DNA of 63,737 bases, counting the filler, from Stramenopiles sp. TOSAG23-2 (taxonomy: Eukaryota), in assembly GCA_900128395.1 (NCBI GenBank). It is 19 parts of 19 records of this genome, joined end to end, with 100 filler letters (N's around TTAATTAATTAA, not from the genome) between each part and the next. Parts side by side here need not be neighbours in the genome. Positions count along the whole stretch, not along the records: positions 6,752 to 10,020 come from LT651283.1; 18 more parts are not named here. One strand, 5' to 3'. The notes beneath the pieces are model-generated. The model was not told the origin of the DNA and did not search any database. It saw nothing but the letters and a program-made list of their open reading frames with translations. Shown here one piece after another: positions 1-63,737 of the stretch. Positions within the stretch are counted from its first letter, which is position 1. Every line of letters starts with the position of its first letter. The position numbers and the translations under genes are program-made.

Positions 1-55
1 ACGTTAATAAAAAAAAATATTTGGTAAAAATAATAAAATATAATCATAATATAAT

Positions 56-1327
56 ATGGACAACAAAAAGAAAGAAAATGAAACAGAAAACAAAGAAACA
101 AAAAAAGTCAATCCATTACCAATACTACTAGGATCACATGGTTTGTTAGAAGGTGGTTTCATGCTTACTATGCAATCAAGACGAGATATGACATTACATT
201 TTTATAATGGAGACGTTGGACGGTCAACTACATATGCTACAACATTAGCAAGTTTTTCAAATATGTTATCAATATATTTATCTCCCAAGTTCGGTTATGT
301 TTGTGATACATATGGTCGTAAGCCACTTATATTAGCAGCACATGTTGCAAATAGCATATGTTCATTTATGTTTTTATTGAAACCAAATTTAATTACATTA
401 ACTATTTTAAAAGTATTTGCTTCAATGGCATTTTCTGGAAATTCTATTGGTGAAGATGCTGCAATTTCTGATAATTTTTCTGGCAAAGAATTAGCAACGG
501 CAAAGAGTAGAGTCGGTCTCGTTATGGGCGGATCAGCTATTATCTTCTCTCCTCTTGGAGGATATTTAACAGCAATGTCCCTTCAATTGACTGAATTATC
601 AGCATTTATTTTATCAACTATAGGTGCTATATTTGTTTATAGTCAATATCCAGGTGATTTTAAAACCTCGAAAAAAAAGATCAAAGAAAAAGGTGAAGAT
701 AATATACATACACACAAAAAAAAAGAAGCTGCTTCTATTTTTTCATTCACGAAGCTTTTTACAAATGGTTCAAAACTTTCATTAACAACATTAGCATATG
801 TGTGTCAAACATGTTGTGATTATTCATTTGAAGTAGATCAAATGTTTTATCGTCAGAGTATTCAAATACCACCACAACAATTAGGTATGTTATTTTCATT
901 ACGAGGCATATGCGTATTGATCGGTGGCAGTTTAATTAAACCTGGTTTGAAATTGTTTGGTACGTTTAATTACATTACTTTCTTGAACGTTTTTGCCTCT
1001 ATTTATTTGTATATAAAATCATATTCAAGAAGTATTACAAATTTATACTTCATGCTACCATTTTATGCAATGTCTCCATTATTTGTACGGACATCTCCAA
1101 TTTCATCATTGTTTACTAAATATGGCAAAGAAGCAGGTTTAAAAGGTGGTGAATTAGTAGCAGCATATGATAATTTTAATAGTATTATTATGTTATTTAT
1201 ACCAATCATGTATGCACGAATATATGGTGCAACACGAGATGGGACGTTTGCTCGCGTCGGAATTGCATTTTTAGCTGCATGTCAATGTTTAATGATGTAT
1301 GTACGTCGATTAGATAAGGATGATTAA
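56..1327 (+). CDS. Major facilitator superfamily transporter (TetA/MFSD14-like)
   Basis: 423 aa with about 12 hydrophobic segments; MFS motif A variant G-YVCDTYGRK after TM2. Confidence 0.85.
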   Translation: MDNKKKENETENKETKKVNPLPILLGSHGLLEGGFMLTMQSRRDMTLHFYNGDVGRSTTYATTLASFSNMLSIYLSPKFGYVCDTYGRKPLILAAHVANSICSFMFLLKPNLITLTILKVFASMAFSGNSIGEDAAISDNFSGKELATAKSRVGLVMGGSAIIFSPLGGYLTAMSLQLTELSAFILSTIGAIFVYSQYPGDFKTSKKKIKEKGEDNIHTHKKKEAASIFSFTKLFTNGSKLSLTTLAYVCQTCCDYSFEVDQMFYRQSIQIPPQQLGMLFSLRGICVLIGGSLIKPGLKLFGTFNYITFLNVFASIYLYIKSYSRSITNLYFMLPFYAMSPLFVRTSPISSLFTKYGKEAGLKGGELVAAYDNFNSIIMLFIPIMYARIYGATRDGTFARVGIAFLAACQCLMMYVRRLDKDD

Positions 1328-1794
1328 TATCAGAGGAGAAGAGGCTTTGTTTTTTTTAAATTTACACAAATATTCATAATTCGGAAAGGGGGTATGTGGA
1401 TTGTACATACATTAATATTAATAGGAGGCCACACTGACTGCATATTTTCGTTTTCTAGTATCATATTACGCGTATATATGATATGATATCAAGCATGCCC
1501 AGCATGTATGATAGAAACGTAATTCGGTATGTACACTTTTATTAATAAAATGGTGTGTTTTTTTTAATTTCAGGAGATGCAGGGAGAGGAGAGAGAGATT
1601 TTTATCAAGGAGATTTTTATTATTTTATCTTATACTTCGTAAAAATTTTTATTTTTCCAACTTCTTGCTCAAATTTTTTTAGGAACACTTTGTACAAATT
1701 AAAATATATACCGAACGGTTCTCGTATCTTCGTACGAGCACCGGTATTTTTCAAAAAACTACGTATGCATGTACGTGTATTACGTATGTGCACA

Positions 1795-3273
1795 CTACTG
1801 TTTCAATTTTTTTAATGGTCGAGATGACGATGTACCATTATTATGATTACTATTATTATTATTCACATTTCCTAATTTTGGCATTGGCCCAATAGCAACA
1901 TTTTGTGGTTGCATTGGATTAACGCCTTGTGCTCTCATCGCAGCAAACATTGCATCTTGATTAGATCGTTGTATTGCTTTTTTTGTCACACTGTTTGGAT
2001 CATCATACGCCCATCGTAAACTTAATACTTCTTCATCATCCAATGCTTGATTAGCCATTGCTTCTTTTGCAAATTCAGCACTTATACGTAAACGATAACG
2101 TACAAAGCAAATAGAAAGTCTCCAAATCACATTTGTATTTTCAATTTCCCCCCATTTACTAAAATGTCTTTCAACAATTGCTTTAATAGCTTTTGTACCT
2201 TCATTTTTGTTTTTATATTTCGTTGTTTTCAAACCACCAACATACAATGTACGACAATCATTTGCAAAGGAACCAACACCATTCATATCATCACGTTGAT
2301 TTGCATGTCTATCTCTACCAAAACAATCATGCATATTATCTATTCGTACACCATCTTTTTGCAAAGGTATACGGTGTATGTATTTACATTTTTCTCCAGC
2401 TGCACAGTTACCACGTGCAAAAAATAAACAAAAATATGTTTGCCCATTTGTTGTTTTATCACCAACGGTTAAACCAGCATCACGCATTGGAATACAACGT
2501 GTTTCTGCTGGACCTTTATTTTGATCTGCTGACCAATGATCTCCTACATATTTTCCATACCAAACATTAAATTCATTTGCCCCTTCTAAACGTTGTGCCT
2601 TACGTTCATCCATTTCCTCTGCTTGCTGAAATGCTGGTCTTAATCGATATTGCATATCTTCCCTCATTAGCCTATCAAATGTTTTACTACCAGCAGCACC
2701 ACGTCCATACCATCCTGTACCAGCAGGTGCTTGACCCATTTCACTCGGTCTTTCCCACTTGGTTTCTTGTGTTTTTATATTCCAATAATACATTTGTTGT
2801 GTTTTTGGATCGAGCACTTCCCTCCAACCATGATCTTTCATTACATTTGGATCAGTTACTACACCACCAGCACCTTTAGGACGTTGCCTACGACATTTTA
2901 CACATTTTAATGCATTGCCACGATTCTGTGTTCTACATTTATTGCATTTCCAATCTATAGAGGTAATAGCATATGATGCACCAATAGGACCAGCAGTGCC
3001 AGATGCTCTTGTAATTAACTGGTTATTATTATTACTATTAGGTATTGTTGATGACGATACTCCAGATTCCATTGTTTTGCGTTTTTTTATAATAGCTTTA
3101 GAGTTTGTTGAAGCAGCTAATGCAAGTGCTTGTTGTGCAGCAATGGCATATTTATCTTTGTTGTTATTGGTTGTATTATTGTTGTTGTTGTTGTTATTAT
3201 TATTATTATTTATATTGGTTGTGGTAGTAGAACTAGTTGCATTATTATTATTTATTGTAGTCAAAGATGTCAT
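1795..3273 (-). CDS. CWC2: Pre-mRNA splicing factor Cwc2/RBM22 family, with N-terminal RanBP2 zinc finger and WW domain
   Basis: EFNVWYGK; CCCH finger CLFFARGNCAAGEKCKYIH; DCFGRDRH; RRM RTLYVGGL..CFVRY..AEFAKEAMANQAL..LRWAYDDPN; upstream W-K-C-x2-C...C-x2-C and WW (GWREVLDPKTQQMYYWNIKTQETKWERP). Confidence 0.9.
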   Translation of the reverse strand: MTSLTTINNNNATSSTTTTNINNNNNNNNNNNNTTNNNKDKYAIAAQQALALAASTNSKAIIKKRKTMESGVSSSTIPNSNNNNQLITRASGTAGPIGASYAITSIDWKCNKCRTQNRGNALKCVKCRRQRPKGAGGVVTDPNVMKDHGWREVLDPKTQQMYYWNIKTQETKWERPSEMGQAPAGTGWYGRGAAGSKTFDRLMREDMQYRLRPAFQQAEEMDERKAQRLEGANEFNVWYGKYVGDHWSADQNKGPAETRCIPMRDAGLTVGDKTTNGQTYFCLFFARGNCAAGEKCKYIHRIPLQKDGVRIDNMHDCFGRDRHANQRDDMNGVGSFANDCRTLYVGGLKTTKYKNKNEGTKAIKAIVERHFSKWGEIENTNVIWRLSICFVRYRLRISAEFAKEAMANQALDDEEVLSLRWAYDDPNSVTKKAIQRSNQDAMFAAMRAQGVNPMQPQNVAIGPMPKLGNVNNNNSNHNNGTSSSRPLKKLKQ

Positions 3274-3282
3274 TTTTTTAAA

Positions 3283-3382
3283 NNNNNNNNNNNNNNNNNN
3301 NNNNNNNNNNNNNNNNNNNNNNNNNNTTAATTAATTAANNNNNNNNNNNNNNNNNNNNNNNNNNNNNNNNNNNNNNNNNNNN
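3283..3382. other. Artificial contig spacer (44N+TTAATTAATTAA+44N). Identical spacers start at 6652, 10021, 13388, 16753, 20117, 23481, 26844, 30206, 33566, 36926, 40284, 43637, 46990, 50341, 53691, 57040 and 60389
   Basis: Identical 100-bp unit with stops in all six frames; intervening contigs decrease or stay equal in length (3269 to 3249 bp); genes are cut at spacer edges. Confidence 0.98.
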
Positions 3383-3927
3383 TACTAATTAGACCACACC
3401 TGTTTTTAGGAGAGTTTCATCCGTCTTATTTACAAGGTTGTAGTTCGAAAAAAGAGCGTCGAAATTCAAGTTTAAGGTTGTTGTTGAAATTGAGTTTTTT
3501 TGCAGCCTGATGTATTATAACAAATTAAAACTATTCACTATGGGAAATATATATATTATATTATATCTCGTTTTCTAAAATACCAATTTTATTTTTCATA
3601 CAGTATCTACGTAATATGATTGGACAAAAATACAAATATCCGCCGAAGTTTGGCAAGCAATATGAATATAGGAAAACATCAAGTACAATTACCGTATGCT
3701 AAGCAATAATTTGCGCGGTATGTGGTGTGGGTGGTTCCGTATTCCTGGTATTATTGAAATTATTAGTATACATAGAAATAAAAAAGTAACAGATGACGCA
3801 GAGATAGAGACGATATATCATTATTACATTGAAAGAAACGAATGTAGAACATATCAACCCATTCTCATAAAACGAACGTATAATTGTACACACAAACATA
3901 TTTACATACACACACAATTGTAAAACA

Positions 3928-4563
3928 ATGGAAATCACGAATCAAAACGTTGATAAATTGAAAAAACAAATTAAAGATTTAAGAAATGAAATTCGAAAAA
4001 TTGATACTTTATTATTGACTGAAGAACAATTTCAAAAAGATGTTTTAGATGTATTAAAAGATGAAAAAGCAAAATTAATTTTATTAAAGAAACAAAGTGA
4101 TCCGATGACAAAATTGGTCTTGTTACGTTTAAAAGGCAAAACGACATTGCGAACAATTGAAGACTTGATTTATACCACATTCGATATGGAACATCTTGAA
4201 AAATATTTATTACAATTAAAAACTATTTTGTTACAATTGTCACAACATTCAAAATTATTTACACGTCATATGATGTACGAAGATTTTAAACAAATGGACT
4301 GGGACGTAGGATCCTTGCGTCAGTTACAGCGCGTTTTAGATCCAAACGGGCATTTATATATTGGTTCAAATGTAGAAACTAAAATTTTATCTATTCTTGA
4401 TTATTTATATGACGGGACAAGTTTACATTTCAAGATGAAGAAGAACAATAACAAGAATAATATGTTATGTTACAAGAAAATGACGTCCACGAATAATAAT
4501 AAAACAAAAAGAAGAAGAGGCAGAACTTTACGACGTAGTACACGCAGAAATTCAATTGCATAA
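3928..4563 (+). CDS. Hypothetical protein with N-terminal coiled coil and basic C-terminus
   Basis: 211-aa ATG-initiated ORF with host-like codon usage; no recognised domain. Confidence 0.55.
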   Translation: MEITNQNVDKLKKQIKDLRNEIRKIDTLLLTEEQFQKDVLDVLKDEKAKLILLKKQSDPMTKLVLLRLKGKTTLRTIEDLIYTTFDMEHLEKYLLQLKTILLQLSQHSKLFTRHMMYEDFKQMDWDVGSLRQLQRVLDPNGHLYIGSNVETKILSILDYLYDGTSLHFKMKKNNNKNNMLCYKKMTSTNNNKTKRRRGRTLRRSTRRNSIA

Positions 4564-4741
4564 AAAGAAGATTTATATACATATATACAAAAATCAAAAC
4601 AAGAACACACTCGTATAATATATATATATATATATCGTATATAATTTATATTCGCTTCGTGATGTGCGAACGTGTATACAACACCCCGATTATATTAATA
4701 AAAATAAATTTTACACACCCCCTGTGAAAAATTAAAAAATC

Positions 4742-6649
4742 TCAAACACCATGGCGTAACGAAGCAATTCGTGAACGTTCTGTTTCTACTGTGTTGATTA
4801 AATTTTTTATTAAACCATTTACATTGTTTGTATTGATATTACTACTACTACTGATCAAATTACTACTATTACTAATACTATTATTCATATTCGTGCTGCT
4901 AAGGGAAGTATGATCATTTGCTATACCAAGTTTTTTCTGTTGCAAAATACTCTTCTCTTTACTAACTCTTGATATTAAATTTTGCAACATATCTAATGAT
5001 TGAACAATTGGATTTTCTAATTTAATCGGACTTAAATTGACTTTTATATCATCCTTCGTAGCAGCACCATTGTTAAAGAAATCGTTGTTATCCCTATGTA
5101 TAATATTCAAATCCACTTGAGTTGCAGAAGATAATTTCATTACATCAGTACCACGAGATTCCATTACAATAGTTTCTGTATTAATACCAACAGTAGAAAG
5201 AATATCATCAACATTCATATTTTCTTCATTTTTAACTACAAATCCATCTTGTTTTACTGCTTCCTCGGCGTCATCTTCCTCTATATCATCTTCACTAATA
5301 TTAATATCAATGTATTCATCATCGTCATCGTCATCAGACGCAGCATCACCATCGGCGACTTTGCCATTATTATCATTACTGCCAACAGATTTATTCAATA
5401 ATACTTCAGATAAAACCGTATGAACATGGCGTTGATACCAATCATCTTTATTCAACATGTCATCTCCTCCATTGTTATTATTATTATTATCCGTACTTGA
5501 ACTTACATTGGTACTATCGTCGTTTTCTGATGTTTCTTCTATAGCATCATCATCATCATCATCATTTCGCATGTAATCTTCTAACATTTGTGTATGGTTC
5601 TTTAAATCAATACTTGTATTCAATGTTTTTATCGACTGTATTTTTGGACGTTTTGTTAATGGTGGTCGAGGTCGTTGTTGCATGATGGTAGATGGTGCCG
5701 GTGGTGGTGGTGGTGGTGTTGTTGATGATGGGAACGTTGTATCGCTATGCAATTTCATAAACTTGTTTATAAAGATCGGAACGGCTTTTAATGGTATCCA
5801 TTCCGGCAAACCTTGACACCATACTGGAGACATTGGAACAAGTATATCTTGTACAATATATGCAAACATTTCCTTTGTTGTAAATGGGCCATTTCTTGAA
5901 TCTTGTTGATTATGATTTATGAAATACCATCGACGTTTTCCATCCATGGTATTGTTACTTTTATTATCTTCCACATCATTGAATTCTATTATTTCATCTG
6001 AATCATCATCGTTATCGTTATTTTCTTCTACTGCAATTAAATCTTCTATTATTTCTGTTGTTCGAGAACTTTCATGTTTCTCGGAAGAAATATTCTTCTT
6101 TTTATCATTGTTTTGTTCAATAACTATCGTTTCCTTTTTTCCTATCTTATTCGCTTCAATTATCACCTGTTTATTATTATTATCATCATCTACATTGCTT
6201 GACTCTTTACTATTCTTCATATTTTGTAATTTCTCAGACGTTGTACTAGAATTATCTAATAACATATCATCGATTTCTTGTAATGTTTTTTTCCTGCGTT
6301 CACTACGTTTTGTTGGTGGTGCATTTCGAAAACGATTTATTAAATTTGCTATACCTATTGCACGTGAAGTATCAACTTTTGAACCTGTATTATTATTATT
6401 AGTGTTATTTGATCGATGTACGATATTTTGTTGATCCACTTTATTTTCTTTAAAAGATGGAGAGGGTCCTAAATTTTGTTGCTGTTGTTGTTTGTCCGAT
6501 TGGATTGGTGGTTTGATGATATTTTTCTTTTTCTCATTTATTTTAGATGCAAGTTGTTCTTTTTCTTCTTTCATTTTATTGTTGTTGTTGTTGTTGTCAT
6601 TATTAATAACAAGACCACTACGACTAACAGCTTTGGTTGGTTTTGGACA
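4742..6649 (-). CDS. GYF_2 (DUF4339)-domain low-complexity protein, probably 5' partial
   Basis: WYF...NGPFTTKEM...VWCQGLPEWIPLKAVP is the GYF_2 signature; frame stays open from ATG 6574 to the contig edge. Confidence 0.7.
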   Translation of the reverse strand, partial: CPKPTKAVSRSGLVINNDNNNNNNKMKEEKEQLASKINEKKKNIIKPPIQSDKQQQQQNLGPSPSFKENKVDQQNIVHRSNNTNNNNTGSKVDTSRAIGIANLINRFRNAPPTKRSERRKKTLQEIDDMLLDNSSTTSEKLQNMKNSKESSNVDDDNNNKQVIIEANKIGKKETIVIEQNNDKKKNISSEKHESSRTTEIIEDLIAVEENNDNDDDSDEIIEFNDVEDNKSNNTMDGKRRWYFINHNQQDSRNGPFTTKEMFAYIVQDILVPMSPVWCQGLPEWIPLKAVPIFINKFMKLHSDTTFPSSTTPPPPPPAPSTIMQQRPRPPLTKRPKIQSIKTLNTSIDLKNHTQMLEDYMRNDDDDDDAIEETSENDDSTNVSSSTDNNNNNNGGDDMLNKDDWYQRHVHTVLSEVLLNKSVGSNDNNGKVADGDAASDDDDDDEYIDINISEDDIEEDDAEEAVKQDGFVVKNEENMNVDDILSTVGINTETIVMESRGTDVMKLSSATQVDLNIIHRDNNDFFNNGAATKDDIKVNLSPIKLENPIVQSLDMLQNLISRVSKEKSILQQKKLGIANDHTSLSSTNMNNSISNSSNLISSSSNINTNNVNGLIKNLINTVETERSRIASLRHGV

Positions 6650-6751
6650 GTNNNNNNNNNNNNNNNNNNNNNNNNNNNNNNNNNNNNNNNNNNNNTTAAT
6701 TAATTAANNNNNNNNNNNNNNNNNNNNNNNNNNNNNNNNNNNNNNNNNNNN

Positions 6752-8182
6752 AGTAAAAATTCAACGATGCTGTTGCCATTAAATATACGTGAAGGTTTTT
6801 TCTTAAGTATGCGATTGGATGTACCATTAATTGCTCGACAACAATCTGGCACTACTTCTGTAAAGATAAATGAAAATACAACAATAAACGAGGACAATAA
6901 TAACAAAAATATTATGGGAAGCATCAATGATACAACTAGACTTAGTAATACTAATGATCTTCTCAATAATTTATTAGATATTGATGAATTAAATAATAGT
7001 ACAGATGAGGAGGAAGAAAATGATAAGAAAAAGAGTAGAAATATCAAGAAAGATGATCTGCAAAAAGATAATAATACTGCTGGGGAAAAAAATAGCAATG
7101 ATTTGTACTATGAAACTTTATGTAAATTTTTACTTTTAGATTTTAATAATGATTATGAACAAAATAAATTTGGTAGTGGAGATAGAAGACGAAATAGAAG
7201 AATGCGCCAACAGAATAATCAAAATGGCATGTTCAGTGCAATCCATGAAGATGCTGAACAAATTGAAAGTGCTGCATCTGATCTTTACGTAGCAAACTCG
7301 TTATCATTATATCTTATAAATATTCAAATTGCCTTACGAAGTCATAATCGGATCAGTACTGGACCAACTGGAAGAAAGATATCTATCAGTCAAAAACAAA
7401 GTTATATACGGAAAGGGAACAATTTGAATTGTTTAATTGACCCGTTTCTTGAAGCTGCTCGTTTGACTGCGTTTTTGCATGGTTCAGAATATTTATTACC
7501 GTGGCATATACGTTACATAACACCTTTCGTATTTTCCCATCGTTTTGATTTGCAACGTGATCAATTTATAGGAGGAAGAAGAGGTTCTGGTAATATGACT
7601 GATTTATACGCAGATGCTGAACGTATATGTTTAGAAGTTTTAAATTCAATTCCATGTATTTTATCCGATGTTAATATGTTTTTTCCAAAACACAATGCAC
7701 AAATAAAACGGGGATATAGCAATTCTATTGGTACACCTGGTAATTCAAATACAAATACACCAGTGATGTTAAATAAAAAGGTTTCAAGAGATATTATAGA
7801 TAATAACAACAAAAATTTAAGTACCAATAATAGTATGATGAAAGTAGCATCTAAAATAATTGATCATCGTAGACAAAGAACATTAAGCAGCAGTGATACT
7901 CAAGTGGAAAATGTTAGTAATAACGAGAATGCATTAGATAGGCATTTATTTGATGATAGTAATAAAATTCATGAGAGTGATGATTTAAATAATACTACAG
8001 ATGTTCATAAGGATGATGGTATCAATAATAGCAATGATAAAAGTACAACATCAATCATTGATGATGATAATAATAACATCATAAATAGCAATGATGTTGA
8101 TGATGATAGCAACAATGAACAAATTTTAAATCAATCGAGTGATTATGATTTTACATTAGATTTTGAAAACAATCAACAATAA
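6752..8182 (+). CDS. 5'-partial protein with MoxR/ChlI-type AAA+ lid-like segment
   Basis: FLEAARLTAFLHGSEYLLPWHIRYITPFVFSHRF resembles the MoxR lid consensus (AxAxAxLxGRxYVxPxDV...VLxHR); frame open to contig start. Confidence 0.55.
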   Translation, partial: SKNSTMLLPLNIREGFFLSMRLDVPLIARQQSGTTSVKINENTTINEDNNNKNIMGSINDTTRLSNTNDLLNNLLDIDELNNSTDEEEENDKKKSRNIKKDDLQKDNNTAGEKNSNDLYYETLCKFLLLDFNNDYEQNKFGSGDRRRNRRMRQQNNQNGMFSAIHEDAEQIESAASDLYVANSLSLYLINIQIALRSHNRISTGPTGRKISISQKQSYIRKGNNLNCLIDPFLEAARLTAFLHGSEYLLPWHIRYITPFVFSHRFDLQRDQFIGGRRGSGNMTDLYADAERICLEVLNSIPCILSDVNMFFPKHNAQIKRGYSNSIGTPGNSNTNTPVMLNKKVSRDIIDNNNKNLSTNNSMMKVASKIIDHRRQRTLSSSDTQVENVSNNENALDRHLFDDSNKIHESDDLNNTTDVHKDDGINNSNDKSTTSIIDDDNNNIINSNDVDDDSNNEQILNQSSDYDFTLDFENNQQ

Positions 8183-8267
8183 AAAAATGTGTCAATAACT
8201 CCTCTGTAACAGTTTTTTGTTTTTTATTATATATATATATTTATTTTATAAAAATTTTTATGTGATC

Positions 8268-8348
8268 TGAAATATTTTACACTCTCTGTCGCATCTTGTA
8301 ATTTTTTAATTTTTTTTTAATTGCTAGATGGTCATTCAATATCAATCT
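8268..8348 (-). promoter_or_regulatory. SECIS element (selenocysteine insertion sequence) in the 3' UTR of the DsbA-like gene
   Basis: Minus strand reads AUGAC-CAUCUAGCAAUU-[A9 UU A4]-AAUUACAAGAUG-CGAC: AUGA/GA core (8335-8332 / 8290-8289), 12-position helix II with 10 Watson-Crick pairs, unpaired apical As; outer boundaries approximate. Confidence 0.8.
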
Positions 8349-8447
8349 CATATTTAATATAAAAACAATATTTTTTTAGTAAACACACATTATTTATAAT
8401 AATATATATAAATATATACATATCTACAGGTGGCAGGGGAAAGAAAA

Positions 8448-9455
8448 CTACATACTAAATCTCTGTACATCCATGTAAATTTGTTCAAATAAAGCTGCAA
8501 AATAGTCACTTGATCCACTGCCTTTGACAAGATATGGCTTTCGTTTCCCACTTGAACGGAATGGTAAACCAACTGCGTCAATTTTTGGAACATTAAATAC
8601 AAAAAGAGGTATCGAATGTATATTTTTCTCATAGATCGTACGTCCATACCATTCCCATACATAATCCTCTAATTCATTTGTATTTAAAAATGCATTTGCA
8701 TCTTCTACATTTAATCCAACTTTTTCAACAGCTTCTAGTAATGTATCTCGATAACTTGCACTTTTTTGTTCTTCAAAATGTTTTTTATTAATAAGTGTCA
8801 TATACTCTTCTTGCCGACCGTATCGTCCACACCAGAGCAATAATCTTTGACTTTCAATAGGTTGCCACTGTGCTGGTACATGAAAATTAAAATTAATATT
8901 TGCTTTTTTGCCTAATTCTTTCATACCAGCTTCCGCGCTTGCTCTTCGTTCCGCGCTACCAGTGTATCCTAATAATGCTTCATGCCATGTTGGCAATTTT
9001 TTCTTTTTCATTTTACAAGAACTGCCGCCGTTTTTTTTATTATCATTGTTACAACTACCGCTATTATATCCAATTAAACCACCTCTATCATATTCATCTT
9101 TCTTACTATCACCTATGAAAGAATATGGATACCTTGTTACATTAATCATCAAAACAACATTTTCATATTTCTTGTGAAATAGTTCCATCCCTTTCATAAT
9201 ATTATTTTTCCCTATGTATCCATGCGGTCATTGTGTACAAGTAACAAAATCACATTCTATACGAAGTTGTTTTAAATTATCATTATTATTATTTTTAATT
9301 TTATTTTGTACAATATTGTTACTTAATAAATTATCGACACCAGTATATAATAATAATTGATTCTTTTTACTTTCCGCCATCGTTGTTGGTATTATTGTTG
9401 CATATATTCCAATGATAATCAATAATAACGATACTATTGATGACGATAATTGCAT
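8448..9455 (-). CDS. DsbA/FrnE-like thioredoxin-fold selenoprotein with signal peptide (335 aa; TGA at 9228-9230 = Sec76)
   Basis: ORFs 9228..9470 and 8448..9197 share a frame, separated only by TGA in DFVTCTQ*PHGYIGK, which aligns to FrnE D-x-x-C-P-W-C-Y-I-G-K; downstream RYPY, QRLLLW and cis-Pro IHSIPLFVF; SECIS downstream. Confidence 0.88.
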
Positions 9456-10523
9456 TCTATTATTTATCAATTTTACATTTCTACACCATCTAGTTCTCTT
9501 CCTCTCTTTCTATTTTTATATATATCAAAAAGCTAGTAAATATAAAAAAATATACAGTATATTTGAAATACTATAATAGTAGTGCAATACATAGGTTAAG
9601 GTTGTACTGATGAAATGATGAAATTTAAAATTTGTAGTATGCTGGTATATGCCTGGTATGCTGTGGTATGCCATATAACTAATCAGTATAAATAATAAGG
9701 TAAAAATAGCAGTTTTACTTTTATTCATTTTTAGTCATAGATTTAGTGAATTTAGTTTCGATGTATAAAAATAGTTTTGGTGTGTGTTATACGGAAGAAG
9801 GAGATATTGAGAAAGATAATGGAGATGTTGATTTGAATGAGGGCGACGATGATAAAGACAGTGATGTTGATATTGAAATTGATGATAGTGATAATGAAAA
9901 GGAAGATGAGAAAAAAGAAGCTGAAGCAGTTGTAGATTTAAGTATGAATGCAAATTTAGTTAGTCCAACTACAACAAAGAAAAAAAAATTAAACAAAGGA
10001 GCAGCGGTCTTTTAAAAACANNNNNNNNNNNNNNNNNNNNNNNNNNNNNNNNNNNNNNNNNNNNTTAATTAATTAANNNNNNNNNNNNNNNNNNNNNNNN
10101 NNNNNNNNNNNNNNNNNNNNCGATTATTATAGGCGCAAGTTTTAATAATCGCGGTTTGTATATCTCTACACGTAGTAGAAATCCAATTGGAAGCTGCGAG
10201 CTCCTTTACTTCGGCTTTGCTTATTATGGTTTTGATTCTCTTATTTTAAAAAAATAATTTACGGTGTTCGTAATTATGGTACCATGTACCATGTATACAT
10301 TGTTGATTTAGAGTTATACTCGCGGAGTTTTAAATAATAACTTTTTTTGAGACACACACGAGGTCTTTTTTATAGCACCCACCCTTCACCAAAATATTTT
10401 CAAATTTTAAACTTTTTCTCATGTCAAACTGAATATACCACCACATCCTTCCTTTACACACACACATTCCTTTGGTTCTCTCTTCCCCCCCTCCCAGTGG
10501 TCCGGAAAAAAAAAAAAAAAACA

Positions 10524-11273
10524 TTATTGCCTACTTTTTTGTAACCATTTCGTTCCAATAGCTGTTGCTCTTACTTTGATATCATCATAATGTAATTTAT
10601 ATCCCATAACTGTACCAACAATTGCACCACTTAAATGTGCAACGTGTGAAACAGAATCTTCACCACTTCCAACAACAAATAATTGTGCTATAATTTCTTT
10701 ATTTACCCATAAACATACTTGCAAAACAAATGTTAAAGGTATTGTACCAGTTCTTAAACTAACTAATGAATTTAATAAAATCAACATAAATACAACGCCA
10801 CTAGCACCTAATTGCACTGATGTTTCATTTGCAAATAACATATGTGCTATGGATGAGGCAATACATACATATCCAACTAATTTTGATAAATTTTTAAATC
10901 CAAACTCACGTTCACAAGCAGGTCCAACTAATAATAAATTAATCATATTACCAGTTAAATGCTCCCAACCCGTATGTCCAAGGATTTGACTAAAAATACG
11001 TATGTAATGTCCTGGATTTGTCCATACAAAATATTTAAATGGCATTATGCTAAAATAATTTATTATAAATTTCTGTCCAATTAAAGTATGTAATATTTGT
11101 ACAATTAAGCATAAAAATGCAAAGGTTAAAGTAAATGGGGCATCAATATCAATTTTTCCAATATATTTCGAAATTGTTGGACCAACATAAGGTTTACAAC
11201 ATAATGATATACGTCGTGGTATCGATTGTATCCCATCTTCAATAGTATCAGCAACTATGTTTGTCGTCGTCAT
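10524..11273 (-). CDS. Rhomboid-family intramembrane serine protease
   Basis: HLTGNM (HxxxN), catalytic GASG and AHLSGA motifs; about 6 TM segments. Confidence 0.9.
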   Translation of the reverse strand: MTTTNIVADTIEDGIQSIPRRISLCCKPYVGPTISKYIGKIDIDAPFTLTFAFLCLIVQILHTLIGQKFIINYFSIMPFKYFVWTNPGHYIRIFSQILGHTGWEHLTGNMINLLLVGPACEREFGFKNLSKLVGYVCIASSIAHMLFANETSVQLGASGVVFMLILLNSLVSLRTGTIPLTFVLQVCLWVNKEIIAQLFVVGSGEDSVSHVAHLSGAIVGTVMGYKLHYDDIKVRATAIGTKWLQKSRQ

Positions 11274-11922
11274 GTTTTTATTAGTAACAAATTGTTATGA
11301 ATATACATATGATATGTATGTATTTTTTTGTTTTTCCCCTTTCTTCTTTATAATCATGTTGTTCTATATTTAATATTTATTTAATTTCAAAATCAATATT
11401 TTTTATGAAAAACAACGTAAACGGGGCGGCGGGCGGCGGGGGCGATGAAGAAAGAACACAAACTATATAAGAAGGGCAGAAGGGCGGGGAGGACACCGCG
11501 TTAAAATTAGAGGAAAGTTTCTGCCGTTGAGAAAGCTCGTAACTATTACGGATTATGTTTTCTTTATATAAAATAATATATAATTTACGTCTCTCTCGTT
11601 AAAATATATTTATATTTTACGACGTACACGAGACGTATATATTTTTTTTAATCAATCCGCCTCTCACTCACGCATACTAAGTCATATATAAACACTCACT
11701 CTCTCAAAGACACATGTGTCTTCTTCTTCAAATCTCCCATGAAGAAGATACGTCTGTTGTTTCATAATTCATGTGGATGTACATATATAATATTTAAAAT
11801 ACCCCCAATTGAAGTATATCCTAAATAATATAAAATACATAAATCCAATCCGGTCGCGGCATCTCCTCGTTTCTCAAATCATTTTTGTTAAAAAAAACTC
11901 CTCAACAAAACAAACAACACAT

Positions 11923-13203
11923 TTATTTAAATTCCAATGCATCATATAAGATTTTACCATCACTTGGCATGGTAGTTACACCACCAGTTTTACCATCTGG
12001 ATAAATATTAAACCATGCTTCTTCCAATGTTTTTTTATCTTCATCTTTCGTGATGTCCAATTCTCTCCATGTCCAATATTCAGCATCTGGGTTGTTTTCA
12101 ATCATATGTTTGCTACCTTCTTTGGAACGTATTAAATATGCACCACGTAAAAAGATATTACCTTTACCACCACTTTCTTCCGTACCTGGATTCGATAAGA
12201 TTTGTACCGTACCAAATGCATATTTTCTTAATGGATCACAACGTTGAATAAAACCAGTAACTAAATTACTTGTTTGCCATAAGATCGTATTGTCATCATC
12301 GTAATTATATTTACATGCATATACGGTCCAACCAGCATTGTCATACATGTCGTAAAATTGTTGCATCACACTTGCTTTGTCTTTGGTATTGGAATATATT
12401 TTTTTCCATACATCTAATACCAAAGGTGATTTTGGTAAATCTCTCATGATTTCTTTTAAACCTTTTGGTTTTTCTTTTTTTTTTGGTGCTTCTTTTTTTG
12501 GTGCAGCTGCTTTCTTTTCTTTTTTCTTTTTGCCACCACTGCTTTTTCCACCTTTCGCAACAAGTGCTTTGTTGCACATGGTAAATACATTACCAACAAC
12601 AGCTTGAAATTCTGGTTGTGCCGCACAGGTTTGTATCCAACGACTTACGTTACCATATGGTTTACGATATTTTTTATCCATAACAAATTTAAATGGATAA
12701 TATAAAGCAGAAAATAAACAAATATCAGCAAGGGTTACACGTTCACCAACGAAATAAGTATTTAATGATAAATGATTATCCATTGCTTTTAATGATTCGC
12801 CTAAATGTTTTTTTGCTTCATTTGTTGCTTCGCCATTTGCTTCCATGTATCCTAAAATTGGATATACCCACATCGTTGCTGGTACTTCGACTTCGTTGCT
12901 ACAGAAATCCATCCATGAATCAACTTGTCCACTTTCAAAGAAAGAGTTACCATATAAACCATTGTCACCACGTAATCTTGCAATGTAACGTGCGATCGCA
13001 TTGGATTGGCTGATGCATCCATCTTTTGTTTTCAATACAGGTACTTTACCCATTGGTGACATTTGTAAGAATTCATCTGTAGTATTGTCTTTTCCCATGG
13101 TAAATGCTGGTACATCTATTGTTAAACCACTGTATTCAGCTGCAATTAATGCTTTAAATGCACGAAAATTAGTTGGAAAGGTATATAATGTTAATGCGGA
13201 CAT
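11923..13203 (-). CDS. EEF1G: Translation elongation factor 1B gamma
   Basis: GST-like N-domain (RAFKALIAAEY, PMGKVPVL, SNAIARYIA), Lys-rich linker, C-domain (LDVWKKIYSN, NLVTGFIQRCDPLRKYAFG). Confidence 0.96.
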   Translation of the reverse strand: MSALTLYTFPTNFRAFKALIAAEYSGLTIDVPAFTMGKDNTTDEFLQMSPMGKVPVLKTKDGCISQSNAIARYIARLRGDNGLYGNSFFESGQVDSWMDFCSNEVEVPATMWVYPILGYMEANGEATNEAKKHLGESLKAMDNHLSLNTYFVGERVTLADICLFSALYYPFKFVMDKKYRKPYGNVSRWIQTCAAQPEFQAVVGNVFTMCNKALVAKGGKSSGGKKKKEKKAAAPKKEAPKKKEKPKGLKEIMRDLPKSPLVLDVWKKIYSNTKDKASVMQQFYDMYDNAGWTVYACKYNYDDDNTILWQTSNLVTGFIQRCDPLRKYAFGTVQILSNPGTEESGGKGNIFLRGAYLIRSKEGSKHMIENNPDAEYWTWRELDITKDEDKKTLEEAWFNIYPDGKTGGVTTMPSDGKILYDALEFK

Positions 13204-13524
13204 AATTTTTGTAAATATAACTTGTTGGTAAGTATTTTTTTTGTGTTTGTTGTTGTTGTGTGATAATATAAATTGTATTATTACTATTATAAATGTTTGT
13301 ATTTATTTTGTTGTTGTTGTACCTTCACACATATATATATATTTTTCTACATGTCTTGTGCTCTTTTTGTTTTTAATTTTTTTATTTNNNNNNNNNNNNN
13401 NNNNNNNNNNNNNNNNNNNNNNNNNNNNNNNTTAATTAATTAANNNNNNNNNNNNNNNNNNNNNNNNNNNNNNNNNNNNNNNNNNNNGAAAGATGGACAA
13501 TGAAACCACCGATAAAAATCCTCT

Positions 13525-14643
13525 CTACTTTTTAATAGACATGTTTGTATTGTGCAGTGGGTTTTGCGCACGTTCGTCGTACTGATCTGAAATATTCATT
13601 ATTGGTTCATCAACATTGGATTCGATTTTCTTTTTTATGTTGCTGGATCGCTTATTGGATTGGTCCATTGATCTCGTTCTTTCTAGTCTTATCCTCATTG
13701 AAAATATTTCATCTTCAATTTCCTTTGATGCAGTTCCTGTTTCTCGATATATATTTCCAGTAGCAAATATCATTAATTCCATTTTCTTATCTTTAAACAT
13801 TGTATATACAGCAGATATACTAAATAATAGAATTTGGAAATAAATGGATCGTTGTATTGAACGGATCATGATTGTATATTCTTCACCTTGTATGGTATAA
13901 TGAAATAAAACTACTTCTTTATTCCAATTTCCAAATGTATTTCCATAAATATTGTAAATATTTAAAACTGTAAATAAACTTCCAATAATAATCACAAGCA
14001 TACGACTTTTTAATTTTACTGCATCAACAAATAAAAAAACATTTACTGCCAACATATATATAAATCCCATGATTGGTGATAATGAGTTCATTGGTCGTCC
14101 AATCACGATAATCCAATTTAAAATTGTTAATAGAATAATAACAACCACATTTGTTTCTTGTAACAATCGTTTTATAATTACTAACGATACATTTTTATAA
14201 TATAATATTACAGCAAATATTAATCCAATAGCAAGAAATATAATTACTGCAATTCGTAATCCAACATTTCCGTCACCAGCAAGAAGAAAACATATCAACG
14301 CAAGGAAACCAAAAAGTCCTACCCCACGTTGTCCCCATTTTACACGCCAATCCAACCAATCATCCATTATAACATCTTCACCTAATAATCTCATACTTTT
14401 ACGACGTACCGTATTATCATGATATATTTCTGCCCAAGAATTTCGACGTGGTGTATTCTTACGATTATCTTTTGGTATAGATTTTAACTCCACATCGACG
14501 TTCGTAAATGTACTTGCCTTTTTTTTTTCCTTCATAGTTTTGTGTGTAGTATCATCATTCCTGTTCTGTTTGTTATTTTGTTCGAATAATTTAAGTTTGT
14601 TTCTAAGTTCATTATATTCCTCACGTGTTGGTGGATACCCCAT
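13525..14643 (-). CDS. Hypothetical multi-pass membrane protein
   Basis: 372 aa with about 7 hydrophobic segments and soluble termini; family not recognised. Confidence 0.7.
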   Translation of the reverse strand: MGYPPTREEYNELRNKLKLFEQNNKQNRNDDTTHKTMKEKKKASTFTNVDVELKSIPKDNRKNTPRRNSWAEIYHDNTVRRKSMRLLGEDVIMDDWLDWRVKWGQRGVGLFGFLALICFLLAGDGNVGLRIAVIIFLAIGLIFAVILYYKNVSLVIIKRLLQETNVVVIILLTILNWIIVIGRPMNSLSPIMGFIYMLAVNVFLFVDAVKLKSRMLVIIIGSLFTVLNIYNIYGNTFGNWNKEVVLFHYTIQGEEYTIMIRSIQRSIYFQILLFSISAVYTMFKDKKMELMIFATGNIYRETGTASKEIEDEIFSMRIRLERTRSMDQSNKRSSNIKKKIESNVDEPIMNISDQYDERAQNPLHNTNMSIKK

Positions 14644-14703
14644 CTTCGCCTACGTATTACCAACTTGTACAATCATATATCTTCTGTTATCATTTCTTCA
14701 TCC

Positions 14704-14736
<33 letters not shown>

Positions 14737-15416
14737 CTTGGTTTAATTCTTCTTTTTTTATTATTTTTGGGTCGCTTTTTAACTACTAATAAAAAAAACC
14801 TGGTCCACAGTATTCACCTGCTATATATACGATTGATATAGCATACAAGATAGACATACCATTGTAAATGTTTGATAGAATATATTATAATATTTAGTAT
14901 ATAATAAGTACGAAGCCGGCCAAATAAATATAATCTAGTAATACCATTATATACCATGCTATGTGACGTAATATACCACTCCAGTGAATACACCAAGTTT
15001 TTGAACTATGGTATAGATATATATAGATCTATAATTTCCCATTCAAGTATAAATTATGTGTACGGGTAATTTGATAGGCGGCAGGACGAGATTTTCCACG
15101 TTCGAACGCGAAAACAAACAAACCACAAAAATTACCAAAACTTTCATCAAAAAATCGATTAAAAACGAGAAGTAAAAGCAACAACACTTTGCTCCATATC
15201 CAAAATATTGCAATTTTTTCCCATTTATAACATATTTTTGATACAGTATAGATATATATCCCCTTTGGAAAACGATAGTAAACATATAATATTGTTTCTT
15301 CTTTTTCTTTTGTTGTATCTTTTGTCAATATTTAATTTTTTTTTCCCCCCCCTACCCCACCACAAATTGAAGAGATTATTATTAATTATATAGCTATATA
15401 ATATCTATATATTTTT

Positions 15417-16610
15417 ATGATGGCATCCATGATAGCAGAGCCAACCACTACACCATCGAATGCAAATGCATTATTAAATATGATACAACGTTATCCAAAT
15501 GGTATAAAATTATCATCCTTATCACAGAATCAAGATGTAATGCAATTTGTCAATCAATTGTTACAAGCTAGGCGCATTGAATTGCAAGGCAATCCAAATG
15601 ATCCACTTTGTAAATTTGTAGAAGCAGATCGAGCGAAAAAATTATGTGCTGTTATGACAGACGTAGAAATACAAACTGTATATAGTAAAATCGAGGAAAG
15701 TGGAAATTATGGTATATGGGTACGTGATATACGATTGAAAACGAATTTAATGAAACAACGCGTAGACAAAGCATTGAAAAAATTAATCAACAATGGATTA
15801 GTGAAAGGCGTGAAATCCGTTGCATATAAGACACGTAAATTATATATGTTAGCAAATATTGAACCACATCGTGATGTTACTGGTGGTCCATGGTATACAG
15901 ATAGTGAATTTGATGAAGAATTTGTTGAACGTTTACGTAACATCATTTTATTTTCAATGAGTAAAAAAGAAGCAATGTCAGCGGAAGATGTTCAAATTGA
16001 ATTTGACTCCGATGCTAGGTATAAACAAATTTTACAAGTTAGTTTAAATATTGAAAATATATTAGAAATTTTGGATACATTATATTTTGATGGAAAAATT
16101 GAACCATTAGAACCATCAACTCGTGTGGAAGATGGTGTGAAATGTAAATTCCGTGTAAGACCAGAGCCATTTGGGAAAGCATCACGGTTAGATTTAAGCA
16201 TAAGCCCATGTTCACGTTGCCATTTGATGAATGAATGCACGGAACATGGTATTATCTCACCATATACATGCAAATATATGGATCGATGGTTAGGTATGGG
16301 TGTCACACGTGAGGAAGATATGGAAATCGATCATTTTAATAATAATTTTGATCCAAATGAAGATCCACTTGCAATGAATAACAATATGAATAATAATAAT
16401 AACAACAATCGTAATGATATGATGATTGATTTAACGACAACAAATGGTGTAATGAATAATAATAATACATTCAATCACAATATGAATGGGAATCATGTAA
16501 CAACAACAACAACTACCACTACTACTACTACTACTACTAGTAGTAATAGTAGGACGAATAATTCATTTATTAAATCAGAAGCAGATAGTATGGATTTAAC
16601 TTCATGGTAA
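15417..16610 (+). CDS. POLR3F: RNA polymerase III subunit RPC34/RPC6
   Basis: GNYGIW..I, VKSVAYKTRKLYML..IEP..VTGGPWYTDSEFDEEFV; Fe-S Cys cluster PCSRC..C..ISPYTCKYM. Confidence 0.95.
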   Translation: MMASMIAEPTTTPSNANALLNMIQRYPNGIKLSSLSQNQDVMQFVNQLLQARRIELQGNPNDPLCKFVEADRAKKLCAVMTDVEIQTVYSKIEESGNYGIWVRDIRLKTNLMKQRVDKALKKLINNGLVKGVKSVAYKTRKLYMLANIEPHRDVTGGPWYTDSEFDEEFVERLRNIILFSMSKKEAMSAEDVQIEFDSDARYKQILQVSLNIENILEILDTLYFDGKIEPLEPSTRVEDGVKCKFRVRPEPFGKASRLDLSISPCSRCHLMNECTEHGIISPYTCKYMDRWLGMGVTREEDMEIDHFNNNFDPNEDPLAMNNNMNNNNNNNRNDMMIDLTTTNGVMNNNNTFNHNMNGNHVTTTTTTTTTTTTTSSNSRTNNSFIKSEADSMDLTSW

Positions 16611-16854
16611 AATGTACGCTTCGTATCAGTACCTGGTATCATAAAACAAATAATGTGTACGACTTAAAGGTACATATAAAAGCGAGTCAAAGGATGATTA
16701 CACGCGCGTAGTATTTATATAATTTAGTTTATGCATAATTTATTTTTAATTTNNNNNNNNNNNNNNNNNNNNNNNNNNNNNNNNNNNNNNNNNNNNTTAA
16801 TTAATTAANNNNNNNNNNNNNNNNNNNNNNNNNNNNNNNNNNNNNNNNNNNNTT

Positions 16855-17916
16855 CATAAAATTTATAAAAATTCATTAAATGGATCCTTATCAGCTGCAA
16901 CTTCTGGATCCTCCTCTGATGATTTAAGCACAGGATTTAAACCATCGATGTCAGATTTGGAAATTCCATCTGAATTTCGTGGATATATGTTTAGTGGTGC
17001 ATATCGTCCAGCACGCGTAACACCGATGAGGACAGTACCATCGAATATTGTAAAACCAGATTACGCCGATGATGGTATACCACGTAGTGAATTGCGTGAA
17101 AAATCAAACAGGCGTGCACCTGTACGTAATGCCGATCAGATAAGACGTTTAAGACATGTATGTAAGCTTGGCCGAGAAATTTTAGATGTGACTGGCAAAG
17201 CAGTGAAAGCTGGAATAACAGGGGAAGAATTGGATAGAGTATGCCATAAAGCAACAATTGAACGTGGAGGATATCCAAGTCCATTGAATTACCACAATTT
17301 CCCAAAGAGTGTTTGTGTTTCACCAAATGAAGTGATATGCCATGGAATTCCAAATTGCCGTCCATTGAAAAATGGTGATATTGTGAACTTGGATGTTACT
17401 ATTTATAAAGATGGTGTACATGCTGATTTAAACGAATCATTTTTAATTGGTGATGTAGACGATGACCATGTCAAATTAGTAAAAAATTCATATGATTGCT
17501 TACAAGTTGCTGCCAATATGGTAAGACCAAGGACAATGTATCGTGATTTAGGAACTGCTATTCATAAAAAAGCAGTAAGCTGTGGATTTCAAGTAGTGAA
17601 AACATATTGTGGTCATGGTATTGGCACATTGTTTCATACTGCACCAAATGTGCCACATTATAAAAAGAACAAAGCTATTGGAATCATGGCACCTGGTCAT
17701 ACCTTTACAATAGAACCGATGATCAATGCAGGAAATTGGAGAGATACTACTTGGCCTGATAATTGGACAGCTGTTACAGTAGATGGAAAATGGTCTGCAC
17801 AATACGAACATACATTTTTAGTCACAGAAACTGGTGTCGAAGTAATGACTGGTAAGCCAGAAGCTGAAAGCAAATATAAAATGCCAGATTGGAATAGAGA
17901 ATGGTTTCAACGTTAG
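16855..17916 (+). CDS. METAP1: Methionine aminopeptidase 1, 5' partial
   Basis: YPSPLNY..FPKSVC..NEVICHGIP, DIVNLDVT, YCGHGIG, FTIEPMIN, SAQYEHT; frame open to contig edge. Confidence 0.96.
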   Translation, partial: HKIYKNSLNGSLSAATSGSSSDDLSTGFKPSMSDLEIPSEFRGYMFSGAYRPARVTPMRTVPSNIVKPDYADDGIPRSELREKSNRRAPVRNADQIRRLRHVCKLGREILDVTGKAVKAGITGEELDRVCHKATIERGGYPSPLNYHNFPKSVCVSPNEVICHGIPNCRPLKNGDIVNLDVTIYKDGVHADLNESFLIGDVDDDHVKLVKNSYDCLQVAANMVRPRTMYRDLGTAIHKKAVSCGFQVVKTYCGHGIGTLFHTAPNVPHYKKNKAIGIMAPGHTFTIEPMINAGNWRDTTWPDNWTAVTVDGKWSAQYEHTFLVTETGVEVMTGKPEAESKYKMPDWNREWFQR

Positions 17917-18447
17917 TGTGTGTGTGTTGTTAAAATCGTTTTTACAAAAAGTGTGTATAGGTACACACATCATCTCGTACTTTCGTATTTAAAATATTTT
18001 GCATTTTATATATATATTTGATATTCTGTACGTTTTATATATTTATAACGTCGTACTTCAATTTTTTAGAAGAGCATAAAAGATTTCTCTCTTTACTCGC
18101 TTGGACAACACACACTATGTGTATACATGCATGTGTATTTATACCTCTTTTATACAACACGTGCTTTTATATATTTTAAAATAAGGCACGATAATGATGT
18201 GATATTTCATTTTATTTATGTTTATTTGAAATATCGCATTTTATATATATCATAAATAAATATATATACACGATTGTCAGCAGTAAATATTTACTTTGTT
18301 TCTAATGAACAAACACTTTTTGAAAATAATATTATATTCAAATATATTTTCATTTTCTTTCATTTTTTTTGTTGATAATGTTTATATCTAAAAATAACAT
18401 CTATATACATATAAATAATACAAACGTAAAAATATCCATATACATTT

Positions 18448-19023
<576 letters not shown>

Positions 19024-19310
19024 TCAAATCTGATAATCGATATACTACTAAATATATATACTATATATGTATAACAATGTTTTTCTACTTTTACTATAAT
19101 TGATGACGACCAGCTTATTTTAATCTATTTATTCATTCTTTCATTTGATTTTTAGTGCTTCTTTCTACAGTATTATTCAGAGAGGAGGTGATCGATGATG
19201 AAAATCTAATTATAAATAGTGTTATATTATAATTTATGAGGCAGGCCTTAGTTAGATTGTTGGTGTGAATTGATAAAATTAATATTTTTGAATGGTCTTC
19301 CCAATTCTAG

Positions 19311-20023
19311 ATGGACATGTTGATAGGGAAATTAAATTCATTAAATACAAACCATATGTATTCTAATAACTGCACATTCAAACGTTTTTTAAGGGTTTTT
19401 CATATTTTACCCCAGGATACTACAGCTACAGGATACTCTACATCTAACAACTCATGTTCAGCCATATTAATATCAACACCTAGAATTGATGGAGCTAAAT
19501 ATGGTTATAGATGTGTATATCATGCTTTGCGCCTTGGATTAGTATTGGTAGAAAATAAAAATGGATGGATCGAATGCGTAAATGCTGTAGCTGCAGGTGG
19601 ATATAAGCCTGATTGGCGGATCAACTTTTATTCATATGGTGTTCCTGGTTGGACCGCAGNNNNNNNNNNNNNNNNNNNNNNNNNNNNNNNNNNNNNNNNN
19701 NNNNNNNNNNNNNNNNNNNNNNNNCTGGGTGGACCGCAGCACATTATGCTGCTTTCAATGGAAACAAAGAAGCCTTGTTATTATTACTATCATGTGATTG
19801 GTCGTATGATTTACCTGGAAAAGATGGACGTACAGTATTAGATATTTTAAAAGATGAGGGTTATGATGACCTTTATAACTACGTAAAAAATAAATATGCG
19901 AATAAATTAAATGATTATGAACGAAAAAAACAATTACGTAAACGATTGAAAAGGGAAAAAGATAGGTTTGAAAATACAAGGAAAATTTATTATGACGAAT
20001 ATGGTCGAGGTATGACAATTTAA
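19311..20023 (+). CDS. Ankyrin-repeat-containing protein; multi-exon, 5' structure uncertain, spans an assembly gap
   Basis: GWTAAHYAAFNGNKEALLLLL...KDGRTVLD ankyrin motif; the flanks of gap 19660..19724 overlap (CTGGT/GTGGACCGCAG), restoring the frame; probable intron ending TTTTACCCCAG near 19415. Confidence 0.6.
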
Positions 20024-20805
20024 AAAAAAAACAGCTGCAAATATTTTCTTTTCTTTTATTTTATTAAAATATAAAAAAAATAATCTGTAAAAAAACAATA
20101 AAAAAATATTTCAAAANNNNNNNNNNNNNNNNNNNNNNNNNNNNNNNNNNNNNNNNNNNNTTAATTAATTAANNNNNNNNNNNNNNNNNNNNNNNNNNNN
20201 NNNNNNNNNNNNNNNNCGTCGTATCTACTATATAATATTTATATATATATTTTTTCTTTCATATTGTAGTCGTCTACAAATGTAATTCTATATTTTTTAC
20301 AAAAAACAACATGTAAAGCACGTTGCTAAAATGACAAAAAAACGTGCAAACCAGGAACCTCTCTATCTATCTATATATAGGAACCACAGGCCTTAAATCC
20401 ACTATACTACAATTATGATAGAGTATATTGAATACCTTAATATAAGATTCATTACAATGATTGATGATTGGTCTATATTTTAATTTAAGTGATTTTAAAA
20501 ATACAAGTGAAAAAGTTTTGTATTCTAAAAAGATATTTACGTACATATATTGTAATTGCACCGCGTGCTATAATATTAATATCTGGCACACACTATACCA
20601 CACACTAACACACAATATAAATATACATGTAATTATGGTGATGGATATAGAAGAAGAGAAAATATATATTCAATTGTAATAACATCAACAACAATATACA
20701 AGCGTTTTGTTGAATAGAGAACAATACAAAGAAGAAGAAAGAGCACGGAATAAACATAGATTAATATATATATATAAATAAATTAAGTTATATAATTATA
20801 TCAAA

Positions 20806-22587
20806 ATGAATTCAAGGAAAAAAAATCATTTGAAAACAAATATTTCCAAACCAATTAATATTAATATACCTAGCAGTCCGGTATATACAGCAAGTAGCAC
20901 GGCAAATCAGCAAAGTCCAGATAGTGCTGCAGTATTTTCAATCGGGGTCAAAGTCGGTCGCACGACATATACTGTGCGTAATAGTACTGCTACATCTGGT
21001 GGTATCTTAGTCAATTTAGGTAAAATATGGAAAAATTTTAATAATAATTACAAAGATATGATTGATAGTGTGGATAATCCTGAAAAAGGCAATACACGAA
21101 GTGGTATTGAGTCCTTTTATCTAGGTTTGCTTTTATGGGAAAAAACTCCAAAAAAATCATTGAAAATGTTTAAAGATGCAGTGAAACAAGAACCAGGGAG
21201 TAAATTAATGCAATTGTTCCATGGATTTATTCAAACGAAATATAAGTTGAAGGATGATGATAAGAATAAAAAGAACAACAACAAAGTTGACGAATTGCAA
21301 CTTTATATGAGGAATACATTTACCATTTATGATTTTAATAATAATATAGATAACAATTTCAGTTTCATGCATCGATTGGATTTCAGTCCATTCGTATCTC
21401 CATCGAAATTATACCCGAACATTCATCGAATTATTAAATTTTGTGAAACAAGTGTTAGTGCTAGAAATTCACCTAGAAATTCACCGAATAGACGAAATTC
21501 ACCTAGAAGTGGTCTAGTAAACAGCCCTAAATTAAGTGGAAGTAGCAATTTTGGAGCACAAAATTTTGAACTTAATCGCCGACTTTCAAATATTAACGAT
21601 GTTGGCTTATCACCATGGAAGACCATTAAAAGTGGAGTCAGCTTATCACCGTCTTCCTATAAACGAAAGTTAAGTGTAGAAAAAGAAATACGAAATAAAA
21701 AATCAATGTGTATCGTTTTAAGTGGTGGTGAACATAGAATGATAACACAATTATTGACATCCATCGAGCAAAAAGATGAATATTCATATTCTTCTATACA
21801 TTTAATTGGTGGAAATAAAAAAGCATGCAACAAAGTATTAGCTGCAATTGCTTCCACCCATAATGGTGCTTTGCCATGCCCAGTCTTCATTTCCAACACT
21901 TTCAGCCATGTTACACAATCTTACGATGTAGGTATATGTCTATATAATGTAGAATTAATGTCAGAAGATTTTCGTAGAAATTGTTTTGAATGGATGAGTA
22001 AGCATTGTGATTATGTAATATTAGGCGTATTTGATATACCACAAGTTTTAAATTATACAGGTAACGAAGTCACGGAGGAAAATATATTATTGGAACCATC
22101 TCGTGTTGCGCATTTAGTACAAAGTTTTGAACATGGATTGCAAAAGAAAAATTTAAGTTTTTCAATTAACCTTTTTAATGCCAATAGCAGCAGTAGCGAT
22201 GATGACATTGTTAATGATAATAATGAAAATAGCAACTCAAAAAATAGTAATAGTAATATCAAAAGCGATTATCTATTGGATCTATTTTATAAATTATTAA
22301 TTTCAAAAGATATAAATAGAGATGTAAGATCAGATAATGCTTTTGGTCGAAATGTACCTTCGAATTATCTGAGTTTAAAGCGTTGGGTGATGGATTTGCA
22401 AGAATATGGATTTTGTATTGAAAAAGCAGAACACGTTTATGATCATTGGTGGGCTCCAGTGTATTTAATATGGGGAACGAATGCAACATTATTAAGTAAT
22501 GGCTATTCACCGACACGAAAAGGTACACCAACTCGTAAAAGTCTTCTGGCACCAGATATAAAAAGAGATACTACCCAACTCTTTTAA
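20806..22587 (+). CDS. Hypothetical protein with SP-rich insert and possible degenerate class I methyltransferase-like C-terminal fold
   Basis: 593-aa ORF; RNSP repeats; C-terminal WVMDLQEYGF..VYDHWWAPVYLIWG; fold call is tentative. Confidence 0.6.
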   Translation: MNSRKKNHLKTNISKPININIPSSPVYTASSTANQQSPDSAAVFSIGVKVGRTTYTVRNSTATSGGILVNLGKIWKNFNNNYKDMIDSVDNPEKGNTRSGIESFYLGLLLWEKTPKKSLKMFKDAVKQEPGSKLMQLFHGFIQTKYKLKDDDKNKKNNNKVDELQLYMRNTFTIYDFNNNIDNNFSFMHRLDFSPFVSPSKLYPNIHRIIKFCETSVSARNSPRNSPNRRNSPRSGLVNSPKLSGSSNFGAQNFELNRRLSNINDVGLSPWKTIKSGVSLSPSSYKRKLSVEKEIRNKKSMCIVLSGGEHRMITQLLTSIEQKDEYSYSSIHLIGGNKKACNKVLAAIASTHNGALPCPVFISNTFSHVTQSYDVGICLYNVELMSEDFRRNCFEWMSKHCDYVILGVFDIPQVLNYTGNEVTEENILLEPSRVAHLVQSFEHGLQKKNLSFSINLFNANSSSSDDDIVNDNNENSNSKNSNSNIKSDYLLDLFYKLLISKDINRDVRSDNAFGRNVPSNYLSLKRWVMDLQEYGFCIEKAEHVYDHWWAPVYLIWGTNATLLSNGYSPTRKGTPTRKSLLAPDIKRDTTQLF

Positions 22588-22640
22588 TTTGCAATATTAT
22601 TATTACGTGTGCGTTCGTACAAATATAAAAAAAACTGATT

Positions 22641-22716
22641 TGGTTAAAATCTAAGTTATAATAATTTTACATTCCGTGGTAAATACTATGCTCAATACTC
22701 TATCTCTAAGAAATAA
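22641..22716 (+). repeat. Dispersed repeat family, copy A (5' part)
   Basis: 31 identical bases (TGGTTAAAATCTAAGTTATAATAATTTTACA) plus TATGCTCAATACTC shared with the reverse complement of ~47190..47260. Confidence 0.85.
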
Positions 22717-22738
22717 ATATACTCTCACTGTCCTGTTC

Positions 22739-23383
22739 TTATTCTTCAACGAAAAATTTTTTTGGTGGTTTAATTACAAAAATATTTAAAAGTGCACAAA
22801 CGTTGCAATAATATCCCATTGACATGGTTAATTCTACAATACCAGAATCACCACCAACTGCCTCGCGTGTTTTTGCATATAATTCATCTGACACACGTGA
22901 CTTTGCAAAGTAGGTATTTACGAATTCATATACAGCTTGTTGGCGCTTTCCTTGTTGACTATTACCAAAATCAGGTGTTTTTCCAATTCTGATAGCCTCC
23001 ATAGCATCTGCCGGAACACCATTTTTAATTGCTAAACGGCAATGCGCCCACCATTCAAAGTCTGCTTTAAATTGCGCGCCTACCATAGATATTGCTAACT
23101 CTTGTAAGTCATCTGAGACATTTGGAGCACTGTACCTAATAGCATTGCCAAGATTATCTACAGCTTTTGCAATTTCTGGAGATGCGTATGCATATGAATT
23201 AAATGGACCCCCTAAAGAACCGTCTTTTTTAGGTTTCACACCACGTGCAGAATTTACAATGGAATCATATACAGCTTTATGAGCATCATCCATAGCCTCA
23301 CGCGTCATGGGAGCTAGCCTGGATGGTGGAATTTTAACTTTACCACTAGCAGTTAAATTCAATTTTAAAAATGTACGACTCAT
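22739..23383 (-). CDS. Carboxymuconolactone decarboxylase (CMD/AhpD-like) family protein
   Basis: GGPFN...SPE, ELAI..VG...FEWWAH..LA...G, VSDELY, GIVELT..MGYY. Confidence 0.85.
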   Translation of the reverse strand: MSRTFLKLNLTASGKVKIPPSRLAPMTREAMDDAHKAVYDSIVNSARGVKPKKDGSLGGPFNSYAYASPEIAKAVDNLGNAIRYSAPNVSDDLQELAISMVGAQFKADFEWWAHCRLAIKNGVPADAMEAIRIGKTPDFGNSQQGKRQQAVYEFVNTYFAKSRVSDELYAKTREAVGGDSGIVELTMSMGYYCNVCALLNIFVIKPPKKFFVEE

Positions 23384-23580
23384 GTTGGTTTTGTTTTCTT
23401 TTTAGTTTTTGTCGATGCGTCAAAATATTACTATGCATACTTTTTTCTTATGCTTATGATTTGTATATTTCTAAAAATATNNNNNNNNNNNNNNNNNNNN
23501 NNNNNNNNNNNNNNNNNNNNNNNNTTAATTAATTAANNNNNNNNNNNNNNNNNNNNNNNNNNNNNNNNNNNNNNNNNNNN

Positions 23581-24681
23581 ATATATGTATCAACAACAAA
23601 ACAACAACAAGGCCAACAAGGACAACAACAACAGCAAGGTGGTGCAGGTGATCACAACGAAGGTCAGCATCCTGGCATGACTGCTGGTAGTGGCGATCAC
23701 CCTGGCATGACTGCTGGTAGTGGCGATCATCCTGGTATGACTGCTGGTAGTGGAGAGCAACAACATGGTGGCGATGGTGGTGTTGATGAAGGTGGAAAAT
23801 GTACTTCTGATGATGATTGTAACGATGGCAATAAATGCAGGACACCAAAAGAAGTTGAACAAGAAGAGCAAAAAGACAGCACCAAGAAAGGTGGTAAAGG
23901 TGGCAAAACGTCCAAAAGTAAAGACAAAGGTAGTGGTAAAGCTGGAAAACCATCGAAAAAGACGGAGAAAGGCAGTAGCGGCAGTTCAAAAGGCGGTTCA
24001 AAAGCAGGAAAAGACAAACAAGCATTGCGTCAAGAAGAAGAAAAAATTATAAAAGAGGAAGAACAACGACTTGAACAGAAATTAGGCCAAGATGCAGGGG
24101 ATGATGACGATGATGCATATAGAAGGAGAAGACGACCTTTATCATCATTAGCAACAGTTAAATCAAAAAGAGCATCCAAAGGTGGAGGTAAGAAAAAATC
24201 CAAAGGAGGTAAAGAAGAGGAAAGCGAGGAAGAAAAAGAAATTGAACAAGACGTAGAAGCTGCTGAATCTCATCCAGATCAAAAAATATGCATTAGTGTA
24301 AACTCAGTAGAAGAATTGGAACAACTAGAACAAAAAGAAGAAGGTAGTGCAAAGAAAGGCGGCAAAGGCGGTAAACCTTCTAAAAAAGATACAAAAGGTT
24401 CAAAAGGTGGACAAACTTCTAAAAAAGACGAAAAAGGTAGTAGAGGAAAATCTGCATCCAAAGGTAGTTCAAAAGGTGGAAGCTTTGCTGAGCAAAAACA
24501 AAGTAGAAAAGAAAGTGAAGAACAAATGATAGAAGAAGAAGAAAAAAGATTAAAGGAAAAAATCGAAGCTGATATGGTTTCTGCTCATGGTGGTGCCATG
24601 TTGGCTGCAGATACAGATGGAGATGGTGAGATGGATATGTTAGCTGCACATAATGGTGGTGGTGATGACGGATATGAATAA
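23581..24681 (+). CDS. 5'-partial Lys/Gly/Ser- and Glu-rich repetitive protein (KxxK motifs)
   Basis: Frame open from contig start; (HPGMTAGSGD)x3; two homologous KKGGKGGK...EEEExRL modules; RRRRRPL; C-terminal DTDGDG. Confidence 0.75.
   Translation: MYVSTTKQQQGQQGQQQQQGGAGDHNEGQHPGMTAGSGDHPGMTAGSGDHPGMTAGSGEQQHGGDGGVDEGGKCTSDDDCNDGNKCRTPKEVEQEEQKDSTKKGGKGGKTSKSKDKGSGKAGKPSKKTEKGSSGSSKGGSKAGKDKQALRQEEEKIIKEEEQRLEQKLGQDAGDDDDDAYRRRRRPLSSLATVKSKRASKGGGKKKSKGGKEEESEEEKEIEQDVEAAESHPDQKICISVNSVEELEQLEQKEEGSAKKGGKGGKPSKKDTKGSKGGQTSKKDEKGSRGKSASKGSSKGGSFAEQKQSRKESEEQMIEEEEKRLKEKIEADMVSAHGGAMLAADTDGDGEMDMLAAHNGGGDDGYE
23668..23757 (+). repeat. Coding tandem repeat, 3 x 30 bp (HPGMTAGSG[D/E])
   Basis: CA(T/C)CCTGG(C/T)ATGACTGCTGGTAGTGG repeated with period 30. 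Confidence 0.9.
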
Positions 24682-25010
24682 ATTATTTGTGAATTTCAAA
24701 TGCCAGTCCTCCGTGCATTAATAGTGCGTGGTGTGGTACGGTGTGTTTTTCGTCAGAGTAAAAAAAATTATATAAAAATATAATATATCATATATCATAA
24801 TAAAAGTATGATAGTACTCTCGTAAATGTCAAATAAAATTTTAAAAAATGTCTCTTCTTGTGCTCTTCCGACAGGGGGGTGTTTTAACAAAAAAATATTA
24901 TTATTTTCACACACATGCTCACACACACACACATCATTATTTTATGTTCATACACACTCTTTGTAAAATATCTCTATACACGCTTCGCATTTTTTCTATT
25001 TTAATATATT

Positions 25011-26843
25011 TCACCTTCCAATATCAACACTTGCAGTATCACTACTAGTTTCACTATATTTCGTATTAATCGTTTCAAATATATCAAATATATCGCCATT
25101 TATAAAATCATGATCGACTACGTTTACTAAATAATACGTTTTGTGTATTTCATGTATCAACTCTGATGATCTCGATTCTTCATTGTATAAAGTTGCCCAT
25201 TCCGACAACCATAAACTAAATGCTTCATCTTTCCAAACTTCAAAAATTTCAGGATCTACAACTGTTGGTTGCAACGCTTCTCGGCCAGGGAATATACCCC
25301 ATGTGACAGCTGATGCTGATTTGGAATCACTATTTGAATATGAATTGCCATTAATATCAATCGCATGATATGTCAAGGAGCAATTTGCCAATTCACTAAT
25401 GGATTCCATAAATTGTCCTAATTTTTTCGGAGAACAAAAAAATTCAATGTATGCCTTTTGATATATTCTACCGTTTGGTCCACCCCATCCAAACACACTA
25501 TCATCGGAAGATATTCCATTCACCGCTGGTTGACTGTTAATGGTTAAAAATCCATTTCTATTTAATTTCCCTAAACGTTCAATAATTTCTAATGTTTCTA
25601 ATTGCAATGGTTCAGTACACCATGGTAAACGTCCAACTTTACCTTCTACATATTGTGCGAACACTTCATTAATATCACTTGCTTCCAATGGTGCCTCGTT
25701 CCATTGTGCTTTTCTTTCTACTACGGTCCCAGAGTTGAAACGGAAAAAATGCGTTTCACCTAATTCACCGAATGCTGGGCTATTTTTATTTCCCCATCGT
25801 CCATTTGGAAATTCATCCCACGCTTCAGTACGTGCCATGTAACTTTTTGGACGATTGGCCCAAAAAATTGGACGTACATTTTCATCATGACGATTCGAAA
25901 GTGTTGATGCTCTCCATGGGAAACGACGACGACTGGCAGCTCTTGGTCCTACTTTAATTTGCGATGCTTTATCAGAGCCTTTTAATGTTTCATCCCCGAT
26001 AGATAAACTTGGTCCATAGTTATCATCATTGCCATATGTAGCTGATATAGTCGGTGAGTTAATCAGATCTTTTTGTGGTTCATCCACTTTATTGATTGAA
26101 TCTGTTGTATTTTTGACTTCCTCGTTCGTAGTATTATCATTTGTAACATCTTCTTCTTCACCTTCTTCCTCCTTACTATAACCAGCAAGACCTACACGTT
26201 TAATAATTTCACGTACGGATCTTTCAAGGTTTAACGTATAAAAATGCAATCCAGGTGCACCCTGTTCTAAACATTCATTACATAATTTAGTAACAATATC
26301 AATACCAATCTCACGTACAGCTTCATCATCATCTTTTTGTTCCTTCAATTTTTCCAACAAGACATTTGGAATTTGACATTTACAATACTCCGTCATAGCT
26401 TTAAATGCTCTGAAATTTTGTATTGGCATGATTCCAGGTATAATTGGCACGTTGATACCAGCAGCCTGGCAATCTTTTAAATATCGCCCATATGCTTCTC
26501 CACGATAAAACAATTGTGTCAATACAACATCCGCACCTGCATCAACTTTTTCCTTTAAAAATTTAACATCACTTTCATATTTTTCCATACCATCATATCC
26601 TTCTGGATATCCAGAAACAGCAATACAAAAGTAATCACCAAATTCTTGACGAATAAATTGAACAAGTTCTTTTGCATTTAGTAATCCATTTTCGCATTGT
26701 TTCCATTTCCCACCTTGCCCACGCACTGGATCACCGCGCAAAGCTAATATATTTTCAATTCCAGCATCTTTTGCTTGTTGTAATACTTCACGTAATTTAT
26801 CTTTTGTCATATTTGTACAAGTTAAATGCATATTTGGAACTAC
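25011..26843 (-). CDS. MTHFR: Methylenetetrahydrofolate reductase (eukaryotic, with regulatory domain), 5' partial
   Basis: MHLTCTN, NILALRGDP, LKEKVDAGAD..TQLFY, HFYTLNLE, RPIFWANRPKSY, WDEFPNGRWG, TINSQPAVNG, VTWGIFPG. Confidence 0.97.
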   Translation of the reverse strand, partial: VVPNMHLTCTNMTKDKLREVLQQAKDAGIENILALRGDPVRGQGGKWKQCENGLLNAKELVQFIRQEFGDYFCIAVSGYPEGYDGMEKYESDVKFLKEKVDAGADVVLTQLFYRGEAYGRYLKDCQAAGINVPIIPGIMPIQNFRAFKAMTEYCKCQIPNVLLEKLKEQKDDDEAVREIGIDIVTKLCNECLEQGAPGLHFYTLNLERSVREIIKRVGLAGYSKEEEGEEEDVTNDNTTNEEVKNTTDSINKVDEPQKDLINSPTISATYGNDDNYGPSLSIGDETLKGSDKASQIKVGPRAASRRRFPWRASTLSNRHDENVRPIFWANRPKSYMARTEAWDEFPNGRWGNKNSPAFGELGETHFFRFNSGTVVERKAQWNEAPLEASDINEVFAQYVEGKVGRLPWCTEPLQLETLEIIERLGKLNRNGFLTINSQPAVNGISSDDSVFGWGGPNGRIYQKAYIEFFCSPKKLGQFMESISELANCSLTYHAIDINGNSYSNSDSKSASAVTWGIFPGREALQPTVVDPEIFEVWKDEAFSLWLSEWATLYNEESRSSELIHEIHKTYYLVNVVDHDFINGDIFDIFETINTKYSETSSDTASVDIGR

Positions 26844-26943
26844 NNNNNNNNNNNNNNNNNNNNNNNNNNNNNNNNNNNNNNNNNNNNTTAATTAATTAAN
26901 NNNNNNNNNNNNNNNNNNNNNNNNNNNNNNNNNNNNNNNNNNN

Positions 26944-29900
26944 GTTTTGTCTACAAAGTTTATTAAACAAAATAAACCTCGTATATTTAATTTATATACA
27001 TCATCGTTAAAAATAACATACAATGCACCTGATAGTACTACTATTAAAGGTACTATAGAGTTGAAAAACATCCGACATATTTATTTTGATACAGATAATA
27101 GATATGATAATATGGCCAGTTTAGGGAAAAGTGATCGTGCAAAAAAACGTTTGACAATTACTATTGATATATCATCTCGTAAATATAAATTGACTCCGGA
27201 TACAGAAAATGATATGAGATCATGGCTACGAACATTATTGAAAATAAATATGTTGCATAATAAAATTACTGAAAGAAAAGTATCCATGAGAGGATCTTTA
27301 AAATCAACATCTGGTTTAGAGTTAGAAAAATCCTTTGGCATACCACATTTATATGATAGAATATTATTATTAAATCGCAATGAAAAGCAAGGTGGTGATG
27401 CAGAGGATGAAAAAGAGAAACAAGAAAATGTCACAAACTTATTTGTACATATACATGATGTGACACATGATGATATGCCATTAAAATTTGATGTATCTGG
27501 TGATACAAGTATAAATAAAATGATACAAAATATCATTGATGAAATAAAACCAAAGGATAATGATGATGATGATGATGATAAGAAGAAGAAGGAAGGAGGA
27601 GGAGGAGGAAACACGAAACGCATTGATGAGTCATCCTCGTTTAATATTTCAAAGGAAGATTATGAAAATGTACGTTCTGAAGTGTTTCAAATTAAATTAT
27701 TACTAAAAGGAAAAAGGTATGATGATGACTTATCATCTGCTTGGAAAAGTGATGAATGGTTCGAAACAAGTGAATTCCATATACCAAAAATACGGCATTT
27801 GCAAATGTCTTTCCAAAGAAAAATTACACCATTAGCAAAATTAGTTTTACAAAAAAGAATTGGTGCAAAAGCTGTGGAAGCAGGTGGTATTTTTGTTGAA
27901 CTTGTCCCGTTGTATTTAGTTCCACAACTGCAAATTGACATTAAAATAAATTGTGTCCAATTACTACGAGATGATTCAACCAATAAACAGTTTGCGATGT
28001 ATAAGATCAATGTTCAAAATGGCGGATTGCGTTGGATTGTTTCCCATCGATTTAGCGAGTTTCACACATTTTATACAAATTTAGTTGAATTGTGGTCACA
28101 GCGTGCTGGATCCGTGTCACCAAGTATGAACAAGTCAAATGCGATGAAACCATTGCCATCTATACCATCTAAAACATTTTCCAAGACGCTTGATATACCA
28201 TTTCTTGATCTGCGCAGGAAAGAATTAGAAAAGTTTATCAAAGAATTATTAAAACATGAATGGGCATCGCAGCGTCCGGAAGTGTTATCGTTTTTAGGTT
28301 TTATGTCTGATCATTCGGATACTGGAATATTATCGAAACCAAAATCTATTCATATTAGTAAAATACAGGAAGTGGTCAATACTGGTGATATTGTATTGTT
28401 TAAATCCAAAAATTCATTAAGTGGGTTGCAACGCATTGCAACGGGTACAAATTGGGATCATATTGGGATCATATTGCAACGAACTGAAGCACTGTATGAT
28501 ATCATCGAAGCTACCGGAGATGGTGTCCAAATGTATCCATTAATAAATCGTTTAGAAGTGTACAATCAAACATTAATGTTTGATTGTACACTTCTAAACG
28601 ATTTATTAATGGATACATTTGGACACCATCTCCGGTAGCTTCGATGATATCATACAGTGCTTCAGTTCGTTGCAATATGATCCCAATATGATCCCAATTT
28701 GTACCCGTTGCAATGCGTTGCAACCCACTTAATGAATTTTTGGATTTAAACAATACAATATCACCAGTATTGACCACTTCCTGTATTTTACTAATATGAA
28801 TAGATTTTGGTTTCGATAATATTCCAGTATCCGAATGATCAGACATAAAACCTAAAAACGATAACACTTCCGGACGCTGCGATGCCCATTCATGTTTTAA
28901 TAATTCTTTGATAAACTTTTCTAATTCTTTCCTGCGCAGATCAAGAAATGGTATATCAAGCGTCTTGGAAAATGTTTTAGATGGTATAGATGGCAATGGT
29001 TTCATCGCATTTGACTTGTTCATACTTGGTGACACGGATCCAGCACGCTGTGACCACAATTCAACTAAATTTGTATAAAATGTGTGAAACTCGCTAAATC
29101 GATGGGAAACAATCCAACGCAATCCGCCATTTTGAACATTGATCTTATACATCGCAAACTGTTTATTGGTTGAATCATCTCGTAGTAATTGGACACAATT
29201 TATTTTAATGTCAATTTGCAGTTGTGGAACTAAATACAACGGGACAAGTTCAACAAAAATACCACCTGCTTCCACAGCTTTTGCACCAATTCTTTTTTGT
29301 AAAACTAATTTTGCTAATGGTGTAATTTTTCTTTGGAAAGACATTTGCAAATGCCGTATTTTTGGTATATGGAATTCACTTGTTTCGAACCATTCATCAC
29401 TTTTCCAAGCAGATGATAAGTCATCATCATACCTTTTTCCTTTTAGTAATAATTTAATTTGAAACACTTCAGAACGTACATTTTCATAATCTTCCTTTGA
29501 AATATTAAACGAGGATGACTCATCAATGCGTTTCGTGTTTCCTCCTCCTCCTCCTTCCTTCTTCTTCTTATCATCATCATCATCATCATTATCCTTTGGT
29601 TTTATTTCATCAATGATATTTTGTATCATTTTATTTATACTTGTATCACCAGATACATCAAATTTTAATGGCATATCATCATGTGTCACATCATGTATAT
29701 GTACAAATAAGTTTGTGACATTTTCTTGTTTCTCTTTTTCATCCTCTGCATCACCACCTTGCTTTTCATTGCGATTTAATAATAATATTCTATCATATAA
29801 ATGTGGTATGCCAAAGGATTTTTCTAACTCTAAACCAGATGTTGATTTTAAAGATCCTCTCATGGATACTTTTCTTTCAGTAATTTTATTATGCAACATA

Positions 29901-30205
29901 TTTATTTTCAATAATGTTCGTAGCCATGATCTCATATCATTTTCTGTATCCGGAGTCAATTTATATTTACGAGATGATATATCAATAGTAATTGTCAAAC
30001 GTTTTTTTGCACGATCACTTTTCCCTAAACTGGCCATATTATCATATCTATTATCTGTATCAAAATAAATATGTCGGATGTTTTTCAACTCTATAGTACC
30101 TTTAATAGTAGTACTATCAGGTGCATTGTATGTTATTTTTAACGATGATGTATATAAATTAAATATACGAGGTTTATTTTGTTTAATAAACTTTGTAGAC
30201 AAAAC
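26944..30205. repeat. Whole-contig perfect inverted duplication (palindrome, axis 28574/28575)
   Basis: Contig ends are reverse complements (GTTTTGTCTAC...GTAGACAAAAC); identical 563-aa ORF on both strands; centre CAAACATT|AATGTTTG has no loop. Confidence 0.97.
26947..28574 (+). CDS. PH + PX + permuted papain-like (YiiX/YebB, NlpC/P60) domain protein; partial at both ends, mirrored on the minus strand from 30202 to 28575
   Basis: PH (KGTIEL...RKYKL...MRSWLRTL); PX (HRFSEFHTFY...PSIPSK...RRKELEKFIKELL); TGDIVLF..WDHIGII..IIEATGDGV; sequence after the axis is artefactual. Confidence 0.8.
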
Positions 30206-30305
30206 NNNNNNNNNNNNNNNNNNNNNNNNNNNNNNNNNNNNNNNNNNNNTTAATTAATTAANNNNNNNNNNNNNNNNNNNNNNNNNNNNNNNNNNNNNNN
30301 NNNNN

Positions 30306-31018
30306 GAAGATGCGTATGCATATGACTTGATTCAAAATAAACTAAAAACATTAATAAAAGGCAATAATAATAATCATGATAACAATACACTACCTCCGAG
30401 GGATAGACAAATGTTATATATTGATATTAATAATATTATTAATCAACTTGATATTGTTGATGATAAGGAATACTTGCAACTTATTTCATCGTTATTTAAT
30501 GACAAGCATGTAACTGTAATTGGAAATGATTTAGAAAAAAAAGATCGTGGTTTACGATTTGCAGCATTGAATTTGTTTTTATTTTGTCTACAAAATCAAT
30601 TACCATATTGTAATAACAACGAAGATAACGAAGAAGAAAATGATACTGATAACACAATTTACGAACCTTATATCTTAAATTTGAAACTATTTTTAAAACG
30701 ATTAAATACTAGTAGAACTTACAATTTTTACATCATACAAAAAGGTAAATATTATAACAACATTGTAGATAAATGGAAAAAATCTGGTCCATATACAACT
30801 TTAAGTGCATATATACGAAATAATTATTGCACCAATGAATTTTTGCCACCATTAGAGACATTAAAATCCTTAACGAAAACAAATCATGATGCATATATAT
30901 GGTCGATTCCGAATAATTTAAATGATAATGTTGTAAAGAATAATAATAAAACTATAATACTGAAAGACCCAAATAAAGCATTCATTGGGGTAATTATTAG
31001 TAATCAAGCAGAGGAAGA

Positions 31019-31050
<32 letters not shown>

Positions 31051-33029
31051 TAGCACTTGATAAAAGTAATAAGATGAATATATTATTGGATAATCATACT
31101 GAAAATCAAATCATATTAAATAGTAGTTTTAGACATAAAAAAAATTCTGATAAAAATTCTGCACCTTCATCAACACCATCATTAATATATGGTGGTAACA
31201 ACAACAACAACAACAATAATCGTTATGGTATTAATAGTAGTAAAAGTGTAAATATACAGCATAGTAAAAGTAATGGGAAAATATTAGAACGAAATCTGAG
31301 ATTGCAAGCTATGATTGAGGAAACATTACAAAGTACGAAATATGAAGTGATGCAAAAAAAGAAAAAACAAGTCAAGAAAATGAAAACGGTACAAAAAAAT
31401 AAAGCAATGTTACTATTAGAAAAGGAGATAAAACGTGTAGAAATTGAAAGACGCATGCTAAAACAAGAAGAACAAAGAAAATTTCGACAAAATAAAAACA
31501 ACAATAGCAATATAAGGATGAATGAACATGATTATCATTACAATAGTAATAGTGATAAAGAAATAGGGGGAAAGGATAATTCTTTTGACAATTACTATTA
31601 TAACAATGATGAAATGGACACCCCATCTGCGTTGCGTTTTCAACAAATGAAAGCATACTTAAAAAACAAAGTTGATTCTAATAAAGATAATGTGAAAAAA
31701 AAAAACGAAGAAAGAGATAAACATATTCTATGGACATCTCGAAGAAACAGAGTTTTAGCGAAGAAACGACGTGCAGCAGGTGCAAAAACTTCTAAATTAA
31801 AAGCTAAACAACGACAAAGGGAATTAAATAAAAAAATGAAAGATGCACGTGTACGTCGTGCAATGCAAATATATGATGATTATACAAACGCATTAGAAAA
31901 AGGTTTACGTACAAACAATACTAATCAAAAGATAGGACAAGAGAAACATCGTCATAATAATAATAACAATAATAAACGTCACGATACCATTACCAAAAAT
32001 ACACGAATTAGAAGCAAAAGAAAGAAAAATAAACAGAAGAATGCATTGAAACAACAACAACAATTATCATCTTTGTATACAAAGAAAGCGAGTAAACAAA
32101 ATGATATTCAAATATCTCCACGTGCATTAAGGGAAGCATATGATTTAGCATTGCGCAAATTAGAAATTAACGTAGACCCACAAAGTAGAAACAACAATAA
32201 TGCGTCATCGCGTTCTTTAAATCATAATCCAAAAACTGAAAACACAAACAAGAATAAATACAGAACAGATGCTAAACTTCAACAGCAAATGAAAATGAGA
32301 ATAGAGGAAAAACAAGAAGAGGAACAAGATAAAGAAGAGTTAAAGCAATTGCAATTGGAGAAAATAGAAGCAATGAAAATATACAATGAATTGTTACCAA
32401 AAGATAAAGCAAATGATGTTAATCATATCCCAATAGAAACAATTGAATTAAAGAATGATTTAAAACCTAGACCACCACCATGGGATTTGAAAGGAACATC
32501 TTATGGACGTTGGCCAGAAAAACAAATGTCTAGGCGTGTATCAAAATATGTTCAAAATTATTTAGTAAATGCTGCAGAGGAAGAACGCAAAGCAAATGAA
32601 CGGAGAAAACCAGGTAGTAGTATTGGTGGTGGTGGTAGATTTAAGTTTGGGGAAGGTTACAATAATATTGATGATGGATTGAGTGTTATGACACAAGAAT
32701 CGATTAAAAAATTAATCGATTCGCAATATTACAAAATAGATAATAATGGAGCTAATAATTATACTACTACTAATAACACTGGATTGGTAATAAGAAATAA
32801 TGGTATGATGAATATGAATGACAGTCATGATAGTAGGAATGATGATGATGATGATATCAAATTTATCAGCAATAAAAAGGATAATAACTACAAAAATATC
32901 CTATTTACACCACAAATACCTAAAATGGAACGCAAAAATTCACATCGAAAAGCATTCCAACATTTACAACGAGAAACTATTCATCAAGGTAGATCACCTT
33001 TAACAAAATTTCGTAAGGTTGTTGATTGA
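30306..33029 (+). CDS. Large hypothetical Asn/Lys-rich coiled-coil protein, 5' partial
   Basis: At least 900-aa open frame from near the contig start; no recognised domain. Confidence 0.7.
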
Positions 33030-33272
33030 CAAAAAAAAAAAAAGTCCGTCTAAAAGGAAGTGTTTTATAAATACGAAGTACGAACCGTATAAAAATTAAA
33101 ATATATCATATATATGGTCCTGGTATCAGATACGATAGAGACGCGGGGGGAGCGGGGTGGTACGTGGTACCGGTACATACTCTGTATATGATGATATTTT
33201 CGTATATATATTTCGTATAAGCATACATATTTTTTACGAATATAATTATACGTTCGTACTACACTCTCTTAT

Positions 33273-33326
33273 AATGATGGTTAAAATCTTAATACTCTAC
33301 AAGCATGAGTAGGTTTCTATCCTTCC
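33273..33326 (+). repeat. Dispersed repeat family, copy B (internally deleted)
   Basis: 33273..33289 = reverse complement of 47249..47265; 33290..33326 = reverse complement of 47094..47130 (1 mismatch in 37). Confidence 0.88.
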
Positions 33327-34039
33327 GTGCGCTCTCGTTGAACGCGCTGGACGTCGGGTTCATTCGAAAACGGTTAGGTTGGCTACTCTCATATATATAC
33401 ATATATTATATAATATGATATACAGATTTGTATTAATTATACGAGTATATCATATGTGCACACATGGAATTTCACTTTTATTTTTTTATTTTTTTGGTTC
33501 ACATTTTTCTTTTATAATATTCTCCGGTATATGCATATTATTTTCGTGTCTGCATAACACACACTNNNNNNNNNNNNNNNNNNNNNNNNNNNNNNNNNNN
33601 NNNNNNNNNTTAATTAATTAANNNNNNNNNNNNNNNNNNNNNNNNNNNNNNNNNNNNNNNNNNNNTATAGTCGTTTTCATATACTCAGTAGATTTGTAGT
33701 GTTTGATATATTTGATAGGCAAAATTAGGTATTTTTTGTACTTGAGTGATGAGAATCATTTTTTTATGTCCCTAAAAAATAATAATAAATTAGTAGAGCA
33801 TTATCCATAATAATAAATAGCACAATATAATAAAATAATAAGAATAAATACAAACAAACATATAATTAATAATTATATTAGATATATACATACAGAAAAT
33901 ATATACATACATAGTATACATACACATTGGATATATACATAGTGATATATATATATATATATATATACATCTATATTGATATATACATATTTTAGAACAT
34001 TGTTTTTTCGTCGTATTTTTACTGTTATAGAAAAGCAAA

Positions 34040-35731
34040 ATGGCAAGTTTATTAAATGAGGATGATAAAAAAGTTTCTTCAGGTACAAATACCTTGTCAA
34101 TCACAATACCATCAACTGGTAGTAAGTCTAAAAATGCATCTAATGTTAACTTTTTTTATCGTATGGTGTTCCCAATGAAATATACGTATTATACTATACA
34201 AATTAGCATTTCAGGACCGAATAGCAAGACATTTACTGTCGACAGACGTTACAGTGAATTTTACATCCTACATAGGCTGCTAAGGCGAAAGTTTTCAATG
34301 GTAAAAACACTGGCATTTCCAAGCAAAAAGTTTTTTGTATGGTCCAACTTGAGCAAAGCAACAGTTGAAGAAAGACGAGCAGCTTTTATTACATACCTGG
34401 AACGGTTGGTTCAATTGCATCCAAGACCATTTGATTTAAATCGCTTCTTATCATTATCGGATTACATGCCAAACAGCAGATACAACACTTCTAACAGAGG
34501 CGAAGTTGGGTCAAAAAAATATGGCATTGAAGACTTTGAATTAATGCGTGTACTTGGTAAAGGTTCATTTGGCAAAGTGTTTTTAGTAAGACTTTTGGAA
34601 ACCAAGCAGGTTTATGCAATGAAAGTTTTAAAGAAAAGTGAAGTAACAAGGCGGAAACAAGTTGTACATACGAAAACAGAGCGTAGAATCATGGGTGCCA
34701 CGGATCACCCGTTTATTGTTACTTTACGATTTGCATTTCAAAGCGACGAGAAGCTTTACATGGTTACTGATTATTGTCGCGGTGGCGAGCTTTTTTTCCA
34801 TTTAAAGCGTATGAAAGTATTTTCGGAAGATCAAGTTCGTTTATATAGTGCTGAAATTGCATGTGGGTTATCTCATTTACATTCCCATAAAATTGTTTAT
34901 CGTGATTTAAAACCGGAAAATGTTTTATTAGACCACGAAGGCCACGTTCGTATCACTGATTTTGGTTTGTCTCGTGACGATATGGAAGATCAAGAGCATG
35001 GTGCAATGACCTTTTGTGGCACACCAGAGTATTTATCTCCAGAAATGATTTATCATCGCAAGACCCGTGAGGGTTATGGTGCTAGTGTTGATTGGTGGAG
35101 TTTAGGCACGCTGATGTATGAAATGTTTACTGGATGGCCACCATTTTATGACAAGAACATTCGTACAATGATGCAAAAAATTTTGCATGCGCCATTGACG
35201 TTTAATCCAAAATACAAAATCAGTGCAGATGCACAAAGTTGCATTTCTGGTTTGTTAGCAAGGGATTTAAATGATCGTTTATGTGCAAATGGCAATCATG
35301 ATCAGATCAAACAACATTCATTTTTTAAATCTATCGATTGGGACAAGTTATACAGGCGTGAGATCAAACCGCCATTTATACCAAAAGTAAAAGGCGAAGC
35401 GGACATTACAAATTTCGATCGTGGATTTACAAGAATGGCAGCAAAATTGACACCAGAAAACAGCAAAGGCAAACTAGGTAAAACTGATTTGCCGAATTTC
35501 GAAGATTTTACATTCGCAGAATCAAGCGACTTAGCAAATGCTGAGAATGAAGATGCCATGATAGATATGTTTGTGAAACAAAATGAGGATGAAGATAAAC
35601 GAATTGAGGAGAAACGCAAACAAGAAGATGATGAATTGGAGCAACGAAAGAAAGAAACGATAGAGGCGTTGACTGAAGTTCGAAAAAAATCGTCTAATAC
35701 AGGAAAAGTTGGAGACGATTCATCAGAATAA
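34040..35731 (+). CDS. PX-domain AGC Ser/Thr kinase (SGK3/AKT-like)
   Basis: PX (RRYSEF..L..FPSK..ERR); kinase GKGSFGKV, YRDLKPEN, DFG, TFCGTPEY; AGC tail PPFIP..NFD..FEDFTF. Confidence 0.93.
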   Translation: MASLLNEDDKKVSSGTNTLSITIPSTGSKSKNASNVNFFYRMVFPMKYTYYTIQISISGPNSKTFTVDRRYSEFYILHRLLRRKFSMVKTLAFPSKKFFVWSNLSKATVEERRAAFITYLERLVQLHPRPFDLNRFLSLSDYMPNSRYNTSNRGEVGSKKYGIEDFELMRVLGKGSFGKVFLVRLLETKQVYAMKVLKKSEVTRRKQVVHTKTERRIMGATDHPFIVTLRFAFQSDEKLYMVTDYCRGGELFFHLKRMKVFSEDQVRLYSAEIACGLSHLHSHKIVYRDLKPENVLLDHEGHVRITDFGLSRDDMEDQEHGAMTFCGTPEYLSPEMIYHRKTREGYGASVDWWSLGTLMYEMFTGWPPFYDKNIRTMMQKILHAPLTFNPKYKISADAQSCISGLLARDLNDRLCANGNHDQIKQHSFFKSIDWDKLYRREIKPPFIPKVKGEADITNFDRGFTRMAAKLTPENSKGKLGKTDLPNFEDFTFAESSDLANAENEDAMIDMFVKQNEDEDKRIEEKRKQEDDELEQRKKETIEALTEVRKKSSNTGKVGDDSSE

Positions 35732-36060
35732 TTTGCTCTGTTAAAACATACATATGTACGTACATATACTCTGATGGGAGATGAAAAAGTGAGTTTGTGT
35801 TTTTGGCACTTTGTGCCCAGGTCAACAACAAATCAAGTGTCGTCTGAAGTCTGTGAAGTACGATACTTAAGGTTTTGTCATCGATTTGTGTGATTTAGAT
35901 TGTGTGATTTGTACACCTCTTTTAGGATAAAGCACTTAATTTTATTTATATCCGATTTAATCCAACAACTTTTCCTATAATAGGAGCACTTACCACTTAC
36001 ATTACAGTACCAGCTTACTGGATTACCAGATTACCTAATAAAAATTAAAATATACCAAAA

Positions 36061-36368
36061 ATGAAAACTTACATCAAAATCCTCAACCTCGTGAAAGTTT
36101 CAGCTCAGAGAACAATTAAAGATATTCGAGGTAAAAATATATACAAACTCATATATACTGGCAATACTGTATGTATTGTAGTTTTTTGTTGAAGTTACTA
36201 ATACAGTGCCAACCTCCCGTTCGATGGGCGTCTGATGAAAATGTTGGTGGTGGGCGTGTGTACGGCGAATACAACAAAGGACCATACAAAGCAGGTGCTG
36301 AATATAATTGGGATGAAGAAGAAGAAAATGTTGGCGGTCGTGGTTATGGTAAACCTCAATTCCGATAA
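36061..36368 (+). CDS. Putative small spliced gene encoding a repeated ENVGG peptide; exon structure uncertain
   Basis: Exon 36207..36368 preceded by TACTAATACAG acceptor; in-frame with ATG 36061 if 36169..36206 (GTATGT...CAG, 38 nt) is an intron. Confidence 0.35.
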
Positions 36369-37194
36369 TATTTTGAAGCAGGCGGATGGCGTTTGTAACC
36401 TGACACCTGACACGATCTTTTCTTTTTTGCCAAGTGGCGTCCAGCCCAGCGTCAGGAGAATTGTCAATCTACTTCACCAAATTTGGGCGAGGAATCTACT
36501 GAACTTGAATCTATGGAATATTAAAGTAATATAAATCTGGTAGTTCAAAATTTGGTAAAATGTAGGAAATCAAATGTGCAGATCATATGTTTACCTTAAA
36601 TATAACTATATAATATACTTTATATTTAAGGATTATAATATTACATGTATTTTGAGAACCTGCACCTTTTAGGTGCAGGTTAAGGTGCATGACGCCGCAC
36701 ACAGCAGCTAAAATCCTATATTGAAATCAAATACAAATATTTCACATATTTTTCAATTAGGTATATATAGGTCATTTACACTAATCACTATTAAATTTAT
36801 CCGCCAAATGTATTAGACGTATTTTTCTTCAAATATAATACCAGTATTAGCAACATTACATTTATTATAGATTTAATTTACGCATAATTTATTTTTAATT
36901 TACTCATGATAATTCCTACTCTTCANNNNNNNNNNNNNNNNNNNNNNNNNNNNNNNNNNNNNNNNNNNNTTAATTAATTAANNNNNNNNNNNNNNNNNNN
37001 NNNNNNNNNNNNNNNNNNNNNNNNNCCCCCCCCCCCTTTTTACCCATCTATCTATCTATATTTAATAAATATAATAAATCATTTAAATACAATAATTAGA
37101 TAAATAAATAATATTTTTTTCTTTTTGTAATCCATTTGAATTTATATATATAAAAAAAATATCATATATATATATATACATAAATTCATTAAGA

Positions 37195-38404
37195 ATGAAT
37201 CATCAGAAACAATTATCTATATTCAACAATACGATAGTAATGATATGTATCTCATTATTGTATATTTTTTTCATGGAAATAAACAATGTGACTGCTACTA
37301 CGTTTCCTATTTATTGGAATGCAGATGAATCAGTGAATCCACCAGTTGATGTTACAAAATATGGATTTGTATCGCGTAGTCAAACACAAGTTGGTAATAG
37401 TTGTTCGAATCCAGGTTGCAAATCATGGAAACAAGGCTTATTTCCAAGTATTGGTGAAAATGGCGAGATTGTAAATGGTGGGGTGCCACAAGCTGCTGAT
37501 TTAAATAAACATTTGCAAATTATCGAAGAGACTTTGCCATTATGGAGTAAGTATATCCCTGCTCACACACACACACACACACACTATAATCACATTCATA
37601 ACAACATTAACCATTAAAAATAATTAATAATATGCATCATATATATATATATATATCATCACAGTACCCGATATCAATTGGAAAGGCAATGCAGTATTAG
37701 ATTTTGAAAGTTGGACGACAGTATGGGATTTAAATATTGGTGAAGGAACTTGGCATAGTAAAATATATCAAAATTATTCAATACAATTAATGAAGAAACA
37801 ATATCCAACATTAAATGAAACAGAAATATATACAAAAGCAAAAAATGCATTTGAAGTTGCTGCAAATACATTTTTTGTAGAAACATTAAAACATTGTAAA
37901 AAGATACGACCAAATGCAAATTGGGGATTTTATGGTTTACCAATCAACAGTGCAAGTTGTATTGGTACAGGTGGAAATATTAAATGTGGATATGATGTTC
38001 CTGTTGTTGGGGATGTATTAAAACAATATGCGATGCAACAAATGGATATATGGAAAGCAAGTGATATTTTATATCCAAGTATATATGTACCAACTAATTT
38101 TAAAGATGGTGATGGAAAAGCATATATTGTATCAACTGTCAATGAAACATTACGTTTAGCAAAGGCAGCAACTGTTGATAAGAATCATCCAAAACCTGTC
38201 TTGCCATATGCATGGCATTATTACCATGATGGTGCAAATGTATTGGATGATGCGATGATGAAAGCAAGTTTGGAAATACCATGTGAACTAGGTGCAAATG
38301 GTGTAGTGATGTGGGGAAGTACAAAACAAGTCACTAATAACACATATTGGAAATGGTTTACAGAAGATGCTGGACCATTTACCAAAAGTTTTCAATGTGA
38401 TTGA
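37195..38404 (+). CDS. Secreted hyaluronidase-like glycoside hydrolase family 56; join(37195..37546,37665..38404)
   Basis: Signal peptide; FPIYWN, GLFP, VNGGVPQ; catalytic AVLDFESW restored by a 118-nt GTAAGT...CAG intron; RPNANWGFYGLP, LYPSIY, GANGVVMWGS. Confidence 0.9.
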
Positions 38405-38920
38405 TTGAATTGATTGTGTGGGGTTAAAATGCGAGGTGGAATTGTCCGGTGCGAATTTTTGTGTGGGTGCGCCACGGTTCTTTGTATAAAATAATGTTTT
38501 ACGAATAATCGTTTTAAATTTAAATTATCTCTGAGCGTCGTCTTTTCATTTTTCTTAAAAGACCAAACGCACATTATTTTACTTTTTTACTGTGGACTTG
38601 AAAGTGTTGTTCCAGGTGATTCGGAAAGTTATATAAAGTGTTGGTCTTTATTAAAATATTTATTAAAATACTGTAATATAACATAATAATGAATGATGAT
38701 AATATATATATATATATATATATATATTGAGATGTATAACAGATATATATATTACATGTACCAGGAGTAAAGTAGTAGTAGTAATTATATTTATATATTT
38801 ATATTTATTTCAACCATTGATTGATTCTCTTCTTATATAGCCCCCCCCGTCTCTTTCCCCCATACAAAACATATATATAAAACAATATATATATATATAG
38901 CTTTCAATATTACAATAAGA

Positions 38921-39958
38921 ATGGCAACGAATGCATTACCACCATTCAGTTTCAAAGCAAATAAATATGATCAATCCGTGTTATCTGGACGTATACAACA
39001 TTTTTATGAAGTAACAAGTCCATTTACTTTATTTACATCAAGTGAAACGTTGAAAAATAGTGTATCGATATTAAATAAATTCAAAAAAAATACTTTATTA
39101 GAAGAGAAAAAATATATGGATATGAAAAAAAACGATCCACTCGGTTTTAATAAAATGTTATGGGATGCAAGAAGTATTAAAGAAAGTATATTGCATCCAG
39201 ATACAAATGAACCTATATTCATGCCTTTTCGTTTTTCCTTTTTTGCACCGGCACAATTTATTATTATACCACTTGTTATAGCACCATCGACGATAGCAAG
39301 TCCTTTCCGTACAACAATAATGCATTGGGCAAATCAAAGTTACAACGCTGGTTGTAATTACGCAAATCGTAATATTAGCAGCCCAACCAGTATGCGAACA
39401 CTTGCAGAAGGTTATACAGGCGCCGTTGCTAGTTCTGTGATCCTTGCATTGGGTGCAACTGCTGTTGTCAATAAAGCAGGTGCATTGCCAAAATTATTAC
39501 AATCTACCTTTCGTATTGGTTTTCCATTTTTAGCATGTGCAGTTGCTGGTTGTACCAATTTAATTTTAGTACGTAAAGAAGAATTATCAGATGGTATACA
39601 ATTGTTTGATGAAAATGATAATGAACTTGGTAAATCCGTATTAGCAGCCAAAAATGCATTAGGTAAATGTTGTGCTGCACGTTTTGCATGGAATGCTCCA
39701 GTAATGATTGGCGTTCCATTAATGTTAGCTGGTTTGCAACATACATTACCAATATTATTTAAATCAACAAAAATTGGTATGGCAACGACGGTTGTTGTCA
39801 GTGGATTAACATGCATGGTTGCTGTACCACCTGCATTGGCATTGTTTCCACAATACGATTCCATGGATGTAAATGATGTAGAACCTGAATTTCAGAATAT
39901 GACTATAGATGGTCAAACAACTACTATTAAACGTGTTTATTTTAATAAAGGATTGTAA
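38921..39958 (+). CDS. SFXN: Sideroflexin (mitochondrial tricarboxylate/serine carrier)
   Basis: YDQS..GR..HF, HPDTNE.IF.PFR.S, WANQSYNA..NYANRN, LALFPQ, YFNKGL C-terminus. Confidence 0.95.
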   Translation: MATNALPPFSFKANKYDQSVLSGRIQHFYEVTSPFTLFTSSETLKNSVSILNKFKKNTLLEEKKYMDMKKNDPLGFNKMLWDARSIKESILHPDTNEPIFMPFRFSFFAPAQFIIIPLVIAPSTIASPFRTTIMHWANQSYNAGCNYANRNISSPTSMRTLAEGYTGAVASSVILALGATAVVNKAGALPKLLQSTFRIGFPFLACAVAGCTNLILVRKEELSDGIQLFDENDNELGKSVLAAKNALGKCCAARFAWNAPVMIGVPLMLAGLQHTLPILFKSTKIGMATTVVVSGLTCMVAVPPALALFPQYDSMDVNDVEPEFQNMTIDGQTTTIKRVYFNKGL

Positions 39959-40755
39959 AAAATATATATATATTATATTTTCAAACGGGAACAACTATTC
40001 TAAAGTAAAATTGTGTGTGCGATTGAAAGGTGTGATGGAACAAAAAAGAACAAAAATAATTTATAAAAAATTATGTAGAAATGTCTCTCTTTTGTATTTT
40101 TTTAATTCAAAAATATATACTTTTACATTTTTGTGTCTTGTACGTATATTTTTCAATTCTAATTTTCTCCTCCTCGCGACGAGTAAAAACCTTTTTTTCG
40201 TTTTCCTTCCTTTTTAAATGTTTTTTAATTGATTGAAATATAAACAAATACACATAGTGTGTGTGTGTGTGTGTAAAAATCATNNNNNNNNNNNNNNNNN
40301 NNNNNNNNNNNNNNNNNNNNNNNNNNNTTAATTAATTAANNNNNNNNNNNNNNNNNNNNNNNNNNNNNNNNNNNNNNNNNNNNTAATATATTTTTAAAAA
40401 AGTATGACGGATTCCAGAAATTTTTCCTTATGTAAGAAAATATATATACCGATAGATGATACTGTATATATATATATCTTATATATTTACCTAATAGACC
40501 GAACCATTTACCTAATAGACCGAACATAAGAAAATGATATAGAGGAGATATAAACAAAGTAAACAATCAAAATTATAAATTTTTTCGATCACGTATTATT
40601 TAAAGAACGGTATTACATATTGCTTTTTGAAAAAAAAACAAACATTGGTTATTAACAACAAGTATATATATATACTATATATATATTTATTTTTGTTGTG
40701 ATTGATTTGATATATATTTTAAATTGGACTAAGTTACATTTAATTGTTAATAATA

Positions 40756-41931
40756 ATGTGTGGTAGAAGCAAACAAGCAAATGTCGTTTCAAGATTAAAA
40801 CGTGCTAAACAACAACAACAACAAAATAATACATCAACGAAATCATCTTCTTCCGCGGCGTCTTCCAAAGATTTGAACAAGTCAAAGATGAATAATAATA
40901 ACAATAGTACTAATCACAAACAATCATCTTTTGATATGTTTGTAAATGAGTTTATACCTTCAGAACAAATGAATTCACCATCGTCTGACAATATCAAAGA
41001 TTATGAAAAGTATAAACATTTACATAATACTGGTCCTGGTCATTATCAATTAATATTGAAATCTGATATGCCACCAACAACAGATGCAATCAAAAAGACA
41101 ACATGGAGTCTCAGTAGTAGTCGATGGGGATTAATACCTTCCTACACAAAGTCACCAATATCAAGGGAAGATTCAAATCCATATCGTTTTCATAATGCAC
41201 GGCTTGATGGAATCAATGGAAGGGGAACAACAACAAAGCAAACTTTTATGCGATTATTAGAGAAAGGCAATCGTTGTATAATATTTGTCGATGGTTTCTA
41301 TGAATGGAAACAATTAAGTAATAAGAAGAAACAACCTTATTATATTTATCATAAAAATAAAGAAGAACCATTAATGTTGGCCGGATTATGGGACGTATGG
41401 AAAGATAAATCGATAAATGATGATGGAATTACATCATCAATAACATCGCATATAATTTTAACAATGGATTCATCTTCAAATTTATCAACCATTCATCATC
41501 GAATGCCAGTCTTATTAACGCCAGAATCTGCATCAATATGGTTAAATGATCCAAATGCACATAATGCAGTAACGGAAATACGTGTACAAGGTGCAAAAGC
41601 AGCATTGAAATTGTTCCAATGCCATCCAGTAACAAATAAAGTAAGCAAATCAACATATCAAAAATCAGATTGTTCAATTCATATCGATCAAAATTCTAGT
41701 AGTATTATGAATTTTTTTGGTGGTAGTACTAGTAAGAAGAAGAAGAAGAAAACAACAACAACAACAAAGAAGAACGTGATGCATCATAAACGAAAATTAA
41801 TGAATAATAATTTGAATGCCTCATCTACATCGTCTAATAGTAATATGAAAAAAGTGAAAAAGCAATCTAAATCACCATCAGAATTAACAAAAGGTCAAAT
41901 GTCAATGAAAATGTTTTTCATGAAGAAATAA
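40756..41931 (+). CDS. HMCES: Abasic-site processing protein HMCES/YedK (SRAP domain)
   Basis: N-terminal MCGR (true start 40756), RWGLIP, NARLD, RCII..DGFYEW, AGLWD.W, IHHRMPVLL. Confidence 0.93.
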   Translation: MCGRSKQANVVSRLKRAKQQQQQNNTSTKSSSSAASSKDLNKSKMNNNNNSTNHKQSSFDMFVNEFIPSEQMNSPSSDNIKDYEKYKHLHNTGPGHYQLILKSDMPPTTDAIKKTTWSLSSSRWGLIPSYTKSPISREDSNPYRFHNARLDGINGRGTTTKQTFMRLLEKGNRCIIFVDGFYEWKQLSNKKKQPYYIYHKNKEEPLMLAGLWDVWKDKSINDDGITSSITSHIILTMDSSSNLSTIHHRMPVLLTPESASIWLNDPNAHNAVTEIRVQGAKAALKLFQCHPVTNKVSKSTYQKSDCSIHIDQNSSSIMNFFGGSTSKKKKKKTTTTTKKNVMHHKRKLMNNNLNASSTSSNSNMKKVKKQSKSPSELTKGQMSMKMFFMKK

Positions 41932-42309
41932 AAAAAACCACGGTGGGTGCGAGATCGTGTTTTACATCTAGTGTGTGTATGTGTGTGTGTGTGTGTGTAA
42001 TATATGTGCATATATACCCCTTCGTCTCTGTTCAATTTGATCTCGCCCTTTTCCCCAATCCCGTGCCAATTGTCTACACCACCCTCAAGTTTTATTTCTC
42101 TCTTTTCTGATTAAAAAAAATGCATCAAATAAACCTACCTGGTAAACCCGAATTGTTCAACACAGAAACATATAAACATCCGATTTAGATTGATATAAAT
42201 ATATATATACAATATACAATAGAAATAATACACATCGCATATATTGTCACATATATATATATATATATACATATAATAAATATTATTAATCACATTAAAA
42301 GCAATAAAT

Positions 42310-43503
42310 ATGATGAAGGTGGAACAACAAAACAATACCACAAATGTATATGCATTCGAACATGATATGGACGAAGAAATGGAAAGAGGTGATAGTGAAT
42401 CACAAACAACAACAAGACAAGAATTACCAAAATCTTTGGAGAAAGTCTTATCATGGCAAGCAATTCGCATGAATAAACTACTATTTTTTCTACTGATGAT
42501 AAGTTTTAACTTCTATCCAAGCACTATGCTCATAAGCCTTTTATTAAGCAACATATATGTCGGTATAGCATTTGGGTTATTTTGTGTACTTGTGATGCCC
42601 CCTTTGACATTTACATCACCAGATTGGGGTAAAGGTATTTTTAGGAAAATGATATTAAAAGAAGTGAAAATGTTTGAAGATGCGGTGAAAAAAGGGAAAG
42701 CTGCCATGGTATTTACAATGCCAATAATGATGATAGTATGTGGTTCAGTTCCGATAGCCACACTGGCTAATCCATCTAGCTCTAATTATACTTTATTTGG
42801 GCCATACACATACATCATGATTTATATCATGTTGAGTGCAATGGCATTAAGTATGTTTATCATGCCTCGAGCATTTTTATTGCAACAACCGATGGAAAAT
42901 TACATTGCCAAATCTTGGAACATTGAAATTAAAAAATATATTGAAAAAATTGAAGTGATACTTTTAACATATAATATGGAAAATGGCAAAACAAAAGATG
43001 ATACTTTAAAAGCAATTAGCGTGGAGCAAAAAAAAGTTGAAAATTGGGCAATACAAGTGAATACTGGAGTATCTGCTAATAACGGGTTTAAAGCTATTAT
43101 GTATCTAGGACAACCCACTCTTTTCATTGTCTTTGCTGCAGTATTACAAATGAATAATGCAGACGGAGCCAATAGTTTGAAGATCATTGTACTTGTTGTA
43201 ATGGGTTTTCTAATGATGCTCTTTTTCATTAGCTTTTTGTCTGCATTGACACAACCAAATAAAATATGGAATAGACTTGTCAAAAAATCTTTAAATGATT
43301 CGTGTATTCAATATAAAATTGTGGAATGTTTTGATACTAGATTTGATCTATGGTTAAATAATCATGAATTAAATGCACAACGTGCTTTTGGTTTTAAAAT
43401 CACCAACCTGGTCTTGACCCGTACAGCTAGTTTAATTGGATCCGCATTTACAATTATTATTTATTTAATTATGCGTGAGGAATTAAAAGTAATGATGATG
43501 TAA
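42310..43503 (+). CDS. Multi-pass membrane protein, candidate gustatory-receptor-like (7TMIC) fold
   Basis: About 7 hydrophobic helices, long soluble helical loop after TM4, terminal AFGFKIT...LIGSAFTIIIYLI; family call tentative. Confidence 0.6.
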   Translation: MMKVEQQNNTTNVYAFEHDMDEEMERGDSESQTTTRQELPKSLEKVLSWQAIRMNKLLFFLLMISFNFYPSTMLISLLLSNIYVGIAFGLFCVLVMPPLTFTSPDWGKGIFRKMILKEVKMFEDAVKKGKAAMVFTMPIMMIVCGSVPIATLANPSSSNYTLFGPYTYIMIYIMLSAMALSMFIMPRAFLLQQPMENYIAKSWNIEIKKYIEKIEVILLTYNMENGKTKDDTLKAISVEQKKVENWAIQVNTGVSANNGFKAIMYLGQPTLFIVFAAVLQMNNADGANSLKIIVLVVMGFLMMLFFISFLSALTQPNKIWNRLVKKSLNDSCIQYKIVECFDTRFDLWLNNHELNAQRAFGFKITNLVLTRTASLIGSAFTIIIYLIMREELKVMMM

Positions 43504-43736
43504 AGTAATAATTAAAAAAGCGAATCTATACAAAAGATTTATTGTGTCTCAAGAAGTACTAAAACATAATTTTTAAAACACAAAAGAGAGCAGATTTTCG
43601 TGCTGGATGTGTGAATTTTCTTAAAATGTTTTACCANNNNNNNNNNNNNNNNNNNNNNNNNNNNNNNNNNNNNNNNNNNNTTAATTAATTAANNNNNNNN
43701 NNNNNNNNNNNNNNNNNNNNNNNNNNNNNNNNNNNN

Positions 43737-44014
43737 ATAATAATATTACTGATGTACAAAGTATTGGTGAAGGATTAAAAACAAACAATACATTGACATA
43801 CTTGGGCCTATCTAATAATGATATTACTGATGATAGTGGAATACAAAGTATTATTGATGGATTAAAAACAAACAATACATTAATGTCATTGTGGCTATAT
43901 AATAATCGAAGACTTAGTGATAATATGAGATCACAATTAAGAGCTATAGAACAATATAAAAAAGATGGATCAAACGGGTATCAACAAGTGGAAGGGATGG
44001 ATATATGGACATAA
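43737..44014 (+). CDS. 3' end of a leucine-rich-repeat (RI/NLRC3-like) protein
   Basis: NNITDVQSIGEGLKTNNTLTYLGLSNN followed by a near-copy QSIIDGLKTNNTLMSLWLYNN. Confidence 0.85.
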
Positions 44015-44451
44015 TAATTAATATTTTATATTTATATACTACCAACTACAATACCCCTATATATATCCACTTTTCCACACCTCTATATATATAATATCGA
44101 TCGATAAAAGTAAAAGAGTGCAAATAATTAAATATAATATACGTTTTTTTTCATACTGGAAAATACAAAAGTTTTTTACACACTATAAACGGACCGTGTG
44201 TATGATATCAATATTTAATGTGTGTTATATGTCGTCACTATATGCGCGCTCACATTTACTTTTAGACGCACGCTCAACACATTTTAATAAAATATATACC
44301 CTTTCTCCTCTTCCCTCTTTTTATATTTTTTACGACAAAAACATTTTTCTCTCCAAACGAACCTTCGTTCTGTTTTACTTTTTTCCCCAACAACAACTTT
44401 TCTCAAAAATAATTGTAAAATATTAATATTTTCAAATATATATATATATAA

Positions 44452-44733
44452 AACTACGAATCATCAACAACAGTTCTTGGACTTTCACGTGGAATTTTTT
44501 TAAAACCTTTTCCTGCGCCAGACCATAATTTCGCAGCAGCTTGAATGAATGCAGCAAATGGTGGAGATGGACTTTGTGGTCTTGTTTTAAATAACTACGA
44601 ATCATCAACAACAGTTCTTGGACTTTCACGTGGAATTTTTTTAAAACCTTTTCCTGCGCCAGACCATAATTTCGCAGCAGCTTGAATGAATGCAGCAAAT
44701 GGTGGAGATGGACTTTGTGGTCTTGTTTTAAAT
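44452..44733. repeat. Exact 141-bp tandem duplication of the CTP synthase 3' end including the stop codon
   Basis: 44452..44592 = 44593..44733. Confidence 0.93.
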
Positions 44734-46385
44734 TCTGGATGAAATTGTGTAGCGAAGAAAAACGGATGAACACTTTCAGGCAATTCAATAATTTCCATTC
44801 GTTGTCCTTTATCATCCACACCAGTAAAACGCAATCCACCATCTTCCAATTGCGTTACATATTCTGGATTCACTTCATAACGATGTCGATGTCGTTCAAA
44901 CACACCAATATTGTTTCCATATACAGTTTCCGCTATTGAAACTTCTTCATTGTATCGATGAAATAATGTTTGCCTTGAACCTAAACGCATTGTACCACCC
45001 ATGTGAGATGGATTGATTTCTGGCATGAAAATAATAAGTGGATTTTCAGCTTTTTCATCAAATTCTGTACTGGTAGCATTGTCAATACCTAATACATTTT
45101 GTGCAAATTCTACAACAGCTAATTGCATTCCTAAACAAATACCTAAATATGGTGTTTTGCTAGTTCGTGCATAACTAATTGCTTTCAATTTACCTTTAAT
45201 ACCACGATCACCAAAACCACCTGGTACCAATACACCATCAGCATTTGTAATTAATTCCCATGCTTTGATAAAATCTTCACTAGATTCATCCATTTCCAAA
45301 TCGCTTGCCTCTACCCAATCAATAATTAATTTGCGTCTACATGCAAATGCACCATGTTTCAATGCTTTTAAAACACTTAAATAGGAATCTTGCAAATCGG
45401 TATATTTACCAACCAATGCAACATGTACCTCAATGCTTAAATTATCCACCATATCAGCCATATCAGCCCAACTTGCCATATCAGGTGGCATCACTGCTGG
45501 CTCAACTTGTAATTTATTTGCAATAATATTTGGCAAGCCTTGATCACATAAAATTAATGCGACATGATATATATTTGTTACATCATGAACGGATAATACA
45601 TTTGCTGGTGGTACATGGCAAAATAAAGATATTTTATCTTGCGTTGAACGTTTCAATTTCTGACCACTACGACATACAATCACATCAGGGGTAAGACCGA
45701 CACTACGTAATTCACGAACACTATGTTGTGTTGGTTTTGTTTTTTGTTCCCCTACACTACCTAATACGGGAACTAAAGATACGTGTAAAAAACAACAATT
45801 TTCCCTACCAACACGAAATTGAAATTGACGTAGTGCTTCTAAAAATATCATTGATTCAATATCTCCAACAGTACCACCAACTTCTATTAAACAAATATCT
45901 GCCGGGCCAACTTTCCCATCAACAGATTCATATGCAACTCGTTCAATCCAATCTTGAATTGCATTTGTTACATGTGGAACTACTTGAACAGTTTTCCCTA
46001 AATAATCACCACGTCGTTCACGTTGTATGACTTGATGATATGCTTTTCCAGTCGTAATATTATGATCTCGCGTCAACTCTATACCTAAAAAACGTTCATA
46101 ATTTCCTAAATCTAAATCAACTTCACCACCATCTTTCAATACATATACTTCCCCATGTTCAAAAGGTGACATTGTCCCAGCATCCGTATTTAAATATGGA
46201 TCAATTTTTATAGATGTTACACGGAAACCACAACGTTTCATAATAACACCAACACTACTAATTGTAATACCTTTACCTAAACCAGATACAACACCACCAG
46301 TTACTACAATATATTTCATTTTTTTTCGCATACTACTGCTACGCCCTCTTGGAGATTGCGGTGGAGATGATGTCAACGATGCCAT
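44595..46385 (-). CDS. CTPS: CTP synthase
   Basis: [61 protein letters not shown]. Confidence 0.98.
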
Positions 46386-46548
46386 GATATGTTATTATTA
46401 TTATTATAATATGTTTATTGTTTCCTAAAGCAAATTTTAAAAACGTGAAATATTTGTGTGAATTAATATTAAATTATGATTTGAATAATTTATTGAAAAT
46501 TAAAAGGCGAAATATATATAATAATATAAAAATTCAAAAACAAATTCG

Positions 46549-46872
46549 GATATTTACCAGAAGTATGATGTTAAACTAAATTATCAGCTATATTATTATT
46601 ACTCAACAACCAAATGCGTGATTTGCAAAGATGTATTTTTCTAAAATTCTTTCTGCTTCACTATTAGAACTATATAAGCTAAAGCATAAATTCAAATTTT
46701 AAAATAATAAGATATTTACCAGAAGTATGATGTTAAACTAAATTATCAGCTATATTATTATTACTCAACAACCAAATGCGTGATTTGCAAAGATGTATTT
46801 TTCTAAAATTCTTTCTGCTTCACTATTAGAACTATATAAGCTAAAGCATAAATTCAAATTTTAAAATAATAA
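46549..46872. repeat. Exact 162-bp tandem duplication upstream of CTP synthase
   Basis: 46549..46710 = 46711..46872 (GATATTTACCAGAAG...TAAAATAATAA). Confidence 0.93.
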
Positions 46873-47093
46873 TAATAATAAGCACATAAATCCAATCATT
46901 TTTTTTATTAAACTCTCTTCTGGTGGAGGTCACGAAATATTAGCATAGGAATAGCATTATACTAGAGTTGAAGAGTAGGGTTCAAGCGGNNNNNNNNNNN
47001 NNNNNNNNNNNNNNNNNNNNNNNNNNNNNNNNNTTAATTAATTAANNNNNNNNNNNNNNNNNNNNNNNNNNNNNNNNNNNNNNNNNNNNTGAA

Positions 47094-47265
47094 GGAAGGA
47101 TAGAAACCTACTCGTGCTTGTAGAGTATTAGTTTGCAGAGGTGCATTTTAGAGCTTTACTAATTAGTAGGATATTATAGAATATTATTCTTGCGATTGAG
47201 TATTGAGCATATTTACTTAACACGGGAAGTGTAAAATTATTATAACTTAGATTTTAACCATCATT
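47094..47265 (-). repeat. Dispersed repeat family, copy C (longest; runs to the contig edge)
   Basis: Contains the segments matching copy A (22641..22716) and both halves of copy B (33273..33326). Confidence 0.88.
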
Positions 47266-47413
47266 TTTAAATAGTACCGCTATTACGAAGTATTTTAAAT
47301 TTTTTATTCCTATACCCCATATTATTAAAATAAATGATATATCGTATATACGAATATATATATATATATATATGCCATTATTATATAAAATTGCCACATT
47401 TTAAGTGCTTTCG

Positions 47414-50338
47414 TCATTGAACTCCACAAGTTCCATCACTTTTCATACCCATTATACTAACATCTTTCATTTTCTCGTCATTATGATCCTTTTTCATCAA
47501 GTCTTCAATAGAATTCCCTGCGGCTTGGTGACTCTTTCTATGTGGATCCATGTCTTCGTCCTTTATTATATTACTCCACCATAAATGTGCATTTCCGCCA
47601 TTTTCCGATTTCAATGTCATCCCATCCCAAGCAGACTCTACCCATCTATTTAGTAAATCAAATCTTTTCTTCGAGCGAAATTCTGGCCAATGCTCTTGAT
47701 CAATAGATTTCGTTGCAAGATTTACTATTTCGCTGCACCACACAATTTCTTTATTTCCGTATGTAGGAAATACATGTATAAGTAAGTATAATGCCTCGGC
47801 CATGGAATCAATGAATGTATTGCACATACCTTTGTATGGCTCGGAAGCTTGGATTCTTTTCTGTAGAGTTGCTTGAAGTTGCTCATGATCATGAGGATGT
47901 TTATTGAAGTATACTGGCAATGTATTTAAAAGTGTAATTAGGGCTAACGATAAAAATCTATCTATCCGTTTCTCATCTCGTTCAAAATACAATTGTAAAT
48001 TGTCTTTGATTTCTTCGTTCAAAATTTCGTCATAATTGATTTCTATGGTTGATAATTCTAGCGTTCTATTGTCTAATATCAATTCAATCAAGACATGGAA
48101 GCCCCCAGCAAAAACGATTTCTTCAGCATACTTATGACTTAAACAGCGTAATTCTGTATCTGCATATGATTGAAATAAAGCTGACGAAGCGCTTGCAAGG
48201 ATTATGATTTTTGCAGCACACGTTCGAATTTCACATGCAACTAGCGGACTTGTGAACTTTGATAACTTCATTATTTCTACTATAGAATGCATAAATCCAC
48301 TAATAAAAGTATCTCCACACGGAAATGCTCCTTTAACGTCATGCTTAAACACGCGTTTAAAATCATCCCATTTATGGCATGATAAAGTAGATTCAAACAA
48401 ATGATCGCGCAATTTATTTTTGGTCGCAACATCTATATGCAAAGCGAACGCCCTTTCTATTCTCAGTATAAGTTCAGGCGCATTCTCTTCTATTTCACTC
48501 AATTCAATTCTATCAATGTTTACTTGCTTTTCAATTTTCTCCAGTGGATCAATTAAAACATTAAATTGCTTTAATTTTTCAAATTCTGGAGTACCTTCAC
48601 GTAATTTTTTGCCGTGCAAAGATTCCAAAAACAATTCCATTTGCTCCTCTGCATGTCTCAATTTTGCCTTCTCCAGCGATAAAAACTCTTTGAAAAACTT
48701 TGATAGGTAAATTATTTTCTCTTTCTCAAAATTCGTATCTTTTAAACATGGTGCAATTTCAAGTAATTTCTCTCTATTAATTCCAGAACCTTCAACAGTA
48801 ATAACGTTTGGCGAATATTTTTTAGTCAAATTGCAACATTCTAAGTATTGGTGTATAACTTCGTAGCCCTCATGCCTTTGTATGCCACGTATTTCAGCAA
48901 GAAGTTTCAACGTTTCATACTCTAACGAACTGTTAGAACCAAAATGATCTAAATGGTTTACGCCACCAAGCAACTCTCCTAAAATCTCCTCGCACAGCGG
49001 CGCTATACTCTCCTCTTGTCCCCACGAGTTAATCCGCAATGCTTGCAGTGATGGAACAATGCCAAAATTGTACAAGTCTTTGTGAGTTGGAAAATTTGGA
49101 TCCTCTGCTAAAAATTTAAAAATAACACACATTTCGTCCCTCATTCTTCTAGCCGTTTCATTTTCAAGAAATACACCATGCCGTTCTACTGAAGTTTCGT
49201 ACAGCTTTTCAGCGAGAATGTTGCAAGTGATACTGTCCTTTGATAATATGTTATATTTTTCTTCAGACTCTGCTTCATATTTTATAATCTCTAGAACAAA
49301 GTCTGTAATTGTTTCGCGTACGAAACGATCTTCATTCTCGTCTTCTTCTACGGCATGTTGTTGGTGCAAAACATCCAAAACTAATGGAAAAATTCTGTGA
49401 TCTATATCATCTAAGTGCACGTCTAATTTAAGACATAGCAAACATGCAGAAAAAGCAACAACAATCCCACCACATAGTTCTGTGTGCCCATCTTCCATTC
49501 TTTTCATTGTTGCCCAGGATTCTTCATGAAAATTAAAATCTGTCCTGCTTTTCAAGAGATCAACGCTTTCGTGTAACCATTTTGTTGCATCGGCTTTTAA
49601 TCTATCGACATCAAAGTGCTCCTTGTGCAAATACTTATGATCACCCATGTATATATCCCGTAAATCTTCTTCTTCTTTCCCCGTCTCATTTAAAAAAGAC
49701 TTTTTGAAATATTGTAACCGCAACTTCATTTCTAAAAAGGTTCTAACAATACCATTTTCACCGGCAAATATGCGTAAAGCAAATAAATCAATAACTCCAG
49801 TGTCGTAAATATCGAAACATATCTTCAGAGCTGCGATGTCTTGCTCTGATGGATGTAGAAACTCCAGCGGTGTATGAAATCCGTTTTTATTGTACTCCTC
49901 CTGAGCTGTCAAAACTCGAAATATTTGATCTAAAACTTCAGAAAAGTTCCCACCAAAATGTTCTATCCACCATTTCATATCACTGTCATGCTCGAAAAAG
50001 TGCCTCAATTGAATACAATTAGAGTCTGTTTCTAAAGCGCTTAAAGCCCGCTTTTTGGATTCTTCAGTAACTGTATTTGTCGAGACACCAATTACATCAC
50101 TGATAAACATTAAGCTAGTTGAAGGATGGTACTTATCGTTTTCGTTTCCTGCCATAAATTCTCCCTGGGAAACAAGTTCTTTTAATTCATTTTGTAATTT
50201 TTCTTGCGTCGGTATTTGGCCATCTAACCTGCAAATGCCACCAATACATGCCAACGTGTTGCAATCATATTTAACTAACGCAGAGCCTATCGATTGTTTT
50301 CTGCTACCTATAATTGCTCCTATTTCCCATTTCCATAT
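47414..50338 (-). CDS. Large acidic alpha-helical hypothetical protein (possible ARM-like segments), 5' partial
   Basis: More than 946 aa open to contig edge; EEIVFAGGFHVLIELIL and NFGIVPSLQAL resemble ARM helices. Confidence 0.7.
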   Translation of the reverse strand: MWKWEIGAIIGSRKQSIGSALVKYDCNTLACIGGICRLDGQIPTQEKLQNELKELVSQGEFMAGNENDKYHPSTSLMFISDVIGVSTNTVTEESKKRALSALETDSNCIQLRHFFEHDSDMKWWIEHFGGNFSEVLDQIFRVLTAQEEYNKNGFHTPLEFLHPSEQDIAALKICFDIYDTGVIDLFALRIFAGENGIVRTFLEMKLRLQYFKKSFLNETGKEEEDLRDIYMGDHKYLHKEHFDVDRLKADATKWLHESVDLLKSRTDFNFHEESWATMKRMEDGHTELCGGIVVAFSACLLCLKLDVHLDDIDHRIFPLVLDVLHQQHAVEEDENEDRFVRETITDFVLEIIKYEAESEEKYNILSKDSITCNILAEKLYETSVERHGVFLENETARRMRDEMCVIFKFLAEDPNFPTHKDLYNFGIVPSLQALRINSWGQEESIAPLCEEILGELLGGVNHLDHFGSNSSLEYETLKLLAEIRGIQRHEGYEVIHQYLECCNLTKKYSPNVITVEGSGINREKLLEIAPCLKDTNFEKEKIIYLSKFFKEFLSLEKAKLRHAEEQMELFLESLHGKKLREGTPEFEKLKQFNVLIDPLEKIEKQVNIDRIELSEIEENAPELILRIERAFALHIDVATKNKLRDHLFESTLSCHKWDDFKRVFKHDVKGAFPCGDTFISGFMHSIVEIMKLSKFTSPLVACEIRTCAAKIIILASASSALFQSYADTELRCLSHKYAEEIVFAGGFHVLIELILDNRTLELSTIEINYDEILNEEIKDNLQLYFERDEKRIDRFLSLALITLLNTLPVYFNKHPHDHEQLQATLQKRIQASEPYKGMCNTFIDSMAEALYLLIHVFPTYGNKEIVWCSEIVNLATKSIDQEHWPEFRSKKRFDLLNRWVESAWDGMTLKSENGGNAHLWWSNIIKDEDMDPHRKSHQAAGNSIEDLMKKDHNDEKMKDVSIMGMKSDGTCGVQ

Positions 50339-50442
50339 ATNNNNNNNNNNNNNNNNNNNNNNNNNNNNNNNNNNNNNNNNNNNNTTAATTAATTAANNNN
50401 NNNNNNNNNNNNNNNNNNNNNNNNNNNNNNNNNNNNNNNNAT

Positions 50443-51176
50443 GGCAAATGTGTTATGGCCAATAATAGCAGTTTAGGTAATCTTGTAAGCTTTCATGGTA
50501 ATAAGGAAGAAAAGCACGTGGATGACAATTCTGATATAGTTGTAAGGAGAAACGATACTCCGTTGAATATGACCAAACGTGGCGATTTATTGCGTAAAGC
50601 AAAAGTTTTTAAAACTTTCATGGAAATTATGGAGGAACATCCATTATTTGATCTGCCATATGGAGATTCTTTTTTATATTTGAAATCAGTCAGTGGAAGT
50701 TCATATGATTTGGACATTATACAACATGAAGAGATTGATTCAAGTGATTATTACACATATCAGAAAATGTTAATGAAGGCGAGATAGATGAAACTGAAGA
50801 AAAAAATGAAGAAAAAAAAGGAGAAAGTTTACAAGACTCTGAACCTGTCAAACAAAGTCAACGAGATGGTGTATTGGTTAGTGGTCTGTGGATGGAAGGC
50901 TTAGCATGGAATGTAGAAAAACAAATGTTACAAGACTGCAGGAAGGGTGAAATGTTTTCTTTATTACCAATTATACATTTTTTGCCAACGGATAATGTTC
51001 AGTACGCAACTACAACTTACAAATGTCCAGTATACAAAATATCCACACGCCAAGGTCAATTAAGTACAACAGGTATATCTACAAATTTTGTTACAGCGAT
51101 TGATTTGCCAACGGATAAGGACGAGTCGTTTTGGATACAACGTGGTGCAGCCGCACTGTGTTGTTTGGATGATTAA
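50443..51176 (+). pseudogene. Axonemal dynein heavy chain: N-terminal fragment joined out of frame to the extreme C-terminus (chimera or deletion)
   Basis: C-terminal DGVLVSGLWMEG..YKCPVYK..R.GQLSTTG.STNFV..FWIQRGAAALC is diagnostic; upstream FLYL...YDLDIIQHEEI...DYYT resembles an inner-arm DHC N-terminus; frames switch within 50748..50787. Confidence 0.75.
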
Positions 51177-51333
51177 AAAAGTTCAAAAACCAAAATATGG
51201 CGCCATCATATTGTGATGTATGAGTATATGTGATATACTTCGTATATCATACACTCGAATAAAATTTCTTTATAAATAAATTTTAATTTCATACGCGCAC
51301 ATATGATACGAATTCGTAATTTATTTTTTAATT

Positions 51334-53688
51334 TTACTCAACACTCTCTCCATCAAATGCATTTCTTAAAGCTAAATATTTTCCATCAGATATTTTCATC
51401 AACTCATCGTGTGTACCACTTTCAACAACAACACTGCCTTGATTGCTTCCAGGTTGATTCTCTAAAACATAAATTTTATCACAATTTCTAATTGTGCTCA
51501 AACGATGGGCAACTACTATTGTGGTTCGTTGTGCATCTTTCTCCGCCAATAAAGTATCCAAACTAGCCTGTACTATTTTTTCTGACTCATTATCTAATGC
51601 AGAAGTTGCTTCATCTAAGAGTAAGATTTTAGGATTTTTTATAATAGCTCTTGCAATAGCTACACGTTGTTTTTGTCCACCAGAAAGCTTTCCTCCTCCA
51701 ATACCTACATTCACATCATAACCACCAATGTGTTGGATAAAATCATGTGCATTAGCCATTTTTGCAGCATTTATTATTTCTTCTCTTGTTGCATTTTGTT
51801 TGCCCATACCCTACAATATGTGTGTGTGAAATTATAGCAGTATCTGTTAGTATATTTTATGTATTTTCTTGTGTATATATTATATATATATATAAAGTAA
51901 TAAAGTAAAAGGAAAGAAGCGGAAAGTCAAAAGGTACATACAATATTTTCACTGATTGTCCCATAAAACAGTTTTGGTTCTTGTCCGACTAAACCAATAT
52001 TATTACGTAACCACCTTACATCAATTTTTTTCAAACTCACATTATCCAATCGTACTGATGCGTCATTTTTATTACCTTTTCCTGCCATAGGGTCATAAAA
52101 CCGCTCTACTAATTGTATGACAGTAGATTTTCCACTTCCACTACTGCCAACAAACGCTACTGTACTTCCAGGAGTAATTTTTAATGATAAATTATGGAAA
52201 ACTTGTGCATCTGATCGTTGTGGATAAGCGAAATTTACATTACGAAATTCAATCTCTCCATTCAGTTTGGGAATTAGCTTGGTATTTTGCTCAACTTTGC
52301 GCTCCACTGTGCCATCTTCATTTTCCCATGGATTCGTATCAATTTCTGATTTACGATCTAGAAGCTTAAATATACGTTTTGCAGCTACTTTTGCTTTTGC
52401 TTGATCTCCAGCAAAAGCGGCAGCCTGGCCAAGGCCAGAAGCACCAAAACCTAAAACAAAAAGCGCTTTCATCATATTATTAAATGTCATAATTCCTTCA
52501 TCAATCCACATACCACCCAACGAGAAAGCAACTGTATAAAAGGCCAACATGATTCCATTTGCAAATGCCATAGAAACAGAACCATACTTTGCACTTTTAA
52601 CTTTACGTTTACTTGGTACATCAAGTTCTTCTGTATAAATGCGATGAACTTCGTCTCCTAGATTAAAAGAAATAACTTCACGCATGGACCGAACAGACTC
52701 ACCAACTACAGCAACGGACTTAGCATATTGCTCCATTGCCCCCTGTTCACTACCCATCATAATTTCATTAAAGATAATTTCTACCGATGCTAATAAAGGC
52801 AACATACAAAGTAAGGCCAATGCTAATTGCCACGCTGAATAAAAAGCAACGCCCAAGGCAATACCCAACGTTGAAATAACACCTGCAAAAGATGCCAGGG
52901 AATGTCCAGTAACATTTTGAATGTAAACTGTATCTGTACTTAGTAACGATAACAAAACACCACTTGAGTTAGAAGGGTCATCAAAAAAAGAAATATCTTG
53001 TCTTAAAATTGTTCTGAAAAGTGCAGCTCTTAATTTGCGTACAAGGGCTTCGCCACTTTTAACAACGCCATACACTTGACCTGTTTGAAAAACTACTTGT
53101 ATGACTGCAATTATCCAGAACATGATTGCCCATTGCCATGCTTCTTGTCGTATTTCATTATCATTGAAATTACTAAGTGTGCTAATAATTTCTGCAAATG
53201 CATACCCAAATGCAGGCCAAACACCGCCTGTTATAAAAGCACAAATTAAACCAAAGGCTAAATAACCGTAGTACCCTTTTGCATATTTCCAAACACGTTT
53301 CGTTAACAGTTTTTCCTCTGCTGCTATTCTTTTTTTTCTCTGCAGCAATTTCAGCTTTTGATTTTTTTTTACCTGAATTACTTTCATCAGCACTTTCAAC
53401 AGCATCACTTGAAAGTCGAGAAGTTGTTATATCTTCTCCTTCTTCCTCTCCTATTTGGCTATTGTTATTGTTATCATTGAGGCTATTTGTATTAGAAGAT
53501 CCATCTTCCTCGTCCCCCTCTTTCCCATCTTGTCTGCCAACCAAAGCATAGTAAATCCCTTTTGATTTCATTAACTCATCATGTGTGCCAGCTTCAACAA
53601 TTTTGCTTCCACCACCCATGCCATTATCTCCCTCTCCAAGTACAATTATACGATCGGCATCTCTTACCGTTGATAATCGGTGTGCAAT
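51334..53688 (-). CDS. ABCB1: ABCB1/MDR-type ABC transporter, C-terminal half, 5' partial; intron 51811..51941; frameshift in an A8 run at ~53330..53337
   Basis: End of NBD1 ([17 protein letters not shown]), TMD2, NBD2 [47 protein letters not shown]...TAG intron joins ENI|GMGK. Confidence 0.9.
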
Positions 53689-54035
53689 TTNNNNNNNNNN
53701 NNNNNNNNNNNNNNNNNNNNNNNNNNNNNNNNNNTTAATTAATTAANNNNNNNNNNNNNNNNNNNNNNNNNNNNNNNNNNNNNNNNNNNNTACTTGTTGT
53801 GTATATATTATTGATTAGTATACTGAAATATATAACCTACCATAACGTTTTTTAAAAGAAGATATTTTTCATCCATCAACAACAACATTTTTTAAAAACT
53901 AAAAAAAGACAATGTACCATCATACAGATGATACCAAGACAGACGACTATATATCAAAAAATAGAAAAGAGAAAAATCAAATATAACCAATAATAATAAT
54001 AATAATATTATTAATTATAATAATCCAATACAACC

Positions 54036-55643
54036 ATGAATAAAAATAGTATTACGAAATGTGCCATATGTTTTGATCCAGTACATATGCATACATTACA
54101 TGATGCTACGACATTTAAAACAAAAATGCAACGTCCTATTGCAGTATTAGCATGTGGCCATTGTTTCCATTTAGATTGTATTGGTAATTCATTTAATGCA
54201 AAACGTGCCATGGAATGCCCTTGTTGTCGTGATACACAAAAAGGTGAATGGCATACACCACGAACACCACGTGGTAATACAAATCCAGGAAATGTCAATA
54301 CAGGTAATGATAATCAACCTGTTGATTTATTTGTCTCGATACAACGAGCTGTATTATTTCGTGAATTATTAAGTTTACGTAGATCCAATATTGAAGATGT
54401 AAATCAAATAAGTTTAGTTGCTAGACGTTTAATACCAAATCGTAATAGTAGTAACAACAACACAGAAGGAAGTGCCAATAATAATAATAATAATAGTGAT
54501 AATAACAGCAATCCTAATCATATTGATGATAGGAGTACAAATACAAATCATCGTAGACGCGTATCAGTTCCACAGTCTTTAACATCCTCTGGTAATAGTA
54601 ATAACAATGTAGCAACACGTATACCGTTAACACCAAGACGTCGTAGACCACGTAGAGCAAGATCATTATCGATTGATGCCATTCATAGTAATAGCAATGG
54701 TAATAGTAGCGTCAACAACAACAACAACAACAATTATCATAATACTTCACGTAACAGAAGAAGACGATTTCATCGTCGTATCAGAACTGTATCAGATTCT
54801 GCTGCTATGGAAGAAGAAAGAGGTACTAGAAATAATGATAATAATAATACAACAACTACTATCACCACCAACAACAACACCACCAACAACAACAACAGCA
54901 CGAGAGTAGAAAACTTATCATCACCATCATCAACAAGTAGTAGTAGTAGTAGTAGTAGAAGCAGTAGTAGAAGAAGAAGACGTCCAACGATTCAAACAGA
55001 TTTTAATAATAGTAATGATGCGGTATATTCCATGATAGATTTACCTTCTACTCCAGTAATTAAACGTGTTGTTTCATTAGCAAAAGCGGAAATGAGATTA
55101 TTGCAAGTTGAAATATTGCAACGTGAACAGGAATTAAGAGTAACATCATCGATATCAAACAATAGCAATGTTCATCAGAACAATAATAGTCCGATACTAT
55201 CATCACCAAGAAATGCTGCAAATATTAGTCGTAAAATTGAAACAGATATTTCTCGTCGACGTGAATTTTTATCACAAGCTCTTGGTACATTTAGATGCAG
55301 TGCTATTATGATGGAAAATGTTGGACAAGTAAGTCAAGAGGAAGTAGATGCTACTACATTATTTTTAAAACGACATATTGTATCTGCACAAAAAGAATTA
55401 AGAGGATTGCATCAATCAGAAGCAAGTCGAGAAGCAGCATTGTTACGAAGGATAGGTGTATTACGAGAAATGGAAAAATATTTAGAAAAATTTCCAAGGC
55501 ATTCCATTAGTCCACTTGTTTCACCATCATCTACATCTACTATTAGTGAAGAGGAAAATTTAAGAAATAATGAAAATATGTTGATTGATGAAGATGATGA
55601 TGGCTTAATCGATGGTGAATATGGTAGTATTCGTGTTTGTTAA
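54036..55643 (+). CDS. RING-H2 finger protein (putative E3 ligase) with low-complexity tail
   Basis: CAIC...CGHCFHLDC...CPCCR (C3H2C3). Confidence 0.88.
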   Translation: MNKNSITKCAICFDPVHMHTLHDATTFKTKMQRPIAVLACGHCFHLDCIGNSFNAKRAMECPCCRDTQKGEWHTPRTPRGNTNPGNVNTGNDNQPVDLFVSIQRAVLFRELLSLRRSNIEDVNQISLVARRLIPNRNSSNNNTEGSANNNNNNSDNNSNPNHIDDRSTNTNHRRRVSVPQSLTSSGNSNNNVATRIPLTPRRRRPRRARSLSIDAIHSNSNGNSSVNNNNNNNYHNTSRNRRRRFHRRIRTVSDSAAMEEERGTRNNDNNNTTTTITTNNNTTNNNNSTRVENLSSPSSTSSSSSSSRSSSRRRRRPTIQTDFNNSNDAVYSMIDLPSTPVIKRVVSLAKAEMRLLQVEILQREQELRVTSSISNNSNVHQNNNSPILSSPRNAANISRKIETDISRRREFLSQALGTFRCSAIMMENVGQVSQEEVDATTLFLKRHIVSAQKELRGLHQSEASREAALLRRIGVLREMEKYLEKFPRHSISPLVSPSSTSTISEEENLRNNENMLIDEDDDGLIDGEYGSIRVC

Positions 55644-57141
55644 AAAAGACTGTGTGAGAAATGTTAAAGGGAAAAAGTGTGAGGGAAAGATTAGATATAG
55701 CAGATACGTTTCGTAGCAGATAGTGGATAGTGTGTGTGCGTGTGTGTAGGAAAAATTGTAAATAAAAAAAAACTTATAAAAATATCCACGCAAAATTAAA
55801 TATTTTTTTATCACTGTACGGCTTCGTATTAATAATCTCATTTCAAAAATTCACATGTGTACGCACCGTACGACTCAATCAGTCAAATCTTGAAATTTGC
55901 CTCTCAAACTCACCTTTCTCTCTCTCTCTCTCTCACCAATTTCTCCTCCTCCTTCCAAATGAGCTTTGGCTACTACTGGATGGAGTATACGATGTGGATG
56001 TCACATTTTTACTATTTGTGTCGTGTTGATGTTTCATTTTATTTTTAGACATTGTACGTAATGCTTGCTGCAATTGATTACCAATTTCAGTAATTCTTGA
56101 TGCAGTATCATCAAAATCCTCGCCATTATTATTATTATCCGATTGTTCCGTCATGATTTCATCATCATATGTTGTTATCGATCGATCATCACCATCGTTA
56201 CGTCTTCCTCTTGGACTACGATCTTTTTCAATCATTTCTTCCTCTTCAGTAAAAATTGTTTTTCTTCCTATTCTTCGTTTATTAAATAATTATAAATTAT
56301 CGGATATTATTATTATTATCCGACTCTAAATAGTCAGTAGGGTATATCTTTAAGTACAAGGTCGAGTAATTTATTGACAATGGTTGACATATTGCTATTA
56401 TATTGAGAATGTAAAATATTTATTACAGTAGTAAACTAAAACTGCAGCTCCTTTGCTTCTTTATAAAAAAATATTAATAATTTTTTTATTATTATTATTA
56501 TTATTATTGCTGGATTGGTTATTATGCTACTATTAGAAAAAGAGACGGTTGACTGCCAATCGACGTCCTAGTGTAAGTGTGCTCAATGCATTGAATTTGA
56601 AAGAATTGGAAGTGGATAAAACAGCATACATTTAAATAGATTTACAAAAAAGATACTCGTAGTATCTCTCTCTTAATGATATCTTACGCTGATACAGATG
56701 GTTTTCACTATTAATATATGTTAGTTACACTGCACAGAACGACCGTTCTATGTAGTCCAGCTGACGCCTATAAAATTAAAATGTACGCATTAAATAGACT
56801 ATTTGAATTTTTTTTTGCGGATAAATTGGTTTTTTTATTTGATATAAAACCCAAAATGGGAGAATCTGCATTTTATATCCATTTAGTATACAAATAATAT
56901 ATACTTAAAAGTACCAAATTTTATAGTTTTGGCGAGTGCCATGAATACTTTCTCCACATTTTCCATTTTGATAGAAACCACAATCTTGTTAGTATATGAT
57001 CAATAATTAATTCTTCACATTTGTTTCGAGAGGGTACCANNNNNNNNNNNNNNNNNNNNNNNNNNNNNNNNNNNNNNNNNNNNTTAATTAATTAANNNNN
57101 NNNNNNNNNNNNNNNNNNNNNNNNNNNNNNNNNNNNNNNGT

Positions 57142-57687
57142 ACTGGTTATAATCATATCGATTTATCCAATACCGATGTAAAAAATATTGCAATTTATTA
57201 TCTAGAAAATGATCTTTCGTATGATAATAAAACATTGTTAAGTTTAAAACATACATTGCGATATGATATAGAGGATGATAATTGTCCAGCTGCTCCATTA
57301 TTTACGCCTACAGACATTTACATACAACAAGTAGCAATGGATACATTAGGTATAAAGAAAGAATGGGTCGCCGTAGTAAATTTAAATACAAAAGATAGAA
57401 ATGGATATTTACAAAGCGAATTTCCATATTGTAAAGTGCGAAAGTATTTAATTGGTGCAAAAACTGTTGTTAAAGCTTATATAGATGATGATGGTTGTTG
57501 TGATGGTTTGAAAGATTACAAGCAATGTCAAAGTACATGTGATAAAGGGGGGTTGACCAAGTTGAAAGACAAACATAATAAACATTATTCAAAAGAGATT
57601 GTGATGAAAGGAACACAATATAAAGTAGAAAATGCTTTATCTGGTAGAAGAAGAAGGTTGTTGCAGGAATCAACAGAAGGTTGCTAA
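57142..57687 (+). CDS. 3' end of a Cys-containing, probably secreted protein ending RRRRLLQESTEGC
   Basis: Frame open from contig start; Cys cluster DGCCDG..QCQSTC; polybasic RRLL motif just before the C-terminal QESTEGC. Confidence 0.65.
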   Translation, partial: TGYNHIDLSNTDVKNIAIYYLENDLSYDNKTLLSLKHTLRYDIEDDNCPAAPLFTPTDIYIQQVAMDTLGIKKEWVAVVNLNTKDRNGYLQSEFPYCKVRKYLIGAKTVVKAYIDDDGCCDGLKDYKQCQSTCDKGGLTKLKDKHNKHYSKEIVMKGTQYKVENALSGRRRRLLQESTEGC

Positions 57688-58328
57688 TTGCACTTCAATT
57701 CCTTTTTTAACAATATTTTAAAAAAAAAAAGTTAAAAATACGAATTAATATGTACGTCCTCGAGTAAAATATGATTAATTAATATCATTAATCGTGCACC
57801 ATAGTACGTGATACGTAAAATTTAACAAGTTTGTGGTACATTTTTTAAAGTATTTAAATTTTTATAAAATACAATGTTTTACTTTTTACTCGCGGTAATG
57901 ATACTGGTCAATATTTTTTTACTTCTTTCTCTTTTCATCATCACACACATTTATATTTAATTTTTACTCATTTTTTTTTAAATTTTAATTTGTAATAATT
58001 GTGCCAATTGTGCCAATTGGGTGCCATGCCATTGTAATTTTGCCATTTTTGACGGTATATAGTAGAACCAGGTGGTATTCTAATTCATCATTTAAGTATA
58101 ATTTTGGCGCGTGGTGGCGTGGTGGTAACAAAAAAATCCAAAAAAAAAGGCAAAAAAAGAAGCATGAAATCTATCTATCTCTCTTATGATGCAAGAAGTT
58201 TATATATATATATCCCACATTAACATATACATATGTATGTAACTATATATATATGATCCATTACCAATTCTTATAATCAATAAATATTCGAATTAAATAA
58301 AAGTACGGCAAAGCATTTAAAAACAATA

Positions 58329-58802
58329 ATGTCATCCTCCCTTGCACCACCAAAAGCAAAAAGACAACAATCTGCTGAATTAGGTACATCCCTTTTTGTA
58401 CGTGCTATATCTATTGACGATAATGATAATAATGATTTTGATGAGAATAATAATGTAAACCAAGGAGATTATTATAATAATTATGATGGAGATGAATATT
58501 ATGATGAAGATGAATATTATGAAGAAGAAGATTATTTTGATGAATATGATGATTATGCTGATAATTATACTGGTAGTGGATATAGGGGTGGCAGTGGTGG
58601 TGGTGGTGGAGGTGCGAGAAAAAAAGGTACTAATAATAATAAACCAACTGTTTATTCATCGAAACATATAAGAAACCTTGCAGCAAGACAAGCAGGAAGT
58701 AATACGAATAAAAAAAAACCTGGCCCGAGCAGTTCAACAAAGAAAAAAAGTAATAAAACAAAGAAAAAAGCAAGTGGAAAAAAAAATAAAAAAGGTCGAT
58801 GA
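58329..58802 (+). CDS. Small disordered protein (acidic Tyr-rich middle, Lys-rich C-terminus)
   Basis: 157-aa ATG ORF with a strong codon pattern; D/E/Y block, RGG-like stretch and basic tail. Confidence 0.6.
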   Translation: MSSSLAPPKAKRQQSAELGTSLFVRAISIDDNDNNDFDENNNVNQGDYYNNYDGDEYYDEDEYYEEEDYFDEYDDYADNYTGSGYRGGSGGGGGGARKKGTNNNKPTVYSSKHIRNLAARQAGSNTNKKKPGPSSSTKKKSNKTKKKASGKKNKKGR

Positions 58803-58933
58803 AGAGTCGTGTGCGTCTCTTTTAATAAAAAAGTATAAAATTTTACATTTTTTTTTTTTGTTTAATAATTTGAATAAAAAAAATATCAAATATTCATAAA
58901 TCATTTTTAAATAATATAAATGTATATACACTC

Positions 58934-59998
58934 TCAACAAATCTTCCCTGTATCTTTAAATCTACGTATTTTTTCCAACACTTTACCTTTTGTCATTTTT
59001 TCATCTAAATGTAATGTTTTTAATAATTCCGATGAATCATAACGTAAAAAAACATTATATTTCATTTCCTCTTTCATTGTAGATGGAATAGTTGGTAATA
59101 ATTTCGATCGTTGTTCCAATGCCCATTTTAATTTTTCTTTAATAAAATCATTTTCCGGTTCCACTTTCATTGCAAATTTTAAATTACTGACTGTATATTC
59201 ATGACCACAGTATAACTTTGTGTTTTCTGGTATATGTTTTAAAATGACATTTGAAATAGTTTCATACATAATAGAACCATTTCCTTCAAAAAATTTACCA
59301 CAACCACCGACAAATATTGTATCGCCAGAGAAAAAAACACCACCTAAACGTTGAATATTACTTTCAATATAAAAACCAACATGCCCAGCAGTATGACATG
59401 GTGTATTTAATAATTGTATTCTTGTTGATCCTAATTTATAATATTGTAAATGATTTAAAAAGACATTTTGTTTTAAACAAGTTTCATTTACTCCAGATAC
59501 AACATCTGGGTTATTAAATAAGGATAACATTTGTCCATTGCCGCCAGCATGATCTTGATGATAATGCGTCGTTAATACACATGTTAAACGTAATGGTGTT
59601 AATGTTATTAAATTTTCTGAAATATAATGTTTTAACGATTGAAATTCTTTATAAATAAATTCTGGATCCGCAGCATCAACACAAGCAACATAACCACTTC
59701 GTTTATCTACAATAAAATATGCATAATTATCTTGTAAGAATGGAATATACCATACGATAAATTGTCCATAATCATCCGGTTCCTTACATTTCGCCGTATG
59801 TCGTTTCTGATGATCATTACTTTTAAACGTTAATAAATATGCATGATAATATGGTCCAATAATGGAATTATAAATGGCATATAATATTTTAAAAGTAAAT
59901 GAACTTTGATTAAATGTTGTTAACCTAGATGTTGCTAATGAATACAATATGAATGATATTGGTACAAATAATATTGATATGATATACGTGAAAAGCAT
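58934..59998 (-). CDS. HAGH: Hydroxyacylglutathione hydrolase (glyoxalase II)-like metallo-beta-lactamase with N-terminal membrane anchor
   Basis: DNYAY, LTTHYHQDHAGGN, TPCHTAGH, FSGDTIFVGGCGKFFEG, YCGHEYT, PTIPST..EE..YNVFLR. Confidence 0.92.
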   Translation of the reverse strand: MLFTYIISILFVPISFILYSLATSRLTTFNQSSFTFKILYAIYNSIIGPYYHAYLLTFKSNDHQKRHTAKCKEPDDYGQFIVWYIPFLQDNYAYFIVDKRSGYVACVDAADPEFIYKEFQSLKHYISENLITLTPLRLTCVLTTHYHQDHAGGNGQMLSLFNNPDVVSGVNETCLKQNVFLNHLQYYKLGSTRIQLLNTPCHTAGHVGFYIESNIQRLGGVFFSGDTIFVGGCGKFFEGNGSIMYETISNVILKHIPENTKLYCGHEYTVSNLKFAMKVEPENDFIKEKLKWALEQRSKLLPTIPSTMKEEMKYNVFLRYDSSELLKTLHLDEKMTKGKVLEKIRRFKDTGKIC

Positions 59999-60726
59999 GA
60001 TATAAATATATATACACGTGCTAATACAATTTGATGATAAAAAAGGGGGGGGGATACTTTATATTATATTTTCTAAAATGTTTCCACTGTTGTTTCTTCC
60101 ATCTCTATATCCCTCTGATCCTATATATATGCTTATTAATGCATCTATATCCTATTGGAAAAGTTAATGGAGGATAATATGGCCAGATTATAGCATATAC
60201 ATATAGTCATGTGTACTGAAAATATTATATTGCTGATATTTTTACAAAAGCAAAATGAATTCCATGCAACAACTACAACATGCATTCTTCTGCATTGTGG
60301 AATGGAATTAGATCTAAAATGTAAATATATAGTTCATTGGTTTAAAAATTACGAATAGCACAAGAAGATTATATAGTCTATGTTGAGTNNNNNNNNNNNN
60401 NNNNNNNNNNNNNNNNNNNNNNNNNNNNNNNNTTAATTAATTAANNNNNNNNNNNNNNNNNNNNNNNNNNNNNNNNNNNNNNNNNNNNTTATAAGAAAGA
60501 TTTATTATAAACTACAAATTCCAGGATTCATCATCCTTAATAAACCCCACCACAGACCATCCATTTTGTTATAAATAAAAATACCACCACCTATACCACC
60601 AGGTAATAATATTACCAGGTAAAAAAATATTAATAGATATAAATATATTAATATTATGATAATAGATATATAGATACTATATAAGAAAGAAGAAACACAA
60701 CAAACCAAATACAAGCATAAAACATC

Positions 60727-62127
60727 ATGGCATCGTTAGCAAACAATAATAATGATAAATCATATTCATTAGAGACATTCATTGAAGTGCATTCTGGTCA
60801 ATTGGAGGCACAAAATATACCAAAAAAATTATGGTCTAAAATATATCAAAAGCTTTTTAATAATCAATTTGATGCCGGTATTTGTTTTACCTTTTCATTT
60901 GATCCTGATCTTGAACCGCATAAACGCTATGAGGTGTTGGCAAAAGAAGCATTAAAGAAGGAAGACGATATTTGGCTAATTGAGCATATATGGCTTTTTA
61001 AAAGTGCCGTTGATGCTGTCATGGTATTGAAGAATTATCCTCAAGTCATGGATAGAATGTTGTTGTTGACTGGATATGATAAAGATACTTTGTTATCTAC
61101 TTCAATAACTTCGTCGGATGATAATAATACTAGTGATGATAATAATAATGAAAAAGATGAAGACGTATCAGCCCGAATGGCTGATCGAATGATAGATGAG
61201 TTGCAACGCTATGCATATCCACTGATTGATTCTGAAGGAAACCGTATGCATTATGTGATGGATGAATTGGGAAGTAGAGTAAAATTTGCAATCAATGATG
61301 ATGATAAACCAAATGTAAAATATGCAACTATATTCAATCAATTGACAAATGAAACTGTGACATTAATGTGGTGTATTGAGAATGTTAAAGATGGCGACGT
61401 TGTTATGAGGTCTCCGCAACATAGAATGTCAATAGTTGGGTTAAAAAAAAGAGCATGGGAAGTACGTTTTGAATATGAAAAGCAATATGATTGGTACTGT
61501 GAGTACAATGAAGGGTCCCCTTTGAGAAATTTAATATTGAAAACTGCTCTTGATAAAACTGAACCTGTATTAATTGTTGGTAGTGGCAGCAGCACCATGC
61601 CTATGAAAATGAGTGATGATGGATTTACAAATTTAACTGCTTCAGATTATGTAAAAGCTATAGTTGATCGAATGAGAGAAAAATTTGATAAGGAGGAATA
61701 TTTAAATAAAATAAAGTGGATGGAACTAGACGCAACAAAAATATCATCAAAAATATCAGAAAATACTATTAAGTATATTGTTGACAAAGGTTGCCTTGAT
61801 GCTTTACTGGTACGAGATGGTGTAGATGGTAGTCATGAAGGGAAAGATTCATGGGTATCAGAGGAACCGGATGACGTGAAAACAATGTTATCGGAGATAT
61901 CAAAAACTCTTACAGATAAAGGACTTTATTTATTAACTAGTTTTGGGTCACCACATTATTTATGTAATACATTAAGTTTTGAAAGTTCTGGATTGGAATT
62001 ATTAAATTGTTATCAAATTGAAAGGACGAAAGAGCAAGCAGAAAAAGATTCACGTATACCTGGTTTAAATCCTGGCTCTGAGTTTTACTTTTTAGTTTTC
62101 CAAAAGATGACTAGAGTGACAATGTAG
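60727..62127 (+). CDS. Fusion of TTLL12-like N-terminal (SET-like) domain and EEF1AKMT4/METTL13-N-like methyltransferase
   Basis: N-half F..VH..QL...IP..LW..I..KL....FDAG, IWLIEHIW, YVMDELGSRV, TLMW.....GD.V.R; C-half W..RF....YDWY, VLIVGSGSS, IVDKGCLDALL, MLSEI...L...GLYL..SFGSPH. Confidence 0.85.
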   Translation: MASLANNNNDKSYSLETFIEVHSGQLEAQNIPKKLWSKIYQKLFNNQFDAGICFTFSFDPDLEPHKRYEVLAKEALKKEDDIWLIEHIWLFKSAVDAVMVLKNYPQVMDRMLLLTGYDKDTLLSTSITSSDDNNTSDDNNNEKDEDVSARMADRMIDELQRYAYPLIDSEGNRMHYVMDELGSRVKFAINDDDKPNVKYATIFNQLTNETVTLMWCIENVKDGDVVMRSPQHRMSIVGLKKRAWEVRFEYEKQYDWYCEYNEGSPLRNLILKTALDKTEPVLIVGSGSSTMPMKMSDDGFTNLTASDYVKAIVDRMREKFDKEEYLNKIKWMELDATKISSKISENTIKYIVDKGCLDALLVRDGVDGSHEGKDSWVSEEPDDVKTMLSEISKTLTDKGLYLLTSFGSPHYLCNTLSFESSGLELLNCYQIERTKEQAEKDSRIPGLNPGSEFYFLVFQKMTRVTM

Positions 62128-62340
62128 CATAATAATTTTTTTCAGAGAGAAGAACCCAAGGGCGTTTTATTTTTTTTGTGGGAAGAACGAGAGATATTCG
62201 TACATACATTATACGTAAAAGTCATATATTATATAATCAATTTATACGAAGTTTTTAGTATTTTGTTGTGTTATACGAATCATACTTCGTATTATATTTC
62301 AATCATATTTTTATAGATATTTTTATTTAAAAAAAAAGTA

Positions 62341-63153
62341 CTACCTTAGTTGGTTTTGTCTTCGTTTTTGAAATTCTGTTATATAATTCATAAAGTCTTC
62401 AATGTATCCAAAAAATGTATCATGTGTTCCACTTCGCTTCTTTAATGTTAATTCAATATTGTTATGCCCAGCACCTTTTATCCATAATGGTGGATATCTA
62501 TACTTTTCTTTTATAGCTAAATATAATTGTTCTCCGTGATAAAAAGGAACAATTTCATCTAAACGTCCATGCATTATAAAAATAGGACAAGTTATTTCAC
62601 CAATTTTATCAATATTACACATTAAATCGCCTGGGAAACTATATGCAAAATGAAACGCAACGCGATACGCAGACATCAATGGGCTTTGTAAAATTACGCC
62701 GGCAACGGGCCTTCCTTTTCTACTTTGCCGCATTGCTAGTTCGCAAGATGCCCCGCTGCCTAATGAACGTCCATATAGAATTATTTCTTCCTCTTTGTAT
62801 CCTTGAACACCAGTTAAATATTCAAATACACAAGTAATATCTTTAAAGCAATCTTGTTCTGTTGGATTCCTACTTTTATTAGTCATACCATATCCTGTGT
62901 AATCATATAAAAGTATATTTACGCCTAATTTTATAGCTACATCTTTAAACCATGAATATATTTGCCGCAGATCTTCTGCATTACCATGGCTAAATAACAC
63001 TGTATATTTTGCACCTTCAGCCAAAACTAAGGAAGCGTTTATAGTATGGCCACGATTTTTTGATGTTTTCGTTTGTATAGGTATAAAATTAGCATTTTTT
63101 TCCCATGGTCTTTGAGGTGGTTGAAACAACATAGATGTTGCAACGGCACCCAT
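62341..63153 (-). CDS. ABHD17: Alpha/beta hydrolase ABHD17-like depalmitoylase
   Basis: FQPP, LFSHGNAEDL, YDYTGYG, LYGRSLGSG, HGRLDEIVP, GAGHNNIE. Confidence 0.9.
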   Translation of the reverse strand: MGAVATSMLFQPPQRPWEKNANFIPIQTKTSKNRGHTINASLVLAEGAKYTVLFSHGNAEDLRQIYSWFKDVAIKLGVNILLYDYTGYGMTNKSRNPTEQDCFKDITCVFEYLTGVQGYKEEEIILYGRSLGSGASCELAMRQSRKGRPVAGVILQSPLMSAYRVAFHFAYSFPGDLMCNIDKIGEITCPIFIMHGRLDEIVPFYHGEQLYLAIKEKYRYPPLWIKGAGHNNIELTLKKRSGTHDTFFGYIEDFMNYITEFQKRRQNQLR

Positions 63154-63737
63154 CTTTGTACAGTTGTTGCGGTGGTGTGAATGAAAAATTGTTGTATTAA
63201 ATGTATCGGTATGCTTGCATATGATTCTAGTTTGATTTATGGAAACTTATTTCAGAATAAACATGTCTTATTATTTCGATCAATACCAGGTATATTCAAT
63301 TGTTGAATATATATTAATATTATTATTCACATGTTGTTAATAAATAAATAATAATAGAAGTACTAAAGTACTATACCTAGGTATTTTTTATTATTACTAT
63401 TTAAGGATATTATATTTATTAAAATATTTATTACTATAAGAAGTAATAAAATTTAAGCTGTGCACCTGAAAAGTCTAGCCGCCATTAAAAAAGGCTGCCG
63501 ACAGCTGGACAGCACGAACGAATTAGAATGTGCTATCCATCTGGCTATCACACAACAACAACAACAACAAAATTATTTTCGAAAAAAAAAAATTCTTCTT
63601 ATTTTTTTTTTCTTCTTTTTTTTAAATTTAAATTTAAAATATACATAAATTGAATTATAAATGATTAACAACATAATTCAAAATAATAATGAGATATATA
63701 AATGTTCTTCATCAATAATAGATCAAGATGATTATGC

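What the first reader, a model, noticed from the sequence alone, without database searches (positions are those of the whole stretch)
8448..9455. Hidden secreted DsbA/FrnE-like selenoprotein split by the ORF caller at an in-frame UGA
Two same-frame ORFs join into one 335-aa protein with signal peptide and DsbA/FrnE fold if TGA 9228-9230 is read as selenocysteine. The TGA falls exactly at the nucleophilic Cys position of the FrnE CPWC motif, and a SECIS follows. TGA is an ordinary stop in other genes here, so this is site-specific recoding. DsbA-like selenoproteins are known from some marine algae and bacteria; a signal-peptide form implies Sec-based disulfide chemistry in the secretory pathway or an organelle.
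Basis: partly seen in the sequence, partly recalled or inferred. Interest (0 to 1): 0.85.

Follow-up and report, generated by a model that had tools for sequence, protein, structure and literature searches.

The report
Selenocysteine FrnE enzyme, shifted active site
A marine protist gene reads an internal "stop" codon as the rare amino acid selenocysteine to make a redox enzyme of an already known family, but in this branch the partner cysteine of the active site sits three residues before the selenocysteine instead of three after it.

Summary
Real selenoprotein gene, minus strand 9455-8448, 335 aa, UGA = residue 76. TGA stands at this column in 64 of 64 relatives that cover it (GC 29-72%) while neighbouring codons vary synonymously. 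RNA-library contigs keep it without a gap. The genome holds tRNA-Sec, SepSecS, SelD and eEFSec, and uses TGA as a normal stop elsewhere. The fold is FrnE (Z 22.6). Corrections: (1) the site is not U-P-W-C but C-T-Q-U-P-H-G. Sec is at FrnE's attacking Cys, the +3 resolving Cys is Gly (64/64), and a Cys replaces the conserved Asp at -3 (63/64). (2) The hydrophobic leader is real but confined to this lineage, and Met26 offers a leaderless start. (3) The SECIS is pattern-correct but weak, and covariance models miss it. Sec-DsbA/FrnE is known in algae, invertebrates and bacteria. I did not find this CxxU-PHG subfamily in print, but a key supplement was unreadable. This scan already noted a CxxU FrnE selenoprotein in another genome (e1-7366472). 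Verdict: new variant of a known kind; most likely a Cys73/Sec76 thiol-disulfide oxidoreductase.

The parts
8448..9455 (-). Coding sequence, 335 aa with UGA read as Sec, ends TAG; no intron needed
9381..9455 (-). Hydrophobic N-terminal leader (Met1-Thr25), signal-peptide-like, lineage-specific
   Evidence: hydropathy; kept in sister sequences P0197 and P0115; an RNA-library contig covers 9315-9467
9378..9380 (-). Met26, possible second start (ACAACG-ATG-G), 50 codons before Sec
   Evidence: 22 of 29 distinct relatives have a Met 30-56 codons before the UGA; P0115 has Ile here
9237..9239 (-). Cys73 (-3), at the column of FrnE Asp19; proposed partner of Sec
   Evidence: 63 of 64 loci; alignments
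9228..9230 (-). In-frame UGA = Sec76, at the column of FrnE Cys22, just before helix 1
   Evidence: 64 of 64 loci TGA; model; Cys in P0046
9219..9221 (-). Gly79, at the column of the FrnE resolving Cys25 (lost)
   Evidence: 64 of 64 loci
8991..9080 (-). Low-confidence loop with a lineage-specific insertion bearing Cys135 and Cys147
   Evidence: alignment; pLDDT 53-63 in these blocks; positions
8607..8618 (-). H-S-I-P loop; Pro283 aligns with the FrnE G-V-P proline (cis-Pro position; the cis form is inferred)
   Evidence: Pro invariant in 39 of 39 rows
8279..8342 (-). SECIS candidate: AUGAC at 8335-8331, helix II, AAAA loop, CGAC at 8291-8288, short helix I; 113 nt after the stop
   Evidence: a relative's contig rejoins at about 8319-8352 after an unrelated UTR stretch; not scored by covariance models

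Best explanation
A eukaryotic selenoprotein of the DsbA family, FrnE-type fold, belonging to a distinct marine-protist subfamily with the site D-[FW]-V-T-C-[TS]-Q-U-P-H-G-[YF]-[IL]-G. Shown: the frame, the invariant UGA, the Sec machinery and the fold. Inferred (about 0.95): UGA is decoded as Sec through the 3'-UTR SECIS. Inferred (about 0.55): Sec76, at the start of helix 1, is the nucleophile that attacks a protein or small-molecule disulfide (or a peroxide). With the usual +3 Cys gone, Cys73 at -3 resolves the mixed intermediate to a Cys73-Sec76 selenenylsulfide, which the thioredoxin or glutathione system re-reduces. Flexible Cys-bearing arms (C-terminal tails in 14 of 38 relatives; perhaps the Cys135/Cys147 loop here) may relay electrons, as the tail of Deinococcus FrnE does. 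Location is a variable add-on: Met1 probably gives an ER-entering form here (about 0.55) and Met26 a cytosolic one.
For: TGA in 64 of 64 loci covering the column, 45 distinct 45-nt contexts, synonymous variation at the flanking codons, no TAA or TAG there. Cys at the same column in an Aureoumbra homologue (C-A-I-C-P-Y-A) and in bacterial FrnE. Three tRNA-Sec genes with anticodon TCA, SepSecS, SelD, eEFSec, PSTK-like and SBP2-like genes; 6 of 6 GPx matches hold a TGA. RNA-library contigs of X8 and X18 carry TGA with all their differences accounted for elsewhere and no joint over it. SECIS-pattern hairpins in 18 of 46 orthologue UTRs against 1 of 46 reverse complements. Model pLDDT 89.8 with both Cys73 and Sec76 in the loop between strand 1 and helix 1. 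FrnE is the best fold. The -3 Cys is kept in 63 of 64 loci and in the Cys-form homologue.
Against: No model coordinates were available, so the Cys73-Sec76 distance is untested. The sister family (D-x-x-U-P-N-G, L003) does without any partner Cys near Sec, so Cys73 need not be the resolving residue. The window's own SECIS is weak (-1.8 kcal/mol, below the -5 cut used for the relatives), has CGAC instead of the KGAW consensus (PMC3753652), and is missed by both covariance models. A looser version of my SECIS scan gave 18 against 8 of 46. Contigs from RNA libraries can be DNA. No activity or labelling data exist.
Confidence: 0.6

Rival explanations
1. Same selenoprotein, but a single-selenol, glutathione-dependent enzyme (deglutathionylase, peroxidase or kappa-GST/HCCA-isomerase-like catalyst); Cys73 only tunes or positions Sec.
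For: No +3 Cys in 64 of 64 loci. The sister UPNG family lacks both partner cysteines. Kappa GST (Z 15.6), HCCA isomerase (16.3) and GSH-bound DsbM (14.9) share the fold. A single-Sec bacterial DsbA (UxxV) is listed in PMC2398784 Table 2.
Against: Near-invariant Cys at CxxU spacing, kept even in the Cys-form homologue; FrnE scores clearly above the GST-like folds (22.6 against 16.5 or less for all non-FrnE/SCO1869 entries).
Confidence: 0.24
2. One reading: a dedicated secretory-pathway or secreted disulfide oxidase/isomerase working like periplasmic DsbA or PDI.
For: The hydrophobic leader stands out in the window and is kept in two sister sequences, one of which lacks Met26. U-P-H recalls the C-P-H-C of E. 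coli DsbA (recalled, not from a call).
Against: The leader is absent from 28 of 29 distinct relatives. There is no +3 Cys to hold a DsbA-type disulfide and no KDEL-like end. The closest fold is the cytoplasmic reductase FrnE.
Confidence: 0.1
3. Cys73, Sec76 and His78 form a soft-metal or metalloid binding site (Cd, Hg, Cu, As), and the protein is a sensor or chaperone rather than a catalyst.
For: Cys, Sec and His are all near-invariant; Deinococcus FrnE is cadmium-induced and protects against cadmium.
Against: The proline loop and helix-1 geometry of a redox enzyme are retained; there is no direct evidence of metal binding.
Confidence: 0.04
4. The TGA is a true stop, a sequencing error, a Trp codon, or is spliced out; the product is the 249-aa downstream ORF.
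For: Public callers give the 249-aa form; 12 in-frame GT..AG pairs span the codon; one database protein shows W at the column (P0159); the SECIS is weak.
Against: Invariant TGA across GC 29-72%; the upstream strand 1 is conserved and needed for the fold; contigs run through without a gap; TGA ends other genes, including eEFSec itself. The database also shows W for this genome's own TGA in L003 (P0228), so W can be a caller's reading.
Confidence: 0.02

Closest known systems
Sec-containing DsbA/FrnE selenoproteins of algae, Mamiellophyceae/Mesostigma, Ciona, amphioxus and other invertebrates (PMC7539508, PMC6627142, PMC2874816, PMC3473315, PMC3965025; passages read)
   Same: PF01323 domain, Sec at the first (attacking) Cys column, 3'-UTR SECIS, gene cut short by annotation
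   Different: The motif reported where I could read one is U/C-x-x-C (PMC2874816). Here +3 is Gly and -3 is Cys. The genome has separate canonical U-P-W-C paralogues (L004, L028) outside this clade. Whether the algal surveys lumped this subfamily under 'DsbA' could not be checked: the PMC7539508 supplement was unreadable.
Deinococcus radiodurans FrnE (PDB 5coh/5cnw; PMC8945050 section 2.4 read whole)
   Same: Best fold match (Z 22.6, 217 residues), same register of the site and proline loop; C-terminal Cys tails in part of the family
   Different: 16% identity; D-x-x-C-P-W-C against C-x-x-U-P-H-G; N-terminal extension and leader; no C-terminal CxxxxC in the window protein
Bacterial selenoprotein families DsbA 1, 2 (UxxC) and DsbA 3 (UxxV) of the GOS survey (PMC2398784, Table 2 passage)
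   Same: PF01323 with Sec; DsbA 3 also lacks the +3 Cys
   Different: Prokaryotic; no -3 Cys reported in the motif column
Rdx family (SelW, SelT, SelH, MIEN1) CxxU/CxxC site (PMC3527542 passages)
   Same: CxxU spacing in an exposed loop at the thioredoxin active-site position
   Different: Small fold without the DsbA helical insertion; no Rdx Pfam hit in any of 39 members. A resemblance of motif, not membership.

Membership tests
Eukaryotic selenoprotein | In-frame UGA conserved across relatives at a Cys column | tested here: met
   64 of 64 loci; Cys in P0046 and FrnE
Eukaryotic selenoprotein | Sec machinery in the genome | tested here: met
   tRNA-Sec, SepSecS, SelD over cut-off; eEFSec domains; PSTK below the TIGR cut-off and SBP2 by L7Ae plus recalled motifs, so both are candidates
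Eukaryotic selenoprotein | SECIS in the 3' UTR | tested here: inconclusive
   Pattern hit 8335-8289, 19 of 500 shuffles, 5' arm kept in a relative; Rfam and own model negative; Rfam SECIS_1 finds nothing in the whole genome
Eukaryotic selenoprotein | Sec in the expressed protein | not testable with these tools
   needs 75Se labelling or mass spectrometry
DsbA family (PF01323) | Thioredoxin fold with helical insertion; Pfam DSBA over cut-off | tested here: met
   33 bits against 25.6; 39 of 39 members match at E 0.01 (67); folds
FrnE subfamily (cd03024) | FrnE as closest fold and sequence profile | tested here: met
FrnE subfamily (cd03024) | C/U-P-[WF]-C dithiol motif | tested here: not met
   U-P-H-G; Gly at +3 in 64 of 64; definition from PMC8945050. 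Filed as FrnE-like, not as canonical FrnE.
FrnE subfamily (cd03024) | C-terminal CxxxxC (present in many, not all) | tested here: not met
   absent here; a Cys within the last 7 residues in 14 of 38 aligned family members
FrnE subfamily (cd03024) | Disulfide reductase/isomerase activity | not testable with these tools
   assay needed
Rdx (SelW-like) | Rdx domain PF10262 | tested here: not met
   no Rdx hit for the protein at E 1 or for 39 members at E 0.01 (67)
Kappa GST / HCCA isomerase | Catalytic Ser at this column and a glutathione site | tested here: inconclusive
   fold shared at lower Z; Sec, not Ser, at the column (the Ser is recalled); glutathione site not examined
Secretory-pathway protein | Cleavable signal peptide used in vivo | tested here: inconclusive
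   hydrophobic leader present; no signal-peptide predictor at hand; second Met available

The most novel reading that the evidence does not exclude
Within marine protists the FrnE active site was rebuilt in two steps: loss of the +3 resolving Cys (D-x-x-U-P-N-G family), then gain of a Cys at -3 (C-x-x-U-P-H-G family). This gives a SelW-like CxxU redox couple on a DsbA fold, with Sec attacking and the upstream Cys resolving. It is a widespread, almost exclusively Sec-dependent family, sent to different compartments by interchangeable leaders, that public protein sets hold only as fragments and that selenoprotein catalogues have not separated from canonical DsbA/FrnE.
Probability: 0.35. Interest if true: 0.62.

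Novelty: new variant of a known kind. Interest (0 to 1): 0.42.

Why it matters
It adds a widespread marine-plankton selenoprotein subfamily that databases truncate: in a motif scan of 172 protein hits only 4 carried the site motif internally and 2 ended exactly at it. One genome holds three natural versions of the same active site (U-P-W-C, U-P-N-G, C-x-x-U-P-H-G). That is a ready-made series for testing how a thioredoxin-fold selenoenzyme is resolved without the +3 Cys, and whether CxxU spacing arose more than once. The recoding itself and Sec in DsbA/FrnE are not new.

Tried and rejected
The plus-strand reading of the coordinates is full of stops. Rfam found no SECIS in the window or in the whole genome, so it is uninformative here. 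Plain folding of the UTR gave z-scores of -1.0 to +0.3: no unusual stability. R1 missed the window's hairpin and ranked coding stretches highly in held-out loci, so it is a weak, GC-biased model and settles nothing. NCBIfam and single-sequence PDB searches gave nothing. Genome-wide UGA reassignment was rejected (7 of 27 ORFs and eEFSec end in TGA). An intron over the codon was rejected (contigs continuous; it would delete invariant residues). The careful tree did not finish; only the quick tree is used. No look-alike by sequence among earlier scan findings. Literature searches found no paper with the motif strings or a CxxU DsbA; supplements of PMC6627142 and PMC5917014 held no motif; the PMC7539508 supplement could not be read. 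No language-model atlas comparison was obtained. Gene neighbours were not interpreted: the contig is only 3,269 bases and the window is pieces joined by N spacers.

Full report
Observation. On the minus strand 9455-8448 is one 335-aa frame with a single internal TGA at 9230-9228, residue 76; a table-11 caller keeps only the last 249 aa. The host is an AT-rich eukaryote (intron-poor genes such as an EF1B-gamma-like and a CTP-synthase-like ORF, names by eye); runs that hold the stretch are mostly labelled marine or seawater. I did not determine the lineage. The gene lies on a 3,269-base contig, converging on one neighbour with 265 bases between the stops.

The UGA is Sec. A profile of 23 proteins, whose two search patterns came from the C-terminal half, fetched 69 metagenome loci. 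Five do not cover the site. All other 64 have TGA there, over GC contents of 0.29-0.72 and 45 distinct 45-nt contexts with synonymous changes in the flanking codons. Several loci are near-duplicates and L034 is 98% identical, so 64 overstates independence. An Aureoumbra lagunensis homologue has Cys at the column (P0046/P0188). Database proteins mostly begin after the codon or end at it: 4 of 172 carry the motif internally and 2 end exactly there. The genome has three tRNA-Sec genes, SepSecS, an Ndh-fused SelD, eEFSec, PSTK-like and SBP2-like candidates (SBP2 motifs recalled), and 6 of 6 GPx matches contain a TGA. TGA is a normal stop in 7 of 27 other long ORFs. Of 24 listed runs I laid 4 RNA runs. 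The X8 contig 8432-9268 and the X18 contig 9098-9250 have all their differences listed elsewhere, so both read TGA. The X16 relative shows synonymous changes at Cys73, Pro77 and Gly79 and none listed at the TGA, but 3 of its 15 differences are not displayed. No joint spans the codon. These are contigs from RNA libraries and do not prove transcription.

Fold and active site. Pfam DSBA scores over its cut-off. The AlphaFold model from 39 sequences has pLDDT 89.8. Its best matches are Deinococcus FrnE (Z 22.6) and Streptomyces SCO1869 (20.5), then HCCA isomerase, YjbH, kappa GST and DsbM at 15-16.5. Profile alignments put Cys73 on FrnE Asp19, Sec76 on Cys22 and Gly79 on Cys25, without gaps. My regular expression asked for HG after the site; the tblastn check shows that no locus covering the site was lost by that. 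In the model both Cys73 and Sec76 lie in the loop between strand 1 and helix 1, the place where Rdx-family proteins carry their CxxC/CxxU (PMC3527542, passages). The proline that follows the helical insertion is invariant.

Paralogues and tree. The genome has canonical U-P-W-C genes (L004, L028), a D-T-M-U-P-N-G gene (L003) and a 5'-truncated member of the present clade (L002). In a quick maximum-likelihood tree of 53 selected rows (SH-aLRT only, careful search unfinished), the CxxU clade (97) and the UPNG family (99) join at 96, apart from the PWC proteins. This fits loss of the +3 Cys followed by gain of the -3 Cys, but branches are long, the root is by midpoint, and for most UPNG members the site itself is missing from the database proteins.

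SECIS. One pattern-correct hairpin lies 113 nt after the stop (8335-8289). It is one of 5 on both strands of the window; 19 of 500 shuffles and 1 of 27 control stretches give a hit. The AUGAC/CGAC core departs from UGAN/KGAW (PMC3753652, passages) but recurs behind a GPx of this genome (L018) and in relatives. Orthologue UTRs give hits in 18 of 46 against 1 of 46 reverse complements at -5 kcal/mol or better; a looser scan gave 18 against 8. The window's own hairpin (-1.8) would not pass that cut. A contig of a roughly 89% identical relative replaces 92 UTR bases by 37 unrelated ones and then rejoins for 34 bases over the 5' arm; another shows the same GAUG-CGAC 3' end with changes that keep pairing (single contigs, read by eye). 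Rfam and my own model do not score the hairpin. I rate it about 0.75 as the working SECIS.

Leader. Met1-Thr25 is the most hydrophobic start in the window (3.35 against at most 2.58 for 27 ORFs) and is kept in two sister sequences, one with Ile in place of Met26, which favours use of Met1. It has no basic n-region, and the protein has no KDEL-like end. Among 29 distinct relatives with the 5' end held, only L034 has such a leader, 22 have a Met 30-56 codons before the UGA, and 14 have two Mets, most with basic transit-peptide-like stretches between them. Targeting is therefore variable and possibly dual. It is not a family trait.

Mechanism. Best reading: Sec76 attacks a disulfide or peroxide, Cys73 resolves, and thioredoxin or glutathione recycles. 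Cys tails (14 of 38) or the Cys135/Cys147 loop may relay, as the FrnE tail does (PMC8945050 section 2.4, read whole). The chemistry is inferred; the main rival is a single-selenol, glutathione-dependent enzyme.

What is known. Sec-DsbA is listed among widely spread algal selenoproteins (PMC7539508, passages; supplement unreadable), in Mamiellophyceae and Mesostigma as FrnE (PMC6627142, passage and supplement search, 44, 75), in Ciona and amphioxus with U/C-x-x-C (PMC2874816, passages), in other invertebrates (PMC3473315, passages), in SelenoDB (PMC3965025, passages), and in marine bacteria as UxxC or UxxV (PMC2398784, passages). Searches found no description of a CxxU-PHG form; the library lacks most subscription papers (the Aureococcus and Emiliania selenoproteome papers were not seen), and figures and supplements may hold it. 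This scan already reported a CxxU DsbA/FrnE selenoprotein in another genome (e1-7366472), seen after my own analysis; it is not independent support.

Verdict. New variant of a known kind; interest 0.42.

Noticed in passing
L003 (G000:C1716:36-671, minus): A second non-canonical FrnE-like Sec gene, D-T-M-U-P-N-G: no partner Cys at +3 or -3. About 58 eukaryote-type database relatives, nearly all cut just after the site; sister to the CxxU clade (89).
   Followed up: partly
L004 (G000:C1824) and L028 (G000:C1415): Two canonical U-P-W-C FrnE selenoprotein genes; L004 has a SECIS-pattern hairpin with a long apical stem.
   Followed up: partly
L002 (G000:C1116:170-760, minus): 5'-truncated paralogue of the CxxU clade (42% identity); its site lies off the contig.
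   Followed up: partly
window 26947-30202: Perfect palindrome (1692 of 1692 bases) duplicating a PX-domain-like ORF; probably an amplification or assembly artefact.
   Followed up: partly
window, N runs about every 3.3 kb: The window is made of short contigs joined by N spacers with a TTAATTAATTAA linker, so neighbours across gaps are not shown to be adjacent.
   Followed up: yes
L103 (G000:C1626): SelD is fused behind a Pyr_redox_2 (Ndh-like) domain, a fusion described before (PMC2398784 passage).
   Followed up: partly
L116 (G000:C722): SBP2-like L7Ae protein that runs on into a methyltransferase-like C-terminal domain in one frame of over 1,000 codons (domain names by eye).
   Followed up: no
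L106 (G000:C610): The eEFSec frame itself ends in TGA.
   Followed up: no
L051, L060, L061, L065; P0029, P0040, P0055, P0068: Some family members carry an extra C-terminal domain with an L-x-x-K-x-E-L-N-G motif.
   Followed up: no
window 1483-1515 (+): A short SECIS-pattern hit behind the MFS-like ORF 56-1327, which has no UGA in its frame; probably chance.
   Followed up: no

What the first reader, a model, noticed from the sequence alone, without database searches (positions are those of the whole stretch)
60727..62127. TTLL12 SET-like domain fused to a seven-beta-strand lysine methyltransferase instead of a TTL domain
Residues ~12-230 match the TTLL12 N-terminal region motif by motif (FDAG, xLIxHxW, YxMDExGSR, TLxW...GxxVxR), which normally precedes a tubulin-tyrosine-ligase-like domain. 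Here, at that domain boundary and in frame (~61420-61455), it joins a complete EEF1AKMT4/METTL13-N-like methyltransferase (YDWY, motif I, DKGxLDAL). TTLL12's SET-like domain has been linked to methylation without demonstrated activity, so this Rosetta-stone fusion suggests it targets a methyltransferase to substrates such as tubulin or translation factors. I do not recall this architecture being described.
Basis: partly seen in the sequence, partly recalled or inferred. Interest (0 to 1): 0.7.

Follow-up and report, generated by a model that had tools for sequence, protein, structure and literature searches.

The report
TTLL12-type SET domain fused to methyltransferase
A marine protist gene joins the puzzling front half of the protein TTLL12 to an intact-looking lysine methyltransferase of the family that modifies translation factor eEF1A; the same unstudied fusion occurs in oomycetes, green algae, Euglena and Picozoa and gives a testable clue to what TTLL12's front half does.

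Summary
Window 60727..62127 (+) is one uninterrupted 466-aa ORF. Residues ~12-232 are a TTLL12-type SET-like domain: Pfam SET_TTL scores above its cut-off, the AF2 model has pLDDT 90, and its best fold matches are SET domains (Z up to 11.3). Residues 244-462 are a seven-beta-strand methyltransferase of the eEF1A-KMT4 family, with PDB 2pxx as best sequence and fold match and the defining Post II motif present as DKGCLD.

The junction is not a chimera. It is the best conserved stretch of the family. It reads in frame in 6 of 6 metagenome loci, in an independent 2,091-nt DNA contig and in a polyA-RNA contig. 22 of the 150 listed 50%-identity representatives carry the same N-then-C order. Named holders include Plasmopara, Saprolegnia, Botryococcus, Dunaliella, Euglena and a Picozoa SAG.

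[quoted passage not shown] This function is inferred, not shown.

I found no paper on this architecture. It is a new variant of known kinds, of moderate interest.

The parts
60727..62127 (+). Whole gene: single-exon ORF of 466 aa plus stop codon
   Evidence: Colinear with homologues from first Met to last strand. A DNA contig of run X6 covers 60500-62299 without indels inside the ORF.
60760..61422 (+). TTLL12-type SET-like domain (residues 12-232), including two N-terminal helices with the conserved H22, Q25, P32, L35
   Evidence: Pfam SET_TTL 32.5 bits. AF2 model of residues 1-238: pLDDT 90.1, pTM 0.84. SET-fold matches: VIA Z 11.3 to 5h6z_A and Foldseek SET8 at E 7.3e-05. The same conserved residues occur in named TTLL12.
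61111..61164 (+). Low-complexity Asp/Asn/Ser insert inside the SET-like domain (residues 129-146), variable in length among relatives
   Evidence: pLDDT below 50 for 126-142. Gappy alignment columns. Spurious metagenome depth peak at 61076-61203.
61411..61455 (+). Fusion-specific linker SPQHRMSIVGLKKRA (residues 229-243)
   Evidence: H232, R233, S235, G238 and K241 are invariant or nearly so in the core family. The linker projects to 7-9 residues in 13 of 13 full-length members (worked by hand from the HMM coordinates).
61443..61450 (+). Run of eight A (codons Leu-Lys-Lys-Arg) at the domain junction
   Evidence: The run is kept in L001-L004 and interrupted in L005 and L006, all in frame. One relative is broken here.
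61456..61497 (+). N-terminal extension of the 7BS domain (W244...YDWY257)
   Evidence: Aligns with residues 10 onward of 2pxx. W244, E245, R247, Y254, D255, W256 and Y257 are invariant in A1. In eEF1A-KMT4 this extension, together with Post II, forms the tunnel to AdoMet (PMC5737405).
61498..62112 (+). Seven-beta-strand methyltransferase core (residues 258-462)
   Evidence: 2pxx is the best PDB match by sequence and by fold (Foldseek E 1.6e-10, TM on target 0.71).
61567..61593 (+). Motif I, VLIVGSGSS (AdoMet-binding glycine loop)
   Evidence: G285, G287 and S289 are invariant. Aligned to the LGCGNS loop of 2pxx.
61645..61647 (+). Post I acidic residue D307
   Evidence: Invariant. Sits at the VDY position of 2pxx in the printed alignment. 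D88 of eEF1A-KMT4 binds the AdoMet ribose (PMC5737405). That this aligned Asp is D88 is my inference from the motif.
61783..61800 (+). Post II motif DKGCLD (residues 353-358), the hallmark of the eEF1A-KMT4 family
   Evidence: D353, K354, G355, C356 and D358 are invariant in A1. The family consensus is [D/E]-K-G-T-X-D, and its charged residues are essential for activity (PMC5737405).

Best explanation
This is a real, expressed, selectively maintained gene of an AT-rich marine protist. It encodes a two-domain protein methyltransferase.

The C-terminal seven-beta-strand domain belongs to the eEF1A-KMT4 / eEF1A-KMT2 / METTL12 / METTL13-N family. It keeps every motif known to be needed for AdoMet binding and lysine methylation, so it is the catalytic part.

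The N-terminal domain is the SET-fold module otherwise known only from TTLL12. In this family I could not recognise the usual SET catalytic motifs, so it most likely acts as a non-catalytic docking or positioning module.

The two domains are joined by a short linker of fixed length directly onto the N-terminal extension that forms one wall of the substrate-lysine tunnel. This places whatever the SET-like domain holds at the mouth of the active site.

The most likely client is translation elongation factor eEF1A.

Shown: the architecture, fold, motifs, conservation, transcription and reality of the junction. Inferred: catalytic competence, the docking role of the SET-like domain, and the identity of the substrate.
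For: **Architecture**
- Pfam SET_TTL scores above its cut-off.
- 2pxx (eEF1A-KMT4) is the best PDB match by sequence (1.8e-10; 6e-23 with a profile) and by fold.
- The N-domain model has pLDDT 90.1. Its top nine VIA matches are all SET-domain proteins, the best being 5h6z_A at Z 11.3, rmsd 2.6, 117 residues aligned.

**Catalytic motifs of the 7BS half**
- Motif I, D307 and DKGCLD are invariant across 10 members that share 29-77% identity with the window's protein.
- They match the features that Jakobsson 2017 showed to be essential.

**Junction**
- It is the most conserved stretch of the alignment.
- It is in frame in 6 of 6 metagenome loci whose GC ranges from 0.31 to 0.47.
- 22 of the 150 listed 50%-identity representatives have the N domain followed by the C domain.
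- The projected linker is 7-9 residues in 13 of 13 members.

**Reads**
- 20 of 24 listed runs, from 13 studies, hold the stretch; 6 of them are RNA.
- An X6 DNA contig spans 60500-62299, and an X15 polyA-RNA contig spans 61256-61823.
- 7 of 8 natural substitutions in the ORF are synonymous.

**Docking of the two halves**
- The result is weak support only: ipSAE 0.51 against a best control of 0.00.
- The pass mark was reached by 51 of 78 solved complexes and 2 of 108 mismatched pairs. At 0.60 or under, however, it was reached by only 5 of those 78, and by all 4 mismatches that passed (of 180).
- The runs agree in at least 75% of contacts, and the partner's pLDDT is at least 78.

**Substrate**
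- eEF1A-KMT4, eEF1A-KMT2 and METTL13 all methylate eEF1A (PMC5737405, passages; PMC6109062, title and abstract in the listing).
- hTTLL12 co-purifies and co-immunoprecipitates with EEF1A1 (PMC3520985).
- hTTLL12 binds eEF1A1 directly in a GST pull-down (PMC13616918).
- GST-TTLL12 aa 1-260 did not bind tubulin (PMC10883266).
Against: - No activity, cofactor binding or substrate has been measured for any member.
- The window's own protein hits no Pfam methyltransferase model at E<=1.
- In the full-length AF2 model the conserved linker (232-253) has pLDDT below 50 and pTM is only 0.53, so the mutual placement of the domains is not established. The docking test gave only weak support.
- Which TTLL12 domain binds eEF1A1 has not been mapped: only full-length TTLL12 constructs appear in the passages I saw. 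The mapped eEF1A1 site is its C-terminal tail, aa 438-462. A TTL-like domain might bind a tail of that kind, and this protein has no TTL domain.
- One family member, METTL12, is listed with the family but is not stated to act on eEF1A, so family membership does not fix the substrate.
- In one relative the gene is split by a frame shift at the A8 run.
- My statement that the SET catalytic residues are missing rests on reading the alignment against motifs I recall. It does not rest on a residue-level structural superposition.
Confidence: 0.55

Rival explanations
1. The enzyme works the same way, but its substrate is tubulin: the TTLL12-derived domain brings the methyltransferase to the alpha/beta-tubulin dimer.
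For: The only previously known context of the SET_TTL domain is a tubulin-tyrosine-ligase-like protein. TTLL12 binds the tubulin dimer, and its loss lowers tubulin arginine methylation in cells (PMC10883266).
Against: [quoted passage not shown] This protein has no TTL domain. No member of the eEF1A-KMT4 family is described as acting on tubulin in the passages I read.
Confidence: 0.12
2. It is a dual methyltransferase in which both halves are catalytic, by analogy with METTL13, whose two methyltransferase domains modify two sites of eEF1A. The SET-fold half would methylate one site and the 7BS half another.
For: The N-half has a true SET fold. Its conserved residues (D49, G51, H87, W89, Y176, D179, E180, G182, W215) are kept in all three architectures, as an active site or ligand pocket would be. 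A fluorometric assay suggested some methyltransferase activity of TTLL12 when tubulin was added (PMC10883266). METTL13 is a precedent for two methyltransferase domains acting on one substrate (PMC6109062, abstract).
Against: hTTLL12 and its residues 50-250 showed no histone or EEF1A1 methylation in vitro, and lack a critical Asn (PMC3520985). In the fused family the position of the SET 'D-Y/F' dyad, still visible in TTL-type members (GDEATVDY, GDYVTRDF), reads R-S/A-P. The canonical SET motifs used for this comparison are recalled, not taken from a call.
Confidence: 0.15
3. The SET-like domain is not a substrate adaptor. It is an intramolecular regulatory or structural partner of the catalytic domain (for example a lid, or an element for localisation or stability), and the substrate is some other protein.
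For: The linker is short and of fixed length, and the docking of the two halves has weak support. METTL12 shows that the family can take non-eEF1A substrates (listed as a family member; its substrate is recalled, not seen in a call). The same N-domain is also fused to a TTL-like ligase and to an NPPY-type methyltransferase.
Against: This reading does not explain why the module is shared by three different protein-modifying enzymes, nor the reported binding of TTLL12 to eEF1A1.
Confidence: 0.2
4. The fusion is an artefact: an amplification or assembly chimera, or two adjacent genes merged by a sequencing error.
For: The window does contain one likely amplification or assembly artefact, a perfect 3.47-kb palindrome at 26840-30309. 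The junction lies in an A8 homopolymer, and one relative's contig is frame-shifted there.
Against: - The junction is intact and in frame in 6 of 6 independent metagenome loci, in an X6 DNA contig and in an X15 RNA contig.
- The same domain order occurs in 22 of the 150 listed representatives.
- It also occurs in named reference genomes and transcriptomes of Saprolegnia, Plasmopara, Botryococcus, Dunaliella and Euglena.
- The junction residues are the best conserved of the protein.
Confidence: 0.02

Closest known systems
TTLL12 (tubulin tyrosine ligase-like 12), e.g. human TTLL12 and the Sycon ciliatum protein that NCBI names TTLL12 (P0121)
   Same: The N-terminal SET-like domain is homologous (Pfam SET_TTL). 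The same conserved residues are kept (H22, Q25, P32, L35, D49, G51, H87, W89, Y176-G182, W215), and a variable insert sits at the same place.
   Different: There is no TTL/ATP-grasp domain. TTLL12 has a spacer of roughly 100 residues before its TTL domain; here the SET-like domain runs after about 15 residues straight into a 7BS methyltransferase. The G-D-x-x-T-R-D-F/Y ending of the TTL-type domain is replaced by G-D/E-x-x-x-R-S/A-P.
eEF1A-KMT4 (EEF1AKMT4; PDB 2PXX) and its family (eEF1A-KMT2, METTL12, METTL13 N-domain)
   Same: It is the best sequence and fold match. It shares the N-terminal extension W..R[FY]...[YF][DE]W[YF], motif I, the Post I Asp and the Post II motif [D/E]-K-G-T-X-D, here DKGCLD.
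   Different: eEF1A-KMT4 is a single-domain protein; this one carries a 240-residue SET-fold domain in front. Thr is replaced by Cys in Post II. Orthology to any one of the four human members could not be settled. 14 of 17 fused C-domains form a clade of their own (local support 94).
METTL13 (dual eEF1A methyltransferase)
   Same: It is a two-domain protein in which an eEF1A-KMT4-like 7BS domain is joined to a second methyltransferase-fold domain (abstract of PMC6109062).
   Different: In METTL13 the KMT4-like domain is N-terminal and the partner is a spermidine-synthase-like 7BS domain. Here the KMT4-like domain is C-terminal and the partner is a SET fold.
Canonical SET-domain lysine methyltransferases (S. 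pombe Set7 5H6Z, SET8 1ZKK/5HQ2, MLL1, SETD3/SETD6)
   Same: Same fold: VIA Z 11.3, 10.2 and 10.1 for the top three, 24 chains at Z>=8; 67 Foldseek matches at E<=0.001.
   Different: Sequence identity is 4-16%. There is no Pfam SET (PF00856) hit. I could not recognise the usual AdoMet-binding and catalytic motifs in the alignment (the motifs are recalled).
Unnamed SET_TTL + NPPY-type (MTS/PrmA/DUF7059) methyltransferase fusions (P0070, P0076, P0098)
   Same: They have the same N-terminal SET_TTL module (Pfam 41.9-55 bits), again followed by an AdoMet-dependent methyltransferase.
   Different: The methyltransferase is of a different class (NPPY motif; Pfam MTS and PrmA hits) and follows a spacer of about 200 residues. 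In the N-domain tree these proteins group with the TTL type rather than with this family (SH-aLRT 93).

Membership tests
TTLL12 | N-terminal SET-like domain (Pfam PF25556 SET_TTL) | tested here: met
   32.5 bits against a cut-off of 25.6. 8 of 10 family members hit it. It aligns with named TTLL12 and shares its conserved residues.
TTLL12 | C-terminal TTL (ATP-grasp) domain, Pfam PF03133 | tested here: not met
   No TTL hit at E<=1. Residues 244-462 are a 7BS methyltransferase instead. Canonical members P0121, P0147, P0166 and P0140 hit TTL at 127-208 bits.
eEF1A-KMT4 family of 7BS lysine methyltransferases | Seven-beta-strand fold with motif I and the Post I acidic residue | tested here: met
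   Foldseek top hit is 2pxx at E 1.6e-10. G285, G287, S289 and D307 are invariant. Alignment to 2pxx.
eEF1A-KMT4 family of 7BS lysine methyltransferases | Post II motif [D/E]-K-G-T-X-D (PMC5737405) | tested here: met
   DKGCLD at 353-358. D353, K354, G355 and D358 are invariant. The only departure from the consensus is T to C.
eEF1A-KMT4 family of 7BS lysine methyltransferases | N-terminal extension that, with Post II, forms the tunnel to AdoMet | tested here: met
   Residues 244-257 align with residues 10 onward of 2pxx and are invariant at 7 positions. That the tunnel itself forms is not shown, because this stretch of the model has low pLDDT.
eEF1A-KMT4 family of 7BS lysine methyltransferases | Methylation of a lysine of eEF1A | not testable with these tools
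   Needs an enzyme assay.
eEF1A-KMT4 orthologous group (as opposed to KMT2, METTL12 or METTL13-N) | Closest relationship to eEF1A-KMT4 itself | tested here: inconclusive
   2pxx is the only family member that appeared in my PDB searches. In the tree of 120 domains the fused proteins mostly form their own clade, and the neighbouring single-domain proteins carry no informative names.
SET-domain protein lysine methyltransferases | SET fold | tested here: met
   Model pLDDT 90.1. VIA Z 11.3 with rmsd 2.6 over 117 aligned residues to 5h6z_A, and 24 chains at Z>=8. Foldseek match to SET8 at E 7.3e-05.
SET-domain protein lysine methyltransferases | AdoMet-binding and catalytic motifs (the N-H-S/C and E-L-x-F/Y-D-Y type motifs, recalled from general knowledge) | tested here: inconclusive
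   There is no Pfam SET hit. By eye the corresponding stretches read YVMDELGS and GDVVMRSP. No residue-level superposition was available. Brants 2012 report that a critical Asn is missing in hTTLL12.

The most novel reading that the evidence does not exclude
The TTLL12-type SET-like domain is an ancient docking module for eEF1A, or more broadly for a translation factor. Evolution has attached it to three different protein-modifying catalytic domains: a TTL-like ligase (TTLL12), an eEF1A-KMT4-like lysine methyltransferase (this family, present in stramenopiles, green algae, Euglena and Picozoa), and an NPPY-type methyltransferase. If so, the long-sought client of the 'orphan' TTLL12 would be eEF1A rather than histones or tubulin. 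This fusion would also be a fifth class of eEF1A lysine methyltransferase, one that carries its own substrate-recognition domain.
Probability: 0.3. Interest if true: 0.75.

Novelty: new variant of a known kind. Interest (0 to 1): 0.55.

Why it matters
TTLL12 is conserved across eukaryotes, yet none of the tyrosinase, glutamylase, glycylase or histone-methylation activities tested on it has been detected. Its SET-like half has been linked to methylation for over a decade without a mechanism (PMC3520985, PMC10883266, PMC10889654 abstract).

A natural, widely conserved fusion of that very domain to a catalytically intact member of the eEF1A lysine methyltransferase family is a Rosetta-stone clue. 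It converges with two independent reports that human TTLL12 binds eEF1A1. The clue turns an open question into simple experiments:
- Does the SET-like domain bind eEF1A?
- Does the fusion methylate eEF1A?
- Which lysine does it methylate?

The finding also adds an undescribed domain architecture to the 7BS lysine methyltransferases. And it shows that proteins labelled 'hypothetical' or 'spermidine synthase' in oomycete and algal genomes belong to this family.

Tried and rejected
- **Same-genome check.** No whole genome is held for the window, so I could not test whether the organism also has a canonical TTLL12 or a stand-alone eEF1A-KMT4. Among the 25 ORFs of >=250 aa in the window, none has a TTL domain.
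- **Region-restricted word-index searches.** Searches with the N-half and the C-half returned only close relatives and fragments, with no named TTLL12 or KMT4. Names came instead from cluster look-ups.
- **ESM Atlas with P0098.** It gave only bacterial MTS-type clusters at 0.80-0.81, below the level that counts.
- **Full-length model against PDB.** The results were swamped by methyltransferases, so the N-domain was folded and searched alone.
- **PDB profile search.** It found no solved relative of the N-domain by sequence.
- **N-domain tree (36 rows, quick method).** It does not show a single origin of the fusion: the KMT label needs 7 changes, and starred branches force at least 4. Long-branched P0157 falls with the NPPY type.
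- **C-domain tree (FastTree, 120 rows).** It places 14 of 17 fused domains in one clade, and P0048, P0057 and P0110 apart with weak support (35). One fusion event or two cannot be decided. I left out domain hits that spanned 140 or fewer positions of the C-domain model.
- **RNA coverage.** RNA contigs of X15, X17 and X18 leave parts of the ORF uncovered, for example 61908-62099. Contigs cannot show absence, transcript ends or expression level.
- **Docking test of the two halves.** It reached only 'weak support'.
- **Literature.** Six searches found no description of a SET_TTL-methyltransferase fusion. Aravind, Abhiman & Iyer 2011, cited by Brants 2012 for the TTLL12 SET clade, is not held and may list such architectures. 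Supplementary alignments of Brants 2012 were not seen.
- **Earlier findings of the scan.** There was nothing for this genome, and word matches concerned unrelated bacterial and phage SET fusions.
- **Chimera hypothesis.** Considered and rejected; see the rival explanations.
Full report
**1. What is in the sequence**

Window 60727..62127 (+) is a single open reading frame of 466 codons with an ATG start. It lies in a gene-dense, AT-rich stretch (GC 0.25-0.36) of long uninterrupted ORFs that encode ordinary eukaryotic housekeeping proteins:
- glyoxalase II and an alpha/beta hydrolase as the immediate neighbours;
- further away, an ABC half-transporter, CTP synthase, SRAP, sideroflexin, a PX-domain kinase, MTHFR, EF1-gamma, Rpc34 and a methionine aminopeptidase.

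Nothing in this neighbourhood bears on function, as expected for a eukaryote.

**2. The two halves**

- Pfam finds the TTLL12 'SET_TTL' domain (PF25556) at 32.5 bits, above its gathering score of 25.6, and finds no TTL domain.
- phmmer against PDB sequences finds 2pxx_A at E 1.8e-10 over residues 244-413. A family profile raises this to 6e-23. Jakobsson et al. 2017 (PMC5737405, passages read) identify 2PXX as eEF1A-KMT4.
- The full-length AF2 model is mediocre (pLDDT 73.5, pTM 0.53). Even so, its best Foldseek match is 2pxx (E 1.6e-10, TM 0.71 on the target).
- Folded alone with a 35-sequence alignment, residues 1-238 give a confident model (pLDDT 90.1, pTM 0.84).
- That model's fold matches are SET domains. 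By VIA the best is S. pombe Set7 (5h6z_A) at Z 11.3, rmsd 2.6 A over 117 residues. Next come a Plasmodium SET protein (Z 10.2) and human SET8 (Z 10.1), and 24 chains reach Z>=8. Foldseek gives 67 matches at E<=0.001, led by SET8, MLL1 and SETD3.

The N-half therefore really has a SET fold, at 4-16% identity to solved SET domains.

**3. Is the junction real?**

Yes.

- *Homologues.* A word-index search found 11 clusters of similar length at 27-100% identity. In their alignment the stretch across the boundary (R228 ... Y257) is the best conserved part of the protein.
- *Representatives.* An exhaustive profile search of 1.84 billion representatives gave 5,527 hits at E<=0.001. With my own HMMs of the two halves, 22 of the 150 listed proteins carry the N-domain followed by the C-domain.
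- *Linker length.* Projected from the HMM coordinates, the linker between the two domain models is 7-9 residues in 13 of 13 full-length members. The insert inside the SET-like domain, by contrast, varies freely.
- *Metagenome loci.* A metagenome scan returned six loci with GC from 0.31 to 0.47. All six read through the junction in frame.
- *Sequencing runs.* 20 of 24 listed public runs, from 13 studies, hold the stretch, and six of them are metatranscriptomes.
- *Contigs.* A 2,091-nt DNA contig of a 2024 seawater metagenome covers 60500-62299. It has indels only in the flanks. A 568-nt contig of a polyA RNA library covers 61256-61823 and so bridges the boundary.
- *Selection.* Of eight substitutions seen in these contigs inside the ORF, seven are synonymous. 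The eighth changes residue 461, near the C-terminus.

The only contrary item is one relative whose gene was called as two proteins (P0006 and P0184) on the same 32.9-kb contig. The tail of P0006 matches the window's sequence read one base out of frame from the A8 run at 61443-61450. That contig therefore differs by one base in a homopolymer. This is probably an error, though a real break cannot be excluded.

The window does contain a probable amplification or assembly artefact 32 kb away, a perfect 3.47-kb palindrome.

**4. Who has it**

Cluster look-ups give names for several members:
- Plasmopara halstedii, where one record is labelled 'Predicted spermine/spermidine synthase';
- Saprolegnia parasitica and S. 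diclina ('hypothetical protein');
- Botryococcus braunii;
- Dunaliella tertiolecta ('Methyltransferase type 11 domain-containing protein');
- Euglena gracilis;
- a Picozoa single-cell assembly.

The nearest ESM Atlas cluster (0.98) is mostly from Oomycota. The window's closest relatives (54-76% identity) are all unnamed marine sequences.

In both domain trees the green-algal and Euglena members stay together and apart from the rest. 14 of 17 fused C-domains form one clade (local support 94). The family is thus old and widespread. Whether it arose once or twice is not resolved.

**5. The SET-like module occurs in three architectures**

Among the listed hits, the same N-domain precedes one of three partners:
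- (a) a TTL domain, in four proteins, one of which NCBI names TTLL12 of Sycon ciliatum;
- (b) the eEF1A-KMT4-like domain, which is this family;
- (c) an NPPY-motif methyltransferase with Pfam MTS, PrmA and DUF7059 hits, in P0070 and P0098, with P0076 judged alike by eye.

The positions conserved in at least 80% of 35 sequences are the same across all three: H22, Q25, P32, L35, K42, D49, G51, H87, W89, F91, L101, R110, Y176, V177, D179, E180, G182 and W215. A module that keeps one surface while its catalytic partner changes is most simply a binding module.

In the fused family the ending of the domain reads G-D/E-x-x-x-R-S/A-P. TTL-type members still show G-D-x-x-T-x-D-Y/F, which resembles the SET catalytic-tyrosine motif as I recall it. 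This, and the published lack of activity of hTTLL12, make a catalytic role of the N-half unlikely but do not exclude it.

**6. How it most likely works**

Jakobsson 2017 define the eEF1A-KMT4 family (KMT4, KMT2, METTL12, METTL13) by the Post II motif [D/E]-K-G-T-X-D. They show that its charged residues are essential. They also show that Post II, together with the N-terminal extension, forms a tunnel leading to the AdoMet sulfur.

Here Post II is DKGCLD, with D353, K354, G355 and D358 invariant. The Post I Asp (D307) and motif I are also invariant. The N-terminal extension (W244 to Y257) is exactly the segment onto which the SET-like domain is joined through a fixed linker of about 15 residues. 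I infer two things from this:
- the 7BS half is an active lysine methyltransferase;
- the SET-like half sits at the mouth of its substrate tunnel.

A docking test of the two halves as separate chains gave weak support only:
- ipSAE was 0.51, against 0.00 for the best of three controls;
- the pass mark was reached by 51 of 78 solved complexes and 2 of 108 mismatched pairs;
- at 0.60 or under, however, it was reached by only 5 of those 78 and by all 4 mismatches that passed (of 180);
- the runs agree in at least 75% of contacts, and the partner's pLDDT is at least 78.

**7. Which substrate?**

Several published results point to eEF1A:
- Brants 2012 found that hTTLL12 purified from mammalian cells carries substantial EEF1A1 and co-immunoprecipitates with it, yet does not methylate it.
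- A 2026 paper reports direct binding of GST-TTLL12 to eEF1A1 and maps the site on eEF1A1 to aa 438-462. In the passages I read, only full-length TTLL12 was used.

Together these favour eEF1A over tubulin as the client of the fusion. They also suggest, without showing it, that the SET-like half is the eEF1A-binding part of TTLL12.

The main caveat is that a C-terminal tail is the kind of ligand a TTL-like domain might hold. In that case the eEF1A link of TTLL12 would say nothing about the N-domain.

**8. Novelty and verdict**

I found no paper that describes this architecture in six full-text searches. One review that could mention it is not held. The proteins are already in public databases under uninformative or wrong names.

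It is not a TTLL12, because the TTL domain was tested for and not found. It meets every testable criterion of the eEF1A-KMT4 family. I class it as a new variant of known kinds: an eEF1A-KMT4-family methyltransferase with a TTLL12-type SET-fold N-domain.

Interest is moderate. The gene itself is ordinary for its lineage. But the fusion gives a concrete, cheap test of what the enigmatic half of TTLL12 does.

Noticed in passing
window 26840-30309: A perfect palindrome: two 1,735-nt arms (26840-28574 and 28575-30309), 100% complementary, with no spacer. It yields two identical 508-aa PX-domain ORFs on opposite strands. It looks like an inverted chimera from amplification or assembly rather than biology.
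   Followed up: partly
proteins P0070, P0076, P0098; no window coordinates: There is a third architecture of the TTLL12-type SET-like domain. It is fused, after a spacer of about 200 residues, to an NPPY-motif methyltransferase with Pfam MTS, PrmA and DUF7059 hits. The sources are unnamed environmental eukaryotes. I found no description of it.
   Followed up: partly
window 61443-61450; relatives P0006 and P0184: The domain junction is encoded through a run of eight A. The run is kept in four of six related loci. In one relative's contig a one-base difference there splits the gene into a 265-aa and a 186-aa call. This may be a sequencing error or a genuine slippage-prone site.
   Followed up: partly
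window 11923-13203 (-): A gene for elongation factor 1-gamma (GST_N, GST_C and EF1G domains) lies 47 kb from the putative eEF1A methyltransferase. This is almost certainly coincidence.
   Followed up: no
window 61076-61203: The low-complexity Asp/Asn/Ser insert attracts unrelated metagenome contigs. Depth there rises to about 2,157, against about 19 elsewhere, and one spurious 134-nt 'skip' appears. Coverage there should not be read as biology.
   Followed up: yes
ESM Atlas result for P0001: A viral cluster of 92 members and 331 aa combines Methyltransf_11 with a canonical SET domain (PF00856). It scored 0.87, so it is a lead only. It would be another natural pairing of SET and 7BS methyltransferase domains.
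   Followed up: no
proteins P0052 and P0072: These proteins have two tandem eEF1A-KMT4-like domains in one chain (11 'C-C' rows). They are another undescribed-looking arrangement within the same methyltransferase family.
   Followed up: no
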